DNA of 64,000 bases from Candidatus Pacearchaeota archaeon (lineage in GTDB: Archaea; Nanobdellota; Nanobdellia; Pacearchaeales; GW2011-AR1): contig JBBDJR010000006.1 of assembly GCA_040879785.1 (NCBI GenBank), positions 410 to 64,409 of the forward strand, written 5' to 3'. Below, piece by piece: positions 1-64,000 of the stretch. The notes under the pieces are model-generated. The model did no database searches and was not told where the DNA came from. It saw only the letters and a list, made by a program, of their open reading frames with translations. Both the position numbers and the translations under genes were made by a program. Position 1 is the first letter of the stretch, and each line of letters starts with the position of its first letter.

Positions 1-2839
1 CCCAACCTATCATATACCTATCTGCGTCATTCTCATCAAAATATATATTGCTGTCAGACGCATCAGCAGAACTTATCCGAATCGCCCCATACCCACTTGA
101 AGATTTAAAGTGAGCAACCTGATTCCCTCCAAGAACATCTAACTGATACCCAGGACTCGTCGTCCCAATCCCAACATTATCACTCGTCGAGTCGACGTGC
201 AGAACGTTCGTGTCGACCGTGAAGTTGTTAGCTCCAAGGTCCACGTTTCTCAACGCTCCGGTGTAAGGGACGTATGTGTCCGAGACGTTGCTCCCGCTGC
301 CGTCGTATAACGTTCCTCCGACGTGCAAGTCGCCCGTGAAGTTCCCGTCGCCGGCGACGTTAAGTAGGTTTTGGGGGGACGTCGTTCCGATGCCTACGTT
401 TCCTGTATTTTCCAAAAATAGAGATGTTCCTATTTCTCCGGATGAGTATTTTCCATAAAACTCTAACCCATCATATTCATTATCTGTTGAACTCGGTTTA
501 ATCTGCCAATAATCTCCTCTGTATCCTTCAATAACGAATCCTTCTGTATTATTAAAACTCCTAATTCCACCGTGCACATCTAACAGACCAGGACCCTGTC
601 CGATTCCAAAGGGGTCCGTCGTCCCGATGCCGACGTTGCCGTTGTTTGTTATTGTCATCTTAACTGACCCTGTCTCATACTCTCCTACATCAGTCGTCCC
701 AAATTGCAATCCTGCGTCTGCTGCACTGTGACCTGTACCATCCCTAAGATGGACTGAGCGAATCCATGCATTATATCCATTAACCGTACTGCTAACATCA
801 GCAGTACCAAACTCTATTGTAGAATAAACTTCTCCATAATCACTTGTTCCATCATCATTCGTCCCGACCCGAGAATCTGTAAATCGAACTTTGCCCGCAT
901 CTTTTGATGTCTCGAAAATATCCGAAGGACTCGTCGTTCCGATGCCGACGTTGCCCCCATCTTCAACCCATAATCCCAAATTACCTGCATCATCTTTTAG
1001 ACCTATCCCACTGCTATCCATTGCTTGAAGAGTATCATCAAATTTGAAAATTCCATCATTCATACCAAAACTTGCTCTCAGAGTACGTGCATCTGTTTCA
1101 TAAAAATCAATAAGGTGGTCTGAACCTAATTCTAATTGGCCATTACCTGATTGTTGCCTAATATACCCCCAGTCACTTGAATGTGCCGAAGCATCTTCAT
1201 ATTTCTCCCCAAAATAAATCCCTGTATAATCCGTATCATCAAACAAAACACTTGAAGCAGTAAAATCCAAATCCCCTGTCATCGTATCTCCGCTTTCATC
1301 AACATAAATATCCGAAATATCCGAACCACCCGAGCCATAGATTGTCCCGGTTACATTCAAATCTCCATCAACATTCGCATCTCCTCCAAGATACAAATCC
1401 CTCCATCTTAATGAAGAAGAACCAAGGTCAAAAGTATTATCAAAATCTTCTGCAGGTATTAAACTACCATTAATACTTAAAGTTGTAACCTCCAAGCTGG
1501 ATATATTATAAAAGAAACCCGTCTGTGCATAAATATCCCCTCCAATTATACTCAAACCATCATTCTGCCAACCATCATTAAAATCAAAATCTCCATAAAC
1601 AGACTTATTCAAAGGCATGAAAAAACTAGAATCATACCCATCAAGAGTATCAGAATCCTGAGCAGAGATATTAATACAATTTAAAGTATCACCAATCTGT
1701 TGAACAGCATGGCCCGCAGGACACGGGTCAGGATAGTCCGTAAGATTCGTCCAACCAAGAAGATTTGTTCCGTAATCAAGAGCGATACTATCTCCGGTAA
1801 TTGTTATTCCCGAGCCAGTATTAACAGACAAAACCCCTGCAAGAAACGAAAGAGCCGAGCCGGCAACAGAACTCGAAAGATTAACAGTATCAGTCCCGGC
1901 GTCCGTCGTCAAACCCCAACCCGGACTAACAACCAAAGGACTTCCATCCGCACCAGTCAAACCCGTCCCGGCAACAGAAGAAGCCAAATCAGGATTAGGA
2001 TAAGTCCCGGTCAACTGACCCCCTGCACTCTGCCCCTCATCAATATAATTATCTGAAAGGTATGTTGTATTCAAAGCAATATTATTCGCATTAACAATAA
2101 TCCCTGTCCCGGCACCAACATTCAAAGTAACATTCTCCGAAATCTGACCGCCATCAGTCAAACCAGAGCCGGCAATCACATAAGGATAATTATTAAGCTT
2201 ACTCCAATCAATATCCGCAGAAGCAGAAATGTCCTCATTCAAAATAGTCCCGTCGACAATATGAGTTGTATTCACAGAATCCGGAGCAATCTTCACATCA
2301 GTTACAGAACCGTTAGCCAGGTTTATTGTTCCTACAACACCCGTACCAAGCTCCAAAACATCATATGTTCCGGAAACATCTCCTCCAAAAATCGTCTCTG
2401 TATCCAAAACCTGATTACCATCCTGGAAAATAACATTCCCATAAATATTCGTAGTCGCATTAATATCCCCAATCACATTCAAGGTGTTTTGAGGCGTAAC
2501 GGTCCCAATCCCAACCAAATCACTATTCGAGTCAACAAATAAGACGTTCGTCCCGACCGTCAAATTCCCTCCAACATCAACATCTCCGGAAGCATCAATG
2601 TCCTGAACAAACAAACCCGTGATTCTATTAGCCAAACTTCCAAGGAAACCAAAAAATCCATCCTGAGCTTCAATATCTCCAGTAACTGTTAAATTCCCGG
2701 TATCTCCATGAATTCTCGTCAAATCATCTCCGGACTGATTCTGGAACACAAAATCCTCCTGTGCACTAACCAAAGGCACAAAAGCCAGGCTAAAAGCTAA
2801 GAAAATTGCAAATACTATAAATGTTAATCTAGTTTTCAT
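1..2839 (-). CDS. Large surface/adhesin-like protein, C-terminus beyond window edge, 5' end frame-disrupted
   Basis: The minus frame was hand-checked open at 1-60, 371-391, 1442-1500 and 2741-2800. It is absent from the ORF track because it runs off the edge. It encodes repeated GNVGIGTTSP / LNV.GD motifs and a GFF.FLG..NRITGLF.QDI.ASGDVDV block shared with 3253..5706. ATG 2839 reads MKTRLTL then TAG, and the signal-peptide core lies in another frame. Confidence 0.65.
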   Translation of the reverse strand, partial: MKTRLTFIVFAIFLAFSLAFVPLVSAQEDFVFQNQSGDDLTRIHGDTGNLTVTGDIEAQDGFFGFLGSLANRITGLFVQDIDASGDVDVGGNLTVGTNVLFVDSNSDLVGIGTVTPQNTLNVIGDINATTNIYGNVIFQDGNQVLDTETIFGGDVSGTYDVLELGTGVVGTINLANGSVTDVKIAPDSVNTTHIVDGTILNEDISASADIDWSKLNNYPYVIAGSGLTDGGQISENVTLNVGAGTGIIVNANNIALNTTYLSDNYIDEGQSAGGQLTGTYPNPDLASSVAGTGLTGADGSPLVVSPGWGLTTDAGTDTVNLSSSVAGSALSFLAGVLSVNTGSGITITGDSIALDYGTNLLGWTNLTDYPDPCPAGHAVQQIGDTLNCINISAQDSDTLDGYDSSFFMPLNKSVYGDFDFNDGWQNDGLSIIGGDIYAQTGFFYNISSLEVTTLSINGSLIPAEDFDNTFDLGSSSLRWRDLYLGGDANVDGDLNVTGTIYGSGGSDISDIYVDESGDTMTGDLDFTASSVLFDDTDYTGIYFGEKYEDASAHSSDWGYIRQQSGNGQLELGSDHLIDFYETDARTLRASFGMNDGIFKFDDTLQAMDSSGIGLKDDAGNLGLWVEDGGNVGIGTTSPSDIFETSKDAGKVRFTDSRVGTNDDGTSDYGEVYSTIEFGTADVSSTVNGYNAWIRSVHLRDGTGHSAADAGLQFGTTDVGEYETGSVKMTITNNGNVGIGTTDPFGIGQGPGLLDVHGGIRSFNNTEGFVIEGYRGDYWQIKPSSTDNEYDGLEFYGKYSSGEIGTSLFLENTGNVGIGTTSPQNLLNVAGDGNFTGDLHVGGTLYDGSGSNVSDTYVPYTGALRNVDLGANNFTVDTNVLHVDSTSDNVGIGTTSPGYQLDVLGGNQVAHFKSSSGYGAIRISSADASDSNIYFDENDADRYMIGW

Positions 2840-2856
2840 TTTCCACCTCCAAAATG

Positions 2857-2864
2857 TTTAAATA
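2857..2864. promoter_or_regulatory. A/T box TTTAAATA usable in both directions
   Basis: Lies about 25 nt from ATG 2839 on the minus strand and 30 nt from ATG 2887 on the plus strand. This matches the window-wide box-to-ATG spacing. Confidence 0.4.
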
Positions 2865-2886
2865 TTCTGAATCATTAGGCTCTTCT

Positions 2887-3093
2887 ATGGCTGAAACAGA
2901 CATTTCAATAAAAATAGATGTCCCCGAAGACTTAAAGCACGAATTTAGGTTAAACCTAGCTAAAGCAATTGAGGAAATGGTAAACCGTTTTGAGCTGTCA
3001 ATGGCAAAAGAAATCGTCTCAAAAAGTAAATTCACAGATAAAGATGCAGATGAGTTATCTGAAAAAATCAAACCATCAATGAGCAATGAATAA
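2887..3093 (+). CDS. Small antitoxin-like protein (alternative start 2854)
   Basis: MAETDISIKIDVPEDLKHEF...IVSKSKFTDKDADELSEKIK has K/E-rich composition typical of this proteome. The C-terminal SKSKFT.KDA.EL motif recalls small archaeal antitoxin-like proteins; this is from memory, not searched. A decayed PIN-like frame follows it. Confidence 0.45.
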   Translation: MAETDISIKIDVPEDLKHEFRLNLAKAIEEMVNRFELSMAKEIVSKSKFTDKDADELSEKIKPSMSNE

Positions 3094-3252
3094 AGAGGTT
3101 GATTAATTGAATTTTTAAGAGTTGTAATAGATTCTAACGGATTCTTTGATTTAGGAATTGCTGTTTCAACTAAACAAATATCATCCCAACTACCTAAAAT
3201 CTGATTCCTTACCTCATTCCCTTTTTCTATTCTAAACTCTTGTTTTCCCATA

Positions 3253-5706
3253 TTATCCATTCAACCTAAAGATAGTGTCCCCGTTCGCGTCCGTGAAAAT
3301 TCTTGTGTCTCCAACATACAAGTTATCCGTAACGTTCGCATCGCCTTCAACATTTAATTCGTTTTGAGGATTATTTGTTCCGATTCCGAGTCTCCCGGTG
3401 TCATTATCCCAAAAGAAATTAGCGTTATTCTGGGAAATCAAACCTCCAGGTCCTGAAAACAAAACAGAACCCTGAGTCAAAGCAGACAGAGTCAATTGCG
3501 AAAATGTAGGACTGCTCGTTGTGTTAATATCCTGAGGCAAAGAAAGAATCACTCCTCCACTGCCATCATCCGAAACAGAAATCTGATTCGCAGTCCCGTC
3601 AATCCAGGCAACAAGATTAGTATTCTCAACATCATTACTTGAATCCAAAGCCAAAAGCCTTGAAGCACTCAGACCGGGAATCCTTATTTTCCCCGAACTT
3701 TCATTAACAATAAAATTACCCGTAACATTCAAAGCGACCCCGTCCGAATTAGAGCCAGCAATAATCAAACCGCCCGTCATAGTGTCCCCCGCCTTCAAAA
3801 CATACTTGTCAGATAAATTCTCTCCAGACTCAACAAACGAATCCGCGAAAACAGTTCCGGTAACATTAGCATCTCCAATTACATTCAATTCGTGAGAAGG
3901 GTCAACAGTCCCTATTCCAACCACATTCCCATCAGAATCAACAAAAAGAGCATTAGTTCCGATTGTTAAATTTCCATCTACATCAGCACTCCCGGAAACA
4001 CTCGCGTCACCCGAAACACCCAAATCCGTTCCAACATCCAACCTACCAGTAACATTAATATCTCCGTCAGCAAGAAGGTCATTAATATTCAAATTTCCTG
4101 AGATTGTCACCTCGCTTGCCCCCGCATCCTGACTTATTATCGAATCTCCAAGCTCATTCCCGGCAACCCATCTCGGAATAGTATTAAGGGTTCCGGAACC
4201 ATTAACAACATTCTCAGGGTCAACATCAATACAAGTCAAAGTATCGCCAATCTGCTGGACCGCCTGACCCGCAGGACACGCATTAGGATAATTCTGCAAG
4301 AAAGTCCAGTTTATAGGCCCCGAAAACTCTCCCGCATAAACAGTTTGAGTTCCATTTATATCTCCAACAACATTTAACTTATTCTGCGGAGTGACTGTTC
4401 CTATACCCACAAGATTACTATTAGTGTCTGCAAACAGAAGATTGGTTCCAACTGTTAGGTTCTGACCAATCTCAAAATTATTATTGAAAAGATAATCTCC
4501 TGAAACAGTATCTCCTCCTCTCAAAACATAAGTCTGATTTCCAACAGTTTGATTTATCCAATTTAAGTCATTGGTTATCTCACTTCCAAGAATATCCTCT
4601 ACATTCTCTTTGTTTCCCTCATTTGTTCTCCAGAAATTGGAGCTATTTACATCAAGATTTGCCTCATCAGTTATTAACAAATAACGAGTATCTCCTTCCG
4701 TGAAGTTTATCCATGCAAGATCATTTGAAATCCAGCTTCCAAGAAGATCCCCTACATTATCTAAATCACCTTCATCTGTCCTCCACCATTCAGACCTATT
4801 AACATTCAAATCCGGTTCATCAGTCAAAAGAACATATCTACCATCACCATCTGTGAAGTTTATCCAATTTAAGTCATTAACAAACCAACTACCCATTATT
4901 TCAGAAATATTCCTCAATGCACTTCTATCTCCAGTGTTCCAATAATCAGACATATTTACATGAAGATCTCCTTGTCCCTCAGAGATTCTAGAATCAATAG
5001 TACCATTCAAATTAGATTCATTAAAATCTAACTGAGTTCCGTTAAAATCCAAATATAATTGAGAATCAGGACCTACAATCCAGTTGAAAGCTCCAAAAAA
5101 CCAATTTGCAGAAACATTTCCCGTAACATCAACATCTCCAGAGGCATTAATATCCTGAATAAACAAACCTGTAATCCTATTACCTACCTCCCCTAAGAAA
5201 TCAAAAAATCCACTTGAAGCAGAAACATTAAAATCACCAAGAGTCAGATTAGAATCAATATCAATCTCACTCAAATTAACCTGCGTCGCTCTAAAAGAAT
5301 ACGGAACACGACCAAGCTGAGAAACATCTTTTAATTCTCCGTCCCTTGAATAACAAAGATAATACTGTTTATCAAAATTCAGAGCACTCAAATTTCCTCC
5401 GCCCGAACCAACAGTTGGGAGATATAGAGAAACAATTCCTCTGGTGTCCGTTGCCTGAGTTGAAGAATGATTGTAAACAGGATTCTCACAAACAGTTTGA
5501 TTAGAACTCTCAGTTACATTGAATGCAAAATTAAAAGTTCCTGTTACAATATCTCCTGTAGAATCTGTTGTCTGAATATTTATATGAAACGTGTCATTAA
5601 TTTGCGCAGACAATCCTGGAGCTAAAAAAACTAACAAAAACACAATAATAAATAATGTCTTACACTTCACTTGCGCGGGAAAGATATTTAACGACACTTC
5701 TGACAC
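3253..5706 (-). CDS. Secreted surface/adhesin-like protein, paralog of 1..2839
   Basis: 817-aa ORF with an N-terminal hydrophobic signal (KCKTLFIIVFLLVFLAPGLSAQ; an internal GTG at 5670 is a possible start). It has three (V/L)GIGT..P...LNV.GD.N.T motifs and many N-x-S/T sequons. Confidence 0.85.
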   Translation of the reverse strand: MSEVSLNIFPAQVKCKTLFIIVFLLVFLAPGLSAQINDTFHINIQTTDSTGDIVTGTFNFAFNVTESSNQTVCENPVYNHSSTQATDTRGIVSLYLPTVGSGGGNLSALNFDKQYYLCYSRDGELKDVSQLGRVPYSFRATQVNLSEIDIDSNLTLGDFNVSASSGFFDFLGEVGNRITGLFIQDINASGDVDVTGNVSANWFFGAFNWIVGPDSQLYLDFNGTQLDFNESNLNGTIDSRISEGQGDLHVNMSDYWNTGDRSALRNISEIMGSWFVNDLNWINFTDGDGRYVLLTDEPDLNVNRSEWWRTDEGDLDNVGDLLGSWISNDLAWINFTEGDTRYLLITDEANLDVNSSNFWRTNEGNKENVEDILGSEITNDLNWINQTVGNQTYVLRGGDTVSGDYLFNNNFEIGQNLTVGTNLLFADTNSNLVGIGTVTPQNKLNVVGDINGTQTVYAGEFSGPINWTFLQNYPNACPAGQAVQQIGDTLTCIDVDPENVVNGSGTLNTIPRWVAGNELGDSIISQDAGASEVTISGNLNINDLLADGDINVTGRLDVGTDLGVSGDASVSGSADVDGNLTIGTNALFVDSDGNVVGIGTVDPSHELNVIGDANVTGTVFADSFVESGENLSDKYVLKAGDTMTGGLIIAGSNSDGVALNVTGNFIVNESSGKIRIPGLSASRLLALDSSNDVENTNLVAWIDGTANQISVSDDGSGGVILSLPQDINTTSSPTFSQLTLSALTQGSVLFSGPGGLISQNNANFFWDNDTGRLGIGTNNPQNELNVEGDANVTDNLYVGDTRIFTDANGDTIFRLNG
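4510..4959 (-). repeat. Three tandem ~50-codon repeats inside the adhesin CDS
   Basis: Residues ~250-399 read W(R/N)T..G........(I/L)(M/L)GS(W/E)..NDL.WIN(F/Q)T.G...Y.L three times. Confidence 0.8.
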
Positions 5707-5747
5707 CTCTTTAAACTTGTAAATAATAGGATTTCTGATTTTATAAA

Positions 5748-5769
5748 GTTTACTTACACGTAAGTAAAC
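5748..5769. promoter_or_regulatory. Inverted repeat GTTTACTTAC-AC-GTAAGTAAAC next to a TTTATAAA box (5740-5747)
   Basis: Perfect 10-bp arms. The half-site TTTACTTACAC recurs at 5803-5813. It lies upstream of the 3253..5706 gene. Confidence 0.3.
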
Positions 5770-6298
5770 AGAGTTTTATCGTCGGTGACAAAAAAGAAGC
5801 TTTTTACTTACACTCAAAAAACGTACGGTAAAACCAATTTTGGGATAAAGAGGCAATATAAGGATAAATTAAAAGTAATTTTTATTCAGTATAAAATAAA
5901 TTATATTTGTTAAAGTATACTCAAAATAAAAAAGAAATATCTTTATTCTAACTAGAATAATTCCTTACATCTGGGCAAAATTCCATGGGTGCATGAAGGA
6001 ACCTAAACCCAAGAAAAGAGTCGCTACCATAACAAAAATTTAATTCCGTAAAATAAACAACCTGTAAAATTATAATTGTGTTCAGGATTTTGTCCGCTAT
6101 TAATACTATCAAAATTATTTTCAGCCCTTTGATTAACCATCGTTTTTTGTGTTAACATTTTATTGTTAGATACCCCGCCCTTTAGGGAAGAGCTGTTCAT
6201 TTAACTAAACAATTATTGGAGAAATAACTTCACTAAAAAATCTTATTAAATATAATTCTAAAATCTACCCAACACAAAAAAGAGATTTATTTAAAAAT

Positions 6299-6470
6299 TG
6301 AGCTTTTACTATGATTTCTTAAACAGGATATAGTTGCTCGCTCCGCTCGCAGATTTCCTAAACAATTAATATAATTAAATGAAAAACAAACGTGGATTAT
6401 AGTTAACGGGTTGGGAGGGTGGGATTTATTAAACACAAAAGACTAATTAAACAAATCCACACAAAAAAGA
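6299..6470 (+). repeat. Dispersed intergenic repeat, copy 1, with G-quadruplex motif
   Basis: Aligns by eye with 63028-63200. The two copies share the 17-mer TGCTCGCTCCGCTCGCA (6335-6351) and GGGTTGGGAGGGTGGG (6408-6423). Confidence 0.6.
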
Positions 6471-6475
6471 ACAAA

Positions 6476-6483
6476 TTTATAAA
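6476..6483 (+). promoter_or_regulatory. TATA box (TTTATAAA) for the tRNA-Ile leader transcript
   Basis: The consensus box lies ~28-35 nt upstream of the first leader module at 6511. Confidence 0.5.
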
Positions 6484-6510
6484 CATTATTCAGGTCTAAA
6501 AGTTTGTAAC

Positions 6511-6685
6511 GAGCCTGTAGCTCTAGTTTGGCTACACTTAGACGAACTAGTAGTGAAAGCAAATACAACAAGCCTGTAACTCTAAGCCGACCACGCTTGG
6601 GCGGTTTTGTAGTGTCAGGCGAACGAAGTGAGCCTGTAGCTCTTTCCTAAGTAACGTCTGGAAACGTAGCGAAGGCGAATAAAAC
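6511..6685 (+). repeat. Three tandem ~59-bp units, each starting with the first 13 nt of tRNA-Ile
   Basis: GAGCCTGTAGCTC occurs at 6511 and 6630, and AGCCTGTAACTC at 6571, each followed by 43-47 nt of GC-rich sequence. The fourth copy at 6686 is the real tRNA. Confidence 0.8.
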
Positions 6686-6836
6686 GAGCCTGTAGCTCAG
6701 TCTGGTCAGAGCGCTGGTCTTATAAGAATACAACCCGTAAGGATTGTAATCTCTTGGAAATCAAAATTTGTCCTGGTCGCAGGTGGTTTTCATCTAAGAG
6801 AGCCAGAGGTCCTCGGTTCAAATCCGGGCAGGCTCA
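6686..6836 (+). tRNA. tRNA-Ile (anticodon TAT) with 76-nt intron (6725-6800)
   Basis: Hand-folded: acceptor GAGCCTG/CAGGCTC, D arm GCTC..GAGC, anticodon stem CTGGT/GCCAG, loop CTTATA|A, T arm CTCGG-TTCAAAT-CCGGG, discriminator A. No CCA is encoded. Confidence 0.8.
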
Positions 6837-6891
6837 TAGGATTTGAATCTCGGTTTAGTGTGGATTTTTCTTTAGGGAAAAGACGCATTAG

Positions 6892-6940
6892 GCCAGAATC
6901 TCGTTAGAGATGTTCTGAGCCCAAATCCGGGCAGGCTCAT
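6892..6940 (+). pseudogene. Degenerate second copy of the tRNA-Ile 3' half
   Basis: GCCAGA...CAAATCCGGGCAGGCTCAT; the last 19 nt are identical to 6819-6837. The T stem is not foldable. Confidence 0.6.
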
Positions 6941-6977
6941 GATAATAAAAAGTTAGTAAAATAAAGCAACTAGAAAA

Positions 6978-7181
6978 ATGGTTAAGAAAAAACTCTATCG
7001 AAGCAAAAAGGAAAAAGTATTTGGCGGAGTGTGCGGAGGAATCGGAGAATTCTTTGATACAGACCCTACAATAATAAGACTCATCTGGGTTTTGGCAACA
7101 CTTCTAACAGGAATTTTTATGGGAATAATCACATACGCCATAGCATGGATAATAATTCCAGAAAAAGAAACAAAAAGATAA
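6978..7181 (+). CDS. PspC-domain membrane protein
   Basis: LYRSKKEKVFGGVCGGIGEFFDTDPTIIRLIWVL followed by a TM helix. Confidence 0.85.
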   Translation: MVKKKLYRSKKEKVFGGVCGGIGEFFDTDPTIIRLIWVLATLLTGIFMGIITYAIAWIIIPEKETKR

Positions 7182-7525
7182 ACGATTGATAAACTCTTAA
7201 ATTAATTAAAAATATGAGGGTAGTAAAAAAATTAAAGATATCTATAAAATATATAAGATAACACAAATAAATAAACTTTAAGATAAATTAACAGATAATT
7301 TCCATTCAAAAATCTTAATTCTTTCAACAATCGAGACAAACACCGTCGACAAAAGAACATTTAAATCTGAAATAAAAAAATGAGAAAAAATAAAAACATT
7401 TTTAAAGAAAAAAAACATAACAAAAGCGTCCAATAAAAAAGAGGATAAACATAAATTGTTTAAAACTCTAAAATAACAAAAACATTTATAAACATAAATT
7501 GTTTAATAAAATCAAGCTAATTAAA

Positions 7526-8008
7526 ATGAGGATGACAATGAAAAACAAAAGAGGTTTGTCCGCTGTCGTGGCTACCCTAATAATAATCCTATTAGTTCTT
7601 GTAGCAGTAGGTATTCTTTGGGGAGTTCTAGGTAATTTGTTTGACGATGCAGGAGAGACCATAGAATACAACCAGCTATGTAAAGATGTAAGTTTTAGGG
7701 AAATCAGCGTTTCAGAGGATCCTGACGGAGTATATGATGTTAGTTTCAAAAGAGGTCCTACAGGAGAAGAAATTGACGGATTGACGATAGTTCTCAGTAA
7801 TGAGACAGGATCTAGTAGCGGAACACTTGACTTCAACAAGAGTATCGGCGGAGACCTTGATGAAGAGACAATGGAATTTAATACAAGCTCCATTGAAGAC
7901 GCAGACAAAGTAATAAACGCCAACGAGATGGTTTACTCGGCTTACTTCACAGATGACTCAGGAAACAGGCACTCTTGTACTGAAGACACATACGAATTCA
8001 CTAACTAA
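7526..8008 (+). CDS. Archaeal type IV pilin-like protein (class III signal peptide)
   Basis: MKNKRGLS|AVVATLIIILLVLVAVGILW N-terminus. TATA at 7485-7492. Full-length paralog of the N-terminal part of 27240..28403. Confidence 0.75.
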   Translation: MRMTMKNKRGLSAVVATLIIILLVLVAVGILWGVLGNLFDDAGETIEYNQLCKDVSFREISVSEDPDGVYDVSFKRGPTGEEIDGLTIVLSNETGSSSGTLDFNKSIGGDLDEETMEFNTSSIEDADKVINANEMVYSAYFTDDSGNRHSCTEDTYEFTN

Positions 8009-8134
8009 GCATTTTTTATTTTTAATTTATTTTTTATTTAGATTAGAGAACACTTTTCTACCTTATTGAGATGATTCGTAAAAAAGTTATATTTAAAAAC
8101 TAATTCTGACATTCTTTTTGTATCTACACTGAAA

Positions 8135-8187
8135 GCCCTTGGCCGACGTCGCTACGGCAGTCTAGGGTGAGCGAACGAAGTGAGTGA
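8135..8187 (+). other. GC-rich leader module plus GAGCGAACGAAGTGAGTGA linker
   Basis: GCCCTTGGCCGACGTCGCTACGGCAGTCTAGGGT differs at 2 of 34 positions from 39917-39950. The linker is identical to 40006-40024. Confidence 0.6.
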
Positions 8188-8276
8188 GCCCCGATAGTTC
8201 AGTGGGTTTCTTTTTTAGAAAAAAAGAAACTACAATGGTAGAAAAAACTAAGATTGGAACTATCGGAAATCCAAAT
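8188..8276 (+). repeat. 15-nt tRNA-Glu 5' fragment plus 74-bp insert
   Basis: GCCCCGATAGTTCAG at 8188-8202 is identical to 8277-8291. The insert holds an 11-bp-stem hairpin (8206-8230) and GGAACTATCGG (8256-8266), antisense to the tRNA 5' region. Confidence 0.7.
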
Positions 8277-8394
8277 GCCCCGATAGTTCAGAGGCCAAGA
8301 ATGCGGCCCTTTCAAATAGCAACGCTTTGACGTTTGATTCAAAGTGAAGCTTTGAAGCACGGCCGTGACCCGGGTTCGAATCCCGGTCGGGGCG
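8277..8394 (+). tRNA. tRNA-Glu (anticodon TTC) with 45-nt intron (8315-8359)
   Basis: Acceptor GCCCCGA/TCGGGGC, D arm GTTC..GAAT, anticodon stem CGGCC/GGCCG, loop CTTTCA, T arm CCGGG-TTCGAAT-CCCGG. Confidence 0.9.
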
Positions 8395-8399
8395 TTCCC

Positions 8400-9266
8400 T
8401 TACTTCTTAAACCTAATCCCCCAATAACCTTTTTCAGTGTCAATCACACAGGTTTCCCCAATAGGTATTGTTAGATTTGGTTCGGAATGGCCAATAGGTT
8501 GATTCATGACTACAGGGCATTTAAAATTCTTAAAAAAATCTCTTAAATATGTATCAATATCTTCTCCACACTCTGTAAAATATCCTAAAATTACTCCTCT
8601 TACATGATCAAACTTCCCTGCTAATTTTAACTGACATAATATGTCATAAACTCTCCATGATCTCATCTTATAATCTTCTAAAAAAACTACTTTATCTTTA
8701 GTATCTATTTCAAACATTGTTCCCAAAGACCTACCTAAAAGCTCAACATTACCTCCAACAATCTTAGAACTAGCAGCCCCTTTGACGAGAGTGTCGGCTT
8801 CATTAAATGTAACTCTGTAATTCCTTTTAGCGATTACATCCTTTAGGCAGTTAATAGTTTTCATATCAAACTCTTTCTTGTTTCCCGTGTTAGGGCCGTG
8901 TAAACACCTTGAACCTGTCCTCTGATATATTGAATTTAGTAACAAGGTTACATCACTATAACCTAAAAAAATATTCTTTGACCTTTTTATAAGAGAGTAA
9001 TCTAAATAGGGCAATAAATGGATAGCCCCCATTCCGCCCTTTACAGAAGATATTAATGAATCTTCAACCCTATATGCATCATTTAATTCATCAGCCCTCC
9101 TAAGAAAATTACCTGCATAGGACAAATGTTTGTCCAATATATCCTCTCTATGTAAAATTTCTTCAAAATCAAGCTTATTCAACCTTCTTTTAGCCCTATT
9201 TAGATCCGACTTATCTATATTTCCTGAGGAAGCTACCAAAAAAACTCTCTTAAACTCCATTTTCAA
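8400..9266 (-). CDS. LD-carboxypeptidase / MccF-like serine peptidase (S66 family)
   Basis: GYSDVTLLLN nucleophile-region motif and C-terminal GHSEPNLTIPIG motif; ~290 aa. Confidence 0.75.
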   Translation of the reverse strand: MKMEFKRVFLVASSGNIDKSDLNRAKRRLNKLDFEEILHREDILDKHLSYAGNFLRRADELNDAYRVEDSLISSVKGGMGAIHLLPYLDYSLIKRSKNIFLGYSDVTLLLNSIYQRTGSRCLHGPNTGNKKEFDMKTINCLKDVIAKRNYRVTFNEADTLVKGAASSKIVGGNVELLGRSLGTMFEIDTKDKVVFLEDYKMRSWRVYDILCQLKLAGKFDHVRGVILGYFTECGEDIDTYLRDFFKNFKCPVVMNQPIGHSEPNLTIPIGETCVIDTEKGYWGIRFKK

Positions 9267-10170
9267 ATTTTCTCTCGACTGCCTGAACTACAGGTGATGA
9301 GAGATTATAAGAATCCCTATTTTTATTCACAGTAGGCGGAGCTATCCCTGTCCCAGATCCATTGATCTCAAGTAAATAATTGTCTCTAAAATCAATAGAA
9401 CAAAAGAACATATCTAGGCTATTTACAACCCCCCTAGCAATATCTATTTCTCTAGAGTCTCCTTCCATCAAATCAATTCCTACTACTTCTTCTTTTCCAG
9501 GCGCCCCTTCTTTAAGTGTTCTCCTACCAATAATAAATTGATTATCAAGAAAGATATATCTTCTTTCTTCATTAGCAGGTACAAACCTTTCATATAGATG
9601 GCCTTGGAGATTGTTTTTAACAAGACTAACATCTGCAATGTCCTCTAAAAAATGGATACCATTCCCTGCAGAACCTATTTTTGGTTTTGCAATTATCCTT
9701 TCTCCATAGTCCAATAAATCCGTTAAATCTTTTTCATTCCTTACATCAAAATCAGGTATCCAAGGAAGGTTCAGAGTTTTCTGTTTTGGTTTATGTTCAT
9801 AAGAAGTGCTTTCAGCACTATTTAACATAAGATTAACTTGCTTCTCTAAAGGATACAAAAAATCAAGATATCTCTGTGAAGAATCTGGCCTTTCTTCATC
9901 AAGGCTATAGACAAAAAAAACATCTCCTGATATAATAGAATTCTTTTCTTCTGGTCTGAATAAATCGTCTCTAAAGCTGTATGTATGCCTTGTAAAGATA
10001 TTTCCTCCTTTTTCAAACAAGTCACTAGGATGAACCACCCTTAAATCATGACCTCTTCTAACAAAGGCACTTGCCAAAAATCTCGAAGACATATATCCAC
10101 TCCCTTCTTCCATTAAGTTGCCTTTATATAAATTCCTAGCCTCCTCACTTAACCCTAAATAAACTTTCAT
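9250..10170 (-). CDS. ATP-grasp ligase (glutathione-synthetase/RimK-like fold)
   Basis: IIAKPKIGSAGNGIHFL and YLLEINGSGTG motifs. Overlaps both neighbours, suggesting an operon. Confidence 0.6.
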   Translation of the reverse strand: MKVYLGLSEEARNLYKGNLMEEGSGYMSSRFLASAFVRRGHDLRVVHPSDLFEKGGNIFTRHTYSFRDDLFRPEEKNSIISGDVFFVYSLDEERPDSSQRYLDFLYPLEKQVNLMLNSAESTSYEHKPKQKTLNLPWIPDFDVRNEKDLTDLLDYGERIIAKPKIGSAGNGIHFLEDIADVSLVKNNLQGHLYERFVPANEERRYIFLDNQFIIGRRTLKEGAPGKEEVVGIDLMEGDSREIDIARGVVNSLDMFFCSIDFRDNYLLEINGSGTGIAPPTVNKNRDSYNLSSPVVQAVERKFENGV

Positions 10171-11123
10171 TTAGCCGCCTCGATACTAATAATTCTTTTA
10201 TCATTAGAAGGAGATGAAATATAGGAATTTATTAGATTATTAACAATAATCTCCATTCTATGAAGATCATCTATACTATCAACAAAGTATGAGGGAGAGA
10301 TGTTTACTTCGATGACAAAGGGGCCTTTGCTAGTCATAATTATATCTGATTCGCTAAACGAAGCATCTAATACGGATGCAGCCCTCATCGCAACATTTAC
10401 CTCAGCCTCGCTCGGAGAGTATTCAAATTCAACAGAACCTCCAGAAGTAGAAGCAATCCATTTTTCTTCTGAACCTCTAGGGATAAAGCTTCTGGCATAA
10501 GAAAATTCAAAATTTCCTCCAACTATTCCAACTCTGCAATCGTGCTCCCTTACAGAACTCACAAATTCCTGGAGTATAAATCCCTTGTTATATCCTTCTT
10601 GACTCGCAACCCTAAATTTTTCCTTTAATGAAGATACCAAATCATCAAAGGATTTAACCATATCCACATCATAACTCTTTCCTCCACAATCCCTCTTCAC
10701 CACAATAGGAAATCCTAATCTCTTCTCAGCCAACTTAGAAACCTTTTCTATTCTATGTTCCGAGTTTAGGAATACAGTCTTTGGTGTAGGAATTCCTTTA
10801 CTAGATAATTCCTTAAACAGCTCAAATTTACTATAATCTGCTCTTGATGACCTATAAGAATTAATGCATTTCTTGCCTGAAATCTCTAAAATTCTCAATA
10901 GGTTTAGTGTCTTTTTAAGTATGTCTGAATCCCTTGAAACCACGCTACTGTAAACTCTATTAATAATTAGATCATAGTCAAGCAATTCCTTTTTTGAAGT
11001 CGACCTAATATCAACTAAATCAATCAAAACCCCTCTCTGTTCAAACAGTTCCTTAAATTTCAACTCAGGACTTTCCATATCATGATGTAGAAGGGCCACC
11101 TTAGCAATATTTCCTTTTTCCAT
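10167..11123 (-). CDS. ATP-grasp ligase, RimK/LysX-like
   Basis: FPIVVKRDCGGKSYDV, GFILQEFV, HDCRVGIVGG and FVIEVNISPS motifs. Confidence 0.7.
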   Translation of the reverse strand: MEKGNIAKVALLHHDMESPELKFKELFEQRGVLIDLVDIRSTSKKELLDYDLIINRVYSSVVSRDSDILKKTLNLLRILEISGKKCINSYRSSRADYSKFELFKELSSKGIPTPKTVFLNSEHRIEKVSKLAEKRLGFPIVVKRDCGGKSYDVDMVKSFDDLVSSLKEKFRVASQEGYNKGFILQEFVSSVREHDCRVGIVGGNFEFSYARSFIPRGSEEKWIASTSGGSVEFEYSPSEAEVNVAMRAASVLDASFSESDIIMTSKGPFVIEVNISPSYFVDSIDDLHRMEIIVNNLINSYISSPSNDKRIISIEAAK

Positions 11124-11320
11124 TTTTCTTTAATTTCCCTCAAAAAGGGCTTTTTATCTGTTTTTTATTTACTTATAAACCTTCTGTCTTTACTAAGAAA
11201 TAACAGAATCAGTATTAAAAAACGCCATTTCTTTAAATAATTTTATGTGATTTTATGATATTATCCTTCCAAATATATGGTGTTAGAAAATAGATATATT
11301 AAAAATATATATTAATTAAG

Positions 11321-11863
11321 TCACTCAGCCTTCCTGATAAAATCCAAAAAATTCTTTTTCTCAAACTTTATGATTTTTTTATCTTTTGGATCTATATGAA
11401 CACTCAAAAGCCCAAACATTGAAACAAAAACCGTGCAAACCAGCAGATCTTTTCCGTCAACTTTCTGTAACGAAATCATTATCTTTTGCAGTTTGTTCTT
11501 TATCGTCTGTTTTTTAATCTCTTCCTCAATAAGTTTCTGCACTTCGTCAAAATCAAAATCAATCTCAGAATCAATTTCCTTAGGCTCCAAAAAATCCTGC
11601 TGGATGTTTGTTCCAAAATTTCCCTGAGTCGGGACCTTTTGCACTCCTTTAGCATTTTTATCGTGGGAATCCACGGCATCCAACTTAAAACTCACAACCT
11701 CTTTCTTTTTAGGAATGTAAAAATCAATATGCCTCTGGTTGTCTTTCTTCTCCAAATCTATCGTAAAAAACCCGGAACACATAAACGCCTCCGGATTTTC
11801 CTTAATAAACTTTTTAAACTCGTCAGAATTGTGCAACTTTTCTAGGTAAAATTGGAAGTTCAT
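11321..11863 (-). CDS. Hypothetical protein
   Basis: 180-aa ORF with K/E-rich composition. An ATTATAAA box lies exactly 29 nt upstream (11885-11892). Confidence 0.7.
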   Translation of the reverse strand: MNFQFYLEKLHNSDEFKKFIKENPEAFMCSGFFTIDLEKKDNQRHIDFYIPKKKEVVSFKLDAVDSHDKNAKGVQKVPTQGNFGTNIQQDFLEPKEIDSEIDFDFDEVQKLIEEEIKKQTIKNKLQKIMISLQKVDGKDLLVCTVFVSMFGLLSVHIDPKDKKIIKFEKKNFLDFIRKAE

Positions 11864-11893
11864 AAAAAGGCTAAAATGTTTCCATTTATAATT

Positions 11894-12160
11894 TTATCTC
11901 TTGTAAATCTTGTCATGATGATCGTAATCTTCAAGGATAATTTTCTTCTTGTTTTCATCAATAGAAAACGTTAAAACAAAACTCCTGTCTATATGAACTC
12001 TTTTCCATTCTTGCAGAGGTTTTCTAAGATTTTTATATCTGTGAGGATTTTTAAGAATTTCTTCAACTTTTTTAGAAACAATATCTGCCTGCTTTGAGTT
12101 CTTCTTTCCCAATTTCTCTAGCTTTTTTCTTAAAGCGGGCTTAATACCAAGAACATACAT
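11894..12160 (-). CDS. RelE/ParE-family toxin
   Basis: 88 aa with ..NPHRYKNLRKPLQEWKRVHIDRSFVLTFSIDENKKKIILEDYDHHDKIY, a typical RelE-like pattern. Abuts the antitoxin ORF. Confidence 0.7.
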   Translation of the reverse strand: MYVLGIKPALRKKLEKLGKKNSKQADIVSKKVEEILKNPHRYKNLRKPLQEWKRVHIDRSFVLTFSIDENKKKIILEDYDHHDKIYKR

Positions 12161-12403
12161 TTACTCCAACCCCATGATATTTCTTAATTCCTTAACATTT
12201 CCAAGGGTAACTGCTTTCTCACGCATAATATTCTTAGCTTTTTTCACATACTCCGGCCTTAACTCAGGTTCCAATATATCCTCGCCATAACCAGAAACAA
12301 CTCTAGAAATTGCCTCACTTTTATCTTTAAGATTAAATCTTGCTTTTACAATGTTGAGTACATGATTAACATCCTCAGGAATATCTATCATTGCTTTTAC
12401 CAT
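12161..12403 (-). CDS. Antitoxin partner of the RelE-like toxin (start trimmed to MVKAMIDIPEDV)
   Basis: MIDIPEDVNHVLNIVKARFNLKDKSEAISRVV is an N-terminal ribbon-helix-like pattern. Its stop is adjacent to the toxin start. Confidence 0.6.
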   Translation of the reverse strand: MVKAMIDIPEDVNHVLNIVKARFNLKDKSEAISRVVSGYGEDILEPELRPEYVKKAKNIMREKAVTLGNVKELRNIMGLE

Positions 12404-12437
12404 ATATATCATATATATCCCAAATATATAAATCTTC

Positions 12438-14138
12438 CTACTCCCTCTCTTCAATCTCTTTTTTCAGGCTCTTAACAAAAGAATCAACCTTCACATTTTT
12501 TATCTTCTTATCCCCGCGAGTTCTTACAGCAATTCCTTTAGATTTCTCCTCTTTATCTCCAACAACAACGATATACGGGACTTTCATCAGCTCCGCGTCT
12601 TTAACCTTTGAAGGAACCGTAGTTCCCCTAAAATCAGAATCAATTCTCAACTCCGGAATTTCTTTAGACAACTCTTTAACAACCTTTTTCGCATACTCTT
12701 CATTCCTATCAGTAAAACTCAAAACACGAACCTGAACTGGAGCAAGCCACGTCGGGAGTCTGCCACGCGTGTGCTCAAGCAACACTCCAATAAACCTCTC
12801 AAAACTTCCAAGAATCGCCCGATGAATCATCACAGGAGTTTTCTTTTTATTATCTTTTTCGGTATATTCAAGACCAAACCTCTCAGGCATTGAAAAATCC
12901 AGCTGAACGGTTCCCAACTGCCAGCTCCTTCCCAAGGAATCCTTCAAATGAAAATCAATTTTAGGTCCATAAAACGCCCCATCGCCTTTATTAATTTTGT
13001 ATTTAACTTTATTTTTCTTTAGAACAGATTCAAGCGCCTTCTCCGCCTTGTCCCATATTTTATCATCTCCTATCCTCTTCTCCGGCCGGGTCGAGAGCTC
13101 AACATTATACGAGAATCCAAACTTCTTGTAAATAGAATCTGTAAGTTCCATTATCTTTAACACCTCAGCTTCCATCTGCTCCTCTGTGCAAAACACATGT
13201 GCATCATCCTGCGTAAACTCAACAACCCTAAACAACCCCGCCAAAACCCCTGAAAGCTCTTGTCTATGAACAATCCCAAACTCTGAAACCCTTAAAGGCA
13301 AGTCCTTATAAGATTTAGGCTGATTCCTAAAAACAATCAAACCCCCTGGACAATTCATCGGCTTTGACGCAAACTCTCTCCCTTCATAATCAGAAAGGAA
13401 AATATTTTCCTTATACTTCTCCCAATGCCCAGAAATCTGCCACAACTTTTTATCAAGAATCTCAGGAGTTCTTATTTCTTTATACTCCCTCTTCCTCAAC
13501 TCTTCTCTTACAAATTTAACCAACTCATTATAAACAATCAAACCGTTATTATGCCAAAACGCCATCCCGGGAGCCACATCATTAAAAGAAAAAAGGTCCA
13601 TCTCCTGTCCCAGAATCCGATGGTCGTTTTCTTTAAGCTTACTTCTATCAAGAATGTTCTTTCCTAAACTCCTTAAAAGACTCTTATGATCAACCTTCTC
13701 TTCCTTAGAATCATTACTTTTAACGACTATCTCCCTACTCAATTCAGAAAGAGGATGTCCCTTAACTTTTAACTCAAATTCTTTATAATATCCAAACGGA
13801 GCTTTTGAAACCCTAAAATCTTTTTTCAACCTCTTCTCGGCCTCATCCAAAACAGAAACAGCAACATCCGGAGAAGCCAGATTACTGGAAAGGTGAGCAT
13901 ACGGATAAAGAACAACTTCTTTCACATTCACCTGTTTCACAACGTCCTTAACAACTTTAACAAGCTCATTAACACTTTCTCCGACGCTATCGCCTTTTTC
14001 AACCGCAGTCAACACAACCAAACTCTCCTTAATACTCCCTCCTTTTTTTTCCGATTCAGAAAGCTCGGCAACATTTCTCATTGCCTTTTTCAACGGCTTA
14101 AAATTAATATAATCAACATGGAGTGTTATGATTTTCAT
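12438..14138 (-). CDS. thrS: Threonyl-tRNA synthetase, archaeal type with N-terminal editing domain
   Basis: MKIITLHVDYINFKP editing-domain start. Class II core motifs (FRVVEFTQDDAHVF, GAFYGPKIDF) and an anticodon-binding C-terminus. Confidence 0.9.
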   Translation of the reverse strand: MKIITLHVDYINFKPLKKAMRNVAELSESEKKGGSIKESLVVLTAVEKGDSVGESVNELVKVVKDVVKQVNVKEVVLYPYAHLSSNLASPDVAVSVLDEAEKRLKKDFRVSKAPFGYYKEFELKVKGHPLSELSREIVVKSNDSKEEKVDHKSLLRSLGKNILDRSKLKENDHRILGQEMDLFSFNDVAPGMAFWHNNGLIVYNELVKFVREELRKREYKEIRTPEILDKKLWQISGHWEKYKENIFLSDYEGREFASKPMNCPGGLIVFRNQPKSYKDLPLRVSEFGIVHRQELSGVLAGLFRVVEFTQDDAHVFCTEEQMEAEVLKIMELTDSIYKKFGFSYNVELSTRPEKRIGDDKIWDKAEKALESVLKKNKVKYKINKGDGAFYGPKIDFHLKDSLGRSWQLGTVQLDFSMPERFGLEYTEKDNKKKTPVMIHRAILGSFERFIGVLLEHTRGRLPTWLAPVQVRVLSFTDRNEEYAKKVVKELSKEIPELRIDSDFRGTTVPSKVKDAELMKVPYIVVVGDKEEKSKGIAVRTRGDKKIKNVKVDSFVKSLKKEIEERE

Positions 14139-15283
14139 TTTTCTTTGTAAATAAACTTATCAACCAGCTTTTTAGCCTTTTCCCTCTTTTTCTGATGCTC
14201 TTTAAGGAAAGCATTTATTTTCTTAATCAGATAATCTTTAAGCTCCGAAGTCAGCATTTTCCCGCTTCTGTAATCTTTTTCAATCTGCGCCAGATTCTCG
14301 TCATCAGGCTCAAAAAACATCCTAAGGTACTGGAAACTCACATCAATATCTGGATTTCCGCCTTTCTTCCTGTGCTCCTCTACCGTCTCCTGCCCGCCGG
14401 AAAAAGCATATTTCTTAATCTTCCTCTCAACTTCTTTTGGGGAGTCCGTAGTAAGAATTGCCATATTCGATTCAGTACTCGACATTTTACCTTTAACGCC
14501 TTTCAGCGGAGGCAAAAAAACGCCGTGAATAATTGCAGGTTTATAATGTCCTAACTTAGGATAAACATCCCTGGCAACCCTAAAATGAGGGTCCTGGTCA
14601 ATTGCAAGAGGAATCAAACAAGGAATTTTCTTTTTCTTTATAACTGAAGGTAAGAAAGCGGGAACCGCCTGCATACTAGTAAAAAATATCTCTCCTATGT
14701 TCTTTGAATCATTAAAACCAAAAGAGGCCTTAACGGTAGAATAAGTCACCTTCTTAGCAACTTTAATCGCCTCAGGATACAATAAACTAGCATGTTTTGT
14801 ATCAATAAGAAAATGAGTCTTTTTTGGGTCAAATCCAAGAGCGATTATGTCAAGCATATTTTCTTTAGTCCACTTCTGAATTTCTTCATACGATTTATCC
14901 TTAAATAAAAATTTCTCATCGTCCGTAAACTGAAACCAAAGCTCAGCATCAAATTTATCCTGTAACCACTTTGTAAACGTCCACGTCCCTAAATGGCCTA
15001 AGTGAATCGGACCCGAAGGACCGCAACCAGTATAAAGAAAGAAACTATTTCCTTTTTCATGCTCATCAAGAAGCCAGTTTAAATCTCTATGTGAAAAAAA
15101 CGTTTTCCTCCTAAGCATAAAATGAAGCTCTCCCGCATTTTTCTCAATTCTCTTTAGAAGTTTATCGTCCAATTTAGAAACCCCAAACTCCTTAATCAAC
15201 TTTTCATAATTAATATCTCCAGAAACCTCCCACGGCGTAACATTAACTCCCTGCATTTTACTCTTCCCTGCACCTTTTTTCAT
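14135..15283 (-). CDS. trpS: Tryptophanyl-tRNA synthetase (archaeal/eukaryal type)
   Basis: VTPWEVSGDINYEKLIKEFG, GPSGPIHLGHL (HIGH) and KMSSTESN (KMSKS); 382 aa. TTTAAAAA box 29 nt upstream. Confidence 0.9.
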   Translation of the reverse strand: MKKGAGKSKMQGVNVTPWEVSGDINYEKLIKEFGVSKLDDKLLKRIEKNAGELHFMLRRKTFFSHRDLNWLLDEHEKGNSFFLYTGCGPSGPIHLGHLGTWTFTKWLQDKFDAELWFQFTDDEKFLFKDKSYEEIQKWTKENMLDIIALGFDPKKTHFLIDTKHASLLYPEAIKVAKKVTYSTVKASFGFNDSKNIGEIFFTSMQAVPAFLPSVIKKKKIPCLIPLAIDQDPHFRVARDVYPKLGHYKPAIIHGVFLPPLKGVKGKMSSTESNMAILTTDSPKEVERKIKKYAFSGGQETVEEHRKKGGNPDIDVSFQYLRMFFEPDDENLAQIEKDYRSGKMLTSELKDYLIKKINAFLKEHQKKREKAKKLVDKFIYKEK

Positions 15284-15334
15284 AATCCATACACGGCATT
15301 CTTATTTTTAAACTTTAACAAAACCGACTAAATA

Positions 15335-15342
15335 TTTATAAA
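15335..15342 (+). promoter_or_regulatory. TATA box TTTATAAA, 29 nt before ATG 15364
   Basis: Consensus box at the fixed spacing seen across the window. Confidence 0.6.
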
Positions 15343-15363
15343 TAATCCCGCACTCTGTTTCAC

Positions 15364-17376
15364 ATGAAAAAAGCGGCAATAATACTAACATTAATCCTGA
15401 TTTTAATCCCTTTAGTCTCAGCGGAAATAATAATAAACCAACAACCAAAAGAAACTTACAGCCTCGGCGACGTTATTTCTATCCCAGTAACGGTAAAAAC
15501 ATCCTCAGGAATCTCGGGAAATCTTAACATGGATTTAATCTGTAACGGTATGGAAGAAAACTTCTATAAAAACGGAATAAGTCTTTCAGCGGGAGAAGAA
15601 AAAAGAGTAGAATCTTCCCTTGTTTTAACAAAAAATGTGATAGGAGAAATGAAAGGAGAGTGTGTAATAAAAGCCTATGTTGAAGAAGATTCAAAAACGA
15701 CACAGAAATTCAAAATCTCAAATAAAATAAATATTGAAATCAATACAGAAAAAACATCATTTAATCCGGAAGAAACAATCAGAATCACAGGGGAAGCAGT
15801 TAAAGAAAACGGTCAGGCTGCAAACGGATTTATTGAAGCATCCATTATTAACGCAAACAAATCTGAGATTGAGCAACTTGAAACAATTAACAACGGATTC
15901 TTTTCTATAGACATCGCACTTCCCCAGGAGATAATGGCCGGACTCATGACACTAAAATTGGAGGCATACGAAACAGATTCAAGAGATGAAAAAACTAATA
16001 AGGGAACTGCAAGTAAAAGTATAAGAATTAATCAGGTGCCAACAAGCCTGGAAATAGTCTTTGATTTAGAAGAAATAGAGCCTGGAGAAGATCTCCGCAT
16101 TAAACCAGTTCTCCATGACCAAACCGGAGAAAGAATAAACTCCACTTCAACTATAACAATAAAAAACTCAAACGACGAGACTATCCATCATGCTGAAGTC
16201 CCTACAGATGAATTCTATGACTTCCGAATCGCTAATAACGAGCTTCCGTCAGAATGGATGGCTATCGCAACATCAAGCGGATTTGAGAAAGAATCAAAAT
16301 TCACAATCCTTGAAAAAAAAGAGATAATCATAGAAATAACCAATAAGACTCTTACAATAACAAATACAGGAAACGTCCTCTACAATGAAACAGCCCTTAT
16401 CAGGATAGGCGACGAATCACTTAACGTAGACGTTTATCTTGAAGTGGGTGAAAGTAAGAATTATCTAATCAGTGCGCCTGACGGAGAATATAATGTAGAG
16501 GTTATTGCTGGTGAGGAAACAATTTCCCAAAGCATGGCACTCACAGGAAACGCCATAGAAATAAAAGAAATCTCAAACCGGGCAGGAAGTCTAATGAGAT
16601 ATCCTGCAGTCTGGATTTTCGCAATCCTTATCCTCGGATTAATCACATTTATCGTCTTCAAAAGAGGATACCAAAGAACGTTTATTGGATATATCTCATC
16701 CAGAATTGGAAAAAAAGATAAGAAAGAAAAAGAAGATAAAACAGTTTCAGAGCCTATCTCAAAAGGAGCACTTGTAAATTCAAAAAACAGGGCAGAACTC
16801 TCGCTTTCAATCAAAGGAAGCAAACAGGATGCAAGCGTCATGAACATCCATATAAAAAATCTAAAAGAAGTCCAATCAAAGCAGGGCAACGCAAAAGAAA
16901 CACTTCAAAAAATAGTAGATATGGCAGAAAGTCAAAAAGCAATAACTTATGAAAGCCACAACAATTTGTTCCTGATATTTGCGCCAATAAAAACAAAGAC
17001 GTTCAAAAACGAGAAGACATCCTTAGATATTTCAAATAAAGCGGTAGAAATTCTTAAAAACCACAATAAAATGTTCAAACAAAAAATAGACTACGGAATT
17101 TCCTTGGAACACGGAACAATAATCGTCAAAGAAGAAAAAGATTCAATAAAATTCATGACGCTTGGAAATCTCGCAGCAGTCTCAAAAAAGATTGCATCAA
17201 TTTCAGAAGGGGAAGTTTTGTTAAGCGAAAAGATAAATGATAAGTTAAGAAGTCACCTGAAAACAGAAAAACATGAAAAAGGGAATCTAAAATTCTACTC
17301 TATAAAAGAAATGAAAAACCCTGAAGAGCACAAAAAATTCATAAGAGGATTCCTCGAAAGACAAAAAGATAAATAA
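15364..17376 (+). CDS. Single-pass membrane protein: secreted N-terminal region, cytoplasmic degenerate cyclase-like domain
   Basis: Signal peptide MKKAAIILTLILILIPLVSA and TM helix YPAVWIFAILILGLITFIVF. The C-terminal ~170 aa resemble a class III nucleotidyl cyclase fold pattern without the metal-binding Asp residues. Confidence 0.75.
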   Translation: MKKAAIILTLILILIPLVSAEIIINQQPKETYSLGDVISIPVTVKTSSGISGNLNMDLICNGMEENFYKNGISLSAGEEKRVESSLVLTKNVIGEMKGECVIKAYVEEDSKTTQKFKISNKINIEINTEKTSFNPEETIRITGEAVKENGQAANGFIEASIINANKSEIEQLETINNGFFSIDIALPQEIMAGLMTLKLEAYETDSRDEKTNKGTASKSIRINQVPTSLEIVFDLEEIEPGEDLRIKPVLHDQTGERINSTSTITIKNSNDETIHHAEVPTDEFYDFRIANNELPSEWMAIATSSGFEKESKFTILEKKEIIIEITNKTLTITNTGNVLYNETALIRIGDESLNVDVYLEVGESKNYLISAPDGEYNVEVIAGEETISQSMALTGNAIEIKEISNRAGSLMRYPAVWIFAILILGLITFIVFKRGYQRTFIGYISSRIGKKDKKEKEDKTVSEPISKGALVNSKNRAELSLSIKGSKQDASVMNIHIKNLKEVQSKQGNAKETLQKIVDMAESQKAITYESHNNLFLIFAPIKTKTFKNEKTSLDISNKAVEILKNHNKMFKQKIDYGISLEHGTIIVKEEKDSIKFMTLGNLAAVSKKIASISEGEVLLSEKINDKLRSHLKTEKHEKGNLKFYSIKEMKNPEEHKKFIRGFLERQKDK

Positions 17377-17387
17377 TTCTATTAAAT

Positions 17388-18338
17388 TCAACTCTTACTT
17401 GAATTCTTATTTTTTCCGGTATTTTTATTTAAAACACTCTTTTCAGTTTTATCTTTCCCTGAACTTTTTTGAACAGATTCACTTTTCAAATCTGATTTTT
17501 TCTTACCTTTTTTATACTTGTCAATTTCAGATTTGACAATCTTCCTAACATCAGTACTCGAAAACTTCTTTTTAATCATATCACTTTGCCACAACCTTAA
17601 CCCAATTCCAAGGAGGAGTAAAATCAGCCCAAGAACAAAGACAATCCAGAAAACAAAATCAGCTCTGCTAAAAAACACTCGGATAAAGGGCGCAAACACT
17701 CTTCCTGTTACAGATTCCACAAAGTTCGCCAGTTTTAGTAAAGGAAGAGAGGAGATAATTAAAAACGAACCCAAAAAAATTGGAGCATTCTGTTTCTGTT
17801 CAACTAAAAAGAAAACTAAAACCGCTAAGACAAGTAATACCATAAGCGAAAAATAAAACTTATTCTGCCAATAATCTCTTGCATTTTCAGAAACAAGAAA
17901 GAAAGGAAGAGACTTCTCCTTCAAACAACTCCAAAACCCACACCCATAATCATAATAATATGCGCTCTCAACAAAGCCTTCAACAGCCTCCTCGACAACT
18001 ACATCTTCTCCTTCTTCAAAAGACGAACAGGAGAGAGTTACAACATATCCCTCAGAAACAAAAACATACTCCTCATAATCAACGCAATAATCCTCCATAG
18101 AATCTAAGGCCTCGTCAGTCTTCTTCCCTAAATCAAACTCAATAAGACTAAACTCATCAATAGAAAGAGTCTCATCAAAAGTCCCGTTAGAAAGATCAGA
18201 AACAAATGGAGAAAATTCTTCCTGAACATTTTCATATCCAAGGGAAAGCGACATTACATAAAAAATATTAGCTAAAAGAAGTGTTACAAAGAGCGCAACT
18301 GCAAGAATAATTAATAACCCACCTCTAAAAATTCCCAT
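17388..18338 (-). CDS. Multi-pass membrane protein, hypothetical
   Basis: 316-aa ORF with several hydrophobic helices and a K-rich tail. TTTATAAA box exactly 29 nt upstream (18360-18367). Confidence 0.75.
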   Translation of the reverse strand: MGIFRGGLLIILAVALFVTLLLANIFYVMSLSLGYENVQEEFSPFVSDLSNGTFDETLSIDEFSLIEFDLGKKTDEALDSMEDYCVDYEEYVFVSEGYVVTLSCSSFEEGEDVVVEEAVEGFVESAYYYDYGCGFWSCLKEKSLPFFLVSENARDYWQNKFYFSLMVLLVLAVLVFFLVEQKQNAPIFLGSFLIISSLPLLKLANFVESVTGRVFAPFIRVFFSRADFVFWIVFVLGLILLLLGIGLRLWQSDMIKKKFSSTDVRKIVKSEIDKYKKGKKKSDLKSESVQKSSGKDKTEKSVLNKNTGKNKNSSKS

Positions 18339-18376
18339 AAAACCCTAAAGAAACTTCTGTTTATAAATTTTGAGAA

Positions 18377-18829
18377 TTAAATAAAACCATTATAAATTCT
18401 TTCAATTTTCGCTTCTGAAGCCCCAACAGTAGAAGAGATGCACCTCCGGATATTTGCTTCCCTCATAAATAACTCATAGCTTGAAGGAAATTCTATTTTA
18501 TTATGAAGAACTCCCCACTTCCCGGAGTATTCTCCCTCAAATAATCCATTATGACCTTTGCTTAGAAAACAAACCTCTCCTGAAAAATTCCCTTTATAAA
18601 ATCTGAGGAAAACAATCCTATCTCTCTCTTCATCTTCAGGTATAAAATATCCCTTCATGTTTCTCTTATCATATTGTCTCCGAATTCCAAACCCCTTGTT
18701 AGGAAAACCTTCAAGCAAACTATCTTCTATCAAAGAAATCTTGCTTTCAAAATTCCCCAACATTCTCTCAGAGTTTTTATTTTCATAGGACTCTCTCAGC
18801 ATGAAAATTCTATTCATTAAAGAAAACAC
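18377..18829 (-). CDS. Hypothetical protein
   Basis: 150-aa ORF with normal composition. ATATAAAT box ~26 nt upstream. Confidence 0.65.
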   Translation of the reverse strand: MFSLMNRIFMLRESYENKNSERMLGNFESKISLIEDSLLEGFPNKGFGIRRQYDKRNMKGYFIPEDEERDRIVFLRFYKGNFSGEVCFLSKGHNGLFEGEYSGKWGVLHNKIEFPSSYELFMREANIRRCISSTVGASEAKIERIYNGFI

Positions 18830-19092
18830 AAAAGATTATTTAAAAACATTTATATGATCTTCATAACCAATCTAATTAATATCCCACTTAGTTATGATTC
18901 CATCCTTAATCACAATCTCATGCTTATCAAAATTATCGTCCCAGAAAGTTATTGTTTTTGTAATCCCTTCAGTTCCATCAGAAGATTTGTATGACCCTCT
19001 GATATTTCTATGAAATCTTAAAGAAACTTCTGTTTATAAATTTTGAGAATTGAGTATAAACAAGAAATCGTTTATTTAAACTATAAAAACTT

Positions 19093-20091
19093 TTACTCGG
19101 CTCCAATAATTGCCCACTGGCCTCCGCCAGTCTCTGAGAAGGCTACAATAGTTAGGGATTGGTAATCAGAAGTTAAGTCTACGCTATCCTGACCATTTAT
19201 CTTAGATACTGAATGAGGAGTTTCTATGTGCCATGTTACCTGATCCGAATTTGTGCCTACGCCTGCAATAAAGGTGAGAGATCTACCTTTTTCTCTAGAA
19301 CCAAACCCTATAGTAGGCAATGTAACAGGTATAATCTCACCTCCCTCAACCCCTCCATATATAAGATGCAGTATTTCATCATCGCTAGCAACACTAATTC
19401 CTGAAGAAGATACCTCGTAATCAGTAACTTTTTTGTATCGAGCACCATCATACCTAACAGAACCTTCAAATAAAGAGGATCCTATAACATGCAACGGTGA
19501 AGAAGGACTCGTCGTGCCGATTCCAACATTCCCACTATTAAAATAAATATTTGAATCTGACATGCCCCACAAAGAATCTCCGTTCCCGTTTAGATCATCC
19601 CAATCATCAATACAATCATCTTCGCCAATGCAAAGTTCTGACGCCCTAACATCTCCGTCAATATGAAGCAACGATGACGGATTTTTGGTTCCGATTCCTA
19701 CAAAACCATCATCATAATAAATATCCTCTCTGTCCTCATCAACGGCCCCACCGGTCAAACTGAAAAAATTATTAAAAAACGCAAAAGACGAAGATGCCTT
19801 CCCGTTTTCATCGGCTTCATCCCCGTCACCTGAAGGATTTTGCTGGTAAAAATAGCACTCTCCATTTGAACAAAGATGATTTTCGCCATATTCTGAAACA
19901 CAGTCACTATCATCTGAACACTCAGAGCCTTCAACTATCTCAGAATCATCAGACCCATTACTAGGACTAAAAACAATAAAACCTATTACGAGTAATATGA
20001 CGGCAGAAACCCCTATAGACATAAATATCAAGGGAAGATTTGTATCTTTATTAAAATCCCCGCGATGGTTTTTATGATTCTGATTTTTCAT
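19093..20091 (-). CDS. Membrane-anchored surface protein with GIGT..P..L(H) motifs
   Basis: N-terminal TM helix, a Cys-rich ECSDDSDCVSEYGENHLCSNGECYF segment, then FVGIGTKNPSSLLHIDGD and NVGIGTTSPSSPLHVIG. SDSNIYF matches the 1..2839 product. Confidence 0.8.
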   Translation of the reverse strand: MKNQNHKNHRGDFNKDTNLPLIFMSIGVSAVILLVIGFIVFSPSNGSDDSEIVEGSECSDDSDCVSEYGENHLCSNGECYFYQQNPSGDGDEADENGKASSSFAFFNNFFSLTGGAVDEDREDIYYDDGFVGIGTKNPSSLLHIDGDVRASELCIGEDDCIDDWDDLNGNGDSLWGMSDSNIYFNSGNVGIGTTSPSSPLHVIGSSLFEGSVRYDGARYKKVTDYEVSSSGISVASDDEILHLIYGGVEGGEIIPVTLPTIGFGSREKGRSLTFIAGVGTNSDQVTWHIETPHSVSKINGQDSVDLTSDYQSLTIVAFSETGGGQWAIIGAE

Positions 20092-20286
20092 TTAACACCT
20101 CTTAAACATCTACATTAAGAAAAACTATTTTATAAATGTTTCATGAACCATGTCTCCAAAACAAGATAGTTCCATAATCAACACAAAGAAACAACAAAAC
20201 AAAAACCTTTATTAATAATATCAAACTTTATGAGTCATGGAAAAAGAGCAAATGTAAAATTTGCTGCGATTTCCCATTAAAAGAAA

Positions 20287-23200
20287 ATGGAAAAAGAGGG
20301 TAGTGAAAATAAAAAAGATGATTCGCAAAGACCTGACTTTGTGAAATGGTTTTCTGAATTAAATAAAAGCTCCGGGAAGATTGTCGGAGGGAAAGGAGCA
20401 AACCTTTCAGAAATATACAATCTAAAGATTTCTGTTCCTCCTGGATTTGTAGTAACTGCACAGGCTTATGACTATTTCATAAAAAAAGCAGATATCGACG
20501 ATAAGATAAATAAACTTCTTGGAAGCATTGATTATGAAGATACAGGTCAGCTAACAAAAGTCACAAAAGAAATAAGAGATATCATAGAAAAATCCAACTT
20601 CCCTAAGGAAATGGAAGAAGAGATTATCGAAGCTTATGAAACTCTCGGAGCAGAAGAAGAGGGAATAAAGAATCAGCACGCACATGAGATTATTAAAAAA
20701 CCTTCAGAAGAGCCATTCGTTGCCGTGAGAAGCAGCGCCACAACAGAGGACCTTGCAGAAGCAAGCTTCGCAGGACAACAAGACACCTACTTAAATGTTA
20801 AAGGGAAAACAGAACTCTTAAATTCTATAAGAAAATGCTTCGCCTCGTTATTCACAACACGGGCAACTTATTACAGAAATAAAAAAGGTTTCAAACACGA
20901 AGAAGCAAGTCTCGCAGTAATCGTCCAGAAAATGGTAGATGCAAAAAAATCAGGAGTTATCTTCTCAAAGGACCCTTCACAAAAAAAAGAAAACGTCATA
21001 ATAGAAGCGGTATGGGGGCTCGGAGAAGGAATTGTTTCAGGAAGAATCTCGCCCGACAGACACACTCTTGCTAAAGACCCTGATGATCCCCACGACCCTG
21101 ACGACTTAAAGATAATAAAAAAAGAGATAGGAAAGAAAAAAATAGCAATCACGAGAGATTCTTCAGGAGCAAAAGAAGTCGTAAAACTTAATGAGGATAT
21201 TTCAGAAAGGCAGGTTCTCAAAGAACACGAAGTCAAAAAACTTGCAGAAATTGCATTGAAACTTGAGGACCATTACAAAAAACCTCAGGATATTGAATTT
21301 GCCATTGAAGATGACGAAATTTACATTGTTCAGACAAGACCTATAACGACTATGGAAAGTAGAGGTGAAGCTGACGAAGAACACGAGCTAAAAGGAGATG
21401 TTGTTCTAAAAGGACTGGCTGCCTCGCCAGGAATCGGTTCAGGAAAAGTAAGAATAATCAAAGACATCTCCGACCTTGAAAAAATAAGAGAAGGAGACAT
21501 ACTTGTAACATCAATGACCAATCCCGATATGGTTGTAACGATGCAAAAATCAGCTGCGATAGTTACCGATGAAGGCGGCCTCACTGCACACGCGTCGATA
21601 GTTTCAAGAGAAATGGGAATCCCCGCAATCGTCGGAACTCAGGAAGCCACAACAAAACTAAAAGATGGAGAAACAATAACTGTGAATGGATATACCGGAA
21701 AAATATACAAAGGAAAGGTTGCAGAAAGCGAACAAAAGGAAATAAAACCCGTAACTGCGGAGACTAAAACAAAAATAAAAGTTATTGTTGACCTTCCAAG
21801 TTTTGCTAAAAGAGCTGCTGAAACCAAACTAACAGGAGTGGGCCTTGCAAGAATGGAAGGAATAATCGCAGAATCAGGAAAACACCCTGCATATTTTCGT
21901 GATAAAGAAAAAACAAAAGATTACGAAGAACTAATATTTGACGGTATTTCCAAAATAGCAAAATATTTTGAAGAGTTATGGGTGAGGACTTCTGACATAA
22001 GAAGTGATGAATTCAGAGAGCTTGAGGGTTCTCCAAAAGAAAAAGAAGCCAATCCGATGTTAGGGATGCACGGGATAAGATACAGTCTAAAAAACCCCGA
22101 GATATTCAAAGCAGAACTGAACGCAATGAAGCGCGTTTCAGAAAAAGATAAGAAAATAGGAATACTTCTCCCCCAGGTCATCTCTATAGAAGAAATAAAG
22201 AAAGTTAAAGAAATTCTAAAAGAAATCAATTTTACTAAAGCAAAGATTGGTGTAATGATAGAAACGCCCGCTTCGGTCCAGATAATAGAAGAGATATGTG
22301 AGGAGGGAGTTGATTTCATTTCTTTCGGGACTAACGACCTAACGCAATACACTCTTGCAATAGACAGAGGAAACCGCCAGGTACAAAACATCTACAACGA
22401 ATTACATCCCGCAGTCCTGCACCAATTAGAACACGTAATAAAAGTATGTAAAGAAAACGAAACAGAAACAAGTATCTGTGGTCAGGCTGGAAGTAAAAAA
22501 GAAATGGCAAAGTTCCTTGTTGAGCAAGGAATAGATAGTATAAGCACAAACGCAGATATGGCATCAACAATTGCAGAATATGTCTCAGGCCTTGAGAAAG
22601 GTGAAGAATCTGAAAATAAAGATGATGAAAACAAACAGAGCAAAGAGATAGAAGATAAATCGATTCCCGAGAAAAACCTGACAGAATCAGAAACCGAACA
22701 AGAAGAAACATCAGGGCAGGAAGAGCAGGAAAAAGAAGAGATAGAAACAGAGGATGAAGAAATAGAAAATGAAGGGGAGTCGGAAAACGAAAAAGTACCT
22801 GAAGAATCTCCGGAAGAGGACAAAGAAGTAGATGAAGGAGAGGACAAGGATGAAAACAAGGATGAAAATCACAGCTCAGAGAAAAAAGAACCCGGAGAAG
22901 AGATAGAAGATATGGGAAAAGTACAAGAAACGGAAAAACCCGAAGAGACCTCTAAACAAGAAGAGCAAGGAGACGAAATGGAAGAGAAACAATCAGAACA
23001 ATCTCGGGATGAAGATAATGATGATGAAAGTGAATCTAATGAAAATGGTGAAAAAAACAAATACTGGGAAAAACAACCAGAAGAGAAATCTCCTAAAGAA
23101 GACGAAGAGAAAGAAGAAGAGGATGAGCTCCCAAGTATAAATGGTGCAGAACCTCCTGAAAAAGAAGAAAGTGAAGAAGACCTCCTTGAAGACGAACTCG

Positions 23201-23436
23201 GAGTTATCAATAATGTGAAAGAAAATGTTGAAAGAGGAAAAGATGCCGTAGAAAATATTGTGGATAGCGCATCAGGAGATAATTCTAAAACTGAAGAAGA
23301 GACAGAAAACGAGGAGAAAAACGATAATAGAAAAAGTACAGAAGACAAAACAAATGAAGGCGAAGAAAATAAAAAAGACAATAAGAGCAACGAAGAAAAA
23401 GATGATAGAAATGACGAAGTTCTTGATATTTTCTGA
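20287..23436 (+). CDS. ppsA: Phosphoenolpyruvate synthase (pyruvate, water dikinase) with ~280-aa acidic C-terminal extension
   Basis: GGKGANLSEI N-terminal ATP-grasp region, GGLTAHASIVSREMGIPAIVG phospho-His domain, and C-terminal PEP-utilizer barrel (FISFGTNDLTQY). An E/D/K-rich tail starts at ~22600. Confidence 0.85.
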   Translation: MEKEGSENKKDDSQRPDFVKWFSELNKSSGKIVGGKGANLSEIYNLKISVPPGFVVTAQAYDYFIKKADIDDKINKLLGSIDYEDTGQLTKVTKEIRDIIEKSNFPKEMEEEIIEAYETLGAEEEGIKNQHAHEIIKKPSEEPFVAVRSSATTEDLAEASFAGQQDTYLNVKGKTELLNSIRKCFASLFTTRATYYRNKKGFKHEEASLAVIVQKMVDAKKSGVIFSKDPSQKKENVIIEAVWGLGEGIVSGRISPDRHTLAKDPDDPHDPDDLKIIKKEIGKKKIAITRDSSGAKEVVKLNEDISERQVLKEHEVKKLAEIALKLEDHYKKPQDIEFAIEDDEIYIVQTRPITTMESRGEADEEHELKGDVVLKGLAASPGIGSGKVRIIKDISDLEKIREGDILVTSMTNPDMVVTMQKSAAIVTDEGGLTAHASIVSREMGIPAIVGTQEATTKLKDGETITVNGYTGKIYKGKVAESEQKEIKPVTAETKTKIKVIVDLPSFAKRAAETKLTGVGLARMEGIIAESGKHPAYFRDKEKTKDYEELIFDGISKIAKYFEELWVRTSDIRSDEFRELEGSPKEKEANPMLGMHGIRYSLKNPEIFKAELNAMKRVSEKDKKIGILLPQVISIEEIKKVKEILKEINFTKAKIGVMIETPASVQIIEEICEEGVDFISFGTNDLTQYTLAIDRGNRQVQNIYNELHPAVLHQLEHVIKVCKENETETSICGQAGSKKEMAKFLVEQGIDSISTNADMASTIAEYVSGLEKGEESENKDDENKQSKEIEDKSIPEKNLTESETEQEETSGQEEQEKEEIETEDEEIENEGESENEKVPEESPEEDKEVDEGEDKDENKDENHSSEKKEPGEEIEDMGKVQETEKPEETSKQEEQGDEMEEKQSEQSRDEDNDDESESNENGEKNKYWEKQPEEKSPKEDEEKEEEDELPSINGAEPPEKEESEEDLLEDELGVINNVKENVERGKDAVENIVDSASGDNSKTEEETENEEKNDNRKSTEDKTNEGEENKKDNKSNEEKDDRNDEVLDIF

Positions 23437-23448
23437 GAACTATAAATA

Positions 23449-23456
23449 TTTATAAA
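23449..23456 (+). promoter_or_regulatory. TATA box TTTATAAA, 29 nt before ATG 23478
   Basis: Consensus box at fixed spacing. Confidence 0.6.
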
Positions 23457-23477
23457 TTAAAAAAACTCTAATAATAT

Positions 23478-24491
23478 ATGGCTAAGGCTTCTAAAGAAAA
23501 GGGGAAAGTAAAAGCAACAAAAAAATCCGGGAAATCTGGTTCTGAGCACGCACCGGTACTTTACAAAACAACCGTCTCGGGAATTATTGAAACAGATGAA
23601 GATACCAAAAAAAAGAAAAAAACCGGGAAAAATAAAGAAACAACAAAGACTTCTAAAAAAACCAATAAAAAAAGGACTCCTAAAAAAATAACCAGAAAAA
23701 CAGATAAAAAGAAAACCGGGAAAAAACACGCTAAAAAAAAGACTACAAAAAATAAAAGTAAACCCTCAAAATCTCATGAAAAAAGAGAGATTGAGAGGAT
23801 GGAAAAAAAGATTTCTCATGAAAAAGAAAAGGAGACCGACAAAGCCCTCACAGATAATTTTATTGCCCTTCAAAAAGTAATGGTAAACCTCTCATCAAAA
23901 TTTGACGGCCTTTCCACGCAAATATCAAAGCTACTTGAACTATTTGAAATATCTGCAAAATCGCTCGCCCAAAAAGACTTTGAAAAGAATAAAGAAAACA
24001 AGGATTCAAAAGAGATTCTTGAAAAACTTGATAACATCTCACAACAAGCAGGTCTAATCGGGAAGGGTCTTGTCCTTATCCATGAAGCAAGCGGAGGGAG
24101 AGGTTTCTCGACCGAATCAGGAACAGGACCTCAAAGCCACGAAGAAAAAATGAAAGGGATGCAGGCATCAAGAGGAATGAAACCTGTACCTTCAAGAATT
24201 CATTCACAACCGACAGCTCCTGAGAAAAAACAAGTGAAAACTCAAAACAGAGATCAAGAAGAGCAAGAGGAAAGTTCTAACGAAGATGAAATGAGTCCAG
24301 AATCTACAGAACAGCAACAGGGTTCTCCCGGGCAAACAAACCAGGAACAGCCAACTCCAAATCCCCTCAAAATGAATCCTCAACAAAACCAACAAACAAA
24401 TCCCAACCCAAACATGCAACAGGAACAAGAACCAGAGCAAAATCAAAACACAGAACCGGATAATAATCAGGAAAATCCCCAATCCAACTGA
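23478..24491 (+). CDS. Hypothetical protein: lysine-rich N-terminus, coiled-coil middle, Q/N/P/E-rich tail
   Basis: 337-aa ORF with a promoter at -29. The central non-repetitive segment is ALTDNFIALQKVMVNLSSKFDGLSTQISKLLELFE. Confidence 0.65.
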   Translation: MAKASKEKGKVKATKKSGKSGSEHAPVLYKTTVSGIIETDEDTKKKKKTGKNKETTKTSKKTNKKRTPKKITRKTDKKKTGKKHAKKKTTKNKSKPSKSHEKREIERMEKKISHEKEKETDKALTDNFIALQKVMVNLSSKFDGLSTQISKLLELFEISAKSLAQKDFEKNKENKDSKEILEKLDNISQQAGLIGKGLVLIHEASGGRGFSTESGTGPQSHEEKMKGMQASRGMKPVPSRIHSQPTAPEKKQVKTQNRDQEEQEESSNEDEMSPESTEQQQGSPGQTNQEQPTPNPLKMNPQQNQQTNPNPNMQQEQEPEQNQNTEPDNNQENPQSN

Positions 24492-24558
24492 ATCAATTAA
24501 TTTAAAAAACGCGGGAATACTAAATTAAAATAAACATAATTTTATACGAATTAATAAA

Positions 24559-25317
24559 ATGCTTAAACAAACCTCTAAAAACTTTAAAGAATTTTTCATA
24601 CTTGAATTTACAAAAGAGCTAATAAGAAGCACTGATAAATACCAGGAGATATTAATTAAAAAAGAGGTCAGGGAGGTTCTTTCTTTCCACGAACTGGAGA
24701 AAAAACTGAGAGAGAAAAGAGAGCGCAAAGAAAGAGAAAAGTTTGGGGAGATAGTCCACGAAAAATTAAAGAAAGATAATGAAAGAATTAATAGATTAAA
24801 AAAAGAAGAGCCTCTTCAGGAATTTGCCTTTAATAAAAAACCTATAAAACAAAGGTATCTAAAACCTGGGAAAACCGAATTAAGAAAACCTCATCCACAA
24901 TCAGAAAGAACAAAACAAGGAATTTCATCTCCTCTTAGAATTCCTGAGTTAATGCTTCCTAAAACAGTCAGACACATAAAACCTCAACCTCTCCCTGGAG
25001 AAGTAGACTTAGGAAAACTAAATAACTTAGTCAAAGACCCTCTAGTTAAAGAAATAGAATGCAACGGTCCCGACACAAAAATTATAGTAAGAGGCGCTAT
25101 GGGAAGGAAAAGCACCTCAATCGTACTCACAAAAGAAGAAATAGACAGAATAATTAAAAGATTTTCTGAGGCCGGAAGAATCCCTATCAGCACCGGCGTC
25201 TTCAAGGTTGTTTACGGAAGTTTGATTCTATCTGCAATAATCTCCGAAGTAATTGACTCAAAATTCATAATTAAAAAGATGCCAAAGCCTCCATTAAGAG
25301 TCCCTTTTAGAAGATAA
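24559..25317 (+). CDS. Protein with FlaI/GspE/VirB11-type N-terminal domain but no ATPase domain
   Basis: LGKLNNLVKDPLVKEIECNGPDTKIIVRG...TSIVLTKEEIDRIIKRFSEAGRIPI...SKFIIKKM matches the pre-Walker-A region pattern of secretion ATPases. The ORF stops before any P-loop. Confidence 0.5.
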   Translation: MLKQTSKNFKEFFILEFTKELIRSTDKYQEILIKKEVREVLSFHELEKKLREKRERKEREKFGEIVHEKLKKDNERINRLKKEEPLQEFAFNKKPIKQRYLKPGKTELRKPHPQSERTKQGISSPLRIPELMLPKTVRHIKPQPLPGEVDLGKLNNLVKDPLVKEIECNGPDTKIIVRGAMGRKSTSIVLTKEEIDRIIKRFSEAGRIPISTGVFKVVYGSLILSAIISEVIDSKFIIKKMPKPPLRVPFRR

Positions 25318-25323
25318 TTTCAA

Positions 25324-27090
25324 TCACGAAAGACTTTTTACAATATCTTTAAGCCAGTTTATCCTATCCCTTTCTTCAAAACCTTCACGAACATTTTCAC
25401 TTAACTCACGGTCATAAGCAAACTCTACAGAATGGCTTCCCAGCCCGTAAATTACAACTCTTTCCCAGCTTCTGTTTACCTCTTCCTTGCTATTTTCAAG
25501 TTCAACACTATAATTCTCTCCAAAATGCTCAATAAGAGTCTGAATTTCCTCTTCAGTAAGATTTGAACTAAAATTAATAACCTCTCCGTCCGTTTCATTC
25601 GTCTGATTTAAATCGTCGTCATCTGAAGTCTCATTAGTTTCATTCAAATCAGAGTCAATAGGGTCTACTAAAATCACTTCATCTTCCTCTTCATCATCTC
25701 CTCTACCAACTTCCGGTGCTCCTCTCACAGAAGTCCGGTAAGAAATAATCTCTTCATCAGAATAAGAAACACTAATCCTCAAGTTTCCTTCTTCAACTTC
25801 CAAATCAAGACCGGAAACATCAAGTTCCAATTCCGTTCCGGAACTCTCCTCTCCTGAATAATCTGTCGTAACCACAACCCTGTTCCCTTCAACTTCAACA
25901 TTTACCTCATCATCAGACAAGCTTTCCGAGCCTGACGAAACGCTTCCAGGAGCAACTCTCGCATCAACTATAATTCCTTCTTCAATCTCATAAATAAAAT
26001 CTTCTTCCAAAGAAACACTTCCCTGAACAACCATTCCCTCGCCACTTCCAATTGCACGACCTGTTAACTCGGGCTCTGAAAATATATTACGAAACGCATT
26101 CAGAATCTTCGAAATTAAAATTTCTTCATCAGAGTCATTATTTCTCATTGTTATCCCTAATGCTACAAGATTCCCATTTCCGTTACCATCTCCAACACCA
26201 GAAGCGGTAATAGAATCGTCACTGGAATCCTCGTTGCCATCATCAGTTGTCTCCACAGTGTCATCACCATCACTAGAATCCTCTGTGTTCCCCTCGTCAG
26301 TTTCATCAGTTGTCTCCCCGTTTTCTTCTTCAATTATCTCTTCATCAGTCTCACCAGATTCTTCTGAATTTTCTGTGTCCTCTCCGTCTGTAGTTTCACC
26401 ACCTTCATCAATAACTTCGTCTTCCGCCTCATCAGTTGTCTCGCTCGTTTCATTATCTAATTCATTTGTGTCTTCAGAATCATTAAGATTAGTACTATTT
26501 GTCTCATCTTCAGAATCACTTTGTCCTTCGCCACCAGAAGAGGAATCACCCTGACCAGAGCCACCCTGACTTTCATCATCTGGACGCTCAACCTCAACAA
26601 TCAATTCAAAAGAAACCTCTGAATTAACATCTACAGAAGAAATCCCATATCCTTCCCCCGTTCCCGAGATAGAAGAACCGGAAACATAAAAACTTCCGTT
26701 AACCGCCTCTCCAGAAACAATCTCTCTTAACTCGCCCTCAAAAATAGTATTTCCATTATTCTCAAAAACAACTGTTGAAGATGCCGGAATAAACTCGTCC
26801 TCATCCAAAGACAAAACTAAACTGTTCTCGTTAAACCCCTCAAAAGAATCCGCATCTAAATTAAGAACAGCTCTTCCCGTTCCTATATTATCCGTGTCAA
26901 TCTGGCTGAAAACATAAACAAGAGCCAGCAATGCAAAAACGCCCAGCACCGCCAGAGAGATTTTCTTATAGCTCAATTTTTCCCCCGAACCTCGATACTC
27001 AGAAACAACTTTCCCATCAACTCTCCTACTATGATAAACATAAGGTCCGTATATCTTTCCGCCTCTTTTTATATATTTTTTATATGCCAT
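25324..27090 (-). CDS. Membrane-anchored, highly acidic surface protein
   Basis: MAYKKYIKRGGKIYGPYVYHSRRVDGKVV N-terminal motif, a TM helix, and a long D/E/T/S/G low-complexity region. Confidence 0.75.
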   Translation of the reverse strand: MAYKKYIKRGGKIYGPYVYHSRRVDGKVVSEYRGSGEKLSYKKISLAVLGVFALLALVYVFSQIDTDNIGTGRAVLNLDADSFEGFNENSLVLSLDEDEFIPASSTVVFENNGNTIFEGELREIVSGEAVNGSFYVSGSSISGTGEGYGISSVDVNSEVSFELIVEVERPDDESQGGSGQGDSSSGGEGQSDSEDETNSTNLNDSEDTNELDNETSETTDEAEDEVIDEGGETTDGEDTENSEESGETDEEIIEEENGETTDETDEGNTEDSSDGDDTVETTDDGNEDSSDDSITASGVGDGNGNGNLVALGITMRNNDSDEEILISKILNAFRNIFSEPELTGRAIGSGEGMVVQGSVSLEEDFIYEIEEGIIVDARVAPGSVSSGSESLSDDEVNVEVEGNRVVVTTDYSGEESSGTELELDVSGLDLEVEEGNLRISVSYSDEEIISYRTSVRGAPEVGRGDDEEEDEVILVDPIDSDLNETNETSDDDDLNQTNETDGEVINFSSNLTEEEIQTLIEHFGENYSVELENSKEEVNRSWERVVIYGLGSHSVEFAYDRELSENVREGFEERDRINWLKDIVKSLS

Positions 27091-27239
27091 TTCTAATAAA
27101 GTTCCAGGTTTTGTCTAATCTTTTTTTAAAAGATTATTGTAGGGTAACAATACCAACAACACTAACACGATACCAACTAAACAATAAGAAAGAGTTTAGA
27201 ATATATTTAAAGGTTTCTGGGATAAGGATAAAGGATAAA

Positions 27240-28403
27240 TTATTGTCCGCAATTCGCGGCTTCCCAAATATGATACTGCTCCCCAGGCAATATAACTGCA
27301 AGAGACATTGGAGGATCCGTGTCCATTGTTATTTCAGTCTTATTAATATCTTCAAAATATCTAGCTATATTAATATCGAAGCAACGTGTCTCACTAGAAC
27401 CAGAGAAATTCACTGTGGCCTGACCATAATTTCCATCTACCAACTCTTGCTGACTTTTTGGAAGATCATCACTTTGGAATCTATCAGCACCCCCATCTTC
27501 AGGCCAAACCGCATCAATAAATCCAACATCTATAGCATCATCTAAAGTACAATCCCCGTTTTCATCAGGAGAAAACCCTTCTCTACATAGACACTGAGAA
27601 GTACTATCCCCAAAATAATCAGACCCATCACTACATCCATCCGGAAGAGGATCTCCATCACACTCATAAATAGTTTCATTGTAATATTCCTGCTCCCAAG
27701 TTCCGTCACAAAGAGCCACACATTCTCCTGTTCCATTAACGTCTTCACATTTCAAACCATCTCCACAATCATCATCAGTCTCACACAAATCTCCTTCTAC
27801 AGTTTCATCACCGGTTTCATCTCCTGTTTCATCTCCAGTTCCATCATCAGTCCCATCTCCGGTAGATGTAGCAATTCCTCCCGAACCAAGAGTATAGGAA
27901 CTCGTTTGACGGCAATTCTCCTGATTTCCATTATCATCTATAAAATAAGGTGTAACACTGAACTCATTAGCATTTGTTACTATATTCTCACCTGAAGTAT
28001 CAACATCTCTAGTCAGAGTATCCAGCCGAGGAAGACTCTCGTTAATATCAATAGGCCCACTAAAATCACCTAATTCGTTAGAAAGTGTGACAATCACTCC
28101 ATCAATCTCCTCTCCAGAACTACTTCTCCTTAAAGAAACTGAATAAACTCCATCTCCCTCTTCACTAACCCCCACTTCAGAAAAACGAACATCCCTACAT
28201 TTTGCATCTAATTCAACATCTCCAGCGCCTCCAGTAATAACATTACTTATGACTGCCCAAAGAATCCCAACAGCAACCAGAACTAAAAGAATTATTATAA
28301 GAGTTGCAACAACACTAGAAAGACCTAACTTGTTTCTAATTTTTAGACGATTAGTTAGACCCAAATAAATAGTTTGTATCCTACCCTCTTTTTTCATAAA
28401 CAA
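27240..28403 (-). CDS. Type IV pilin-like protein with Cys-rich C-terminal extension
   Basis: NKLGLSSVVATLIIILLVLVAVGILW class III signal. The first ~170 aa are collinear with 7526..8008. A GDETGDETGDET repeat is followed by a multi-Cys domain. Confidence 0.8.
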   Translation of the reverse strand: MFMKKEGRIQTIYLGLTNRLKIRNKLGLSSVVATLIIILLVLVAVGILWAVISNVITGGAGDVELDAKCRDVRFSEVGVSEEGDGVYSVSLRRSSSGEEIDGVIVTLSNELGDFSGPIDINESLPRLDTLTRDVDTSGENIVTNANEFSVTPYFIDDNGNQENCRQTSSYTLGSGGIATSTGDGTDDGTGDETGDETGDETVEGDLCETDDDCGDGLKCEDVNGTGECVALCDGTWEQEYYNETIYECDGDPLPDGCSDGSDYFGDSTSQCLCREGFSPDENGDCTLDDAIDVGFIDAVWPEDGGADRFQSDDLPKSQQELVDGNYGQATVNFSGSSETRCFDINIARYFEDINKTEITMDTDPPMSLAVILPGEQYHIWEAANCGQ

Positions 28404-28480
28404 AATATGACTATACTATTTATAAATTTAACCAAAAATATAAATTAAAAGAAAATATAAATTAAAAACAAGAATTGAAA

Positions 28481-28852
28481 TTACTCTTCTGTTACCTGGT
28501 CTTCTTCTATTTGCTCGCCCTCAATAGACCCTTGTGCCTGTTGCTGTTGTTCAAGTTCAGGGAACCTGTCTGGGAAACACTCCATAGCAACAAGGTTAAT
28601 TGTCTGCTGATTTCCATCCTCACCTACAACAACTTCTCCATTCTCATCGACGAGAGGGAAAGGGATTGGTTGACATGTAGCTGCCTGTCGTGATACTGTA
28701 ATCACCGCAAAATCAATTCCTTCTTGTTGTCTCTCTACAGCATACCCTGTAAGACTTGGTTGAATCAAGAAAACATACGCAAGAATTGCAGCCATAACAA
28801 CTACAAGAGCAATCAAAGTCGTTACAAGAACTTTTGTTTTATCCATAAACAA
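28481..28852 (-). CDS. Small membrane-anchored protein
   Basis: N-terminal TM helix LVTTLIALVVVMAAILAYVFLI with an acidic/Q-rich tail. Confidence 0.65.
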   Translation of the reverse strand: MFMDKTKVLVTTLIALVVVMAAILAYVFLIQPSLTGYAVERQQEGIDFAVITVSRQAATCQPIPFPLVDENGEVVVGEDGNQQTINLVAMECFPDRFPELEQQQQAQGSIEGEQIEEDQVTEE

Positions 28853-28919
28853 TCTACAGAATCCTCATTTAAAAACTTTATGCATGTTTAATTACTATTA
28901 ACAAAGAATGTAATAAGAA

Positions 28920-29660
28920 TCAGTCCTTCGTCGTTATCTCAACCAGCGTCGTCACATCCTGCCATACAGCTTCTCCGTTAGATTTCAATTCAACAGAAAC
29001 AACATCGCCCGCCTCGAACTCAGCCACTCCTCCGGACAAAACATCATAATCTTTCTTTGAACCTTCACTTTCCGTACTTAGAATATTTCCGACGTTTATC
29101 CTATCTCCGTTAATGTAAACTACTATTTCTACATCTCCAGAAGCATCTGTTTCAGTGACTTCAAGATTTGTTGAAAGCGCGGTTAAGCTTCCGCCTCTCG
29201 TCATAACATAACCTTTCTCCAGGCTTGTCTCAACATCTGTCGCAGTCTTCAAAAACCCTGAATCAGACATCTCTCCCGAAAATCCAAAGCTTAGGAAAGA
29301 CCTTTTATAATCTTCAGAGGACAGAGTCTTTCTAAACGTCTCGTCGGAAACTGTTAAAACATAAATAGGCCTGTCACTTGAATCCGTCAACTCGTACAAA
29401 GCCAGATTAGTATCATCTATATTTCCAAGATCAATCCCTTTGGGCAAATCATTAAAATCCGCCCTCCTCACATTTTTTATCTCAGCCTCAGAAATCCCTT
29501 TTCCTTTTGCAACCTTCTTCACAAAATTAGAAATATCTTCTCCAAGATCTTCATCCTCATCGCCGATAATCTCCCCTTCCTGAGCAGAAACCGCCAATCC
29601 TAACAACAACATTACAAATAGAGAGAACATGACTCCTGAAACAAAAATCGTTTTCTTCAT
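28920..29660 (-). CDS. Secreted hypothetical protein
   Basis: Signal peptide MKKTIFVSGVMFSLFVMLLLGLAVSAQ. Confidence 0.7.
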   Translation of the reverse strand: MKKTIFVSGVMFSLFVMLLLGLAVSAQEGEIIGDEDEDLGEDISNFVKKVAKGKGISEAEIKNVRRADFNDLPKGIDLGNIDDTNLALYELTDSSDRPIYVLTVSDETFRKTLSSEDYKRSFLSFGFSGEMSDSGFLKTATDVETSLEKGYVMTRGGSLTALSTNLEVTETDASGDVEIVVYINGDRINVGNILSTESEGSKKDYDVLSGGVAEFEAGDVVSVELKSNGEAVWQDVTTLVEITTKD

Positions 29661-29725
29661 CCTCTTTTCACCTTACAAAATAAAAAAGGCACCATATTTA
29701 AATATTCCGAAATTATCAATAAAAC

Positions 29726-30007
29726 ATGAATGATAAGATAACTCCCGAAAAAATACAAAAATACAAAAACCTAACAGCCAATGCCCTAAAAAAAGCGAAA
29801 GCATCAACAATTAAGGGCAAAGAAACCGAAGCAAAGGAAATAACCGAAATGGTTTCAAACTACCTTTCAGATTCGAAATACTTCGAAGAAAACAACGATT
29901 TAGTAAACGCATTCGCAGCCTTAAACTACGCACACGGCTGGCTTGACTCCGGCGTCCGGCTCGGAGTTTTCAACGTAAAAGACGACTCACTTTTTACTAT
30001 TAGGTAA
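29726..30007 (+). CDS. DUF357-like small archaeal protein
   Basis: DLVNAFAALNYAHGWLDSGVRLG motif, recalled family signature. Confidence 0.6.
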   Translation: MNDKITPEKIQKYKNLTANALKKAKASTIKGKETEAKEITEMVSNYLSDSKYFEENNDLVNAFAALNYAHGWLDSGVRLGVFNVKDDSLFTIR

Positions 30008-30038
30008 ACTATAAAAATAAGAATTCCCTAAATTTTTC

Positions 30039-30728
30039 ATGAAAAAGAAGGTAATAGTTCTAAGTCTCGGCGGAAGCCTGATTATTCCTGACAAAGTTGA
30101 TACTAATTTTCTTAAAAAATTTAAAAAAACTCTACAAAAAAATACAAAAAAATACAAATTTGTTGTTGCATGTGGAGGCGGCTCAATCGCCCGAAAGTAC
30201 ATCGCCGCCTTACAAAAAAACAAAGCAAACCAAAAACTCCAAAGCTTCTCTGGAATTTCCGCAACACGAATGAACGCACGTTTTATGTCTTACTTCTTCG
30301 GACTCAATCCAGAAAAAGGAATTCCTCATAAGATGAGAGAAATACAAAAGTATCTAAGAAAACAGGACGTTGTTTTCTGTGGAGCCCTCGAATACAAGCC
30401 AAACCAAACTTCAGACTCAACAGCCGCGCAAATAGCAAAAAAATACAAAACAATTTTCATAAACCTGACAAATGTCCCCGGACTCTACGATAAAAACCCT
30501 AAGAAACATAAGAACGCAAAATTCATCCCCGAAATAAGTTGGAAGGAGTTTGACAAAAAGGCGAAAGAAATAAAGTACAAACCTGGACAACACTTCGTCC
30601 TCGACCAGACAGCCTCGGAGATAATAAAAGAACACAAAATACCAACATACATTCTCGGACAAGACATGAAACAACTTGAAGCAGTTTTACAAGGAAAAGG
30701 ATTCAAAGGTACTTTGATTAAGGGTTGA
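30039..30728 (+). CDS. pyrH: UMP kinase, archaeal type
   Basis: VLSLGGSLIIPD, VVACGGGSIARKY and amino-acid-kinase fold pattern; 229 aa. Confidence 0.8.
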   Translation: MKKKVIVLSLGGSLIIPDKVDTNFLKKFKKTLQKNTKKYKFVVACGGGSIARKYIAALQKNKANQKLQSFSGISATRMNARFMSYFFGLNPEKGIPHKMREIQKYLRKQDVVFCGALEYKPNQTSDSTAAQIAKKYKTIFINLTNVPGLYDKNPKKHKNAKFIPEISWKEFDKKAKEIKYKPGQHFVLDQTASEIIKEHKIPTYILGQDMKQLEAVLQGKGFKGTLIKG

Positions 30729-30748
30729 AAAATAATCGGACAAAAAAT

Positions 30749-31204
30749 TTATTCTTTCTTCATATACTTTCTAACTTCATCTTCTGTCAAATAATTATCA
30801 AGATAATGTTCCCACCTTGTCCCAGTGAGTATTTGTTTGGCTTTCTTTTTAGTCGCAATTAATTCTTTTCCGTATCCTTTCTTAATCGCAAGACGATCTG
30901 TAGCCTTTTCCATTTTAACTGCTTCTTCCTTAGTCGCAATAAAGACAAATTTCCAAAATCCTTTCCAACTACCTTTTTGAAAGGTGGAAAAGTGGGACAA
31001 CTCATGAGCAATTAGTCCTCTCAAAACATCTCTCGATAGTATTTTACATTTAGTACTAAAGGCCAATAAATTCAGGTTTGGGAGTATCCACAGAACTGAC
31101 GCACCCGGTATAGGAAAAGGGATTTTAATTATCCAGATTGCTCCTTTTATTTCGGGAAAAGACTTTTTCCGAATATCATTAACTTCTTTACAATAGTTAT
31201 ACAT
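30749..31204 (-). CDS. Putative zinc metallopeptidase (HExxH)
   Basis: LIAHELSHF motif in a 151-aa ORF. Confidence 0.45.
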   Translation of the reverse strand: MYNYCKEVNDIRKKSFPEIKGAIWIIKIPFPIPGASVLWILPNLNLLAFSTKCKILSRDVLRGLIAHELSHFSTFQKGSWKGFWKFVFIATKEEAVKMEKATDRLAIKKGYGKELIATKKKAKQILTGTRWEHYLDNYLTEDEVRKYMKKE

Positions 31205-31298
31205 AATACATTATCTTATTTAATTATTATAAATCTATCTAGTTTTACAAAATTTTATCAGACCAAATTCTTAAAAACATTATAAGACTCTCTTTCTT

Positions 31299-31751
31299 AT
31301 GAAACAAACCCTCATCCAGGCAACAGACTTTAACAAAGCGAGAAAAGCAATACGAGAAAACAAAGGAAAGGAAATAGTTTTTTCTTCAGACGATGACGAC
31401 TTAGCCAGGCAGGTTCTCGAAAAAGAAAATATAAATATTCTCTTAATAAATCTCTCAGGAAGAAAGGACAGAATGAAACAGCGTGATTCCGGTCTCAACC
31501 ATGTTATCGCAAAAATCGCAAAAAAGAACAACGTAAGAATAGGAATAAATCTTGATGAGATTCTGGATGCAAAATCAAAAAAAGAAAAATCAGAAATTCT
31601 CGGCCGTGTAAGACAAAACGTAAAACTCTGCAATAAAAATAAATTAAAAATGAAATTCATCTTCTCATCAAAAAATAAAAAAGACCAGCACGATTTAAAA
31701 TCACTCGGACTAACTTTAGGAATGCCTACGTGGATGATAAAAGAATTCTAA
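31299..31751 (+). CDS. rnp3: RNase P protein component 3 (Rpp30-like), short form
   Basis: RKD..SGLNHVIAKIAKKNNVRIGINL...FIFSS...DLKSLGLTLGM is collinear with the C-terminal two-thirds of archaeal Rpp30 as I recall it. Confidence 0.6.
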   Translation: MKQTLIQATDFNKARKAIRENKGKEIVFSSDDDDLARQVLEKENINILLINLSGRKDRMKQRDSGLNHVIAKIAKKNNVRIGINLDEILDAKSKKEKSEILGRVRQNVKLCNKNKLKMKFIFSSKNKKDQHDLKSLGLTLGMPTWMIKEF

Positions 31752-31792
31752 CAAAGCAAAACCCTTTTAACCTCTAACTTATTTAACCTTCT

Positions 31793-33313
31793 ATGGAAAA
31801 AAATGTGGAGAGCGCCCTGGAATCATTAAGTCCTAATGAAAAGAAAGTTCTCCCTCACCTGGAGGAGAAAAACATAATTGAGATATGTAAAAAGTCGAAC
31901 CTCGATAAAGTCTCAGTGATAAGATCTCTGGAGTACCTTAAAAATAAAGGCATAGTAAACATTCAGATAAATAAGAAAAGATTGGTGGATGTAGGAATTA
32001 ACGGGGCACTCTACAGAAAAAAGGGTTTGCCTGAAAGAAGACTTCTAAATCTGCTTGGTGAAAAAAGATTTCTAAAAATTGAAGAGGCAAAGAAAGAATC
32101 TAAGCTTTCTGACGACGAGCTTAAAGCATCAATAGGAGCACTAAAAAAAAGGGGTCTCATTGAATTAAGAAAGGAGAAAATTATTTTCAGCGCAAATAAA
32201 GAAGAAATATCAAAAAAAAGTCCTGAAGAAGCGCTGATAGAAATCCTGCCTCTCGAATACGAGAAACTTGACCAGGAACAGATTTCTGCACTAGAAAGCC
32301 TGAAAAAAAGAAAGGATATCGTCCAGATAAATGAAGAGAAAATCATTGACATAGAAGTAACTCCCTTAGGAAAGAAGGTTATGGAATCTGACATTAAAGA
32401 GGGGAACTTAGTCGAACAAATAACTCCCGAAATTCTTAGAAAAGAATCTCTTTGGAAAGGAAAAAAATTCAGAAAATATGATGTAACTCTACCCGCATCT
32501 CAAATAAACGGAGGTAAAAGACATTTTGTAAATCAAACTTCTGATTACATGAGAAGGATATGGACTGATATGGGCTTCAAAGAAATGACAGGAAATTTAG
32601 TCGTCAGTTCTTTCTGGAATTTCGATGCATTATTCCAGCCACAAGACCATCCTGCAAGAGATATGCACGACACATTCTTTATAGATAAAAACGCAGAACT
32701 TCCTGACAAAAAACTCGTGAAAAAAGTGAAAGAAAGTCATGAATCCGGAGTCGGCGGAAGCTCGGGATGGGAATACTCCTGGGACGAAGAAAAAGCAAAA
32801 AAACTAGTCCTTAGAACTCATACAACCTGCCTTTCAGCGCAAACGCTTGCAAAATTGGATTCCAAAGAACTTCCACAAAAATTCTTCGCCGTCGGTAAAT
32901 GTTTTAGAAACGAAACGGTAGACTGGAGTCACGGATTTGAATTCAATCAGACAGAAGGAATCGTCGTCGACAAAAACGCAAACTTTAGACATCTTCTTGG
33001 ATATTTAGAAAGCTTCTTTAATAAGATGGGATTCGAAAAAGTCAGATTCCGTCCGGGATATTTCCCTTACACCGAACCAAGCGTAGAAGTCGATGTCTGG
33101 CATCCTGAAAAAAAAGTCTGGCTCGAGCTCGGAGGAGCCGGAATCCTAAGGCCGGAAGTCGTAATTCCTCTTCTCGGCGAAGACATCCCTGTTCTTGCAT
33201 GGGGTCCCGGAGCAGACAGAATGCTGATGGACTACTACAAAATAAAAGACCTCAGAGAACTCTACAAAAACGACCTAAATCAAATAAGAAAAATGAGGTT
33301 TTGGATGAAATAA
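31793..33313 (+). CDS. pheS: Phenylalanyl-tRNA synthetase alpha subunit
   Basis: HPARDMHDTFF, FRNE and GAGILRPEV class II motifs; archaeal length of 506 aa. Confidence 0.9.
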   Translation: MEKNVESALESLSPNEKKVLPHLEEKNIIEICKKSNLDKVSVIRSLEYLKNKGIVNIQINKKRLVDVGINGALYRKKGLPERRLLNLLGEKRFLKIEEAKKESKLSDDELKASIGALKKRGLIELRKEKIIFSANKEEISKKSPEEALIEILPLEYEKLDQEQISALESLKKRKDIVQINEEKIIDIEVTPLGKKVMESDIKEGNLVEQITPEILRKESLWKGKKFRKYDVTLPASQINGGKRHFVNQTSDYMRRIWTDMGFKEMTGNLVVSSFWNFDALFQPQDHPARDMHDTFFIDKNAELPDKKLVKKVKESHESGVGGSSGWEYSWDEEKAKKLVLRTHTTCLSAQTLAKLDSKELPQKFFAVGKCFRNETVDWSHGFEFNQTEGIVVDKNANFRHLLGYLESFFNKMGFEKVRFRPGYFPYTEPSVEVDVWHPEKKVWLELGGAGILRPEVVIPLLGEDIPVLAWGPGADRMLMDYYKIKDLRELYKNDLNQIRKMRFWMK

Positions 33314-33314
33314 A

Positions 33315-33677
33315 ATGGCAAAAGTAAAAATTTTAAGCATATCTAAAAACGAAAAAAGAAGCTTGTATGCATTTAAGAAAGAACAAAATCTATTCAATAT
33401 AATAAGGGAAATTCTAATAAAATTAGATTTCGAAAAAAATCCTTGGTTGCTTGGACTTGGAAGACCTTGGGATGAAGAATCTGAAGAACCCATATTAAAT
33501 AAAGAAGATGATATAAACTCAGAAGATTATAATGAAAGAATACAAAATTTCCAGAATAAAAATTATTCTGTAGATATAATCTTCTTCATAAATAAAGTTG
33601 TAATTATATTCAACTACAATAAAGATATGCAGCAAGAAATTTCCAAAGTAATTGGGGAATTCATAAAAACAGAATAA
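33315..33677 (+). CDS. Hypothetical protein inside the pheS-pheT operon
   Basis: 120-aa ORF starting 1 nt after the pheS stop. Confidence 0.55.
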   Translation: MAKVKILSISKNEKRSLYAFKKEQNLFNIIREILIKLDFEKNPWLLGLGRPWDEESEEPILNKEDDINSEDYNERIQNFQNKNYSVDIIFFINKVVIIFNYNKDMQQEISKVIGEFIKTE

Positions 33678-33678
33678 A

Positions 33679-34008
33679 ATGGCAAAATTAAAATACGTTT
33701 CAAAAAATAAGGTTTACCCTGGAGCGTTTGGAGGAGCGGACGTAAAAAAGATGGTTGCATACGTTAGAAAAGATCTGCCAAAACCAGTTAGAAAATTTGT
33801 TGGAACCCATGAACTCTATCACCTAAGAGATAATGGAAAAAATTTAAAAGAAATAAACAAAGGAAAAAAAGGTTGGTTTTGGGAAGAAATTAAAACAAAC
33901 GCTTACGCTGGAATAAGGCACCCGATTGGATTTATAGCAACAATAATAATGAGTCTTCAACCCTATAGGATTAAACTATATATTGATAGATTCAAAAAAG
34001 GATATTAA
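33679..34008 (+). CDS. Hypothetical small HExxH protein inside the pheS-pheT operon
   Basis: VGTHELYHL motif. Abuts the preceding ORF and the pheT start. Confidence 0.55.
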   Translation: MAKLKYVSKNKVYPGAFGGADVKKMVAYVRKDLPKPVRKFVGTHELYHLRDNGKNLKEINKGKKGWFWEEIKTNAYAGIRHPIGFIATIIMSLQPYRIKLYIDRFKKGY

Positions 34009-34009
34009 A

Positions 34010-35677
34010 ATGGCAGTAATAACAATAGACAAAAAAACATTTGAAAAAGAAATCGGAAATCTGGATTCTGAAATGCAGAACAAAATTGCGATGTTCGGAA
34101 CGCCCGTGGAAGCCGTGGATTCCAATGAACTCCAGTTGGAAGTTTTCCCAAACAGACCGGACCTGCTTTCCTATCATGGATTCAGGCGAGCTTTCTTAGC
34201 CTTCCTCGGAAAAAAAACAGGTCTTAAAAAATACAAGATAAACAAACCTGAAAAAAACTACAACGTTTCAATAGAATCTTCCTTAAAAAACGTAAGACCC
34301 TACACAGCGTGCGCAATTGTCAAAGGACTTAAACTCGACGATGAAAAAATTAAAGAGTTGATTGAAATCCAAGAGAAACTCCATATAACAATAGGAAGAA
34401 AAAGAAAAAAAGTTGCAATCGGAATATACCCTCTTGAAGAAATAAAACTTCCTATAACATTCAAGGCAATGGAGCCAGACAAAATAAAATTCATTCCATT
34501 AGAAATGAACAGAGAAATCTCCGGACTAGAAATTCTTCAAAAACACCCTACAGGAAGAGAATACTCTCATCTTCTTGCAGGAAAGGCAAAGTTCCCCATA
34601 TTTACCGATGCAGAAAATAAAATTCTAAGCATGCCTCCAATAATAAATTCCCAGTCAACAGGAAAAGTAAACGAAAAAACAAAAGAGGTTTTTGTTGAAT
34701 GCTCCGGCTTTGATTTTGAAACTCTGAAAAGATGTCTCAACATAATTATTACAAGTATGGCCGAAATGGGAGGAAAAATCTATCAGATGAATCTAAACTA
34801 CGGTTCGAAAAAAGAAACAACACCCAACTTAACTCCTCAAAACAAAAAAATCTCTCTCGAAAAAACAAACAAACTTCTCGGTCTTGATTTAAAAGAAAAG
34901 GATCTGAAAAAACTGATTGAAAGAATGGGATATAATTACAACCAAAAAGAGAACTCCGTAGAAATCCCTGTATGGAGAACGGACATACTTCACGAGGTTG
35001 ATATCATAGAAGATATCGCAATAGCTTACGGATATGAAAACCTCATCCCTGAAATTCCTTCAATCTCAACAACAGGAGAAGAAGACAGAAAAGAAACAAT
35101 GAAACGGAAAATTTCAGAAATACTCTCCGGTCTCAGAATGAATGAAGTCTCAAACTATCACATTTCAACAAAAAAAGATCAGGTTGAAAAAATGGAGTTC
35201 TCAAAACAAGAAGAAACAATAATTGTTGAGGCATCCAAAACAGAAAACGACACGCTGAGAAAAAATCTTTCATCAATGCTCCTAAAAAACCTCTCTGAAA
35301 ATATTGACTCAGAATATCCCCAAGAAATCTTTGAGATTGGAAAAGTTTTCTACTTAAAAGAAGGAAATGTTAAGGAAAAAAACAACCTCGCTGCAGTAGT
35401 CTCACCTGGAAACTTCACGAGAATTAACCAGATTCTAGATTACCTATCAAGAATGACTTCCAAGAAATTAACTCTAAAAGAACCCGAGAAAACAGAAAAA
35501 ACGCCTCCTTACTTCATCGAGGGCAGAACAGCAGAAATATTCCTCAATGAAAAAAACATAGGATTCATCGGCGAAGTCCATCCAAAAATACTAAAAAACT
35601 GGAAAATCAAAATGCCCGTGGCTTTATTTGAAATAGAACTCGAGGATATATTAGAAGAATTAACTAAGAAGAACTAA
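34010..35677 (+). CDS. pheT: Phenylalanyl-tRNA synthetase beta subunit (start trimmed to MAVITIDKK)
   Basis: B3/4 and B5 region pattern (FPNRPDLLSYHGFRRAF, WRTDILHEVDIIEDIAIAYGY). Confidence 0.9.
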   Translation: MAVITIDKKTFEKEIGNLDSEMQNKIAMFGTPVEAVDSNELQLEVFPNRPDLLSYHGFRRAFLAFLGKKTGLKKYKINKPEKNYNVSIESSLKNVRPYTACAIVKGLKLDDEKIKELIEIQEKLHITIGRKRKKVAIGIYPLEEIKLPITFKAMEPDKIKFIPLEMNREISGLEILQKHPTGREYSHLLAGKAKFPIFTDAENKILSMPPIINSQSTGKVNEKTKEVFVECSGFDFETLKRCLNIIITSMAEMGGKIYQMNLNYGSKKETTPNLTPQNKKISLEKTNKLLGLDLKEKDLKKLIERMGYNYNQKENSVEIPVWRTDILHEVDIIEDIAIAYGYENLIPEIPSISTTGEEDRKETMKRKISEILSGLRMNEVSNYHISTKKDQVEKMEFSKQEETIIVEASKTENDTLRKNLSSMLLKNLSENIDSEYPQEIFEIGKVFYLKEGNVKEKNNLAAVVSPGNFTRINQILDYLSRMTSKKLTLKEPEKTEKTPPYFIEGRTAEIFLNEKNIGFIGEVHPKILKNWKIKMPVALFEIELEDILEELTKKN

Positions 35678-36171
35678 CCAAAATAACCTTTACTATTTAT
35701 CTCAACTTTATCATCCCACTTTCCTTTAACCTTTGCTGTAATCTCTAATAGGTCTTTTTTAACGTCCTGCCAAAGTTTGTAAGAATCTTTAATAAACTCT
35801 GCTTCTTTATTCTCGTCAAATTCTAAATCCCTCTCAATAAAAAGAATCTCGTTCTTCATCAATTCCTTATATATTACAGAAAGCTTTTTCTTATCCTCGG
35901 GCCCGAGAAGCTTCACAACGGAATAGATAAACACCGGAACATTCACTGGATTGATAAGATTCTCCAAGAACCTCATATAATTAATAATTTTATCTCCCAT
36001 AAATTTCCTTATCTCTCTAATAAGAATCTCAGTCTCAGACTCGGATATTTTTTCTATATGAAAATCCTCATTCAAATCCTCAAAACTCGGAAGATTATGT
36101 TTTTTCCTTAAAACCTCGTAATTCTTTCTAAGCCCCTCAAGTTTTGATTTATCTTCTGATTTTGCCATCAT
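35674..36171 (-). CDS. Hypothetical protein
   Basis: 165-aa ORF with normal composition. Confidence 0.65.
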   Translation of the reverse strand: MMAKSEDKSKLEGLRKNYEVLRKKHNLPSFEDLNEDFHIEKISESETEILIREIRKFMGDKIINYMRFLENLINPVNVPVFIYSVVKLLGPEDKKKLSVIYKELMKNEILFIERDLEFDENKEAEFIKDSYKLWQDVKKDLLEITAKVKGKWDDKVEINSKGYFG

Positions 36172-36205
36172 CTAAATTAACACGCGCGTTTTATAAATGT
36201 TAGCA

Positions 36206-36274
36206 AGCCTGTGTTGGGAGTTGAATGAGAACCTCCTGCGGGTTCCTCACACCTCCAGCCTCCCAACTCCAAAA
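36206..36274 (-). repeat. Degenerate second copy of the tRNA-Thr 3' end, forming a hairpin
   Basis: 36206-36225 matches 36275-36294 at 19 of 20 positions. On the minus strand GTTGGGAG pairs with CTCCCAAC. Confidence 0.6.
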
Positions 36275-36391
36275 AGCCTGTGCTGGGAGTTGAACCCAGG
36301 ACCTCGTCATTTTTGGATTTCTTTAAGTACCGAACTTTTCTAAAGCTAGGCATACCAATGACGCGCTCTACCTAATCTGAGCTACACAGGC
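36275..36391 (-). tRNA. tRNA-Thr (anticodon GGT) with 42-nt intron (36311-36352)
   Basis: Acceptor GCCTGTG/CACAGGC, D arm GCTC..GAGC, anticodon stem CGTCA/TGACG, loop TTGGTA|A, T arm CTGGG-TTCAACT-CCCAG, discriminator T. Confidence 0.85.
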
Positions 36392-36454
36392 ACACTACGT
36401 TCGCCTGTTCGCTACAAAACCGCCCTGGCGAGGTCGGCTTAGAGTTACACAGGC
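36392..36454 (-). other. Leader module starting with a tRNA-Thr 5' fragment, ending in a GCGAACGTAGTGT linker
   Basis: The minus strand reads GCCTGTGTAACTCTAAGCCGACC..GGGCGGTTTTGTAG..CAGGCGAACGTAGTGT. It is homologous to module 6571-6629. Confidence 0.6.
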
Positions 36455-36506
36455 ACAATTAACAATCTAACAAAACAATCAGAATCAGAGTATAAAAAGT
36501 TTAAGT

Positions 36507-36851
36507 CTAAGAAGATATCCCAAAAAAATTGTAAGTATATCTGCAATCCCAATCAATCCTCTCATCAACCTGAATCCCCTCTTCACAAACTAACACTTCC
36601 TGCCCGTCACACGATTTATATAAATTAAATACTCCTGTAAATAACACCGGCCCGTTAGATCCAAAACAACTGTTACAAGAAACCTCTCCTGTAAAATCGT
36701 CATCCTGAAGTTCACAAGGACATGCTAATAGTGTGCATCCCACGCCTCCTGCAGAAATCCCTGCAAACAAAAACAACAAATTCAACCCTAAATTAACAGT
36801 GACTAATAAAACAACCAGAAAAATAATAGATACCTTAAATGCATTTCTCAT
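36507..36851 (-). CDS. Small secreted/membrane Cys-rich protein
   Basis: N-terminal TM or signal helix and multiple Cys residues. Confidence 0.55.
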   Translation of the reverse strand: MRNAFKVSIIFLVVLLVTVNLGLNLLFLFAGISAGGVGCTLLACPCELQDDDFTGEVSCNSCFGSNGPVLFTGVFNLYKSCDGQEVLVCEEGIQVDERIDWDCRYTYNFFGISS

Positions 36852-36857
36852 TTAAAA

Positions 36858-37235
36858 TCACTTTTTTCGCTTTCGGGTTTTCTTAGCCTTTGGCTTTCCA
36901 CCCGCTTTATTCCTATTACCAGACTTTGAATAACCCACAATCAGCAAAACGATAAAGGCAATCAAAAATGCAAGGAATATGAATCCTGTTATAAAAGATA
37001 ATACCCAAAAGAAGCTGATAAAAAGGTCACTTGTAGAAGCACTATACAAAACAAACGAAGCTACAAACAGTATCAGGAACAAAATAAGATTCTTCCAAGC
37101 AACACCCAATTTTCTTGAGATACTATTAACTTTATTGGATGAAACTTTCTTTGCAACTGATTTCGAAGATTTCTTCACACTCTTCTTTGATGTTTTCTTA
37201 GCCCTCTTTTTTTGTGCCATTTTACATTTAAACAT
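36858..37235 (-). CDS. Small membrane protein with lysine-rich termini
   Basis: Two hydrophobic helices flanked by K-rich tails. Confidence 0.55.
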   Translation of the reverse strand: MFKCKMAQKKRAKKTSKKSVKKSSKSVAKKVSSNKVNSISRKLGVAWKNLILFLILFVASFVLYSASTSDLFISFFWVLSFITGFIFLAFLIAFIVLLIVGYSKSGNRNKAGGKPKAKKTRKRKK

Positions 37236-37284
37236 AATAAAAGGAGTATTTAAATATTTTCACATAAAGCCTGTCCAAAATAAA

Positions 37285-37503
37285 CTAACTCCCCTCAAAA
37301 TTATTCTCAGGGAGCCAACTGGAATCAAGGACATATTCTGCAACTTCACTTACTTGCAAAAAAATACTCCCTAACCATCCTGAATAAACATCAAAGAATA
37401 CTTCCCTCTCACCTGAATCTCCTAAATGCAAATTCCCGTTACTAACTACAAAAAGCGCAGAAATAAAAAAGAATTTTATAATCACAAGAGCCAGATATTT
37501 CAT
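37285..37503 (-). CDS. Small secreted/membrane protein
   Basis: 72-aa ORF with an N-terminal hydrophobic helix. Confidence 0.4.
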   Translation of the reverse strand: MKYLALVIIKFFFISALFVVSNGNLHLGDSGEREVFFDVYSGWLGSIFLQVSEVAEYVLDSSWLPENNFEGS

Positions 37504-37518
37504 TTTAAAACCTCAAGT

Positions 37519-37833
37519 TCATCCACTTGACACAGTAGCATTTACTAACTCATCTCCTTTCCATTCCTGATTAAAAACATAGCTGGATATCTCAACAATA
37601 TTTGAGCCAGCATTTACCAACCATGAAACATAAGTTTTCGCCGCAGAAGAAACTCCATCAAGGGTGCTAAAATTTACCTCTCCTCCCGAAAAAACCATAA
37701 ATCCTGTAACAAGCAAAAATCCTATTCCTAACACAATAAAAAGGTATGCCAGCTTCGTCCGATAGTTATTCCATTTAAACAAAATGAAAATTACTAACAA
37801 CGCCAAAAGACCCCACCATAAAAAACTGGACAT
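37519..37833 (-). CDS. Small two-helix membrane protein
   Basis: 104-aa ORF with two hydrophobic helices. Confidence 0.5.
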   Translation of the reverse strand: MSSFLWWGLLALLVIFILFKWNNYRTKLAYLFIVLGIGFLLVTGFMVFSGGEVNFSTLDGVSSAAKTYVSWLVNAGSNIVEISSYVFNQEWKGDELVNATVSSG

Positions 37834-37891
37834 TTTATACCTCTTTAATTAAAAGTCAAAGTTATATAAAAACCTTTCTGAACTCAAAAAA

Positions 37892-38344
37892 CTAAAAGAA
37901 GAACAGATACCTCAAGATTAAAAGCAGAATGAAAATCCCAAACACGACGTCTATTGTTTTCTCAGTTTTTCCTCCAAAAGTTATGAATCCTTTTGTTCTT
38001 GCTTTAAGTGGCCAGAAAGGACTTATTCCTTCAACGGTAAGACTGTCAAGAAACAAATGGAAAGAATATCCTAAGAAGAAAGGGAATGCAAGAATTGGAT
38101 AGAAAAAGGCCAGAAGAATTGAAATAAGAACACATAGAGTATAGCTGTGCATGAAATCCTTAGATATCTTAGACTTAATCGTTTTAATAGTGTTGTATTT
38201 ATTCCTTGAAGAAATAAAAGAATCGAGATCAGGAATAAGACTCGCAAGGAGAACTACCGGGAAAAACACAACTTTATAATTTACATAAGGTAGAAAATAA
38301 AGAGCTATAAAAATTCCTATTATAAAATGAGTTTTTTTAAGCAT
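37892..38344 (-). CDS. Membrane-bound metal-dependent hydrolase, YdjM/DUF457-like
   Basis: THFIIG..., SLIPDLDS, and HLFLDSLTVEGISPFWPL motifs. Confidence 0.7.
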   Translation of the reverse strand: MLKKTHFIIGIFIALYFLPYVNYKVVFFPVVLLASLIPDLDSFISSRNKYNTIKTIKSKISKDFMHSYTLCVLISILLAFFYPILAFPFFLGYSFHLFLDSLTVEGISPFWPLKARTKGFITFGGKTEKTIDVVFGIFILLLILRYLFFF

Positions 38345-38421
38345 GATTCAATAAAAAAACCATCAAATTTAAATCTATCCTTTAGAAATATTTTAATACT
38401 CTAATCACAGAACTCTTTAGA

Positions 38422-38447
38422 AGCCCCATAGTACAGTGGTCAAGTAG
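38422..38447 (+). pseudogene. Promoter-proximal 5' fragment of a tRNA-Gln gene
   Basis: AGCCCCATAGTACAGTGGTCAAGTAG matches 39391-39416 at 19 of 26 positions, with compensatory D-stem differences. No downstream tRNA body follows it. Confidence 0.65.
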
Positions 38448-39390
38448 TAAGATATATAAATGTATTTTTCTTTAATTATTTATGAGACTGAAATTAAAAA
38501 AGGGAAAACAAAGAGAACTAATAAAAGAATTTAAGGATGAAAAAAGATTAACATGGATTAATCTAGCAGACCTTCTTGGGATAAAATATGGTAGGCTAAA
38601 AGCATATGTTGATGAGACATCCTTAATTCCAAAAAGTTTTTATGAAAAACTTGATACAAAAAAGAAATTTTCAAAATATATAATTGAAGAGATGGTAGAG
38701 GGTTGGGGGAAGATAAAGGGAGGCAAAAATTCGGGAGGAAGTACTAAAGATATTAGTTTTCCAAGAGAATCAGGAAGTTTAGCAGAATTTTTTGGTATAA
38801 TGCTTGGTGACGGCAATTCGCATAAAACAGCATTTTATAATTCTAGAAAAGATAAAAGAGGAACCTATATGATAAGAATAGTTGGTGATTCAAGATATGA
38901 TAAAGACTATCTAATAAAATATGTAAAGCCATTGATTAGAAAGTTGTTTAACATAAATGTTCGTTCAGGCAAATTTAAGAAACAAAATGCTATTTATATT
39001 GAAGCACACAGTCGTCAACTAATAGAATTTTTAGAAGCAAAAGAATTTAAGCCAGGGAATAAAATAAAGAATAAATTGACAATTCCTGGATGGATACTTA
39101 ACGAAGAAACTTATCTGAAACACTGCCTTAGAGGTCTTATAGACACTGATGGGAGTATCCATAAAATGTCTAACAAGGATCCAAAATTAATTAGAATAAG
39201 TTTTAAGAATCATAATAAAACACTTCTTAAGAATACTAAGGAAGCATTTATCCAAATTGGATTCAATCCGTCAAAGATAATATTGAACAATGTTTTTTAC
39301 ATATCAAGACAGAGTGAAATAAAGAAATATTTAAAAGAGATTGGATTCTCCAACAATAGACATAAGGAAAGGTTAAAAGCTCTTAGAAAA
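38448..39390 (+). mobile_element. Insertion block carrying a LAGLIDADG endonuclease gene between the tRNA-Gln fragment and the intact tRNA-Gln
   Basis: Bounded by the imperfect 22-26-nt tRNA-derived direct repeat. Contains its own A/T box (ATATATAAA) ~25 nt before ATG 38482. Confidence 0.55.
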
Positions 39391-39405
39391 AGCCCCATCG
39401 TCTAG
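38482..39405 (+). CDS. Double-motif LAGLIDADG homing endonuclease with N-terminal HTH-like extension
   Basis: LAEFFGIMLGDGNS and LRGLIDTDGSI motifs ~115 aa apart. The stop codon TAG (39403-39405) lies inside the tRNA-Gln D arm. Confidence 0.85.
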   Translation: MRLKLKKGKQRELIKEFKDEKRLTWINLADLLGIKYGRLKAYVDETSLIPKSFYEKLDTKKKFSKYIIEEMVEGWGKIKGGKNSGGSTKDISFPRESGSLAEFFGIMLGDGNSHKTAFYNSRKDKRGTYMIRIVGDSRYDKDYLIKYVKPLIRKLFNINVRSGKFKKQNAIYIEAHSRQLIEFLEAKEFKPGNKIKNKLTIPGWILNEETYLKHCLRGLIDTDGSIHKMSNKDPKLIRISFKNHNKTLLKNTKEAFIQIGFNPSKIILNNVFYISRQSEIKKYLKEIGFSNNRHKERLKALRKSPIV

Positions 39406-39463
39406 CGGTCAAAGATCTGGCCCTCTGGAGGCTAGGACCCAGGTTCGAATCCTGGTGGGGCTA
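39391..39463 (+). tRNA. tRNA-Gln (anticodon CTG), no intron
   Basis: Acceptor AGCCCCA/TGGGGCT (A1-U72), D arm GTCT..AGAT, anticodon stem TGGCC/GGCTA, loop CTCTGGA, T arm CCAGG-TTCGAAT-CCTGG. Confidence 0.85.
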
Positions 39464-39510
39464 TTCTCCTATTCCCCAAAGTTTAAATATCCCTTATTCC
39501 TAGATAAGAT

Positions 39511-39774
39511 ATGGCGGAAAAAGCTGAAGAAGCCAAAAAAATCGGGACGGTGTCGGGATACTTTAGCCATGTCGGAGTGGCTGCCATAAAGCTTTCAAAC
39601 AACCTTAAAGTTGGAGACAAAATCCACATAAAAGGACACACGACCGACTTTGAAACTCAGATAAAAGATATGCAAATCAATAGAAAGGATGTCAAGGAAG
39701 CAAAGAAAGGAGATCATATAGGAATAAAAGTTCCGGATAAAGTAAGGCCCAACGATGATGTTTTTCTGGTTTAA
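39511..39774 (+). CDS. Small EF-Tu domain-2-like beta-barrel protein
   Basis: IGTVSGYFSHVGVAAIKLSNNLKVGDKIHIKG...AKKGDHIGIKV pattern; 87 aa. Confidence 0.5.
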   Translation: MAEKAEEAKKIGTVSGYFSHVGVAAIKLSNNLKVGDKIHIKGHTTDFETQIKDMQINRKDVKEAKKGDHIGIKVPDKVRPNDDVFLV

Positions 39775-39868
39775 TAAATCCTTCTGGACTAATTAAAAAT
39801 TACTCTACTAATAATCATATTAAGCAATCTTTAAAAACAAAATTCTCTCTTAATCTTTAGTTTTGTTT

Positions 39869-40024
39869 GCCCTGATTTTACTAAGCCAGGGCAGATTGGA
39901 TGAATGCAAGGTACAAGCCCTTGGCCGACGTCGCTATGGCGGTCTAGGGTGAACGAAGCGTAGCGAAGTGAGCCCTGATTTAGCCACGCTTGGACGAAGC
40001 AGGGTGAGCGAACGAAGTGAGTGA
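39869..40024 (+). other. Three GC-rich hairpin modules plus linkers forming the tRNA-Glu(CUC) leader
   Basis: M1 39869-39892 (GCCCTG..CAGGGC), M2 39917-39950 (GCCCT..AGGGT), M3 39972-40005 (GCCCTG..CAGGGT). Linkers are GAACGAAGCGTAGCGAAGTG and GAGCGAACGAAGTGAGTGA. Confidence 0.6.
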
Positions 40025-40142
40025 GCCCCCGTAGTTCAGAGGCCAAGAATGCGGCCCTCTCAAATGGCAAAGCTTTGACGTTTGATTCAAAGTGAAGCTT
40101 TGAAGTACGGCCGTGACCCGAGTTCGAATCTCGGCGGGGGCG
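40025..40142 (+). tRNA. tRNA-Glu (anticodon CTC) with 45-nt intron (40063-40107)
   Basis: Acceptor GCCCCCG/CGGGGGC, the same D and anticodon arms as the 8277 copy, loop CTCTCA, T arm CCGAG-TTCGAAT-CTCGG. Confidence 0.9.
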
Positions 40143-40227
40143 TCCAAACCCTCAAAAAACCAATTTTGACTTTTATCACTAAACAAAGTACACAATGATT
40201 TATATATAAAAAAGCCTTATTCTAAAC

Positions 40228-40674
40228 ATGGTCAGCGTCGGAAATCTCAAAAGAGAGCACGAAGAAATCTTCAGAAGCTTGCTGGACTTTGAAGAAGAAA
40301 TAAACAACGGCGAAAAAGACCCTCTGAAACTAAGCTATCATTTAAATAAAACAATTGACCTGATTCTGTATCACAACCAAAACCACAAATCATTTCTAGA
40401 AGATTTTGATGGCGAAGAGGCAAACAACATAAAAAACCAGATTAACAAATCAAGAATAAACCCAAGGGAAATAAGAGGGCACATCTTTGTCATAAGCAAA
40501 GCAATTAGTTCAAATAACGGCGGAATAAAAACAGCTCTTGAAAACGATGGAAGGATGTTCATATCAAAAGTAAAAGAGCACATACTCAACGAAGAGATGA
40601 TTCTTGATAAAATGCTTTTCTTAGGAGTTCTCCAGAGCCAGGAAAACAGAAACAAAATTGAAGAAATACACTAA
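40228..40674 (+). CDS. Hypothetical protein (possibly hemerythrin-like helical bundle)
   Basis: 148-aa ORF. LKREHEEIFRSLLDFEEEI resembles hemerythrin/HHE starts only weakly. Confidence 0.5.
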   Translation: MVSVGNLKREHEEIFRSLLDFEEEINNGEKDPLKLSYHLNKTIDLILYHNQNHKSFLEDFDGEEANNIKNQINKSRINPREIRGHIFVISKAISSNNGGIKTALENDGRMFISKVKEHILNEEMILDKMLFLGVLQSQENRNKIEEIH

Positions 40675-40745
40675 CCGAAACCCAGAGTAACAATGCCAAC
40701 TAATTTCACAGATAACTTTAAAAACGAATTCCTCTGAGTTCTATC

Positions 40746-40862
40746 ATGAAACGGTCATCAAGAAGGTGGAAAAAAGAAAGGCAAATGAGATGGAAATGGC
40801 AGAGAAAACGTCTTAAAAAAGAAAAAGCCAAGAGAAAAATCAAGAAAGCAAGAAGCAAATAA
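40746..40862 (+). CDS. 38-aa extremely basic peptide, ribosomal L41e-like candidate
   Basis: MKRSSRRWKKERQMRWKWQRKRLKKEKAKRKIKKARSK. It falls below the ORF-track length cutoff. A TTTAAAAA box lies exactly 29 nt upstream (40717-40724). Confidence 0.4.
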   Translation: MKRSSRRWKKERQMRWKWQRKRLKKEKAKRKIKKARSK

Positions 40863-40914
40863 AAATATTTCTTAGTATAACAAAGCTTTTAAGCAACATA
40901 TTTCTGGATGAGCC

Positions 40915-41112
40915 ATGACATTTAATTACAATCCAAGTGTAAAAGATTGTGTAGATCACATGAATAAAAGACCTGAGGAAAGGATGGAAGAAACATTCGG
41001 CTACTGGGCAACAGCAGAAAACCTCTCTGAAATAGATGAATACAGAGCAAAAATGGAAAGCGAAGACGGCCCAAATTCCGAAAGTCTTGAATCAATATTC
41101 TCTCACGAATAA
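40915..41112 (+). CDS. Small acidic hypothetical protein
   Basis: 65-aa ORF with a weak A/T box ~28 nt upstream. Preferred over the overlapping antisense ORF on composition. Confidence 0.4.
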   Translation: MTFNYNPSVKDCVDHMNKRPEERMEETFGYWATAENLSEIDEYRAKMESEDGPNSESLESIFSHE

Positions 41113-41178
41113 GCCAGCCTGACCATAATTCTTCTCGACTCCCACAATGTTTATAAGTTTCCATTAAATCAAGTTCAT

Positions 41179-42138
41179 ATGACATCTGAAATCTGGACAG
41201 AAAAGTACAGGCCCGAGAAGTTCCAAGACCTTGTCGGACAGGATGAAACGATAAAGAAAATCCAGTCTCTTACAAATTCATTAAACATTCCCCACCTTCT
41301 TTTCGCAGGGCCCGCAGGAACCGGAAAATCCACCCTCGCACTAATTGTTGTTAAAGAACTCTTTGGGGAGCACTGGAAAGACAACCACCTTGAACTCAAC
41401 GCAAGCGACGAGCGAGGCATCCAGATAGTAAGAGAAAAAGTAAAGAACTTCGCAAGAACCAAATCTATCGGAAACGTCCCTTTCAAAATAATCTTCCTTG
41501 ATGAAGCGGATGCATTAACTCCTGAAGCCCAGCAGGCTCTAAGAAGAACAATGGAAAACTATTCCACCACTTGCAGATTCATTCTTTCATGCAACTTCTC
41601 GAGCAAAATCATAGACCCAATTCAATCCCGTTGTGCAATCTTCAGATTCAAACTTCTGGAAAAAAAAGACATAGAAAAGGTCATAAGAAAAATAGAAGAA
41701 AAAGAAAATCTTCAAATAAATGACGAAGCAACAGAGCTTCTTTACGAGGGGAGCGAAGGAGACTGCAGAAGAATAATCAACATGCTCCAATCAACCGCAT
41801 CAATCTCGCCGACAATATCTAAAGAGCTGGTATCAACAGTTATCTCAAGCACAAAACCCAAGGACATCATTGTCGTTTTAGATTACGCTCTTTCAGGAGA
41901 CTTTCAAAAAGCAAGAGAAAAACTTCTTGATGTAATGCTCAAGGAAGGAATCTCTGGACAGGATGTCGTTAAAGCAATACAAAAAGAAATCTGGAACCTT
42001 CCTATAGAACCTGAAATAAAAGTTAAACTAACAGAAAAAACAGGTGAGGCAGAATTCAGGATTGTAGAGGGAAGCGACCCTTTCATTCAGCTCCAGGCTC
42101 TTCTTGCCAGTTTTGTCCTGGCCGGGTTAGGGAAGTGA
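41179..42138 (+). CDS. rfcS: Replication factor C small subunit
   Basis: WTEKYRPEKF, GPAGTGKST, FLDEADALT and SRC motifs. Confidence 0.95.
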   Translation: MTSEIWTEKYRPEKFQDLVGQDETIKKIQSLTNSLNIPHLLFAGPAGTGKSTLALIVVKELFGEHWKDNHLELNASDERGIQIVREKVKNFARTKSIGNVPFKIIFLDEADALTPEAQQALRRTMENYSTTCRFILSCNFSSKIIDPIQSRCAIFRFKLLEKKDIEKVIRKIEEKENLQINDEATELLYEGSEGDCRRIINMLQSTASISPTISKELVSTVISSTKPKDIIVVLDYALSGDFQKAREKLLDVMLKEGISGQDVVKAIQKEIWNLPIEPEIKVKLTEKTGEAEFRIVEGSDPFIQLQALLASFVLAGLGK

Positions 42139-42142
42139 TAAA

Positions 42143-43336
42143 ATGACTAACACAAAAAACTGGGTGGAAAAGCACAGGCCAAAATATTTTGGAGATATAA
42201 AAGGACAGGAACAAGCAGTAGAAAAATTAAGAGAGTTTGTTAGGGACTTCAAAAGAGGAGGAAAAAGTAAAAAAGCCATACTCATCCACGGGCCTCCGGG
42301 AACCGGAAAAACCACAATGGCCCATGTAACCGCGAATGAGGCTAATTCTGAAATATTTGAGTTAAACGCTTCTGATTTAAGAGATAGTAAAAAAATAAAA
42401 GAAATTTTAAAACCAGCAACAGAGCAACGCTCACTCTCAAAAGAAAGCAAAATAATTCTCGTTGACGAGGTTGACGGGATTTCTGGAGTTGACAGGGGAG
42501 GAGTTTCCGAATTAAAAAACCTGATTGAATCAACATCTTACCCTCTCGTAATAACTGCAAATGATATCTGGGATAAAAAATTCAGTGAGATAAGAAAAAA
42601 ATCCGAATTAGTAAAACTCAAAGAAATAGATTACAACACAATAAAGAAAGTGATGATTGACATCTTAAGAAATGAAAAAAAGTTTATTGATACCAACGTC
42701 CTAACGAACATCGCAATAAAAGCTAAAGGCGATATGCGGGCGGCAATAAACGACTTACAAATAGCCTCCGGGATGAAAGACCCTTCAAAGATTTTATTTG
42801 ACGAAAGAAACAAAGAAACAGATATATTCAACGCATTAAGGATGATTTTCAAAGGAAAGCCATCCAAAGAATTCTTAAAAGTTTTTGATTCAATAGACAT
42901 GCCCTTGGACGAGATAATTCTCTGGGTTGAGGAAAACATTCCCTCAGAATATCAGGGAGAGGAGCTTGCGAAAGCTTACGACTCTTTAAGCAGGGTGGAC
43001 ATATTCAGAAGAAGAATTTATCGGCAACAATACTGGAGATTCCTGATTTACGAAAACGCACTCTTAAGCTACGGAATTTCAAGCGCAAAGAAAACAGAAA
43101 AAACCGGTTTCACAAGCTACAAAAAACCAACCCGAATTCTTAAAATATGGATGAATAATAGGAAAATAGAAAAGAAAAAATCAATTGCAAACAAATACGC
43201 AAGATACGTTCACGTCGGACAAAAAAGAGCTCTTAAGGAATTCCCGACAATAAAACAATTCCTCATAAAACCAGAAGTCCAAAAAGAACTAAAACTCTCA
43301 GAAGATGAAATTGAGTATCTGAACAAGATTAGTTAA
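42143..43336 (+). CDS. rfcL: Replication factor C large subunit
   Basis: [19 protein letters not shown] and LVDEVDG. Adjacent to rfcS. Confidence 0.9.
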   Translation: MTNTKNWVEKHRPKYFGDIKGQEQAVEKLREFVRDFKRGGKSKKAILIHGPPGTGKTTMAHVTANEANSEIFELNASDLRDSKKIKEILKPATEQRSLSKESKIILVDEVDGISGVDRGGVSELKNLIESTSYPLVITANDIWDKKFSEIRKKSELVKLKEIDYNTIKKVMIDILRNEKKFIDTNVLTNIAIKAKGDMRAAINDLQIASGMKDPSKILFDERNKETDIFNALRMIFKGKPSKEFLKVFDSIDMPLDEIILWVEENIPSEYQGEELAKAYDSLSRVDIFRRRIYRQQYWRFLIYENALLSYGISSAKKTEKTGFTSYKKPTRILKIWMNNRKIEKKKSIANKYARYVHVGQKRALKEFPTIKQFLIKPEVQKELKLSEDEIEYLNKIS

Positions 43337-43356
43337 GATTTAAGTAAAATAAATAA

Positions 43357-44889
43357 TCAGGAGATTCTTCTATAAGTTTCTATTATTTTATTTGATAAAG
43401 AAGGAAAGTTTCTAAATCCTTCTAAATGTTCTGAAACCATTTTTGTATTGGCCACGATATTTTTATCAGTTAGCCAAACCCTTTGATCTCCGGACTTTAT
43501 TTGTACTTTTCCAACATTTTTAGCATATAAGTGTTCGGCCTCAAAATCTTCCGAATTAACCTGGCCATTTCTTTCTATATTGATTGACGCAGTCTCCTTA
43601 ACTCTAAAACAATCTCCATAAGGAGAACCATTAGGAAGAGTAATATCATCTCTTGCAACACATTCAAGGTTCAGATCCATGCTTCCAGATATTCCTGAAT
43701 CTGGTGAAATAATATTTGATTTGGTTGAATAATTTTTTCCAATCTTCATATGATTATCTCCCAATTCAATTGCCGGGTCAAAGAAAACATCTCCTATAGA
43801 AGGGATATTCAGCCCATACTGTTTCCAAGAATTTCCTGAGACACCAAAGTATTCTTTTCCTCCTGAAACATTCTCAACAACAGCAAGATTTTTACCCTTT
43901 ATTCGTTTAGTGCCTATTGCTTTCAAAGTATCATTTCTTCTGCCATCTGTGTAGGTCCACGAATTCCCTTCATTTATAGGAAGCATATACTTTATATCCT
44001 CCTCAGTTTTTCTTGGTGCTGTCCTCTCATACAACATTAACAACAAATCCTTTGAAAAGTTCGAAGAAGTATAAATAGGATATTTTTTATCTCTGGCAAT
44101 ATACTTCTCTGATTCAGGCCATATTCTATTAACCCCATCCACAACAGACCCTAATAGTTCTCCAATAAATCCTACCTTTGAAAGGATAGCATAAGAAACC
44201 CCTCCATCAGCAGGAGAGGCAATCAAACTCGCATTCTTAGCGATATTGGTTGTCTTTGTTAAATCGTCAATAGACCAACTCCCAAGATAGATAGTTCCCG
44301 GAGTATTAACCACCCTATTAGAATCAAATGTAGGGGAAGGAAGCTCAGACTCAAATTTAGAAACATAAATATCATTCAAAATATAATTTGCCACAGTTAT
44401 GGGAGAAACTCTTACAAACTGTGAATCGCTTACGCTACTTCTTTCATTCGACTTAGATAGCGAACGAGGAATGTGTAAATGAGGCATATATCTTCTTTGA
44501 GGATCAGAGATGGATAAAAACCCCTTATCATTTATATCTTCAATAAACAATCTGGCTTCCAATCCTTCTACTGGATCTACAGGACCTTTTTCAAGAAAAA
44601 AACTGTAAATTCTATTATCTTTCCTTCTTGAGAACTCAACCCTGCCATGAGAATTAGAAGTATCTGTTTTTCTATAGAAATCTCTACTGAAATAAGGATT
44701 ATCGCTATCAGGATTCCAATCATCATAAGAAACCCCTCCGTTCCCGGAACCGTTTCCTCCATTTCCAGAACCAGGACCGACTATTCCACTTCCGCCGCCA
44801 TTTCCATCACAGCCAGAAATATAAAAACCGGACGCAATACCTCCTGAAACAAGAGTAGCCTTCCTTAGGAAATCCTTCCTATCCATCAA
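43357..44889 (-). CDS. Secreted hypothetical protein with lipobox-like signal
   Basis: MMDRKDFLRKATLVSGGIASGFYISGC, then a Gly/Asn-rich linker. Confidence 0.7.
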   Translation of the reverse strand: MMDRKDFLRKATLVSGGIASGFYISGCDGNGGGSGIVGPGSGNGGNGSGNGGVSYDDWNPDSDNPYFSRDFYRKTDTSNSHGRVEFSRRKDNRIYSFFLEKGPVDPVEGLEARLFIEDINDKGFLSISDPQRRYMPHLHIPRSLSKSNERSSVSDSQFVRVSPITVANYILNDIYVSKFESELPSPTFDSNRVVNTPGTIYLGSWSIDDLTKTTNIAKNASLIASPADGGVSYAILSKVGFIGELLGSVVDGVNRIWPESEKYIARDKKYPIYTSSNFSKDLLLMLYERTAPRKTEEDIKYMLPINEGNSWTYTDGRRNDTLKAIGTKRIKGKNLAVVENVSGGKEYFGVSGNSWKQYGLNIPSIGDVFFDPAIELGDNHMKIGKNYSTKSNIISPDSGISGSMDLNLECVARDDITLPNGSPYGDCFRVKETASINIERNGQVNSEDFEAEHLYAKNVGKVQIKSGDQRVWLTDKNIVANTKMVSEHLEGFRNFPSLSNKIIETYRRIS

Positions 44890-45081
44890 AGCAACAAGAA
44901 AACCAGCTTTTAAAACATTTTTATTTCAGAGAATTTGTAAAATATAAGTTTCGACCTCATTTCCTAAACAAGAACAAATGCGGATTTTATTGATAAAGGT
45001 TCTCTGATTAATAAGTTGGGCAGAAATTATCAAAAACCTATTAAATGTTTATTAAAATAAAGATTATTAAAATAAAAACAA

Positions 45082-45459
45082 TTATTCTGAGATTCTTTCT
45101 CTGATATCCTCAAAAGTTTCATCAGAAGAAAAAGGTCCGTGATCAAATATGACACCACTCATTGCTTGTATGAAATAAGAATCTCCGCAATCAATAACAC
45201 GAATCTCAACATTTCCTCCTCCAAAAGGAATAGAGGGATCTTCATTTTCGGACGAGACAGTTATCATTTTCTCTTCCTCACCCTCACAACTCAAGGGATC
45301 ATTACTTGCAAATTCTCTATAAATATCATCTCTCAATGCAGGATATTCTTCAACCAAATTCAAACTCTCGGTATTTTCTTTATTATCCAAAACAAAAGCA
45401 AGCACCAAAACAAGAGCAACTATTAGAACTATAACAAGCCCTGTAACACTTTTCTTCAT
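45082..45459 (-). CDS. Small membrane-anchored protein
   Basis: N-terminal TM helix GLVIVLIVALVLVLAFVL. Confidence 0.6.
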   Translation of the reverse strand: MKKSVTGLVIVLIVALVLVLAFVLDNKENTESLNLVEEYPALRDDIYREFASNDPLSCEGEEEKMITVSSENEDPSIPFGGGNVEIRVIDCGDSYFIQAMSGVIFDHGPFSSDETFEDIRERISE

Positions 45460-45505
45460 ACTAACCTAAGAAAATATATGTTTAAAAAACTTTTGACACA
45501 CTAAT

Positions 45506-45513
45506 TTTATAAA
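45506..45513 (+). promoter_or_regulatory. TATA box TTTATAAA, 29 nt before ATG 45535
   Basis: Consensus box at fixed spacing. Confidence 0.6.
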
Positions 45514-45534
45514 CATCTTCCTCCACTAATTACC

Positions 45535-46854
45535 ATGGCCTACGAAATCATAGTCGGAAGAAACGCTGATGATAAAAAATCATTCTTAGACAGAGGCCTT
45601 ATTTTTGTCGGAAAGAGTTATGTAAAAATGGGGCAGTACACTTCTCTAAGCAACAAACTTCTGATGGATGTCGCAAGAAGCCATGTTGTTCTTGTAGCAG
45701 GGAAACGTGGAAGCGGAAAATCGTACACATTAGGGGTCCTCGCGGAAGAGCTTTCAAATCTTCCAAAAGAAGTAAGTCAAAACATCGGCTCGTTAATTTT
45801 TGACACAATGGGAATTTACTGGACGATGAAATTCCAAAACGAAAAAGACAAAGAACTCTTAGAAGAATGGGGATTAAAACCAAAAAACCTCCCTGTAAAA
45901 ATCTTCGTTCCCTTCGGTCACTACGATAAGTACGTTGAAAAAGGAATCCCTGTCGACGAATCTTTCGCCCTTGACGTCTCGGAGTTGGACCCTGAAGACT
46001 GGGTCCTAACATTCGGATTAGACATAGTTAATCCGGTATCTGTCCTAATCCAAAGAACACTCACAAAACTAAAAGAAAAAGGAAGTTTTGACATAGAAGA
46101 AATAATCCAAACCCTTGAAAGTGAAGAAAAAGTTCCCCAAGAAACACGAAACGCAGCGATAGGACTTTTTGAAGTTGCTAATACATGGGGAATTTTCGCA
46201 AAAAAAGATGAAGAAGCCACAAAGGTAAGAGACCTAATCTCCGGCGGAACAACCACAGTTCTTGACCTTAGCGTTTACAATGCCGTCGGAGCTTTTAATG
46301 TAAGAGCACTAGCAATAAGTCTTCTATCAAGGAAAATATTTAAGCAAAGGATGGACGCAAGAAAAAAAGAGGAAACCGACTCTATTTCAAAAGGTCTTGA
46401 CTTAGTTACAGGCGCAGAAAAAAAAGAATATCCTCTGACTTGGATTTTTATAGACGAGGCACACGAGTTTCTTCCTTTAAACGAAAAAACGGTTGCAACC
46501 GATGCCTTAATACAACTTCTTAGAGAAGGAAGACAACCCGGGATTTCTCTCGTCCTTGCAACTCAACAACCAGGACAAATCCACAGAGACGTAATGACTC
46601 AGTCCGACATGGTGATAAGCCACAGAGTTACATCAAAACCAGACCTCGAAGCACTAAACTACATAATGCAATCTTACGTTCTTGAAAGCATAAAAAAACA
46701 AATGGACGACCTCCCTTCACTAAAAGGTTCAACCATAATTTTAGATGACAATTCCGAAAGAATCTACCCTGCAAGAATCCGTCCGAGATTCACATGGCAC
46801 GGTGGAGAAGCTCCAACATCGATAAAGAAGGAGAAAAAATTGAGGGAGATTTAG
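45535..46854 (+). CDS. HerA/DUF87-type P-loop ATPase
   Basis: VLVAGKRGSGKSYTLG (Walker A) and WIFIDEAHEFLP (Walker B). Confidence 0.75.
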   Translation: MAYEIIVGRNADDKKSFLDRGLIFVGKSYVKMGQYTSLSNKLLMDVARSHVVLVAGKRGSGKSYTLGVLAEELSNLPKEVSQNIGSLIFDTMGIYWTMKFQNEKDKELLEEWGLKPKNLPVKIFVPFGHYDKYVEKGIPVDESFALDVSELDPEDWVLTFGLDIVNPVSVLIQRTLTKLKEKGSFDIEEIIQTLESEEKVPQETRNAAIGLFEVANTWGIFAKKDEEATKVRDLISGGTTTVLDLSVYNAVGAFNVRALAISLLSRKIFKQRMDARKKEETDSISKGLDLVTGAEKKEYPLTWIFIDEAHEFLPLNEKTVATDALIQLLREGRQPGISLVLATQQPGQIHRDVMTQSDMVISHRVTSKPDLEALNYIMQSYVLESIKKQMDDLPSLKGSTIILDDNSERIYPARIRPRFTWHGGEAPTSIKKEKKLREI

Positions 46855-46876
46855 AAGATTGAATCTAAGTTCTAAA

Positions 46877-47713
46877 CTACAAAACCCTAAAATCAACCCT
46901 AACCCTAAATCTATAAGGAGCAATCTCGCCGGCTTTTTTCACGTTCAAAATCTTAATTTTTTTATTAGCCTTCTTAGCCTCTAAATTAACCTTCTCAACA
47001 ACACTATCAATCTCTTCCCCTTTACAAAAATCGTAATAAAAGATTCTCGTTCCTTTCTTCCCGCCTTTAGAAAGCGCAAAGGCCTGCTCCAAAAAACTAT
47101 CCTTAAGCTGCGGACGAGGCATAACAATCATATCAAACTTCTTCCCTTCATCTTCAAGTTTTCGGGCAACGCGCTTCACATCCCCTGGCAACAGAACAAT
47201 CTTTTCCTTAACTTTATTTAACTCAACATTAAGCTCTGCATACTTTTTAGCTTCCCTATTTATCTCATTTGAATAAACTCTGCCTGCCTTTGAATTTTTT
47301 GCGATAACAATTGGATACGGGCCGACGCCAGCAAACATAACAAGAACCTCGTCCCATTTCTTAACACTGTCGGCAATTTCTTTTCTTTCATTGCTCAGCC
47401 GAGGAGAAAAATAAGTTTTATCAATATCAAATCTAAACACACATCCATTCTCCCTATAAATAACTTCCTTGGTCTTCTCGCCTGCAAGCCATTTCGTTTC
47501 CTGCTTCCTCAAACGTCCTTTAAACTTCTGGGTCTTTTCCAAAACCGTAGTAAGAGACTTGTGTCTTTTAAGAAGCCTCTCCGCAAATTCCTTTTTGTTT
47601 TTAGACTTCAGCGAAGAATCACTCGGAAACTTCACAAGGGCAATATTCCCAAAAATATCAAACCCTCCCGGATATTTTGATTTTATCATTTTAAAATTTG
47701 AATAATCTTTCAT
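46877..47713 (-). CDS. trm5: tRNA (guanine37-N1)-methyltransferase Trm5 / Met-10+ family
   Basis: FDIFGNIALVKF, YFSPRLSNER and VLVMFAGVGPY (SAM-binding). Confidence 0.8.
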   Translation of the reverse strand: MKDYSNFKMIKSKYPGGFDIFGNIALVKFPSDSSLKSKNKKEFAERLLKRHKSLTTVLEKTQKFKGRLRKQETKWLAGEKTKEVIYRENGCVFRFDIDKTYFSPRLSNERKEIADSVKKWDEVLVMFAGVGPYPIVIAKNSKAGRVYSNEINREAKKYAELNVELNKVKEKIVLLPGDVKRVARKLEDEGKKFDMIVMPRPQLKDSFLEQAFALSKGGKKGTRIFYYDFCKGEEIDSVVEKVNLEAKKANKKIKILNVKKAGEIAPYRFRVRVDFRVL

Positions 47714-48014
47714 AATCTTTATGGTTCATCCAGTCAAGAATAACACTAACTATTTTAATTTTATCTGGTGAGGAAACAGAGTACAATAATCTCCACCCAC
47801 TTTTTAAGTTATATATCCAAAGGTTATCTATTTCATAATCTCTTGAAAATTTCTTGGGAATTAATTTTTTCTTCACGTTTCGGCCGCAAAAAACATTTTT
47901 TCTTATTTCATCTGTGGCTTTATCAATCTGGTCATATAAATCTTCATCTGTATCTTTAAGGGTTTCAAAAGATTGTTTCAAACTCTTATCATTAAAAAAA
48001 ACTATGCCTTCCAT
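47691..48014 (-). CDS. RelE/ParE-superfamily toxin-like protein
   Basis: LIPKKFSRDYEIDNLWIYNLKSGWRLLYSV...ILDWMNHKDYERLF pattern. Overlaps its upstream partner by 13 nt. Confidence 0.55.
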   Translation of the reverse strand: MEGIVFFNDKSLKQSFETLKDTDEDLYDQIDKATDEIRKNVFCGRNVKKKLIPKKFSRDYEIDNLWIYNLKSGWRLLYSVSSPDKIKIVSVILDWMNHKDYERLFKF

Positions 48015-48307
48015 ATAAGATCCCCTCTTCCTTCAAATCTCTTTGCAAGACCAGGATTCCATATATACACAACATACCCTTCACTATCATAAGCTATTTT
48101 ATGTATGCCTTCCAAATATTCCATTATAACTTGAAATGTTTGCCACATTACTTTTTTTGGAAGTTTATGGAAAAGTTCTGTTTTTTTATATTCACCACTT
48201 TTTTCATCAATAAAGTTCTCTACCATCAAAACTGTCTGAAGGGTAGGAGACCTCACTAGATTGTTAATGCCTTTGCTTCTTTTACTTTGTTTAATCTCTG
48301 TTGCCAT
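48002..48307 (-). CDS. Putative antitoxin / winged-helix-like partner
   Basis: 101-aa ORF overlapping the toxin-like ORF start. Confidence 0.5.
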   Translation of the reverse strand: MATEIKQSKRSKGINNLVRSPTLQTVLMVENFIDEKSGEYKKTELFHKLPKKVMWQTFQVIMEYLEGIHKIAYDSEGYVVYIWNPGLAKRFEGRGDLIWKA

Positions 48308-48404
48308 CTTATGATATCAATCAATTATATAATCAATTGATACTATTTAAATTTTCCTATCTGAATTAAACATCCCTCTAACCACTCGATATTAATAGTC
48401 AATA

Positions 48405-48412
48405 TTTATAAA
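48405..48412 (+). promoter_or_regulatory. TATA box TTTATAAA, 29 nt before ATG 48434
   Basis: Consensus box at fixed spacing. Confidence 0.6.
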
Positions 48413-48433
48413 TATTAAATTCCTGACAAAAGA

Positions 48434-49393
48434 ATGATGAAATTGAAAAGAGGCGCATTAATTCCACTAATATTTCTTTCAGCAATAAGTTTCGTAAGCG
48501 CCCAGTTTTACAGAGGCTACGGAAGATTTTCCATCAGTAATTTCTTTGCTACAATCGATCCTCAGACAGTAACTATAATAACATTTTTCTTTATTTTCTT
48601 CGCGCTTCTTTTCTATGCACTTACAAAAGTTTTTAAGACGCCTACCGGAGAGCCAAACAAAGGGATTGCAGGAATTATCTCGCTTGCAGTTTCGTTTCTC
48701 ATGGTTTATGGAATATATCGTCAAGGATTCGATTTAAGCAGCTGGTTTTTCAGAATCGGAATTCCCACAGATTTCTTCTATGAAATAATGCCTTTCCTTC
48801 TACTGGCTTTCGCAATTATATTAATATGGAAAACAGGCATCGGAGTATTCTTAATGGTTTTCGGAGCAATAATATTTTCAATCGCAGTATTCACGGACAT
48901 CATCTATGAGAAAGGAATTGCCCTCGTGATAGGAGCTATTTTACTCTTTGCAGGATTGTTCATAAGAAGCAGACGCGCGAGAAGCTATGCATCAACCGCT
49001 GGAGGCTGGGGTGGTAAAAAAGTCCTCGGAGGAGGAAGATGGGCGGCTCAAAAAGTTAATCCCAGGCTCCAATCTAGATTAAGTAGAAAGGAGAGAAAAA
49101 TTCAGAGAAAAGAAGAGAAAAAACAAATGAGAGAAAGATTGAGTGAATTAGCCTCTGGAGGGAGAGGTCAGAGAAAACAAAAAAGGGAAGAAATAGGACA
49201 AAGAGCCAAAGATGTAACTTATGAGATTAGAAACATAGATAAGTACATTGAAAATATTCAAAATGAGAAAAATAATGCAAGAACTAATGACCAATTTTCA
49301 ATATTACAGCAAGAAGAATTGCGATTAAGACAGGAGAGAAAGGAACTTATAAAAGAACTAAGAAGATTAAGAAGAGATCATAGTAGAGCTTAA
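48434..49393 (+). CDS. Multi-pass membrane protein with basic coiled-coil C-terminus
   Basis: Five to six hydrophobic helices, then an R/K/E-rich tail. Confidence 0.7.
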   Translation: MMKLKRGALIPLIFLSAISFVSAQFYRGYGRFSISNFFATIDPQTVTIITFFFIFFALLFYALTKVFKTPTGEPNKGIAGIISLAVSFLMVYGIYRQGFDLSSWFFRIGIPTDFFYEIMPFLLLAFAIILIWKTGIGVFLMVFGAIIFSIAVFTDIIYEKGIALVIGAILLFAGLFIRSRRARSYASTAGGWGGKKVLGGGRWAAQKVNPRLQSRLSRKERKIQRKEEKKQMRERLSELASGGRGQRKQKREEIGQRAKDVTYEIRNIDKYIENIQNEKNNARTNDQFSILQQEELRLRQERKELIKELRRLRRDHSRA

Positions 49394-49460
49394 TTAATAT
49401 TATAAAATTACAACAAAACAGAAAGATTTATAAATAACTTTCAGAAACAACTAAAACCAA

Positions 49461-50504
49461 CTACCCAAACCACCCTCTCAAATCCTTCTGCTTTTTCTTT
49501 TTCTCCATTTCACGCAGCTTATCCAACTGCTTTTCAACTCTGTCCTCTGAGAAGTCATGCTTTTCAACTAAAATCTCCTTAACCTTATCTTCATCCATTT
49601 TTGGAAACTCCATTTCAAAATTTTTAACGTTCGGCTTATGAAACAACTCAAAAACCTCTCTCCAGTCAAACCTGTCCGCCTCGGGAAGAGAACTAATCCT
49701 CTCCTCAACACTCTTAAAAATCAAAACCGGCTGTTTGTATTTCCTTACAATGTCCAGCGCCTTTTTCTGTCCAATTCCGGAAACTCCTTTAGGATTATAA
49801 TCCGTCCCGACAAGAATCCCAAGACAAATCAACTGGTCAAGATTTATCTCCAAATAATTCAAAACTTTATGAAGATCAATCATTTCAGGATTTATCTCAA
49901 CCCATCCAGAGTAAGTTTTCCTTCTTCTTGCAAGACCAAGATTCCTTATCAACACGGGAGCTCCAAAAAGAAGGCTGTCATAATCTTGGCTCACCGTCGC
50001 ATAAATATCTCTGTTAATCTTGTTTAAGTAAGCCGCCTCGGCCTCCCCTTCGCCCGGAGCCTGGACAACAGAAACTCCCATCGCCTCAAGCAACTCCTTA
50101 CTCTCACGAATCATCTCATCATCAAGTCTTATCATCTGGGAACTATAACGCTTCATGCCTTCAACATCTTCCTTTCCTTTAGCCTCATCATACTTTTCCT
50201 TAGAAATTTCCCGCCCTTCTTTTCTTATATAATGCGTCTTTCCTTTCAAACCCGGCGCCTCGCCATCAAAAACATAAATCAATTTAATTCCTTCAGACAA
50301 AAGGTTAACATTCCTGTAAAAAATTCCTGACAAGTGAGAAGTCACACGCTTTTTATTATTCATAAGCGGAGTCCCGTCCTGCTGTCTTATCGTAGAAAGA
50401 AACTGATAAAGCATATTATAGGCATCTACACAAACAGTCTCGCCTTTCAGGTCAGAAATCTCCAAATCCTTCTTAGGAATAATCTCCCTTATGTTCAATC
50501 CCAT
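49461..50504 (-). CDS. fen: Flap endonuclease 1
   Basis: MGLNIREII...VCVDAYNMLYQFLS; XPG-N/XPG-I pattern GEGEAEAA; C-terminal PIP-like LRGWFG. Confidence 0.95.
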   Translation of the reverse strand: MGLNIREIIPKKDLEISDLKGETVCVDAYNMLYQFLSTIRQQDGTPLMNNKKRVTSHLSGIFYRNVNLLSEGIKLIYVFDGEAPGLKGKTHYIRKEGREISKEKYDEAKGKEDVEGMKRYSSQMIRLDDEMIRESKELLEAMGVSVVQAPGEGEAEAAYLNKINRDIYATVSQDYDSLLFGAPVLIRNLGLARRRKTYSGWVEINPEMIDLHKVLNYLEINLDQLICLGILVGTDYNPKGVSGIGQKKALDIVRKYKQPVLIFKSVEERISSLPEADRFDWREVFELFHKPNVKNFEMEFPKMDEDKVKEILVEKHDFSEDRVEKQLDKLREMEKKKKQKDLRGWFG

Positions 50505-50541
50505 CTAAAAACACCGTAAAAGAAATATAAATATTTATCCA

Positions 50542-50925
50542 TTACAGAACATTGATATTCTTAAGACTTTTGATAAATTGATTCCATAAATAATATCTAT
50601 CTTTATTCTTTATGTCCCCTACTCCAGGATCATAACCACTCTTTTCTAATCTTGAAAATTCTCCTCTCAAAAGATTCAGATTATATTTAGAAGATTGAAT
50701 TTCCTTAGGAGTATACTTTCTAAGACCAAGGTATCTCTCTTTTACTTCTCCTTTTTTATCCACAATCTCGCTAGAATCAATATCTTCTTTTTTTGGACTT
50801 TTCTCATCAACAACAGACTCTTCTAAACCCGAAACAGGCAAAGAATACCCTACATCTTCTGCAGCCTCTCTTGAAGGAAAGTTATTATCGCCAACAATAA
50901 CAAGCCCATTACTTAGCTCTTTCAT
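50542..50925 (-). CDS. Hypothetical protein
   Basis: 127-aa ORF. Confidence 0.55.
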   Translation of the reverse strand: MKELSNGLVIVGDNNFPSREAAEDVGYSLPVSGLEESVVDEKSPKKEDIDSSEIVDKKGEVKERYLGLRKYTPKEIQSSKYNLNLLRGEFSRLEKSGYDPGVGDIKNKDRYYLWNQFIKSLKNINVL

Positions 50926-51025
50926 AATGTAACTACTATTAAAGAGTATATAAATATTACGGTCACGCCTATAAAGAAAGTTTTCTCTTCATTAAACTTA
51001 AATAACTCTTATTCTTTTTAACAAA

Positions 51026-53491
51026 ATGATTAAGACGAGTTTTATTCCAGTAGAATACGATTACTTTGATTTCAACGGAAAGAATTACATAAAAATAATT
51101 GGAAGAGACAATGAAGGAAAAAGAACCTGCATCCTCGACTCGTGCGACATCTATTTATGGGCAATTCTTAAAGAAGACACAAAAAAAGAAAGGATAAACC
51201 CGCTCGTAAAAAAAATTGAAAAAATAAAATTAGATATTAAAGGGAGAAAAACGAAAGTAGAAAAAGTTGAAGTCCATGATAAAAATTTTCTCGGGAAAAA
51301 AGTCAAATCACTAAAAATCTACGCTACAAATTACAAGGACCTCCATGACATCGCGAACGAACTGGACTTTCCTGAAATAGAGAAAAGAAGAGGCTACGAC
51401 CTTGGTTTCATAACACATTACATAATTGAAAAAAAGATAATCCCTTTCAATTGGTATGAAATTGAGGGGGAAATTGCCGGAGGAGAATTTCAGGGAATAG
51501 AAAATCTTGACGTCGAAAAATGCATTGTCCTGCATTCAGCCAAAAAAACAGATGATAAAAAATTCAATCCAAAAGTGCTCGCATATGATATTGAAACGGA
51601 CGACATAAAAATAGGAGAGGGAGAAATTGTCATGCTTTCGCTTGTTTCAAAAAGTTTCAAAAAAGTTTTAACCTGGAAAAAAACCTCTGGAAAAAAGCCA
51701 GACTATGTTGAATATGTAAAAGACGAAGCAGAGCTTATTGAGAAATTTGTGGAAAACGTAAGAGAATTCTCTCCTGATTTTTTAATAGGATATTTCTCCG
51801 ATGGGTTTGACCTTCCGTATTTAAGAGCCAGAGCAAACAAACTTAATGTTCGGCTCAGCCTCGGTCTTGACGACAGCCAGCCAAAAATGTTAAGAGGGGG
51901 AAAAGGAATAAATTTCACAGGAAAAATTTCAGGAATTGTACATATCGACTTAATAAGATTCATCCAGACCGCCTACTCACAATACATGCAATCAGAAACA
52001 CTCTCACTAAACGAGGTCTCAAAAGAATTCCTCGGAGATACAAAAAAAGAATTCAAACCCAAAAGCTCTGAAAAAATCAAAGACCACAACTGGAAAGAAT
52101 ATTATGAATACAATCTCCACGACTCTGTTTTAGTTCTCGGTCTTTTTGAAAAAATGTGGCCCGACATCCTTGAGTTCACAAGAATAATGCAAGAGCCTGT
52201 TTTTGATGTAACAAGAAACGGAATGTCCTCAAATGTAGAAGACTACATAATTCATAACCTCGAAAGATTCAACGAAATTCCCGAAAAGAGACCGACACAC
52301 GACGAAATTGGAAAGAGAAGAAGTTCAGGAAAATACGAAGGTGCATTTGTGTTTGAGCCAAAGCCGGGCATGTATGAAAATATCTCAATTTTTGACTTCA
52401 CGAGCAGCTACGGAACAACAATAGTAACTTACAACCTTTCAAAGTCAACATTCCTTGAAAAAAAGCTGTCAAATACTCCCACATATAGTATAGATATACA
52501 AGATAAAAAAGTCTACTTCACAAAAAAGCCAGGGTTTTTCCCTGAAATGTTAAGAGAGATAATAGAAAAAAGGAAGAAATATAAACAAGAGCTTAAGAAA
52601 GAACCAGATGTAATTAAAAAAGCTAGAAGCAACGCATTTAAACTTTTGGCAAACGCGTCATACGGATACCAGGGATTCTTCGGAGCAAGATATTATCAAA
52701 GAGAAGCTGCGGCGGCGACAGCCGCCTTCGCAAAAAAACTCATAAAAGAAGCCATAGAAAATATAAACAAATCCGGATATGAGGTAATTTATTCCGACAC
52801 AGACTCCATCGCCTTCCAAATGAAAGAAAAAACAGAAAAACAAACACTCGAATTTCTAAACAAACTTAATTCAAAACTCCCAGGAATTATGGAGCTCGAG
52901 CTTGAAGGATTTTTCAAAAGAGGAATCTGGGTAACAAAAAGAACAGGGACCATCGGAGCAAAAAAGAAATACGCATTAATCTCAAAAGACAACAAGCTAA
53001 AGATACGCGGTTTTGAAACAGTCAGAAGAGACTGGTGTGCCTTAGCAAGAAAAGTTCAAAACGAAGTAATAAAGAAAGTTCTTGAAGATGGAAACGAAAA
53101 AAGAGCTATGGAATATGTAAAAAAGATCATAAAAAAAATAAAACAAAGGGAAGTCAACAGAGAAGATCTAATAATAAAAACCATGCTAAAAAAACCTCTT
53201 TCAGAATATAAGGCAATATCTCCTCACGTAATAGCAGCAAGGAAAATGAAAGAAAAAGAAATCCCTGCATCAAACGGAAATCTCATAGAATACTATATTT
53301 CTGAAACAGACAACAAAAAAGCTCTTGTAAGAGAGAGGGTAAAACTTCCGGAAGAGCCCGGCAACTACGACATAAAATATTATCTTGAAAGGCAGATTCT
53401 TCCCGCAGTAGAAAACATCTTCCAATTATTTAATATAAACACTCAAGAACACATTGAAGGGAAAAAGCAGACGAAGCTCGGGGATTTTTGA
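51026..53491 (+). CDS. polB: Family B DNA polymerase
   Basis: YDIETD (Exo I), FDFTSSYGT (motif A), KLLANASYGYQGF (motif B), YSDTDS (motif C). No intein-sized insert. Confidence 0.95.
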   Translation: MIKTSFIPVEYDYFDFNGKNYIKIIGRDNEGKRTCILDSCDIYLWAILKEDTKKERINPLVKKIEKIKLDIKGRKTKVEKVEVHDKNFLGKKVKSLKIYATNYKDLHDIANELDFPEIEKRRGYDLGFITHYIIEKKIIPFNWYEIEGEIAGGEFQGIENLDVEKCIVLHSAKKTDDKKFNPKVLAYDIETDDIKIGEGEIVMLSLVSKSFKKVLTWKKTSGKKPDYVEYVKDEAELIEKFVENVREFSPDFLIGYFSDGFDLPYLRARANKLNVRLSLGLDDSQPKMLRGGKGINFTGKISGIVHIDLIRFIQTAYSQYMQSETLSLNEVSKEFLGDTKKEFKPKSSEKIKDHNWKEYYEYNLHDSVLVLGLFEKMWPDILEFTRIMQEPVFDVTRNGMSSNVEDYIIHNLERFNEIPEKRPTHDEIGKRRSSGKYEGAFVFEPKPGMYENISIFDFTSSYGTTIVTYNLSKSTFLEKKLSNTPTYSIDIQDKKVYFTKKPGFFPEMLREIIEKRKKYKQELKKEPDVIKKARSNAFKLLANASYGYQGFFGARYYQREAAAATAAFAKKLIKEAIENINKSGYEVIYSDTDSIAFQMKEKTEKQTLEFLNKLNSKLPGIMELELEGFFKRGIWVTKRTGTIGAKKKYALISKDNKLKIRGFETVRRDWCALARKVQNEVIKKVLEDGNEKRAMEYVKKIIKKIKQREVNREDLIIKTMLKKPLSEYKAISPHVIAARKMKEKEIPASNGNLIEYYISETDNKKALVRERVKLPEEPGNYDIKYYLERQILPAVENIFQLFNINTQEHIEGKKQTKLGDF

Positions 53492-53503
53492 CTATTAAAT
53501 AAA

Positions 53504-54268
53504 TTAGTGATTCCCCTCAAACATCAACAACGCAGCCATTATCAAAATTCCTATTAAGAAGGCGGCAAGCTGCAGCAACGAAGACTTAAGCTTTGGATGC
53601 TTATTCATCTCAGGAATCAAATCGCTACCAGCAATATACAAGAACCCTCCGATTGCAAAAGGAACAATGAAAAATTCTATATTTTCTATATAAGACTCCA
53701 TTACTAAAGCAAATATTAGTCCAAGGAATGCAGTCAGTGCTGAAAGGAAATTGAACATTAATGCCTTTAACTTAGAAAAGCCTCCGTGAAGCAAAATCCC
53801 AAAGTCCCCTATTTCTTGAGGTATCTCGTGCAAGACTACCGCAAGAGTCGCTGCAATCCCTACAGGAATATTAATCAAATAAGCAGCTCCAATAATCATT
53901 CCATCAACAAAATTATGCAAACCGTCACCAAAAAGAATCATGATTGAAAACGGCTCAACGTGCTCCTCCCCCACAGCCATGTGATGGTGATGCCAATGGA
54001 TAACTTTCTCTAAAATAAAAAACAATACAATTCCTCCAAGAATCATATAAGAAACGTTAAGATTAAATCCGTGTTCCTCAATCAATTCGGGCAAGAGATG
54101 TAAAAAAGCTCCTCCAAGCAAAGCTCCCGCCGCAAAACTAACTAAATAAATAAGCCATTTCTTCAGTTTATCATATTTTATTGAAAGAGTAAAAATACCT
54201 ATAAACGAAATAAAACTAACAGCCAGAACGCTTACTAGAGAATAAATCCAGATATTTAACGAAACCAT
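53504..54268 (-). CDS. ZIP-family divalent metal (zinc) transporter
   Basis: HNFVDG and HEIPQEIGDF motifs, a His-rich loop (HWHHHHM), and 7-8 TM helices. Confidence 0.9.
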   Translation of the reverse strand: MVSLNIWIYSLVSVLAVSFISFIGIFTLSIKYDKLKKWLIYLVSFAAGALLGGAFLHLLPELIEEHGFNLNVSYMILGGIVLFFILEKVIHWHHHHMAVGEEHVEPFSIMILFGDGLHNFVDGMIIGAAYLINIPVGIAATLAVVLHEIPQEIGDFGILLHGGFSKLKALMFNFLSALTAFLGLIFALVMESYIENIEFFIVPFAIGGFLYIAGSDLIPEMNKHPKLKSSLLQLAAFLIGILIMAALLMFEGNH

Positions 54269-54289
54269 CAGAAATCAGAGAAGATTAGG

Positions 54290-54297
54290 TTTATAAA
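54290..54297. promoter_or_regulatory. Palindromic TATA box TTTATAAA shared by the divergent ZIP and Fur-family genes
   Basis: Read on the minus strand it lies exactly 29 nt from ATG 54268. On the plus strand it lies 37 nt from ATG 54327. Confidence 0.55.
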
Positions 54298-54299
54298 TG

Positions 54300-54322
54300 T
54301 TATTGATTCTAATTATCAATAA
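54300..54322. promoter_or_regulatory. Candidate Fur/Zur operator TTATTGAT-N7-ATCAATAA
   Basis: Perfect 8-bp inverted repeat immediately downstream of the TATA box and upstream of the regulator gene. Confidence 0.45.
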
Positions 54323-54326
54323 TAAA

Positions 54327-54707
54327 ATGCCTAAAAAATCAAGAAACACACGACAAAAAGAACGATTAGAAGAAGAAACTAAGAAATTCAGTTCTTTCTT
54401 TACTCCGGAAGACATTTTGAAAAAAGTTAGAAAAAAAGATTCAAAATTAGGAATTGCAACCATTTACAGATTTCTTAAAAACAAAACAACCAATAACGAG
54501 ATTCATACCTACACCTGCGACAGAAAAACAATCTACTCAAAAAATGAAAAAAGCCATTGCCATTTCACCTGTGAAAAATGCGGAAAAACAGAACATCTAA
54601 AGGTTAATACAATAGGTTTTATAAAAAACAGAGTTGAAGGAGAAATTTGCCATTTTCAGATTGATGTAACAGGAATATGCAACAACTGTAAATTTAAATC
54701 TGATTAA
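54327..54707 (+). CDS. Fur-family metalloregulator (Zur-like; start trimmed to MPKKSRNTRQ)
   Basis: TRQKERLEE...GIATIYRFLK wHTH region; HCHFTCEKCGKTEH and CNNC metal sites. Confidence 0.8.
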   Translation: MPKKSRNTRQKERLEEETKKFSSFFTPEDILKKVRKKDSKLGIATIYRFLKNKTTNNEIHTYTCDRKTIYSKNEKSHCHFTCEKCGKTEHLKVNTIGFIKNRVEGEICHFQIDVTGICNNCKFKSD

Positions 54708-54745
54708 ATCCAAAACTAATTAAAACGTTTTCTGCTAAAATTATT

Positions 54746-55726
54746 ATGGAACAAAAACAAGAATTAAAACCACTTCTCGCAGAAAGAATGGAAAATCTCC
54801 TTGGAAAAGACTTCCAGAAATTTAAAGAAATTCTTAGAAAAGAGCCTCCAAAATCTATTAGGTGTAACACACTAAAAATGACTCCCGAAGAACTTAAGAA
54901 AAGGCTTACTAAAAAAAGTTGGAAGATAAAACAGCCATTTAAATCAAATCCTGAGATAATGATTGTTGAAAACGAGATTGCGCCTGGAGAACTCGGCCGT
55001 TCAATTGAACATCTTTTAGGTTATTATTATGTTCAAGACATTTCAAGCATGCTACCTATCATAGCTCTTAATCCAAAACCAGAAGAAACCGTCCTTGATT
55101 TATGCGCCGCGCCAGGAAGCAAAACAACTCAGGCGGCAGCCAAGATGGAAAACTCGGGGACGTTAATTGCAAACGAACTTAGTCTTGGAAGAGTAAAAAT
55201 TCTTGCGTCAAATACTGAAAGGTGTGGAGTAACAAATATGATAATCACAAAAAAAGAAGGCTATCTTCTCTGTAAAAAACTTAAAGAAAAGGGATTCTTA
55301 TTTGATAAGATTCTTATCGATGCCCCGTGCTCAGGAGAAGGAACCCTAAGAAGCTCAAAGATGACACATAAAATGTGGAACATACACACAGTAAAAAAAC
55401 TCTCGGGAGTGCAAAAAAACCTCCTAACATCTGCAATTGAAATCCTGAAGCCGGGCGGAGAAATCGTATACAGCACCTGCACCCACTCCCCCGAAGAAAA
55501 CGAAGAAGTGATTAACCTAATCCTTAGAAAATTCAAGGACATAAAAATTGAAAAACTCTCTCTTCCTTCAGAACTTAAAACAAATCCTGGAATCCTTGGT
55601 TGGAAAGACAAAGAATATCTTGAAGATGTAAAATACTCATGCAGAATCTACCCCCAGGACAACGATACTGAAGGTTTCTTCATTGCTAAATTAAAAAAAG
55701 AAGAGGCTAAAGAAATAACAAGATGA
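54746..55726 (+). CDS. RNA cytosine-C5 methyltransferase (NOL1/NOP2/Sun, archaeal Trm4-like)
   Basis: DLCAAPGSKTTQ, DAPCSGEG and VYSTCT motifs. Confidence 0.9.
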   Translation: MEQKQELKPLLAERMENLLGKDFQKFKEILRKEPPKSIRCNTLKMTPEELKKRLTKKSWKIKQPFKSNPEIMIVENEIAPGELGRSIEHLLGYYYVQDISSMLPIIALNPKPEETVLDLCAAPGSKTTQAAAKMENSGTLIANELSLGRVKILASNTERCGVTNMIITKKEGYLLCKKLKEKGFLFDKILIDAPCSGEGTLRSSKMTHKMWNIHTVKKLSGVQKNLLTSAIEILKPGGEIVYSTCTHSPEENEEVINLILRKFKDIKIEKLSLPSELKTNPGILGWKDKEYLEDVKYSCRIYPQDNDTEGFFIAKLKKEEAKEITR

Positions 55727-56175
55727 AAATCGTAATTAATTCGGGATACTTTGACCCTCTTCATGTAGGTCATATAGAGTGTATGGAACTTTCAAAAAAT
55801 CTCGGAGATAAGTTAGTTATAATCTTAAACAATGACAACCAGTGCATCATGAAAAAAGGCAAGGCATTCATGCCTCAAGACGAAAAAAAGAAAATCCTCG
55901 AAACATTAAAACCCGTTGATGAGGTTTTTATTTCAATAGACAAGGACAGAACCGTGTGTGAATCTCTAAAAGCCATCGCTGAGAAATACGAAGGACACGA
56001 AATAATCTTCGCTAAAGGAGGCGACAGATTTGGCAACGAAATCCCTGAAGGGAAAATATGTAATGAAAAAGGGATAAAACTCGTTGACGGCCTCGGAGAA
56101 AAAATACAATCATCATCAAACCTAACAAAAATAAAAGAAGAAAAAAATAATAAAGAAGCGGATAAAAGAAGATGA
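55723..56175 (+). CDS. Cytidylyl/adenylyltransferase-family nucleotidyltransferase
   Basis: SGYFDPLHVGHI (HxGH) motif; 150 aa. Confidence 0.75.
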   Translation: MKIVINSGYFDPLHVGHIECMELSKNLGDKLVIILNNDNQCIMKKGKAFMPQDEKKKILETLKPVDEVFISIDKDRTVCESLKAIAEKYEGHEIIFAKGGDRFGNEIPEGKICNEKGIKLVDGLGEKIQSSSNLTKIKEEKNNKEADKRR

Positions 56176-56495
56176 AAACATTAAAGTTTAAAGAAAAATT
56201 AGCAAAAATGATATTAAAAGGAGAAAAAACTAACACTTGGAGGTTGTTTGATGATAAAAATCTCTCAGAAGGGGATGAGATATCACTTGTCGTTTCGGAG
56301 ACTAAAAAAGAATTTGGCAAGGCTAAATTGATAAAAGTTATCGAAAAAAAGTTTGATAATTTGGAAGAAAAAGATTTGCAAGGACATGAAAAGTTCAGTT
56401 CAAAAGATGAAATGTATGAAACATATTCAGGATATTATAAAACAAAAGTTGGTCCTAAAACAAAATTAAAAATAATTTTCTTTAATCTAATATAA
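56172..56495 (+). CDS. ASCH-domain protein
   Basis: MKTLKFKEKLAKMILKGEKTNTWRL start pattern. Confidence 0.55.
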   Translation: MKTLKFKEKLAKMILKGEKTNTWRLFDDKNLSEGDEISLVVSETKKEFGKAKLIKVIEKKFDNLEEKDLQGHEKFSSKDEMYETYSGYYKTKVGPKTKLKIIFFNLI

Positions 56496-56497
56496 AA

Positions 56498-57007
56498 ATG
56501 AACCCTCAACACAAAACAAATAATCCAAATAAATTCACTCCCCTAAAAATCCTGAACAAGCACGAAAAAGAAGAAATTGAAAAATCACTAAATGAACAAT
56601 TCGGGATAAAAAAGGTTGAAGGAATAATTGTGCAAAAAGGAAAAGAAAGGCTTTTCTTATTTACCGGAAGTTTCAATGAAAAGGGAATAAAAAAACTTGA
56701 AGAAGACATCATAATAGAAAGGACGGGAATTTATTTTGCAAAAATCGTCCCTGGAGAAAATGCAATTAAACTAAGCATCGAAGGAACACAATTTCTTAAG
56801 GACCAAATAAAAAAGAATACATTTTCACTAAACTCGGAACAAGCAAAAAAATGGATGGAAGGAAGTGAACTACAAATTAAAACAGGCAAGCGCGGATTTC
56901 TTGCAATTAAACACGGCCCGGATTTTCTAGGGGTGGGAAAAGCGTCCGAAGAAAAAATAGGAAACTTCATTCCTAAAAGTAGAAGGTTGAGGGTGAGAGG
57001 CAGTTAG
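56498..57007 (+). CDS. PUA-like RNA-binding protein (Nip7 / RsmF C-terminal-like)
   Basis: GFLAIKHGPDFLGVGKASEEKIGNFIPKSRRL pattern. Confidence 0.5.
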   Translation: MNPQHKTNNPNKFTPLKILNKHEKEEIEKSLNEQFGIKKVEGIIVQKGKERLFLFTGSFNEKGIKKLEEDIIIERTGIYFAKIVPGENAIKLSIEGTQFLKDQIKKNTFSLNSEQAKKWMEGSELQIKTGKRGFLAIKHGPDFLGVGKASEEKIGNFIPKSRRLRVRGS

Positions 57008-57086
57008 GCTTAAAGAAGATTCTAACTTAAACAAGATTAAACAACCAAACAAACACACTTAAAAAACACCTTCCTCTCCTAAAACC

Positions 57087-58130
57087 ATGACGGAAAAACA
57101 ATACGGAGGAAATACCGGAAGAGGCTCGGGAGAGAATTCAGCTAGAGTAAATGTTGAAAGATTAAAACCTCATCTTAACGAGACTCAAAATAAAAATCAA
57201 AAAGATATCTCCTCTGAAGAAGACTATAAAAGAATGAACAAAGAAGATAAAGAAAAGATAATCAAGGCGGGCAAAATAGCGTCGGAAGTAAAAGCCTGGA
57301 TAAAACCACAAATAAAAAAAGACATGTCTTTAGTTGAAATAGCAGAGAAAATTGAATCCCGGATTTTTGAACTCGGAGGAGAGCCGGCATTCCCTGTAAA
57401 TCTAAGCATTGACAATGTTGCAGCACACTACACTCCGAGCCACGACGACGAAACAAAGGCGCACGGATTACTAAAAGTTGACTTCGGCGTGCATATAGAC
57501 GGCTGGACTGCAGACAACGCTTTCTCAATAGACCTTGAAAACAACGAAGAAAACAAGAAACTGATAGAAGCCTCAAAAGAAGCGCTTGAAAACGCAATAG
57601 AAATTGTCAGAGAAAACAAAGAACAAACTTCAACAAACCAAATCGGAAAAAAGATTCAGGAAACAATTGAATCCAATGGATTTTCTCCAGTCATAAATCT
57701 CTCAGGACATAGTATGGAGCAATACCAACTCCATTCAGGAATAACAATCCCAAATGTCGGTGGCGGAAAAGAAGACATATTAAATGAAGGACTTTATGCA
57801 ATTGAACCTTTCGCAACAAACGGGAGCGGAAAAGTCAAAGACGGAAAACCTTCAGGAATTTATGAACTAATTTCAGAAAAAGGCGTAAGAAGCCCCATAG
57901 CAAGAGAGGTTCTCAAATTCATAACCGAAGAATACGAAACTCTTCCTTTCTGTTCAAGGTGGATTGTAAAAAAATTCGGAACTAAAGCCCTCTTCGGATT
58001 AAAACAACTTGAAGACAACGGGAACCTCCATCATTTCTCACAGCTTGCAGAGATTTCTGGAAGCAAGGTCAGTCAGGCAGAACAAACAATTCTGATTGAA
58101 AAAGATAAAGTGATTGTGACGACAGAATAA
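57087..58130 (+). CDS. map: Methionine aminopeptidase type 2
   Basis: AHYTP, DFGVHIDGWTADNAFS, GHSMEQYQLHSG, AIEPFAT and QAEQT motifs. Confidence 0.9.
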   Translation: MTEKQYGGNTGRGSGENSARVNVERLKPHLNETQNKNQKDISSEEDYKRMNKEDKEKIIKAGKIASEVKAWIKPQIKKDMSLVEIAEKIESRIFELGGEPAFPVNLSIDNVAAHYTPSHDDETKAHGLLKVDFGVHIDGWTADNAFSIDLENNEENKKLIEASKEALENAIEIVRENKEQTSTNQIGKKIQETIESNGFSPVINLSGHSMEQYQLHSGITIPNVGGGKEDILNEGLYAIEPFATNGSGKVKDGKPSGIYELISEKGVRSPIAREVLKFITEEYETLPFCSRWIVKKFGTKALFGLKQLEDNGNLHHFSQLAEISGSKVSQAEQTILIEKDKVIVTTE

Positions 58131-58171
58131 TTATGAAGAAAACTAGTTGTGTGCAATATTACTCAGACTTG

Positions 58172-58699
58172 CTAAGAAATGTATGTAAAAATATCACTTA
58201 GTTTTTTGATGGCTCTCTTTACTTGTGTTTTCTTTGGCTCGTATTCAGATTCAATTAACAAAGCATCAATCCCATTCTTTTTTGCAGGTTCAAAATCCCA
58301 TTTATAACTATCACCCACCATCAGTGCTTTTGATTTCGGAATTTTTTTCTTTTTTAGAATTTTGACAATCTTTCTACCTTTAGATTTGTTGATGCCTTTA
58401 TCTGGAGTTGCATAAACTTCGTCAAATAGTTTGTCTAATTTGAAGTGTTTAATTTTCTGATTGATTATGACCTCTGCCTCTTTTGGCGGATGAGGATGTG
58501 TAGAAAGAACAACTGCCAAGATTCCCATTTTCTTTAATCTTCTTAATGTTGTTAACGCTGTCGGTGTTAAAACTAAATGATTGCTGTGATCTTTGAACCT
58601 TTTATCTCTATAAAGCCAAACAGGATGCTTTGTATATCTTGTTTTCTTTGGATGCCAAAGAGTTCCATCACCATCAAAAAATATTATTTTCTTTTTCAT
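58172..58699 (-). CDS. HAD-superfamily hydrolase
   Basis: IIFFDGDGTLW (DxDxT) and MVGDSYKWD motifs. Confidence 0.8.
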   Translation of the reverse strand: MKKKIIFFDGDGTLWHPKKTRYTKHPVWLYRDKRFKDHSNHLVLTPTALTTLRRLKKMGILAVVLSTHPHPPKEAEVIINQKIKHFKLDKLFDEVYATPDKGINKSKGRKIVKILKKKKIPKSKALMVGDSYKWDFEPAKKNGIDALLIESEYEPKKTQVKRAIKKLSDIFTYIS

Positions 58700-58769
58700 C
58701 TTTTATTATTAATATTTTTATATATTATTAAATGTAACACAAGTCCTGCGTCATACTGTCGCCTTCGGC

Positions 58770-58830
58770 GATTTTTTCTTTCAGAAAAAACCCTCGAGGT
58801 CACTTCGTTTCGCTCGGGCCCTACGGATTT
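58770..58830 (-). terminator. Hairpin plus T-run carrying the GAGCGAAACGAAGTGA family motif (orphan copy, no tRNA)
   Basis: The minus strand reads CCCGAG-CGAAACGAAGTGAC-CTCGAGGG-TTTTTT directly after the stop of 58832..59131. Confidence 0.4.
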
Positions 58831-58831
58831 T

Positions 58832-59131
58832 TTAATCGCGAACGTTGTCTAAAATCCTATAAAAACCATAAGGATGATTTATTGGAGCTTTCGAGGAATC
58901 ATTAAACTTAATTTCTTTTACCATTTCTTCGAGAACCAAATCATCTATAATCCTGCTTGCCAAATCATTTGCATCTCTATGTGCTAAATCTAAATCGCCT
59001 CCATTAACTCTCATATTTTCATAAGCTAAACACAAAACAGGATGAAGAAGAATTACATGTCCCTTATTCTCTCCAAGAAGATTATATGTTATTTTTCTTG
59101 CTTGGTTATATATCTCCCTCTTTTCATCCAT
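58832..59131 (-). CDS. Hypothetical protein
   Basis: 99-aa ORF. Confidence 0.55.
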   Translation of the reverse strand: MDEKREIYNQARKITYNLLGENKGHVILLHPVLCLAYENMRVNGGDLDLAHRDANDLASRIIDDLVLEEMVKEIKFNDSSKAPINHPYGFYRILDNVRD

Positions 59132-59182
59132 AAAAACAAAGATATACTTGCCACTTAAAAGGATTATTGTATTAGAAACGGA

Positions 59183-61468
59183 CTAACCGAGATATCCACT
59201 TTCAGAAGGGACAGCGGAGCCGGCAGATTTTACCATATTATCCTCTATCTTTTTATACACTTCAAGAAGAGGTTTGCTTACACTAGGTTTCACTTTCTTC
59301 ATTGCTTCGTCAAAATGCTTGCTCTTAACAACCTTCGCATCTTTTGATTCTCTAAGAGCAATCATCGCTGCCTCTCTAGCAAGAGCCTCAAGGTCTGCAC
59401 CAGTGTATCCTTCAGTTTTCTTAGCTAGGCTCTTTAGATTTATATCCTTAGGCATGTTCTTAGTGTGGATTCCTAAAATCTGTTCTCTTCCTTTCTCTTC
59501 AGGAGCCCCTACCAAAAGAATTTTGTCAAATCTCCCTGGGCGCAAGAGAGCAGGATCCAACATGTCTGGTCTGTTTGTTGCGCCGATAACAAGAACATCA
59601 TTCAAATCTTCAAGTCCGTCCATCTCTGCGAGCATCTGGTTTAATACACGTTCTGTAACTTTAGCTCCTCCTGAACTTCCTCCTCTTTTACCTGCAAGAG
59701 AATCAATCTCGTCAAAGAAAATCACACATGGAGAAACCTGCCTTGCCCTCTCAAAAACCTTCCTCATACCTTCCTCAGATTTCCCGACCCACATACTCAA
59801 TAAACTAGGTCCTTTAACCTGGATGAAGTTCGCTTCGGATTCTTTAGCAACAGCTTTAGCCAGTAACGTCTTTCCGGTTCCGGGAGGCCCGTAAAGTAAA
59901 ATCCCTCGAGAAGGTCTTATCCCCATTCTCTTAAATCTATCAGGATATTTCAAAGGCCACTCGACAGCCTCCTGAAGTTCTTGCTTAATCTTTAAAAGTC
60001 CTCCGACTTCTTTCCATCCTAAACTAGGCGTCTCGACGAGAACCTCTCTCATTGCGCTAGGCCTTACAACTTTTAGAGACTCCATAAAATCTTTCTGGCT
60101 AATCACCAGATTATCAAGTTCTTCACTAGGTATCTCTTCATCTCCATCAAGTTTTATTCTTGGGAGAAGATTCCTTAAAACATTCATAGCAGCTTCCTTA
60201 ACAAGAGATTCCAAATCCGCCCCGACAAACCCGTGAGTTGTAGAAGCAAGCTCATTCAAATTAACATTTTTCGTTAAAGGCATCCCTCTTGTATGAATTT
60301 TAAGTATTGCAAGGCGACCCTCCTTACTAGGAACATTCATTTCTATTTCTCTGTCAAAACGGCCGGGTCTCCTCAAAGCAGGGTCAATAGAATTGATTCT
60401 GTTTGTTGCGCCGATAACAATAACTTTCCCTCTGGATTTAAGTCCGTCCATCATAGAAAGAAGCTGTGAAACAACACGCCTCTCGACCTCTCCCTGGACA
60501 TCCTCTCTCTTAGGAGCTATTGCATCAATCTCGTCAATAAATATAATTGTCGGAGCCGTCTTCTCTGCCTCTTCAAAAATATCCCTTATCTTCTTTTCAG
60601 ACTCTCCATAAAATTTACTCATAATCTCAGGACCATTAAGCAAAACAAAATTAGCCTCTGACTCGTTCGCAACTGCCTTCGCCAAAAGTGTTTTTCCGGT
60701 TCCAGGAGGCCCGTGAAGAAGAACACCTTTAGGAGGACTAACACCCAATTTATGGAAAATCTCAGGATGTTTCATTGGAATCTCAACCATCTCTCTTATC
60801 TTCCTTATCTCCTCACCCAATCCACCTATATCCTCATAATTTATCTCAGGAATATTTTCTTCAGTAATCTCAACTGCTTTAGGATTAAGAGAAACTTGCG
60901 TATTTTCTGTAACTATCACGGGCTGATTAGGGCTCGCACTTGCAACCAAGAACTTTATCTGAGTAAATCCTCCAGTCTGACCAAATCCCATATTCCCCAA
61001 CATATCTCCAAGAACATCTCCAAACTCAGAACCAAACTCATCCGAAAGAAGATCCTTCCTTCTCTGAACTCCCCCTAAAACAACAACATCTCCTTTTGTA
61101 ACAACCCTTCCCAACAAACCACGCCTTAGACTTGCAGGGTCTGCCTGAACCATTATATTTTTTTGTGTAGGAGCAATAACTATTTTTTTAGCCTCTTTAA
61201 CTTCTGCCTTAGAAACTGTAACCGTTTCTCCGATTCCGGTCTTAGCATTCCTTCTTATAATCCCATCCACACGAATTATATTCTCACCAACATCTGCAGG
61301 ATACGCCCTGTCAACAATAGCAACACCCTCTCTATTTCCTTTAACCTTTATAACATCCCCTCTTTTAACTCCCAAGTCTCTCATAACTTCTCCGTCTATT
61401 CTCGCAATTCCTTTATATGCATCATCCTGCTGAGCTTCAACAACCTTAAGCTGAATTTCTTTAGTCAT
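59183..61468 (-). CDS. cdc48: CDC48/VCP-type AAA+ ATPase
   Basis: N domain ([16 protein letters not shown]) and two GPPGTGKT Walker A motifs with DEID Walker B motifs. Confidence 0.95.
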
Positions 61469-61469
61469 T

Positions 61470-61865
61470 TTATTTTCTTAATTTCCTTTGATTATTTATT
61501 TGATTTATTCTTTCCATTTCTTTGTCAATTCCTCCAAAATTTAATGAAAGTCTGCCGAAATCCTCAAAACAAAGCCTTACCATATTGTCCATAACTTTTT
61601 CCTGCTCTCGGATAAAAGAAACAATCTCTTTGGGAATCGAAACGGCATAACTATTTCCAACGAGCCTCATCTTTACCTTAAATTCTTTGTTTCTTAAATT
61701 TATAAATCTGTTGTATTCCTGCTCGTCCGAAGGATGGATTATCTTTTCTCCACAACCCGGGCAAACAACCGCCCTCAAAAGAAATCCTTTTCTAACTACT
61801 TTAGCTTTCTTCATTTCCTTATCACACTTTCTGCAAGATATTTTATTATCAAATAAGTCTGCCAT
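61470..61865 (-). CDS. Zinc-ribbon plus AbrB/SpoVT-like domain protein
   Basis: CRKC..CPGC and [14 protein letters not shown]. Starts 1 nt upstream of the cdc48 start. Confidence 0.55.
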
Positions 61866-61991
61866 TTTGTTTAAATTGATTAATATGCAACCGTGTCAAA
61901 AGACACGGCCGGGTTGAAAAGAGGTGTGAGGATATACCTCTCGTGTATACAGACAAAGAACTACTATTTAAATATTTCGGTGCTTAAAAAA

Positions 61992-62306
61992 CTAATTTAG
62001 TCCACCTTTATAATCCGAAATTCCTACCTTTGTAAATTCAGGAACAAAATGAACTAATTCTCCTTTATTCATTGACCTAACTTTTTCCATAAATTCCTGC
62101 CTTTCTTCAAATAACGAGCCTCCATAAATTTCCTCATAGCACTCTTTATGAAGCTGTCCAGCCCCTTCAACATAATAATCTCTATCTCTTATATGAGTTA
62201 TCTTATTTACACTAGTCCCCTCTCCGCAAGAAACACAAACCTCTAACCCAATCTTCTCAGAAGGAAATTCAATAAGATTGAAATCAGAGACTCTAAACTT
62301 TCCCAT
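61992..62306 (-). CDS. Hypothetical CxxC protein
   Basis: 104-aa ORF containing CVSCGEG. Confidence 0.5.
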   Translation of the reverse strand: MGKFRVSDFNLIEFPSEKIGLEVCVSCGEGTSVNKITHIRDRDYYVEGAGQLHKECYEEIYGGSLFEERQEFMEKVRSMNKGELVHFVPEFTKVGISDYKGGLN

Positions 62307-62383
62307 AAAAACCCAACAAAAACAGATTATTTAAAAATATGTGTAATAAAACAATTTAAAAACAAAAAAAGCTAAACCTCATT

Positions 62384-63004
62384 ATGCCACTCAAAAAAGA
62401 GATTAAAAGTTACTATAAAAAATTCTGGGACTTGCTCTGGAACGACGACAGCTTCAAAGGATGGCTATTCTCAATAATTGTTATATTTGTGTTCATAAGA
62501 TTCATATTCTTTCCTCTTTTAATATTTCTAACCGGAACCCCTCTGCCTCTCGCGATTGTTGAATCTTGCAGCATGTATCATGACGGAAACTTACTCTCAG
62601 ACACAGATTCATGGTGGGAAGAAAATGCAAATAGATACTCAGAATTCTCAATAAATAAAACAGATTTTGATGGTTTCCCAATGAAAAAAGGTCTCAATAA
62701 GGGAGATATTCTCTTTATCGTGGGAGCGAATACTGATAATCTTGATGTAGGAGACATAATAGTTTTTAATACAAATCAAAAAACCCCTATCATTCATAGA
62801 ATTATCAAGATAGAAGAATCTAATGGAAGGAGGGTATTTTCAACAATGGGAGATGATGTAGGACACGTACAATTCTTTGAAGAGGAGATAAGAGAAAACC
62901 AAATCGTCGGTAAAGCTGTTTTTAAAGCAGCACCCTATCTGGGATGGATAAAACTCGCGTTCTTTGAGTGGCAAAGACCTAACGAACAAAGAGGTCTTTG
63001 TTAA
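62384..63004 (+). CDS. Signal peptidase I, archaeal/ER type (S26B)
   Basis: TM anchor, VESCSMYH (Ser box), GDIIVF, IIHRII and MGDD boxes. Confidence 0.7.
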   Translation: MPLKKEIKSYYKKFWDLLWNDDSFKGWLFSIIVIFVFIRFIFFPLLIFLTGTPLPLAIVESCSMYHDGNLLSDTDSWWEENANRYSEFSINKTDFDGFPMKKGLNKGDILFIVGANTDNLDVGDIIVFNTNQKTPIIHRIIKIEESNGRRVFSTMGDDVGHVQFFEEEIRENQIVGKAVFKAAPYLGWIKLAFFEWQRPNEQRGLC

Positions 63005-63027
63005 TACAACGGTTTTGTTCAAAAAAT

Positions 63028-63200
63028 AGATTTTTACTCCAACTCATTAAACAGAAATATACTGCTCGCTCCGCTCGCAAATTACCAAAACAACTAAAAA
63101 AATTAAATAAAAAACAAACGCGGATTTATGGTTAACATGGGTCGGGAGGGCGGGACCTAAGAACTTATTAAGAATAGGATACTAATTAAACAAACCCGAA
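63028..63200 (+). repeat. Dispersed intergenic repeat, copy 2, with G-quadruplex motif
   Basis: TGCTCGCTCCGCTCGCA (63063-63079) and GGGTCGGGAGGGCGGG (63139-63154). Collinear with 6299-6470. Confidence 0.6.
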
Positions 63201-63249
63201 TACAACGGAAGCTTTTTAAACAAAGTTATGTAGGAAATATAACTAAAAA

Positions 63250-63558
63250 ATGGAATTTTGTCCTAAATGTGGTGCAGTCCTTGTCCAAAAAACAAAGAGA
63301 GACGGATGTCCCAGGTGCAATTATTCTTCAAAAACTAAGGTCAAGCTAAAAACCTCTGAAAAAATTGGGGAGAAAAAGAGAATTAATGTCGTTTCTGAAA
63401 AAGACTCTGAAGTCCATCCCGTAATAGAGGAAAAATGTCCTAAATGCAACAATAAAAAAGCTTATTTCTGGACAATGCAAACACGCGCGGCAGACGAAAC
63501 AGAAACAAAATTCTTCAAATGCACAAAATGCGCAAACACCTGGAGAGACTATCAATAG
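63250..63558 (+). CDS. tfs: Transcription factor S (TFIIS-like Zn-ribbon)
   Basis: CPKC..CPRC N-ribbon; CPKCNNKKAYFWTMQTRAADETETKFFKCTKCANTWR C-ribbon. Confidence 0.9.
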   Translation: MEFCPKCGAVLVQKTKRDGCPRCNYSSKTKVKLKTSEKIGEKKRINVVSEKDSEVHPVIEEKCPKCNNKKAYFWTMQTRAADETETKFFKCTKCANTWRDYQ

Positions 63559-63588
63559 GTTTTTAACTTGTTCTAATTTTATTTTACG

Positions 63589-64000
63589 ATGAGGGCACTA
63601 CTAAAATCGCTCAAAGAAAAAAAAGTAAAATCAACCGTCGCAGGAATAATTGAAAAAGACAATAAAATTTTTCTGACAAAACGAAGTAAGATTCTTCCAG
63701 AAGGAGGGAAATGGTGTTTGCCCGGAGGGCACATGAAAGCGGGCGAAAAAGCAGAGGAATCCCTAAAAAGAGAAATAAATGAAGAAACAAATCTAAAATC
63801 TAAAAAATTAAAATTCTTATTCTACCAAGACGAGATTATTCCAAGACTTAAAATAAATAACATAGTTCTGGTCTTTTCTGTTAAAGTTTCAGGAAAAGAA
63901 AGATTCAATTTTGAGGTAGTAGATTCAGGATTTTTCAGCAAAAAAGAAATTGAAAAATTAAACATAGCATTCACTCATAAAGATATAATAAGAAGATTTT
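63589..64000 (+). CDS. NUDIX hydrolase (3' end beyond window)
   Basis: GGKWCLPGGHMKAGEKAEESLKREINEETNL Nudix box. Open to the window edge. Confidence 0.8.
   Translation, partial: MRALLKSLKEKKVKSTVAGIIEKDNKIFLTKRSKILPEGGKWCLPGGHMKAGEKAEESLKREINEETNLKSKKLKFLFYQDEIIPRLKINNIVLVFSVKVSGKERFNFEVVDSGFFSKKEIEKLNIAFTHKDIIRRF

What the first reader, a model, noticed from the sequence alone, without database searches (positions are those of the whole stretch)
39869..40024. Family of GC-rich acceptor-mimic hairpin modules joined by a GCGAACGAAGTGAG linker in tRNA leaders
Every module starts with a sequence resembling the 5' acceptor strand of the adjacent tRNA and ends with its complement. Examples are GCCCTG..CAGGGC/T before tRNA-Glu, and GCCTG..CAGGC before tRNA-Ile (6572-6620) and tRNA-Thr (36403-36454, minus strand). 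Each is then followed by (G)AGCGAACG(A/T)AGTG(AG). I found the linker at 6618, 8169, 39951/39961, 40006, 36392 (minus) and 58803 (minus). Modules at different loci share internal blocks (AAGCCGACC..GGGCGGTTT; CCACGCTTGG), with differences concentrated in loops. These are the GC-richest intergenic stretches in an AT-rich genome, which suggests structured RNA. An Rpp30 homolog at 31299 implies RNase P is present to remove such leaders. Their function is unknown: processing punctuation, decoys, or remnants of mobile DNA are all possible.
Basis: partly seen in the sequence, partly recalled or inferred. Interest (0 to 1): 0.7.

Follow-up and report, generated by a model that had tools for sequence, protein, structure and literature searches.

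The report
Hairpin inserts stacked at tRNA ends
In this tiny archaeon, short hairpin-forming DNA modules, each carrying a spare copy of the neighbouring tRNA's end, have piled up next to tRNA genes; they look like recent, tolerated insertions rather than conserved RNA signals, and their purine-rich loop recurs in hundreds of unrelated microbes and viruses.

Summary
Upstream of tRNA-Glu(CTC), Glu(TTC), Ile and Thr there are 55-90-nt units. Each has a direct copy of tRNA nt 1-13/15 (T'), a hairpin body, an inverted copy (antiT) and a spacer, often the cap GAACGAAGTGA. The 58803 site is not a member.

New points:
- Mirror-image units duplicate the 3' end, from the T-loop onward (Ile, Thr).
- Seven cap-bearing modules and the cap-less M1 align as one family with a 14-bp core hairpin; 7 pairs show compensatory changes. 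Every covariance-model hit with E<1e-3 lies beside a tRNA.
- Close relatives (RFC 85-96% identical) have empty sites with the same promoter-like flank. Other Pacearchaeota carry independent units.
- A LAGLIDADG gene sits in tRNA-Gln in the same layout, T'(25 nt)-element-tRNA.
- The cap caps short hairpins in more than 120 bacterial and archaeal genomes and 30 viral contigs. No Rfam family or paper was found.

Best reading: lineage-specific DNA insertions at tRNA gene termini. The 5' ones are inferred to be transcribed as long leaders that RNase P must remove, with T' locked in a hairpin. The insertion mechanism is unresolved.

The parts
39869..39892 (+). Module M1 of the tRNA-Glu(CTC) leader: degenerate hairpin GCCCTGATTTTACTAAGCCAGGGC. 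It sits where the tRNA starts in the empty allele L001.
   Evidence: weak match to model R1 (17.2 bits).
39917..39971 (+). Module M2': core hairpin GCCCT..AGGGT (39917-39950) plus extended GA cap GAACGAAGCGTAGCGAAGTGA (39951-39971).
   Evidence: cap hairpin z = -3.07; 88% identical to 8133-8195.
39972..40024 (+). Module M3: core hairpin GCCCTG..CAGGGT (39972-40005) plus cap GAGCGAACGAAGTGAGTGA (40006-40024), abutting the tRNA.
   Evidence: model R1 71.3 bits.
40025..40142 (+). tRNA-Glu(CTC) with a 45-nt intron.
   Evidence: Rfam 48.9 bits; ARAGORN with introns allowed.
6510..6685 (+). tRNA-Ile leader array of three units (period 56-60 nt). Each starts with a copy of tRNA nt 1-13, GAGCCTGTAGCTC: U1 6511-6569, U2 6570-6629 (family core plus cap GAACGAAGTGA), U3 6630-6685.
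   Evidence: (D1: 4 copies, spacing 59/60/56); model R1 69.4 bits (U2) and 29.7 bits (U1, not in the training set).
6686..6836 (+). tRNA-Ile(TAT) with a 76-nt intron.
6837..6939 (+). 3' unit of tRNA-Ile: an inverted copy of the T-arm (GGATTTGAATCTCGG), a body, then an 18-nt direct copy of the tRNA 3' end, CAAATCCGGGCAGGCTCA (6922-6939).
8135..8187 (+). Distal module of the tRNA-Glu(TTC) leader: core hairpin GCCCT..AGGGT (8135-8168) plus cap GAGCGAACGAAGTGAGTGA (8169-8187).
   Evidence: model R1 77.9 bits.
8188..8276 (+). Proximal, apparently youngest unit of the tRNA-Glu(TTC) leader: T' GCCCCGATAGTTCAG (8188-8202, identical to tRNA nt 1-15), AT-rich hairpin body, antiT GAACTATCGG (8257-8266), spacer AAATCCAAAT. 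It has no GA cap.
   Evidence: D1, I4, I5; z = -3.8.
8277..8394 (+). tRNA-Glu(TTC) with a 45-nt intron; 91.6% identical to the Glu(CTC) gene, intron included.
36392..36454 (-). 5' unit of tRNA-Thr: T' GCCTGTGTAaCTC, family core hairpin, antiT ACAGGC and cap variant GAACGTAGTGT. Homologous to Ile-U2.
   Evidence: 86% over 71 nt; model R1 67.9 bits.
36275..36391 (-). tRNA-Thr(GGT) with a 42-nt intron.
36206..36274 (-). 3' unit of tRNA-Thr: a T5 run, an inverted T-arm piece GGAGTTGGGAG, a hairpin, then a 20-nt copy of the tRNA 3' end, TTCAACTCCCAaCACAGGCT (36225-36206).
38422..39463 (+). The same layout on a larger scale: a 25-nt copy of the native-type tRNA-Gln 5' end (38422-38446), a LAGLIDADG endonuclease ORF (38482-39405) that ends inside the tRNA, and a complete tRNA-Gln (39391-39463) with a variant D-arm.
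31299..31751 (+). RNase P protein subunit Rpp30 homologue. RNase P is the activity expected to remove the long leaders.
   Evidence: Pfam PF01876, 38.2 bits against cutoff 35.

Best explanation
The modules are DNA-level insertions that accumulate at the termini of tRNA genes. They are not a conserved leader RNA.

Anatomy, which is shown. Each unit contains:
- a displaced direct copy (T') of the tRNA end: nt 1 to 13-15, ending in the D-loop, at 5' sites; from the T-loop to the discriminator, 12-23 nt, at 3' sites;
- a hairpin body;
- an inverted copy (antiT) that pairs with T';
- a short spacer next to the intact tRNA, often the very stable GA-rich cap GAACGAAGTGA.

History, partly shown and partly inferred. 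Units arise in single lineages. They stack into arrays, which probably also grow by tandem duplication. They appear to pass between tRNA genes with similar ends (Ile and Thr; the two Glu genes; Gln and Glu), most likely by break repair or gene conversion.

Why they are tolerated, which is inferred. The 5' arrays lie between the original promoter and tRNA position +1. They should therefore be transcribed as 60-175-nt leaders that RNase P cuts off. The T':antiT hairpin would keep the decoy acceptor strand from competing with the real one.

What starts the insertions is not shown. The same genomes hold LAGLIDADG homing-endonuclease cassettes with the identical T'-element-tRNA layout, which makes endonuclease-induced breaks in tRNA genes a plausible trigger.
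For: Anatomy of T', body, antiT and spacer in the window.

Empty versus filled orthologous sites with a conserved promoter-like flank: L001 vs window (Glu), L004 vs window (Thr), L222 vs L225.

Independent units in other Pacearchaeota: 8 of 64 tRNAs have terminal copies of 9 nt or more within 300 nt, 6 of them 12-15 nt (L199 Gln and Glu, L210, L225 Gln and Glu, L234, L240, L200). One body family (GCTAAAA..TTTTGCyAAG) is shared by tRNA-Gln and tRNA-Glu, whose 5' ends are nearly identical.

One module family with covariation, and every model hit with E<1e-3 beside a tRNA, including the non-training hits L234/L240 (E 1.5e-10), window 6520-6578 (E 1e-5) and L248 (E 3e-4, inside a 3' unit of tRNA-Cys).

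The same architecture at tRNA ends of Halobacteriales, a Thermoplasmata MAG and one Bacteroidales MAG. In L017, L042 and L069 the purine-rich strand of the cap that abuts the tRNA 3' end is antisense to the tRNA. That argues against a function in the sense RNA.

The large-scale analogue T'(25)-LAGLIDADG-tRNA-Gln recurs in homologues at 70% and 49% aa identity.

Rpp30 is present.
Against: - No transcript data, so leader status and RNase P removal are inferred.
- The mechanism that creates T' and antiT together is unknown.
- No transposase, integrase or reverse transcriptase was identified. Only 10 ORFs of the window were screened against Pfam.
- Covariation in the core hairpin shows the fold is maintained, which would also fit a functional RNA. 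N is only 8, and palindromes can be kept by template switching.
- T' length varies (12-25 nt), unlike the fixed target duplication of a transposase.
- The link to LAGLIDADG enzymes is by analogy and co-occurrence only.
Confidence: 0.55

Rival explanations
1. Functional structured leader or trailer RNA. In this reading the hairpins act as processing punctuation, as co-transcriptional folding chaperones that hold the acceptor 5' strand until the 3' strand is made (these tRNAs carry long introns), or as protein-binding sites.
For: - The core hairpin shows compensatory changes.
- antiT can pair with either T' or the real tRNA 5' strand, an attenuator-like 1:2/2:3 topology.
- All four intron-containing tRNAs in the window have modules; the intron-less tRNA-Gln has no hairpin module.
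- The cap is identical at three loci.
Against: - Modules are absent from the orthologous loci of close relatives, including intron-containing tRNA-Glu genes in L001 and L128.
- Copy number varies from 0 to 3.
- 3' versions exist, one of them after a T5 run.
- In other archaea the cap abutting tRNA 3' ends lies on the antisense strand.
- No Rfam family matches.
- Whole-leader folding z-scores are only -0.1 to -2.1.
Confidence: 0.15
2. Remnants of site-specifically integrated mobile elements. T and T' would be attL/attR identity blocks left by tyrosine-recombinase integration into the D-loop or T-loop region of the tRNA gene. Nearly all of each element was later deleted, and repeated integrations built the arrays.
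For: - Partial tRNA duplications are the known signature of integration (PMC9897764).
- Archaeal att sites can be as short as 11-14 bp at the tRNA 3' end, and pTN3-type integrases use the 5' half (PMC8371274).
- T' boundaries fall in the D-loop and T-loop, the classical crossover sublocations.
- In L248 the T-run terminator follows T', as expected for a displaced original 3' end.
Against: - No integrase or other element gene lies between or beside the repeats.
- Units fall in a narrow 45-100-nt size class and are hairpins of one conserved family rather than random deletion remnants.
- antiT is separated from T by 6-23 nt, which does not fit a 6-8-bp overlap region.
- Module bodies have no match in 2.9 million viral contigs.
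Confidence: 0.15
3. Scars of error-prone repair of breaks at tRNA genes. Templated synthesis, direct and snap-back, would copy the tRNA end in both orientations. No dedicated mobile element would be involved.
For: - Direct plus inverted copies of the flank next to an insertion are the hallmark of templated insertions (stem-loop extension by Pol theta, PMC11292364, seen).
- LAGLIDADG endonuclease genes are embedded in tRNA genes of the same genomes.
- The proximal Glu(TTC) unit has a perfect T' and a perfect antiT, as if both were made together.
Against: - The body and cap are conserved between loci and between genomes, so they are not local filler.
- Pol theta is eukaryotic, and no equivalent archaeal activity was tested.
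- Snap-back synthesis explains antiT-spacer-T but not T'.
Confidence: 0.1
4. Ordinary degraded tandem tRNA pseudogenes.
For: - Each unit starts with tRNA nt 1-13/15.
- Some bodies contain D-arm-like pieces, for example CTAAGATTG against CCAAGAATG.
- 3' units in L210 and L225 are interrupted copies of the T-arm plus acceptor strand.
Against: - Units are 56-63 nt, shorter than a tRNA.
- No unit matches the Rfam tRNA model even at E<=1.
- The part after T' belongs to a separate conserved hairpin family with its own cap.
Confidence: 0.05

Closest known systems
Partial tRNA gene duplications (attL/attR) made by integrative elements in archaeal and bacterial tRNA genes
   Same: A direct repeat of a tRNA end flanks inserted DNA and the tRNA stays intact. 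The repeats start or end in the D-loop or T-loop. 5'-side insertions leave the tRNA dependent on an upstream promoter (PMC9897764; PMC8371274).
   Different: Known cases bracket kilobase-scale elements that carry an integrase. Here the repeats bracket 45-100-nt hairpins (about 960 nt in the LAGLIDADG case). An inverted copy of the target and a conserved cap are present, units are stacked in tandem, and no recombinase was found.
REP/BIME, MITE and PATE-type small palindromic repeats; mobile GC clusters of yeast mitochondrial DNA (the latter from my own knowledge)
   Same: They are short, GC-rich, hairpin-forming, extragenic and multi-copy, and they vary between lineages. They form GC islands in an AT-rich genome.
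   Different: The stems here are copies of the adjacent tRNA end and placement is at tRNA gene boundaries. No RAYT or TnpA gene was seen and there is no fixed target duplication.
d(GCGAAGC)-type mini-hairpins: a GAA triloop closed by a sheared G-A pair (PMC13037366)
   Same: The cap apex C-GAA-G is the same loop class. The cap extends it with 5'-CGAG-3'-type tandem G-A steps and is predicted to be stable as DNA or RNA.
   Different: The cap is a longer, specific 20-22-mer found as the same sequence across domains. Its biology is undescribed. Known natural mini-hairpins lie at phage and plasmid priming or promoter sites.
Homing endonuclease genes: archaeal intron-borne LAGLIDADG genes, and the free-standing phage T4 SegB, which targets a tRNA gene region (the latter from my own knowledge)
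   Same: A selfish insertion in a conserved RNA gene that leaves the gene working.
   Different: Function is restored not by splicing but by bringing a duplicate of the displaced tRNA end. Removal of the upstream material by RNase P is inferred. The small modules encode nothing.
Split, permuted or multi-intron archaeal tRNA genes with complementary leader sequences and BHB motifs
   Same: Archaeal tRNA genes are disrupted or decorated by extra GC-rich complementary sequence, and there is high intron turnover in the same genomes.
   Different: Each tRNA here is complete and contiguous downstream of the modules. No bulge-helix-bulge geometry was evident at the unit borders.

Membership tests
tRNA / tRNA pseudogene (Rfam RF00005) | Match to the tRNA covariance model (cloverleaf). 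| tested here: not met
   cmscan at E<=1 finds only the five true tRNAs and no hit inside any module. Units are 56-63 nt.
Any described RNA family (Rfam 15) | Match at or near the gathering score. | tested here: not met
   No hit in the window modules or in 18 cap-bearing loci from other taxa.
K-turn / K-loop (L7Ae-binding) | A 3-nt bulge followed by tandem sheared G-A/A-G pairs between a canonical and a non-canonical stem. | tested here: not met
   Tandem GA steps are present but form symmetric 2x2 internal loops in a continuous hairpin, with no 3-nt bulge. L7Ae binding itself was not tested.
Archaeal BHB intron | Two 3-nt bulges on opposite strands separated by a 4-bp helix at the two borders; the exons join into a functional RNA. 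| tested here: inconclusive
   Inspected by eye only. The 4 nt before candidate 5' borders are not complementary to the 4 nt placed 3 nt before the 3' borders. A complete tRNA lies downstream, so no splicing is needed. No BHB search program was available.
Integrated element flanked by att repeats | Direct repeats consisting of one end of the tRNA gene. | tested here: met
Integrated element flanked by att repeats | An integrase or other element genes between or beside the repeats. | tested here: not met
   The repeats lie 45-100 nt apart and contain no ORF. The one larger case encodes a LAGLIDADG endonuclease, not a recombinase.
MITE / DDE-transposon derivative | Terminal inverted repeats of the element plus a target-site duplication of fixed length. 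| tested here: not met
   The duplicated segment varies (12, 13, 14, 15, 18, 20, 22-25 nt), and the inverted repeat is target sequence rather than element ends.
REP/BIME | A short imperfect palindrome, extragenic, in many copies, with an associated RAYT transposase. | tested here: inconclusive
   The palindrome and extragenic location are met. Copies are confined to tRNA flanks. No RAYT search was done beyond 10 ORFs.
CRISPR-like array | Identical repeats separated by unique spacers, with cas genes. | tested here: not met
   The Ile array has 4 repeats at a 56-60-nt period, but the 'spacers' are homologous to each other and to other loci and pair with the repeats. No cas gene was noted.
GA-capped mini-hairpin family (defined here) | GAGCGAACGAAGTGAG(C/T)GAG, or the shorter GAACGAAGTGA, forming the loop between two complementary flanks. 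| tested here: met
   Window sites 6619, 8171 and 40008. The same motif occurs in more than 120 species genomes and 30 viral contigs.

The most novel reading that the evidence does not exclude
A previously unrecognised, cross-domain class of miniature hairpin elements. They would carry an ultra-stable GA-rich cap and colonise the exact termini of tRNA genes by duplicating the terminal 12-25 nt in direct and inverted orientation. This would be a way for selfish DNA, including intron-less LAGLIDADG homing cassettes, to live inside essential RNA genes without splicing, by exploiting RNase P and tRNase Z end-trimming. Mobility would depend on an enzyme or repair pathway still to be identified.
Probability: 0.3. 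Interest if true: 0.85.

Novelty: new variant of a known kind. Interest (0 to 1): 0.62.

Why it matters
- It would show a splicing-independent way for insertions to be tolerated inside essential tRNA genes. The insert brings, or creates, a spare copy of the displaced tRNA end, and end-processing enzymes discard the rest.
- It points to tRNA gene termini, in addition to the known rapid intron turnover, as fast-evolving hot spots in DPANN and haloarchaeal genomes.
- It matters for annotation. Spurious tRNA fragments, over-long leaders and hairpin 'genes' will recur in MAGs.
- The cap is a 20-22-nt sequence shared by haloarchaea, DPANN, Bacteroidota, Planctomycetota, Omnitrophota and viruses. I found no Rfam family and no paper for it, so its origin (convergence on an extremely stable fold, or horizontal spread) is an open and directly testable question.

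Tried and rejected
- Rfam, at gathering and E-value thresholds, on the window and on 18 cap-bearing loci: only tRNAs.
- Literature search for the cap strings GAACGAAGTGAG and GAGCGAAGCGAG: only unrelated primer hits. Keyword searches returned integrase and tRNA-fragment papers but nothing describing these units.
- Exact look-up of the 87-aa neighbour gene: not on record.
- Metagenome scan with the LD-carboxypeptidase neighbour: no relatives.
- Viral-contig scans with two module bodies: 0 hits.
- Test for a target-site-duplication signature around all cap hits: direct copies occur mainly in the tRNA-adjacent cases (plus tandem arrays), equal to the mirror control otherwise. The cap hairpin and the tRNA-end duplication are therefore separable phenomena.
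- Orientation of the cap relative to neighbouring ORFs: no bias in low-GC genomes; ORF calls in high-GC genomes are unreliable.
- C/D-box sRNA (no C or D boxes), BHB intron, K-turn and CRISPR readings were considered by inspection and dropped.
- The 58803(-) site was dropped.
- A casposon-like 14-15-bp duplication was considered and dropped: no terminal inverted repeats and variable repeat length.
- An adapter or assembly artefact as the source of the cap was rejected: the cap occurs in chromosome-level assemblies of isolates and has sequence-specific flanking stems.
Full report
WHAT IS THERE. The window comes from an AT-rich (36% GC) Candidatus Pacearchaeota (DPANN) genome. Its RFC small subunit is 100% identical to a protein annotated from such a MAG on a 285-kb contig. 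It holds five tRNA genes: Ile(TAT) 6686-6836, Glu(TTC) 8277-8394, Thr(GGT) 36275-36391(-), Gln(CTG) 39391-39463 and Glu(CTC) 40025-40142. All but Gln carry 42-76-nt introns.

The reported region 39869-40024 reads as follows:
- hairpin GCCCTG..CAGGGC (39869-39892);
- a spacer;
- core hairpin GCCCT..AGGGT (39917-39950) plus GAACGAAGCGTAGCGAAGTGA;
- core hairpin GCCCTG..CAGGGT (39972-40005) plus GAGCGAACGAAGTGAGTGA;
- then the tRNA.

The 14-mer GCGAACGAAGTGAG is exact at 6619, 8171 and 40008, and has two mismatches at 36391-36404(-). Allowing 3 mismatches gives 9 hits against 2.5 expected, and 0 of 100 shuffles reach 9. The 58803(-) site does not fold like the others, has no tRNA nearby and is not a member.

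ANATOMY. The 'acceptor mimic' is a direct copy (T') of tRNA nt 1-13/15, ending in the D-loop.
- Ile: GAGCCTGTAGCTC at 6511, 6570 (two mismatches), 6630 and in the tRNA itself, with a period of 56-60 nt.
- Glu(TTC): GCCCCGATAGTTCAG at 8188 and 8277.
- Thr: GCCTGTGTAaCTC, 63 nt upstream of the tRNA.

Each unit ends with an inverted copy (antiT) of part of that segment, so T':antiT forms the base of a hairpin. The 'linker' then closes a second, alternative hairpin between antiT and the next T. One example is CAGGC-GA-AC-GAA-GU-GA-GCCUG. It has tandem G-A steps and a GAA triloop, and folds with z = -2 to -3.

For Ile and Thr, an inverted copy of the T-arm, a body and an 18- or 20-nt copy of the tRNA 3' end lie 85 and 49 nt downstream.

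ONE FAMILY, WITH COVARIATION. Eight modules align as one family:
- six from the window: Ile-U2, Thr, M1, M2, M2' and M3;
- two from other Pacearchaeota: L199 and L237.

The consensus is GCCCT-aaGCCGACC-aCGCTTGG-GCGGttt-AGGGT + GA(g)CGAACGAAGTGA.
- RNAalifold predicts the core hairpin, with 7 of 11 pairs showing compensatory changes.
- For my 14-pair structure, 81.8% of cells pair against 69.6% in shuffles (0 of 500 reach it). The covariation score is 0.43 against 0.22 (0 of 500), and the slid controls drop to 24-59%.
- A covariance model built from this alignment was searched over 723 kb of the window, related loci and a few other DPANN/Thermoplasmata loci. Besides its training copies it found the distal module of L234/L240 (E 1.5e-10), Ile-U1 (E 1e-5) and a site inside a 3' unit of tRNA-Cys in L248 (E 3e-4). 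Every hit below 1e-3 lies next to a tRNA.
- The exact 11-mer cap occurs four times in about 750 kb of Pacearchaeota DNA, always in a tRNA leader.

NOT CONSERVED: RECENT INSERTIONS. Relatives with RFC 85-96% identical keep the same gene order but have no modules. This holds for tRNA-Glu(CTC) in L001, L004, L126 and L128, and for tRNA-Thr in L004, L126 and L128.
- In L001 the promoter-like stretch aatctttaaaaacaaaattctctcttaatctttagtt is identical to the window and runs straight into the tRNA. In the window it runs into module M1, and the tRNA follows 156 nt later.
- The same empty/filled relation holds for Thr (L004 vs window) and for L222 vs L225.
- Among 64 tRNAs in 97 related loci, 8 have terminal copies of 9 nt or more, 6 of them 12-15 nt. 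The units are of different kinds.
- One body type (GCTAAAA..TTTTGCyAAG, spacer AGCAAA) occurs at tRNA-Gln in L199 and at tRNA-Glu in L234/L240, whose first 14 nt are nearly identical. Ile-U2 and the Thr unit, whose tRNAs both start with GCCTG, are 86% identical.

Units therefore arise in single lineages, stack up, and appear to move between tRNA genes with similar ends. Because the arrays sit between the conserved A/T box and position +1, I infer that they are transcribed as long leaders. RNase P would have to remove them; an Rpp30 homologue is present. This step is inference. There are no RNA data.

A LARGER ELEMENT WITH THE SAME LAYOUT. In the window, 38422-38446 is a 25-nt copy of the native-type tRNA-Gln 5' end, as seen in L004 and L128.
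- It is followed by a 307-aa LAGLIDADG_3 ORF (E 1.1e-8). The last 15 nt of that ORF are the first 15 nt of a complete tRNA-Gln.
- The D-arm of that tRNA differs from the native type (GTCT..AGAT instead of GTAC..GTAT).
- The same T'(25)-ORF-tRNA-Gln layout is found with homologues of 70% and 49% aa identity, and next to a paralogue fetched from a different sequencing run, the same run as locus L005.

This reads as an intron-less homing cassette that carries a replacement, possibly cleavage-immune, 5' part of the tRNA. It shows that tRNA genes here are targets of break-inducing selfish elements. A causal link to the small modules is a hypothesis.

THE CAP IS CROSS-DOMAIN. My rough expectation from genome size alone was 30-40.
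- Nearly all hits are the single 22-mer CGAGCGAACGAAGTGAGCGAG(C/T). It forms the loop between complementary flanks of variable sequence.
- Hosts include many Halobacteriales (isolates among them), Thermoplasmata, Woesearchaeota/Nanoarchaeia, Bacteroidota, Planctomycetota, Omnitrophota, Gemmatimonadota, Alphaproteobacteria and a Treponema.
- The exact 20-mer occurs in 30 IMG/VR contigs, where my rough chance expectation is about 0.1.
- It matches no Rfam family, shows no orientation bias relative to genes in low-GC genomes, and I found no paper containing the sequence.
- Its apex C-GAA-G belongs to the class of extraordinarily stable mini-hairpins (PMC13037366).

Of these hits, 17 cap-tRNA pairs in 14 loci lie within 200 nt of a tRNA. 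In haloarchaea, a Thermoplasmata MAG and one Bacteroidales MAG the full architecture recurs: tRNA end, cap, antiT, body and a 13-23-nt copy of the tRNA end. In L017, L042 and L069, where the cap abuts a tRNA 3' end, its purine-rich strand is antisense to the tRNA. At the 5' end of L112 it is on the sense strand. In these four cases the structured strand therefore reads into the gene from either side. Together with the non-conservation, this argues for a DNA-level logic rather than a function in the tRNA transcript.

Outside tRNA flanks the cap hairpins show direct repeats no more often than the mirror control. The cap motif and the tRNA-end duplication are therefore separable.

INTERPRETATION. 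Best supported (about 0.55): the modules are lineage-specific insertions at tRNA gene termini.
- They are tolerated because a complete tRNA end is kept next to the gene body and end-processing removes the rest.
- The T':antiT hairpin neutralises the decoy strand.
- Arrays probably grow by repeated insertion and tandem duplication.
- Spread between similar tRNAs is probably by recombination or break repair.

Rivals are a functional leader RNA (0.15), remnants of integrase-borne elements (0.15), pure repair scars (0.1) and tRNA pseudogenes (0.05).

What remains unexplained:
- how T' and antiT are generated together;
- what, if anything, mobilises the units;
- why one 20-22-nt cap sequence is shared across domains and viruses.

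COMPARISON WITH THE KNOWN. Partial tRNA duplications from integrative elements are well known (PMC9897764, PMC8371274), as are small palindromic repeats and GAA mini-hairpins. I did not find a description of their combination: 45-100-nt hairpin units bracketed by direct and inverted copies of the exact tRNA terminus, stacked in leaders and trailers, often capped by a conserved GA hairpin, and paralleled by LAGLIDADG cassettes of the same layout. I rate it a new variant of a known kind, with interest 0.62.

Noticed in passing
window 38422-39463; L249-L252; L253/L255; L248 8000-9104: LAGLIDADG homing-endonuclease ORFs inserted in tRNA-Gln genes. A 25-nt copy of the native tRNA 5' end lies upstream. 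The ORF stop codon lies in, or directly before, a complete downstream tRNA-Gln with a variant D-arm. The layout recurs in homologues at 49-70% aa identity, from a family of 973 proteins at E<=1e-10. It looks like an intron-less homing cassette that carries a replacement exon.
   Followed up: partly
L128 2100-2799; L228/L231 upstream of tRNA-Glu: Further LAGLIDADG-like ORFs end at or inside the 5' end of tRNA-Thr and tRNA-Glu in other Pacearchaeota. No clear upstream tRNA copy was found for these.
   Followed up: partly
window tRNAs vs L001, L004, L126, L128 and L168-L247: Introns at position 37/38 are extremely variable between close relatives. In tRNA-Glu(CTC) the intron is absent, or 39-170 nt long with unrelated sequences. 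The window's two tRNA-Glu genes share nearly the same intron and leader module (91.6% over 119 nt).
   Followed up: partly
window 6293-6458 and 63022-63197: A dispersed intergenic repeat of about 175 nt (76% identity) contains a mini GA hairpin, TGCGAGCGGAGCGAGCA. One copy lies upstream of the 817-aa secreted-protein-like ORF 3253-5706(-).
   Followed up: no
L045 ~3890-3960; L072 ~2090-2180: In two other DPANN genomes the cap sits inside a nested, Y-shaped structure: an outer stem encloses the cap hairpin plus a second hairpin. The junction ...CCCGAGCGAACGAAGTGAGCGAGCATGCC... is conserved.
   Followed up: no
L023, L029, L033, L060, L103 (Bacteroidota): A conserved GC-rich multi-hairpin element ending in the cap lies 100-250 nt downstream of tRNA-Arg(ACG) and its terminator in L023, L029, L033 and L060; L103 carries two copies of the same cap context. 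No Rfam match (L023 was the one scanned).
   Followed up: no
L034, L071, L089, L112 (Halobacteriales): Different haloarchaeal tRNA genes share two features: a trailer hairpin TTTTcGGCGAAC..GTGAGCCgAAAA, and a 3' unit body ..GATTTGAA..CCAGTCGCGyGCAGCG..GAGCGAGCACGTCTGG followed by a copy of the T-loop-to-3'-end segment. L034 and L071 carry two stacked units.
   Followed up: partly
L056 2945-3134; L064 4006-4171: The cap also occurs inside tandem repeats: period 84 nt with 3 copies in an Omnitrophota MAG, and period 48 nt with 4 copies in an Alphaproteobacteria MAG.
   Followed up: no
L253/L255 3395-3497: The tRNA downstream of the P0221 LAGLIDADG ORF appears to be tRNA-Gln(CTG) with an extra insertion in the D-arm region. 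ARAGORN miscalls it as Val with a 13-nt intron.
   Followed up: no
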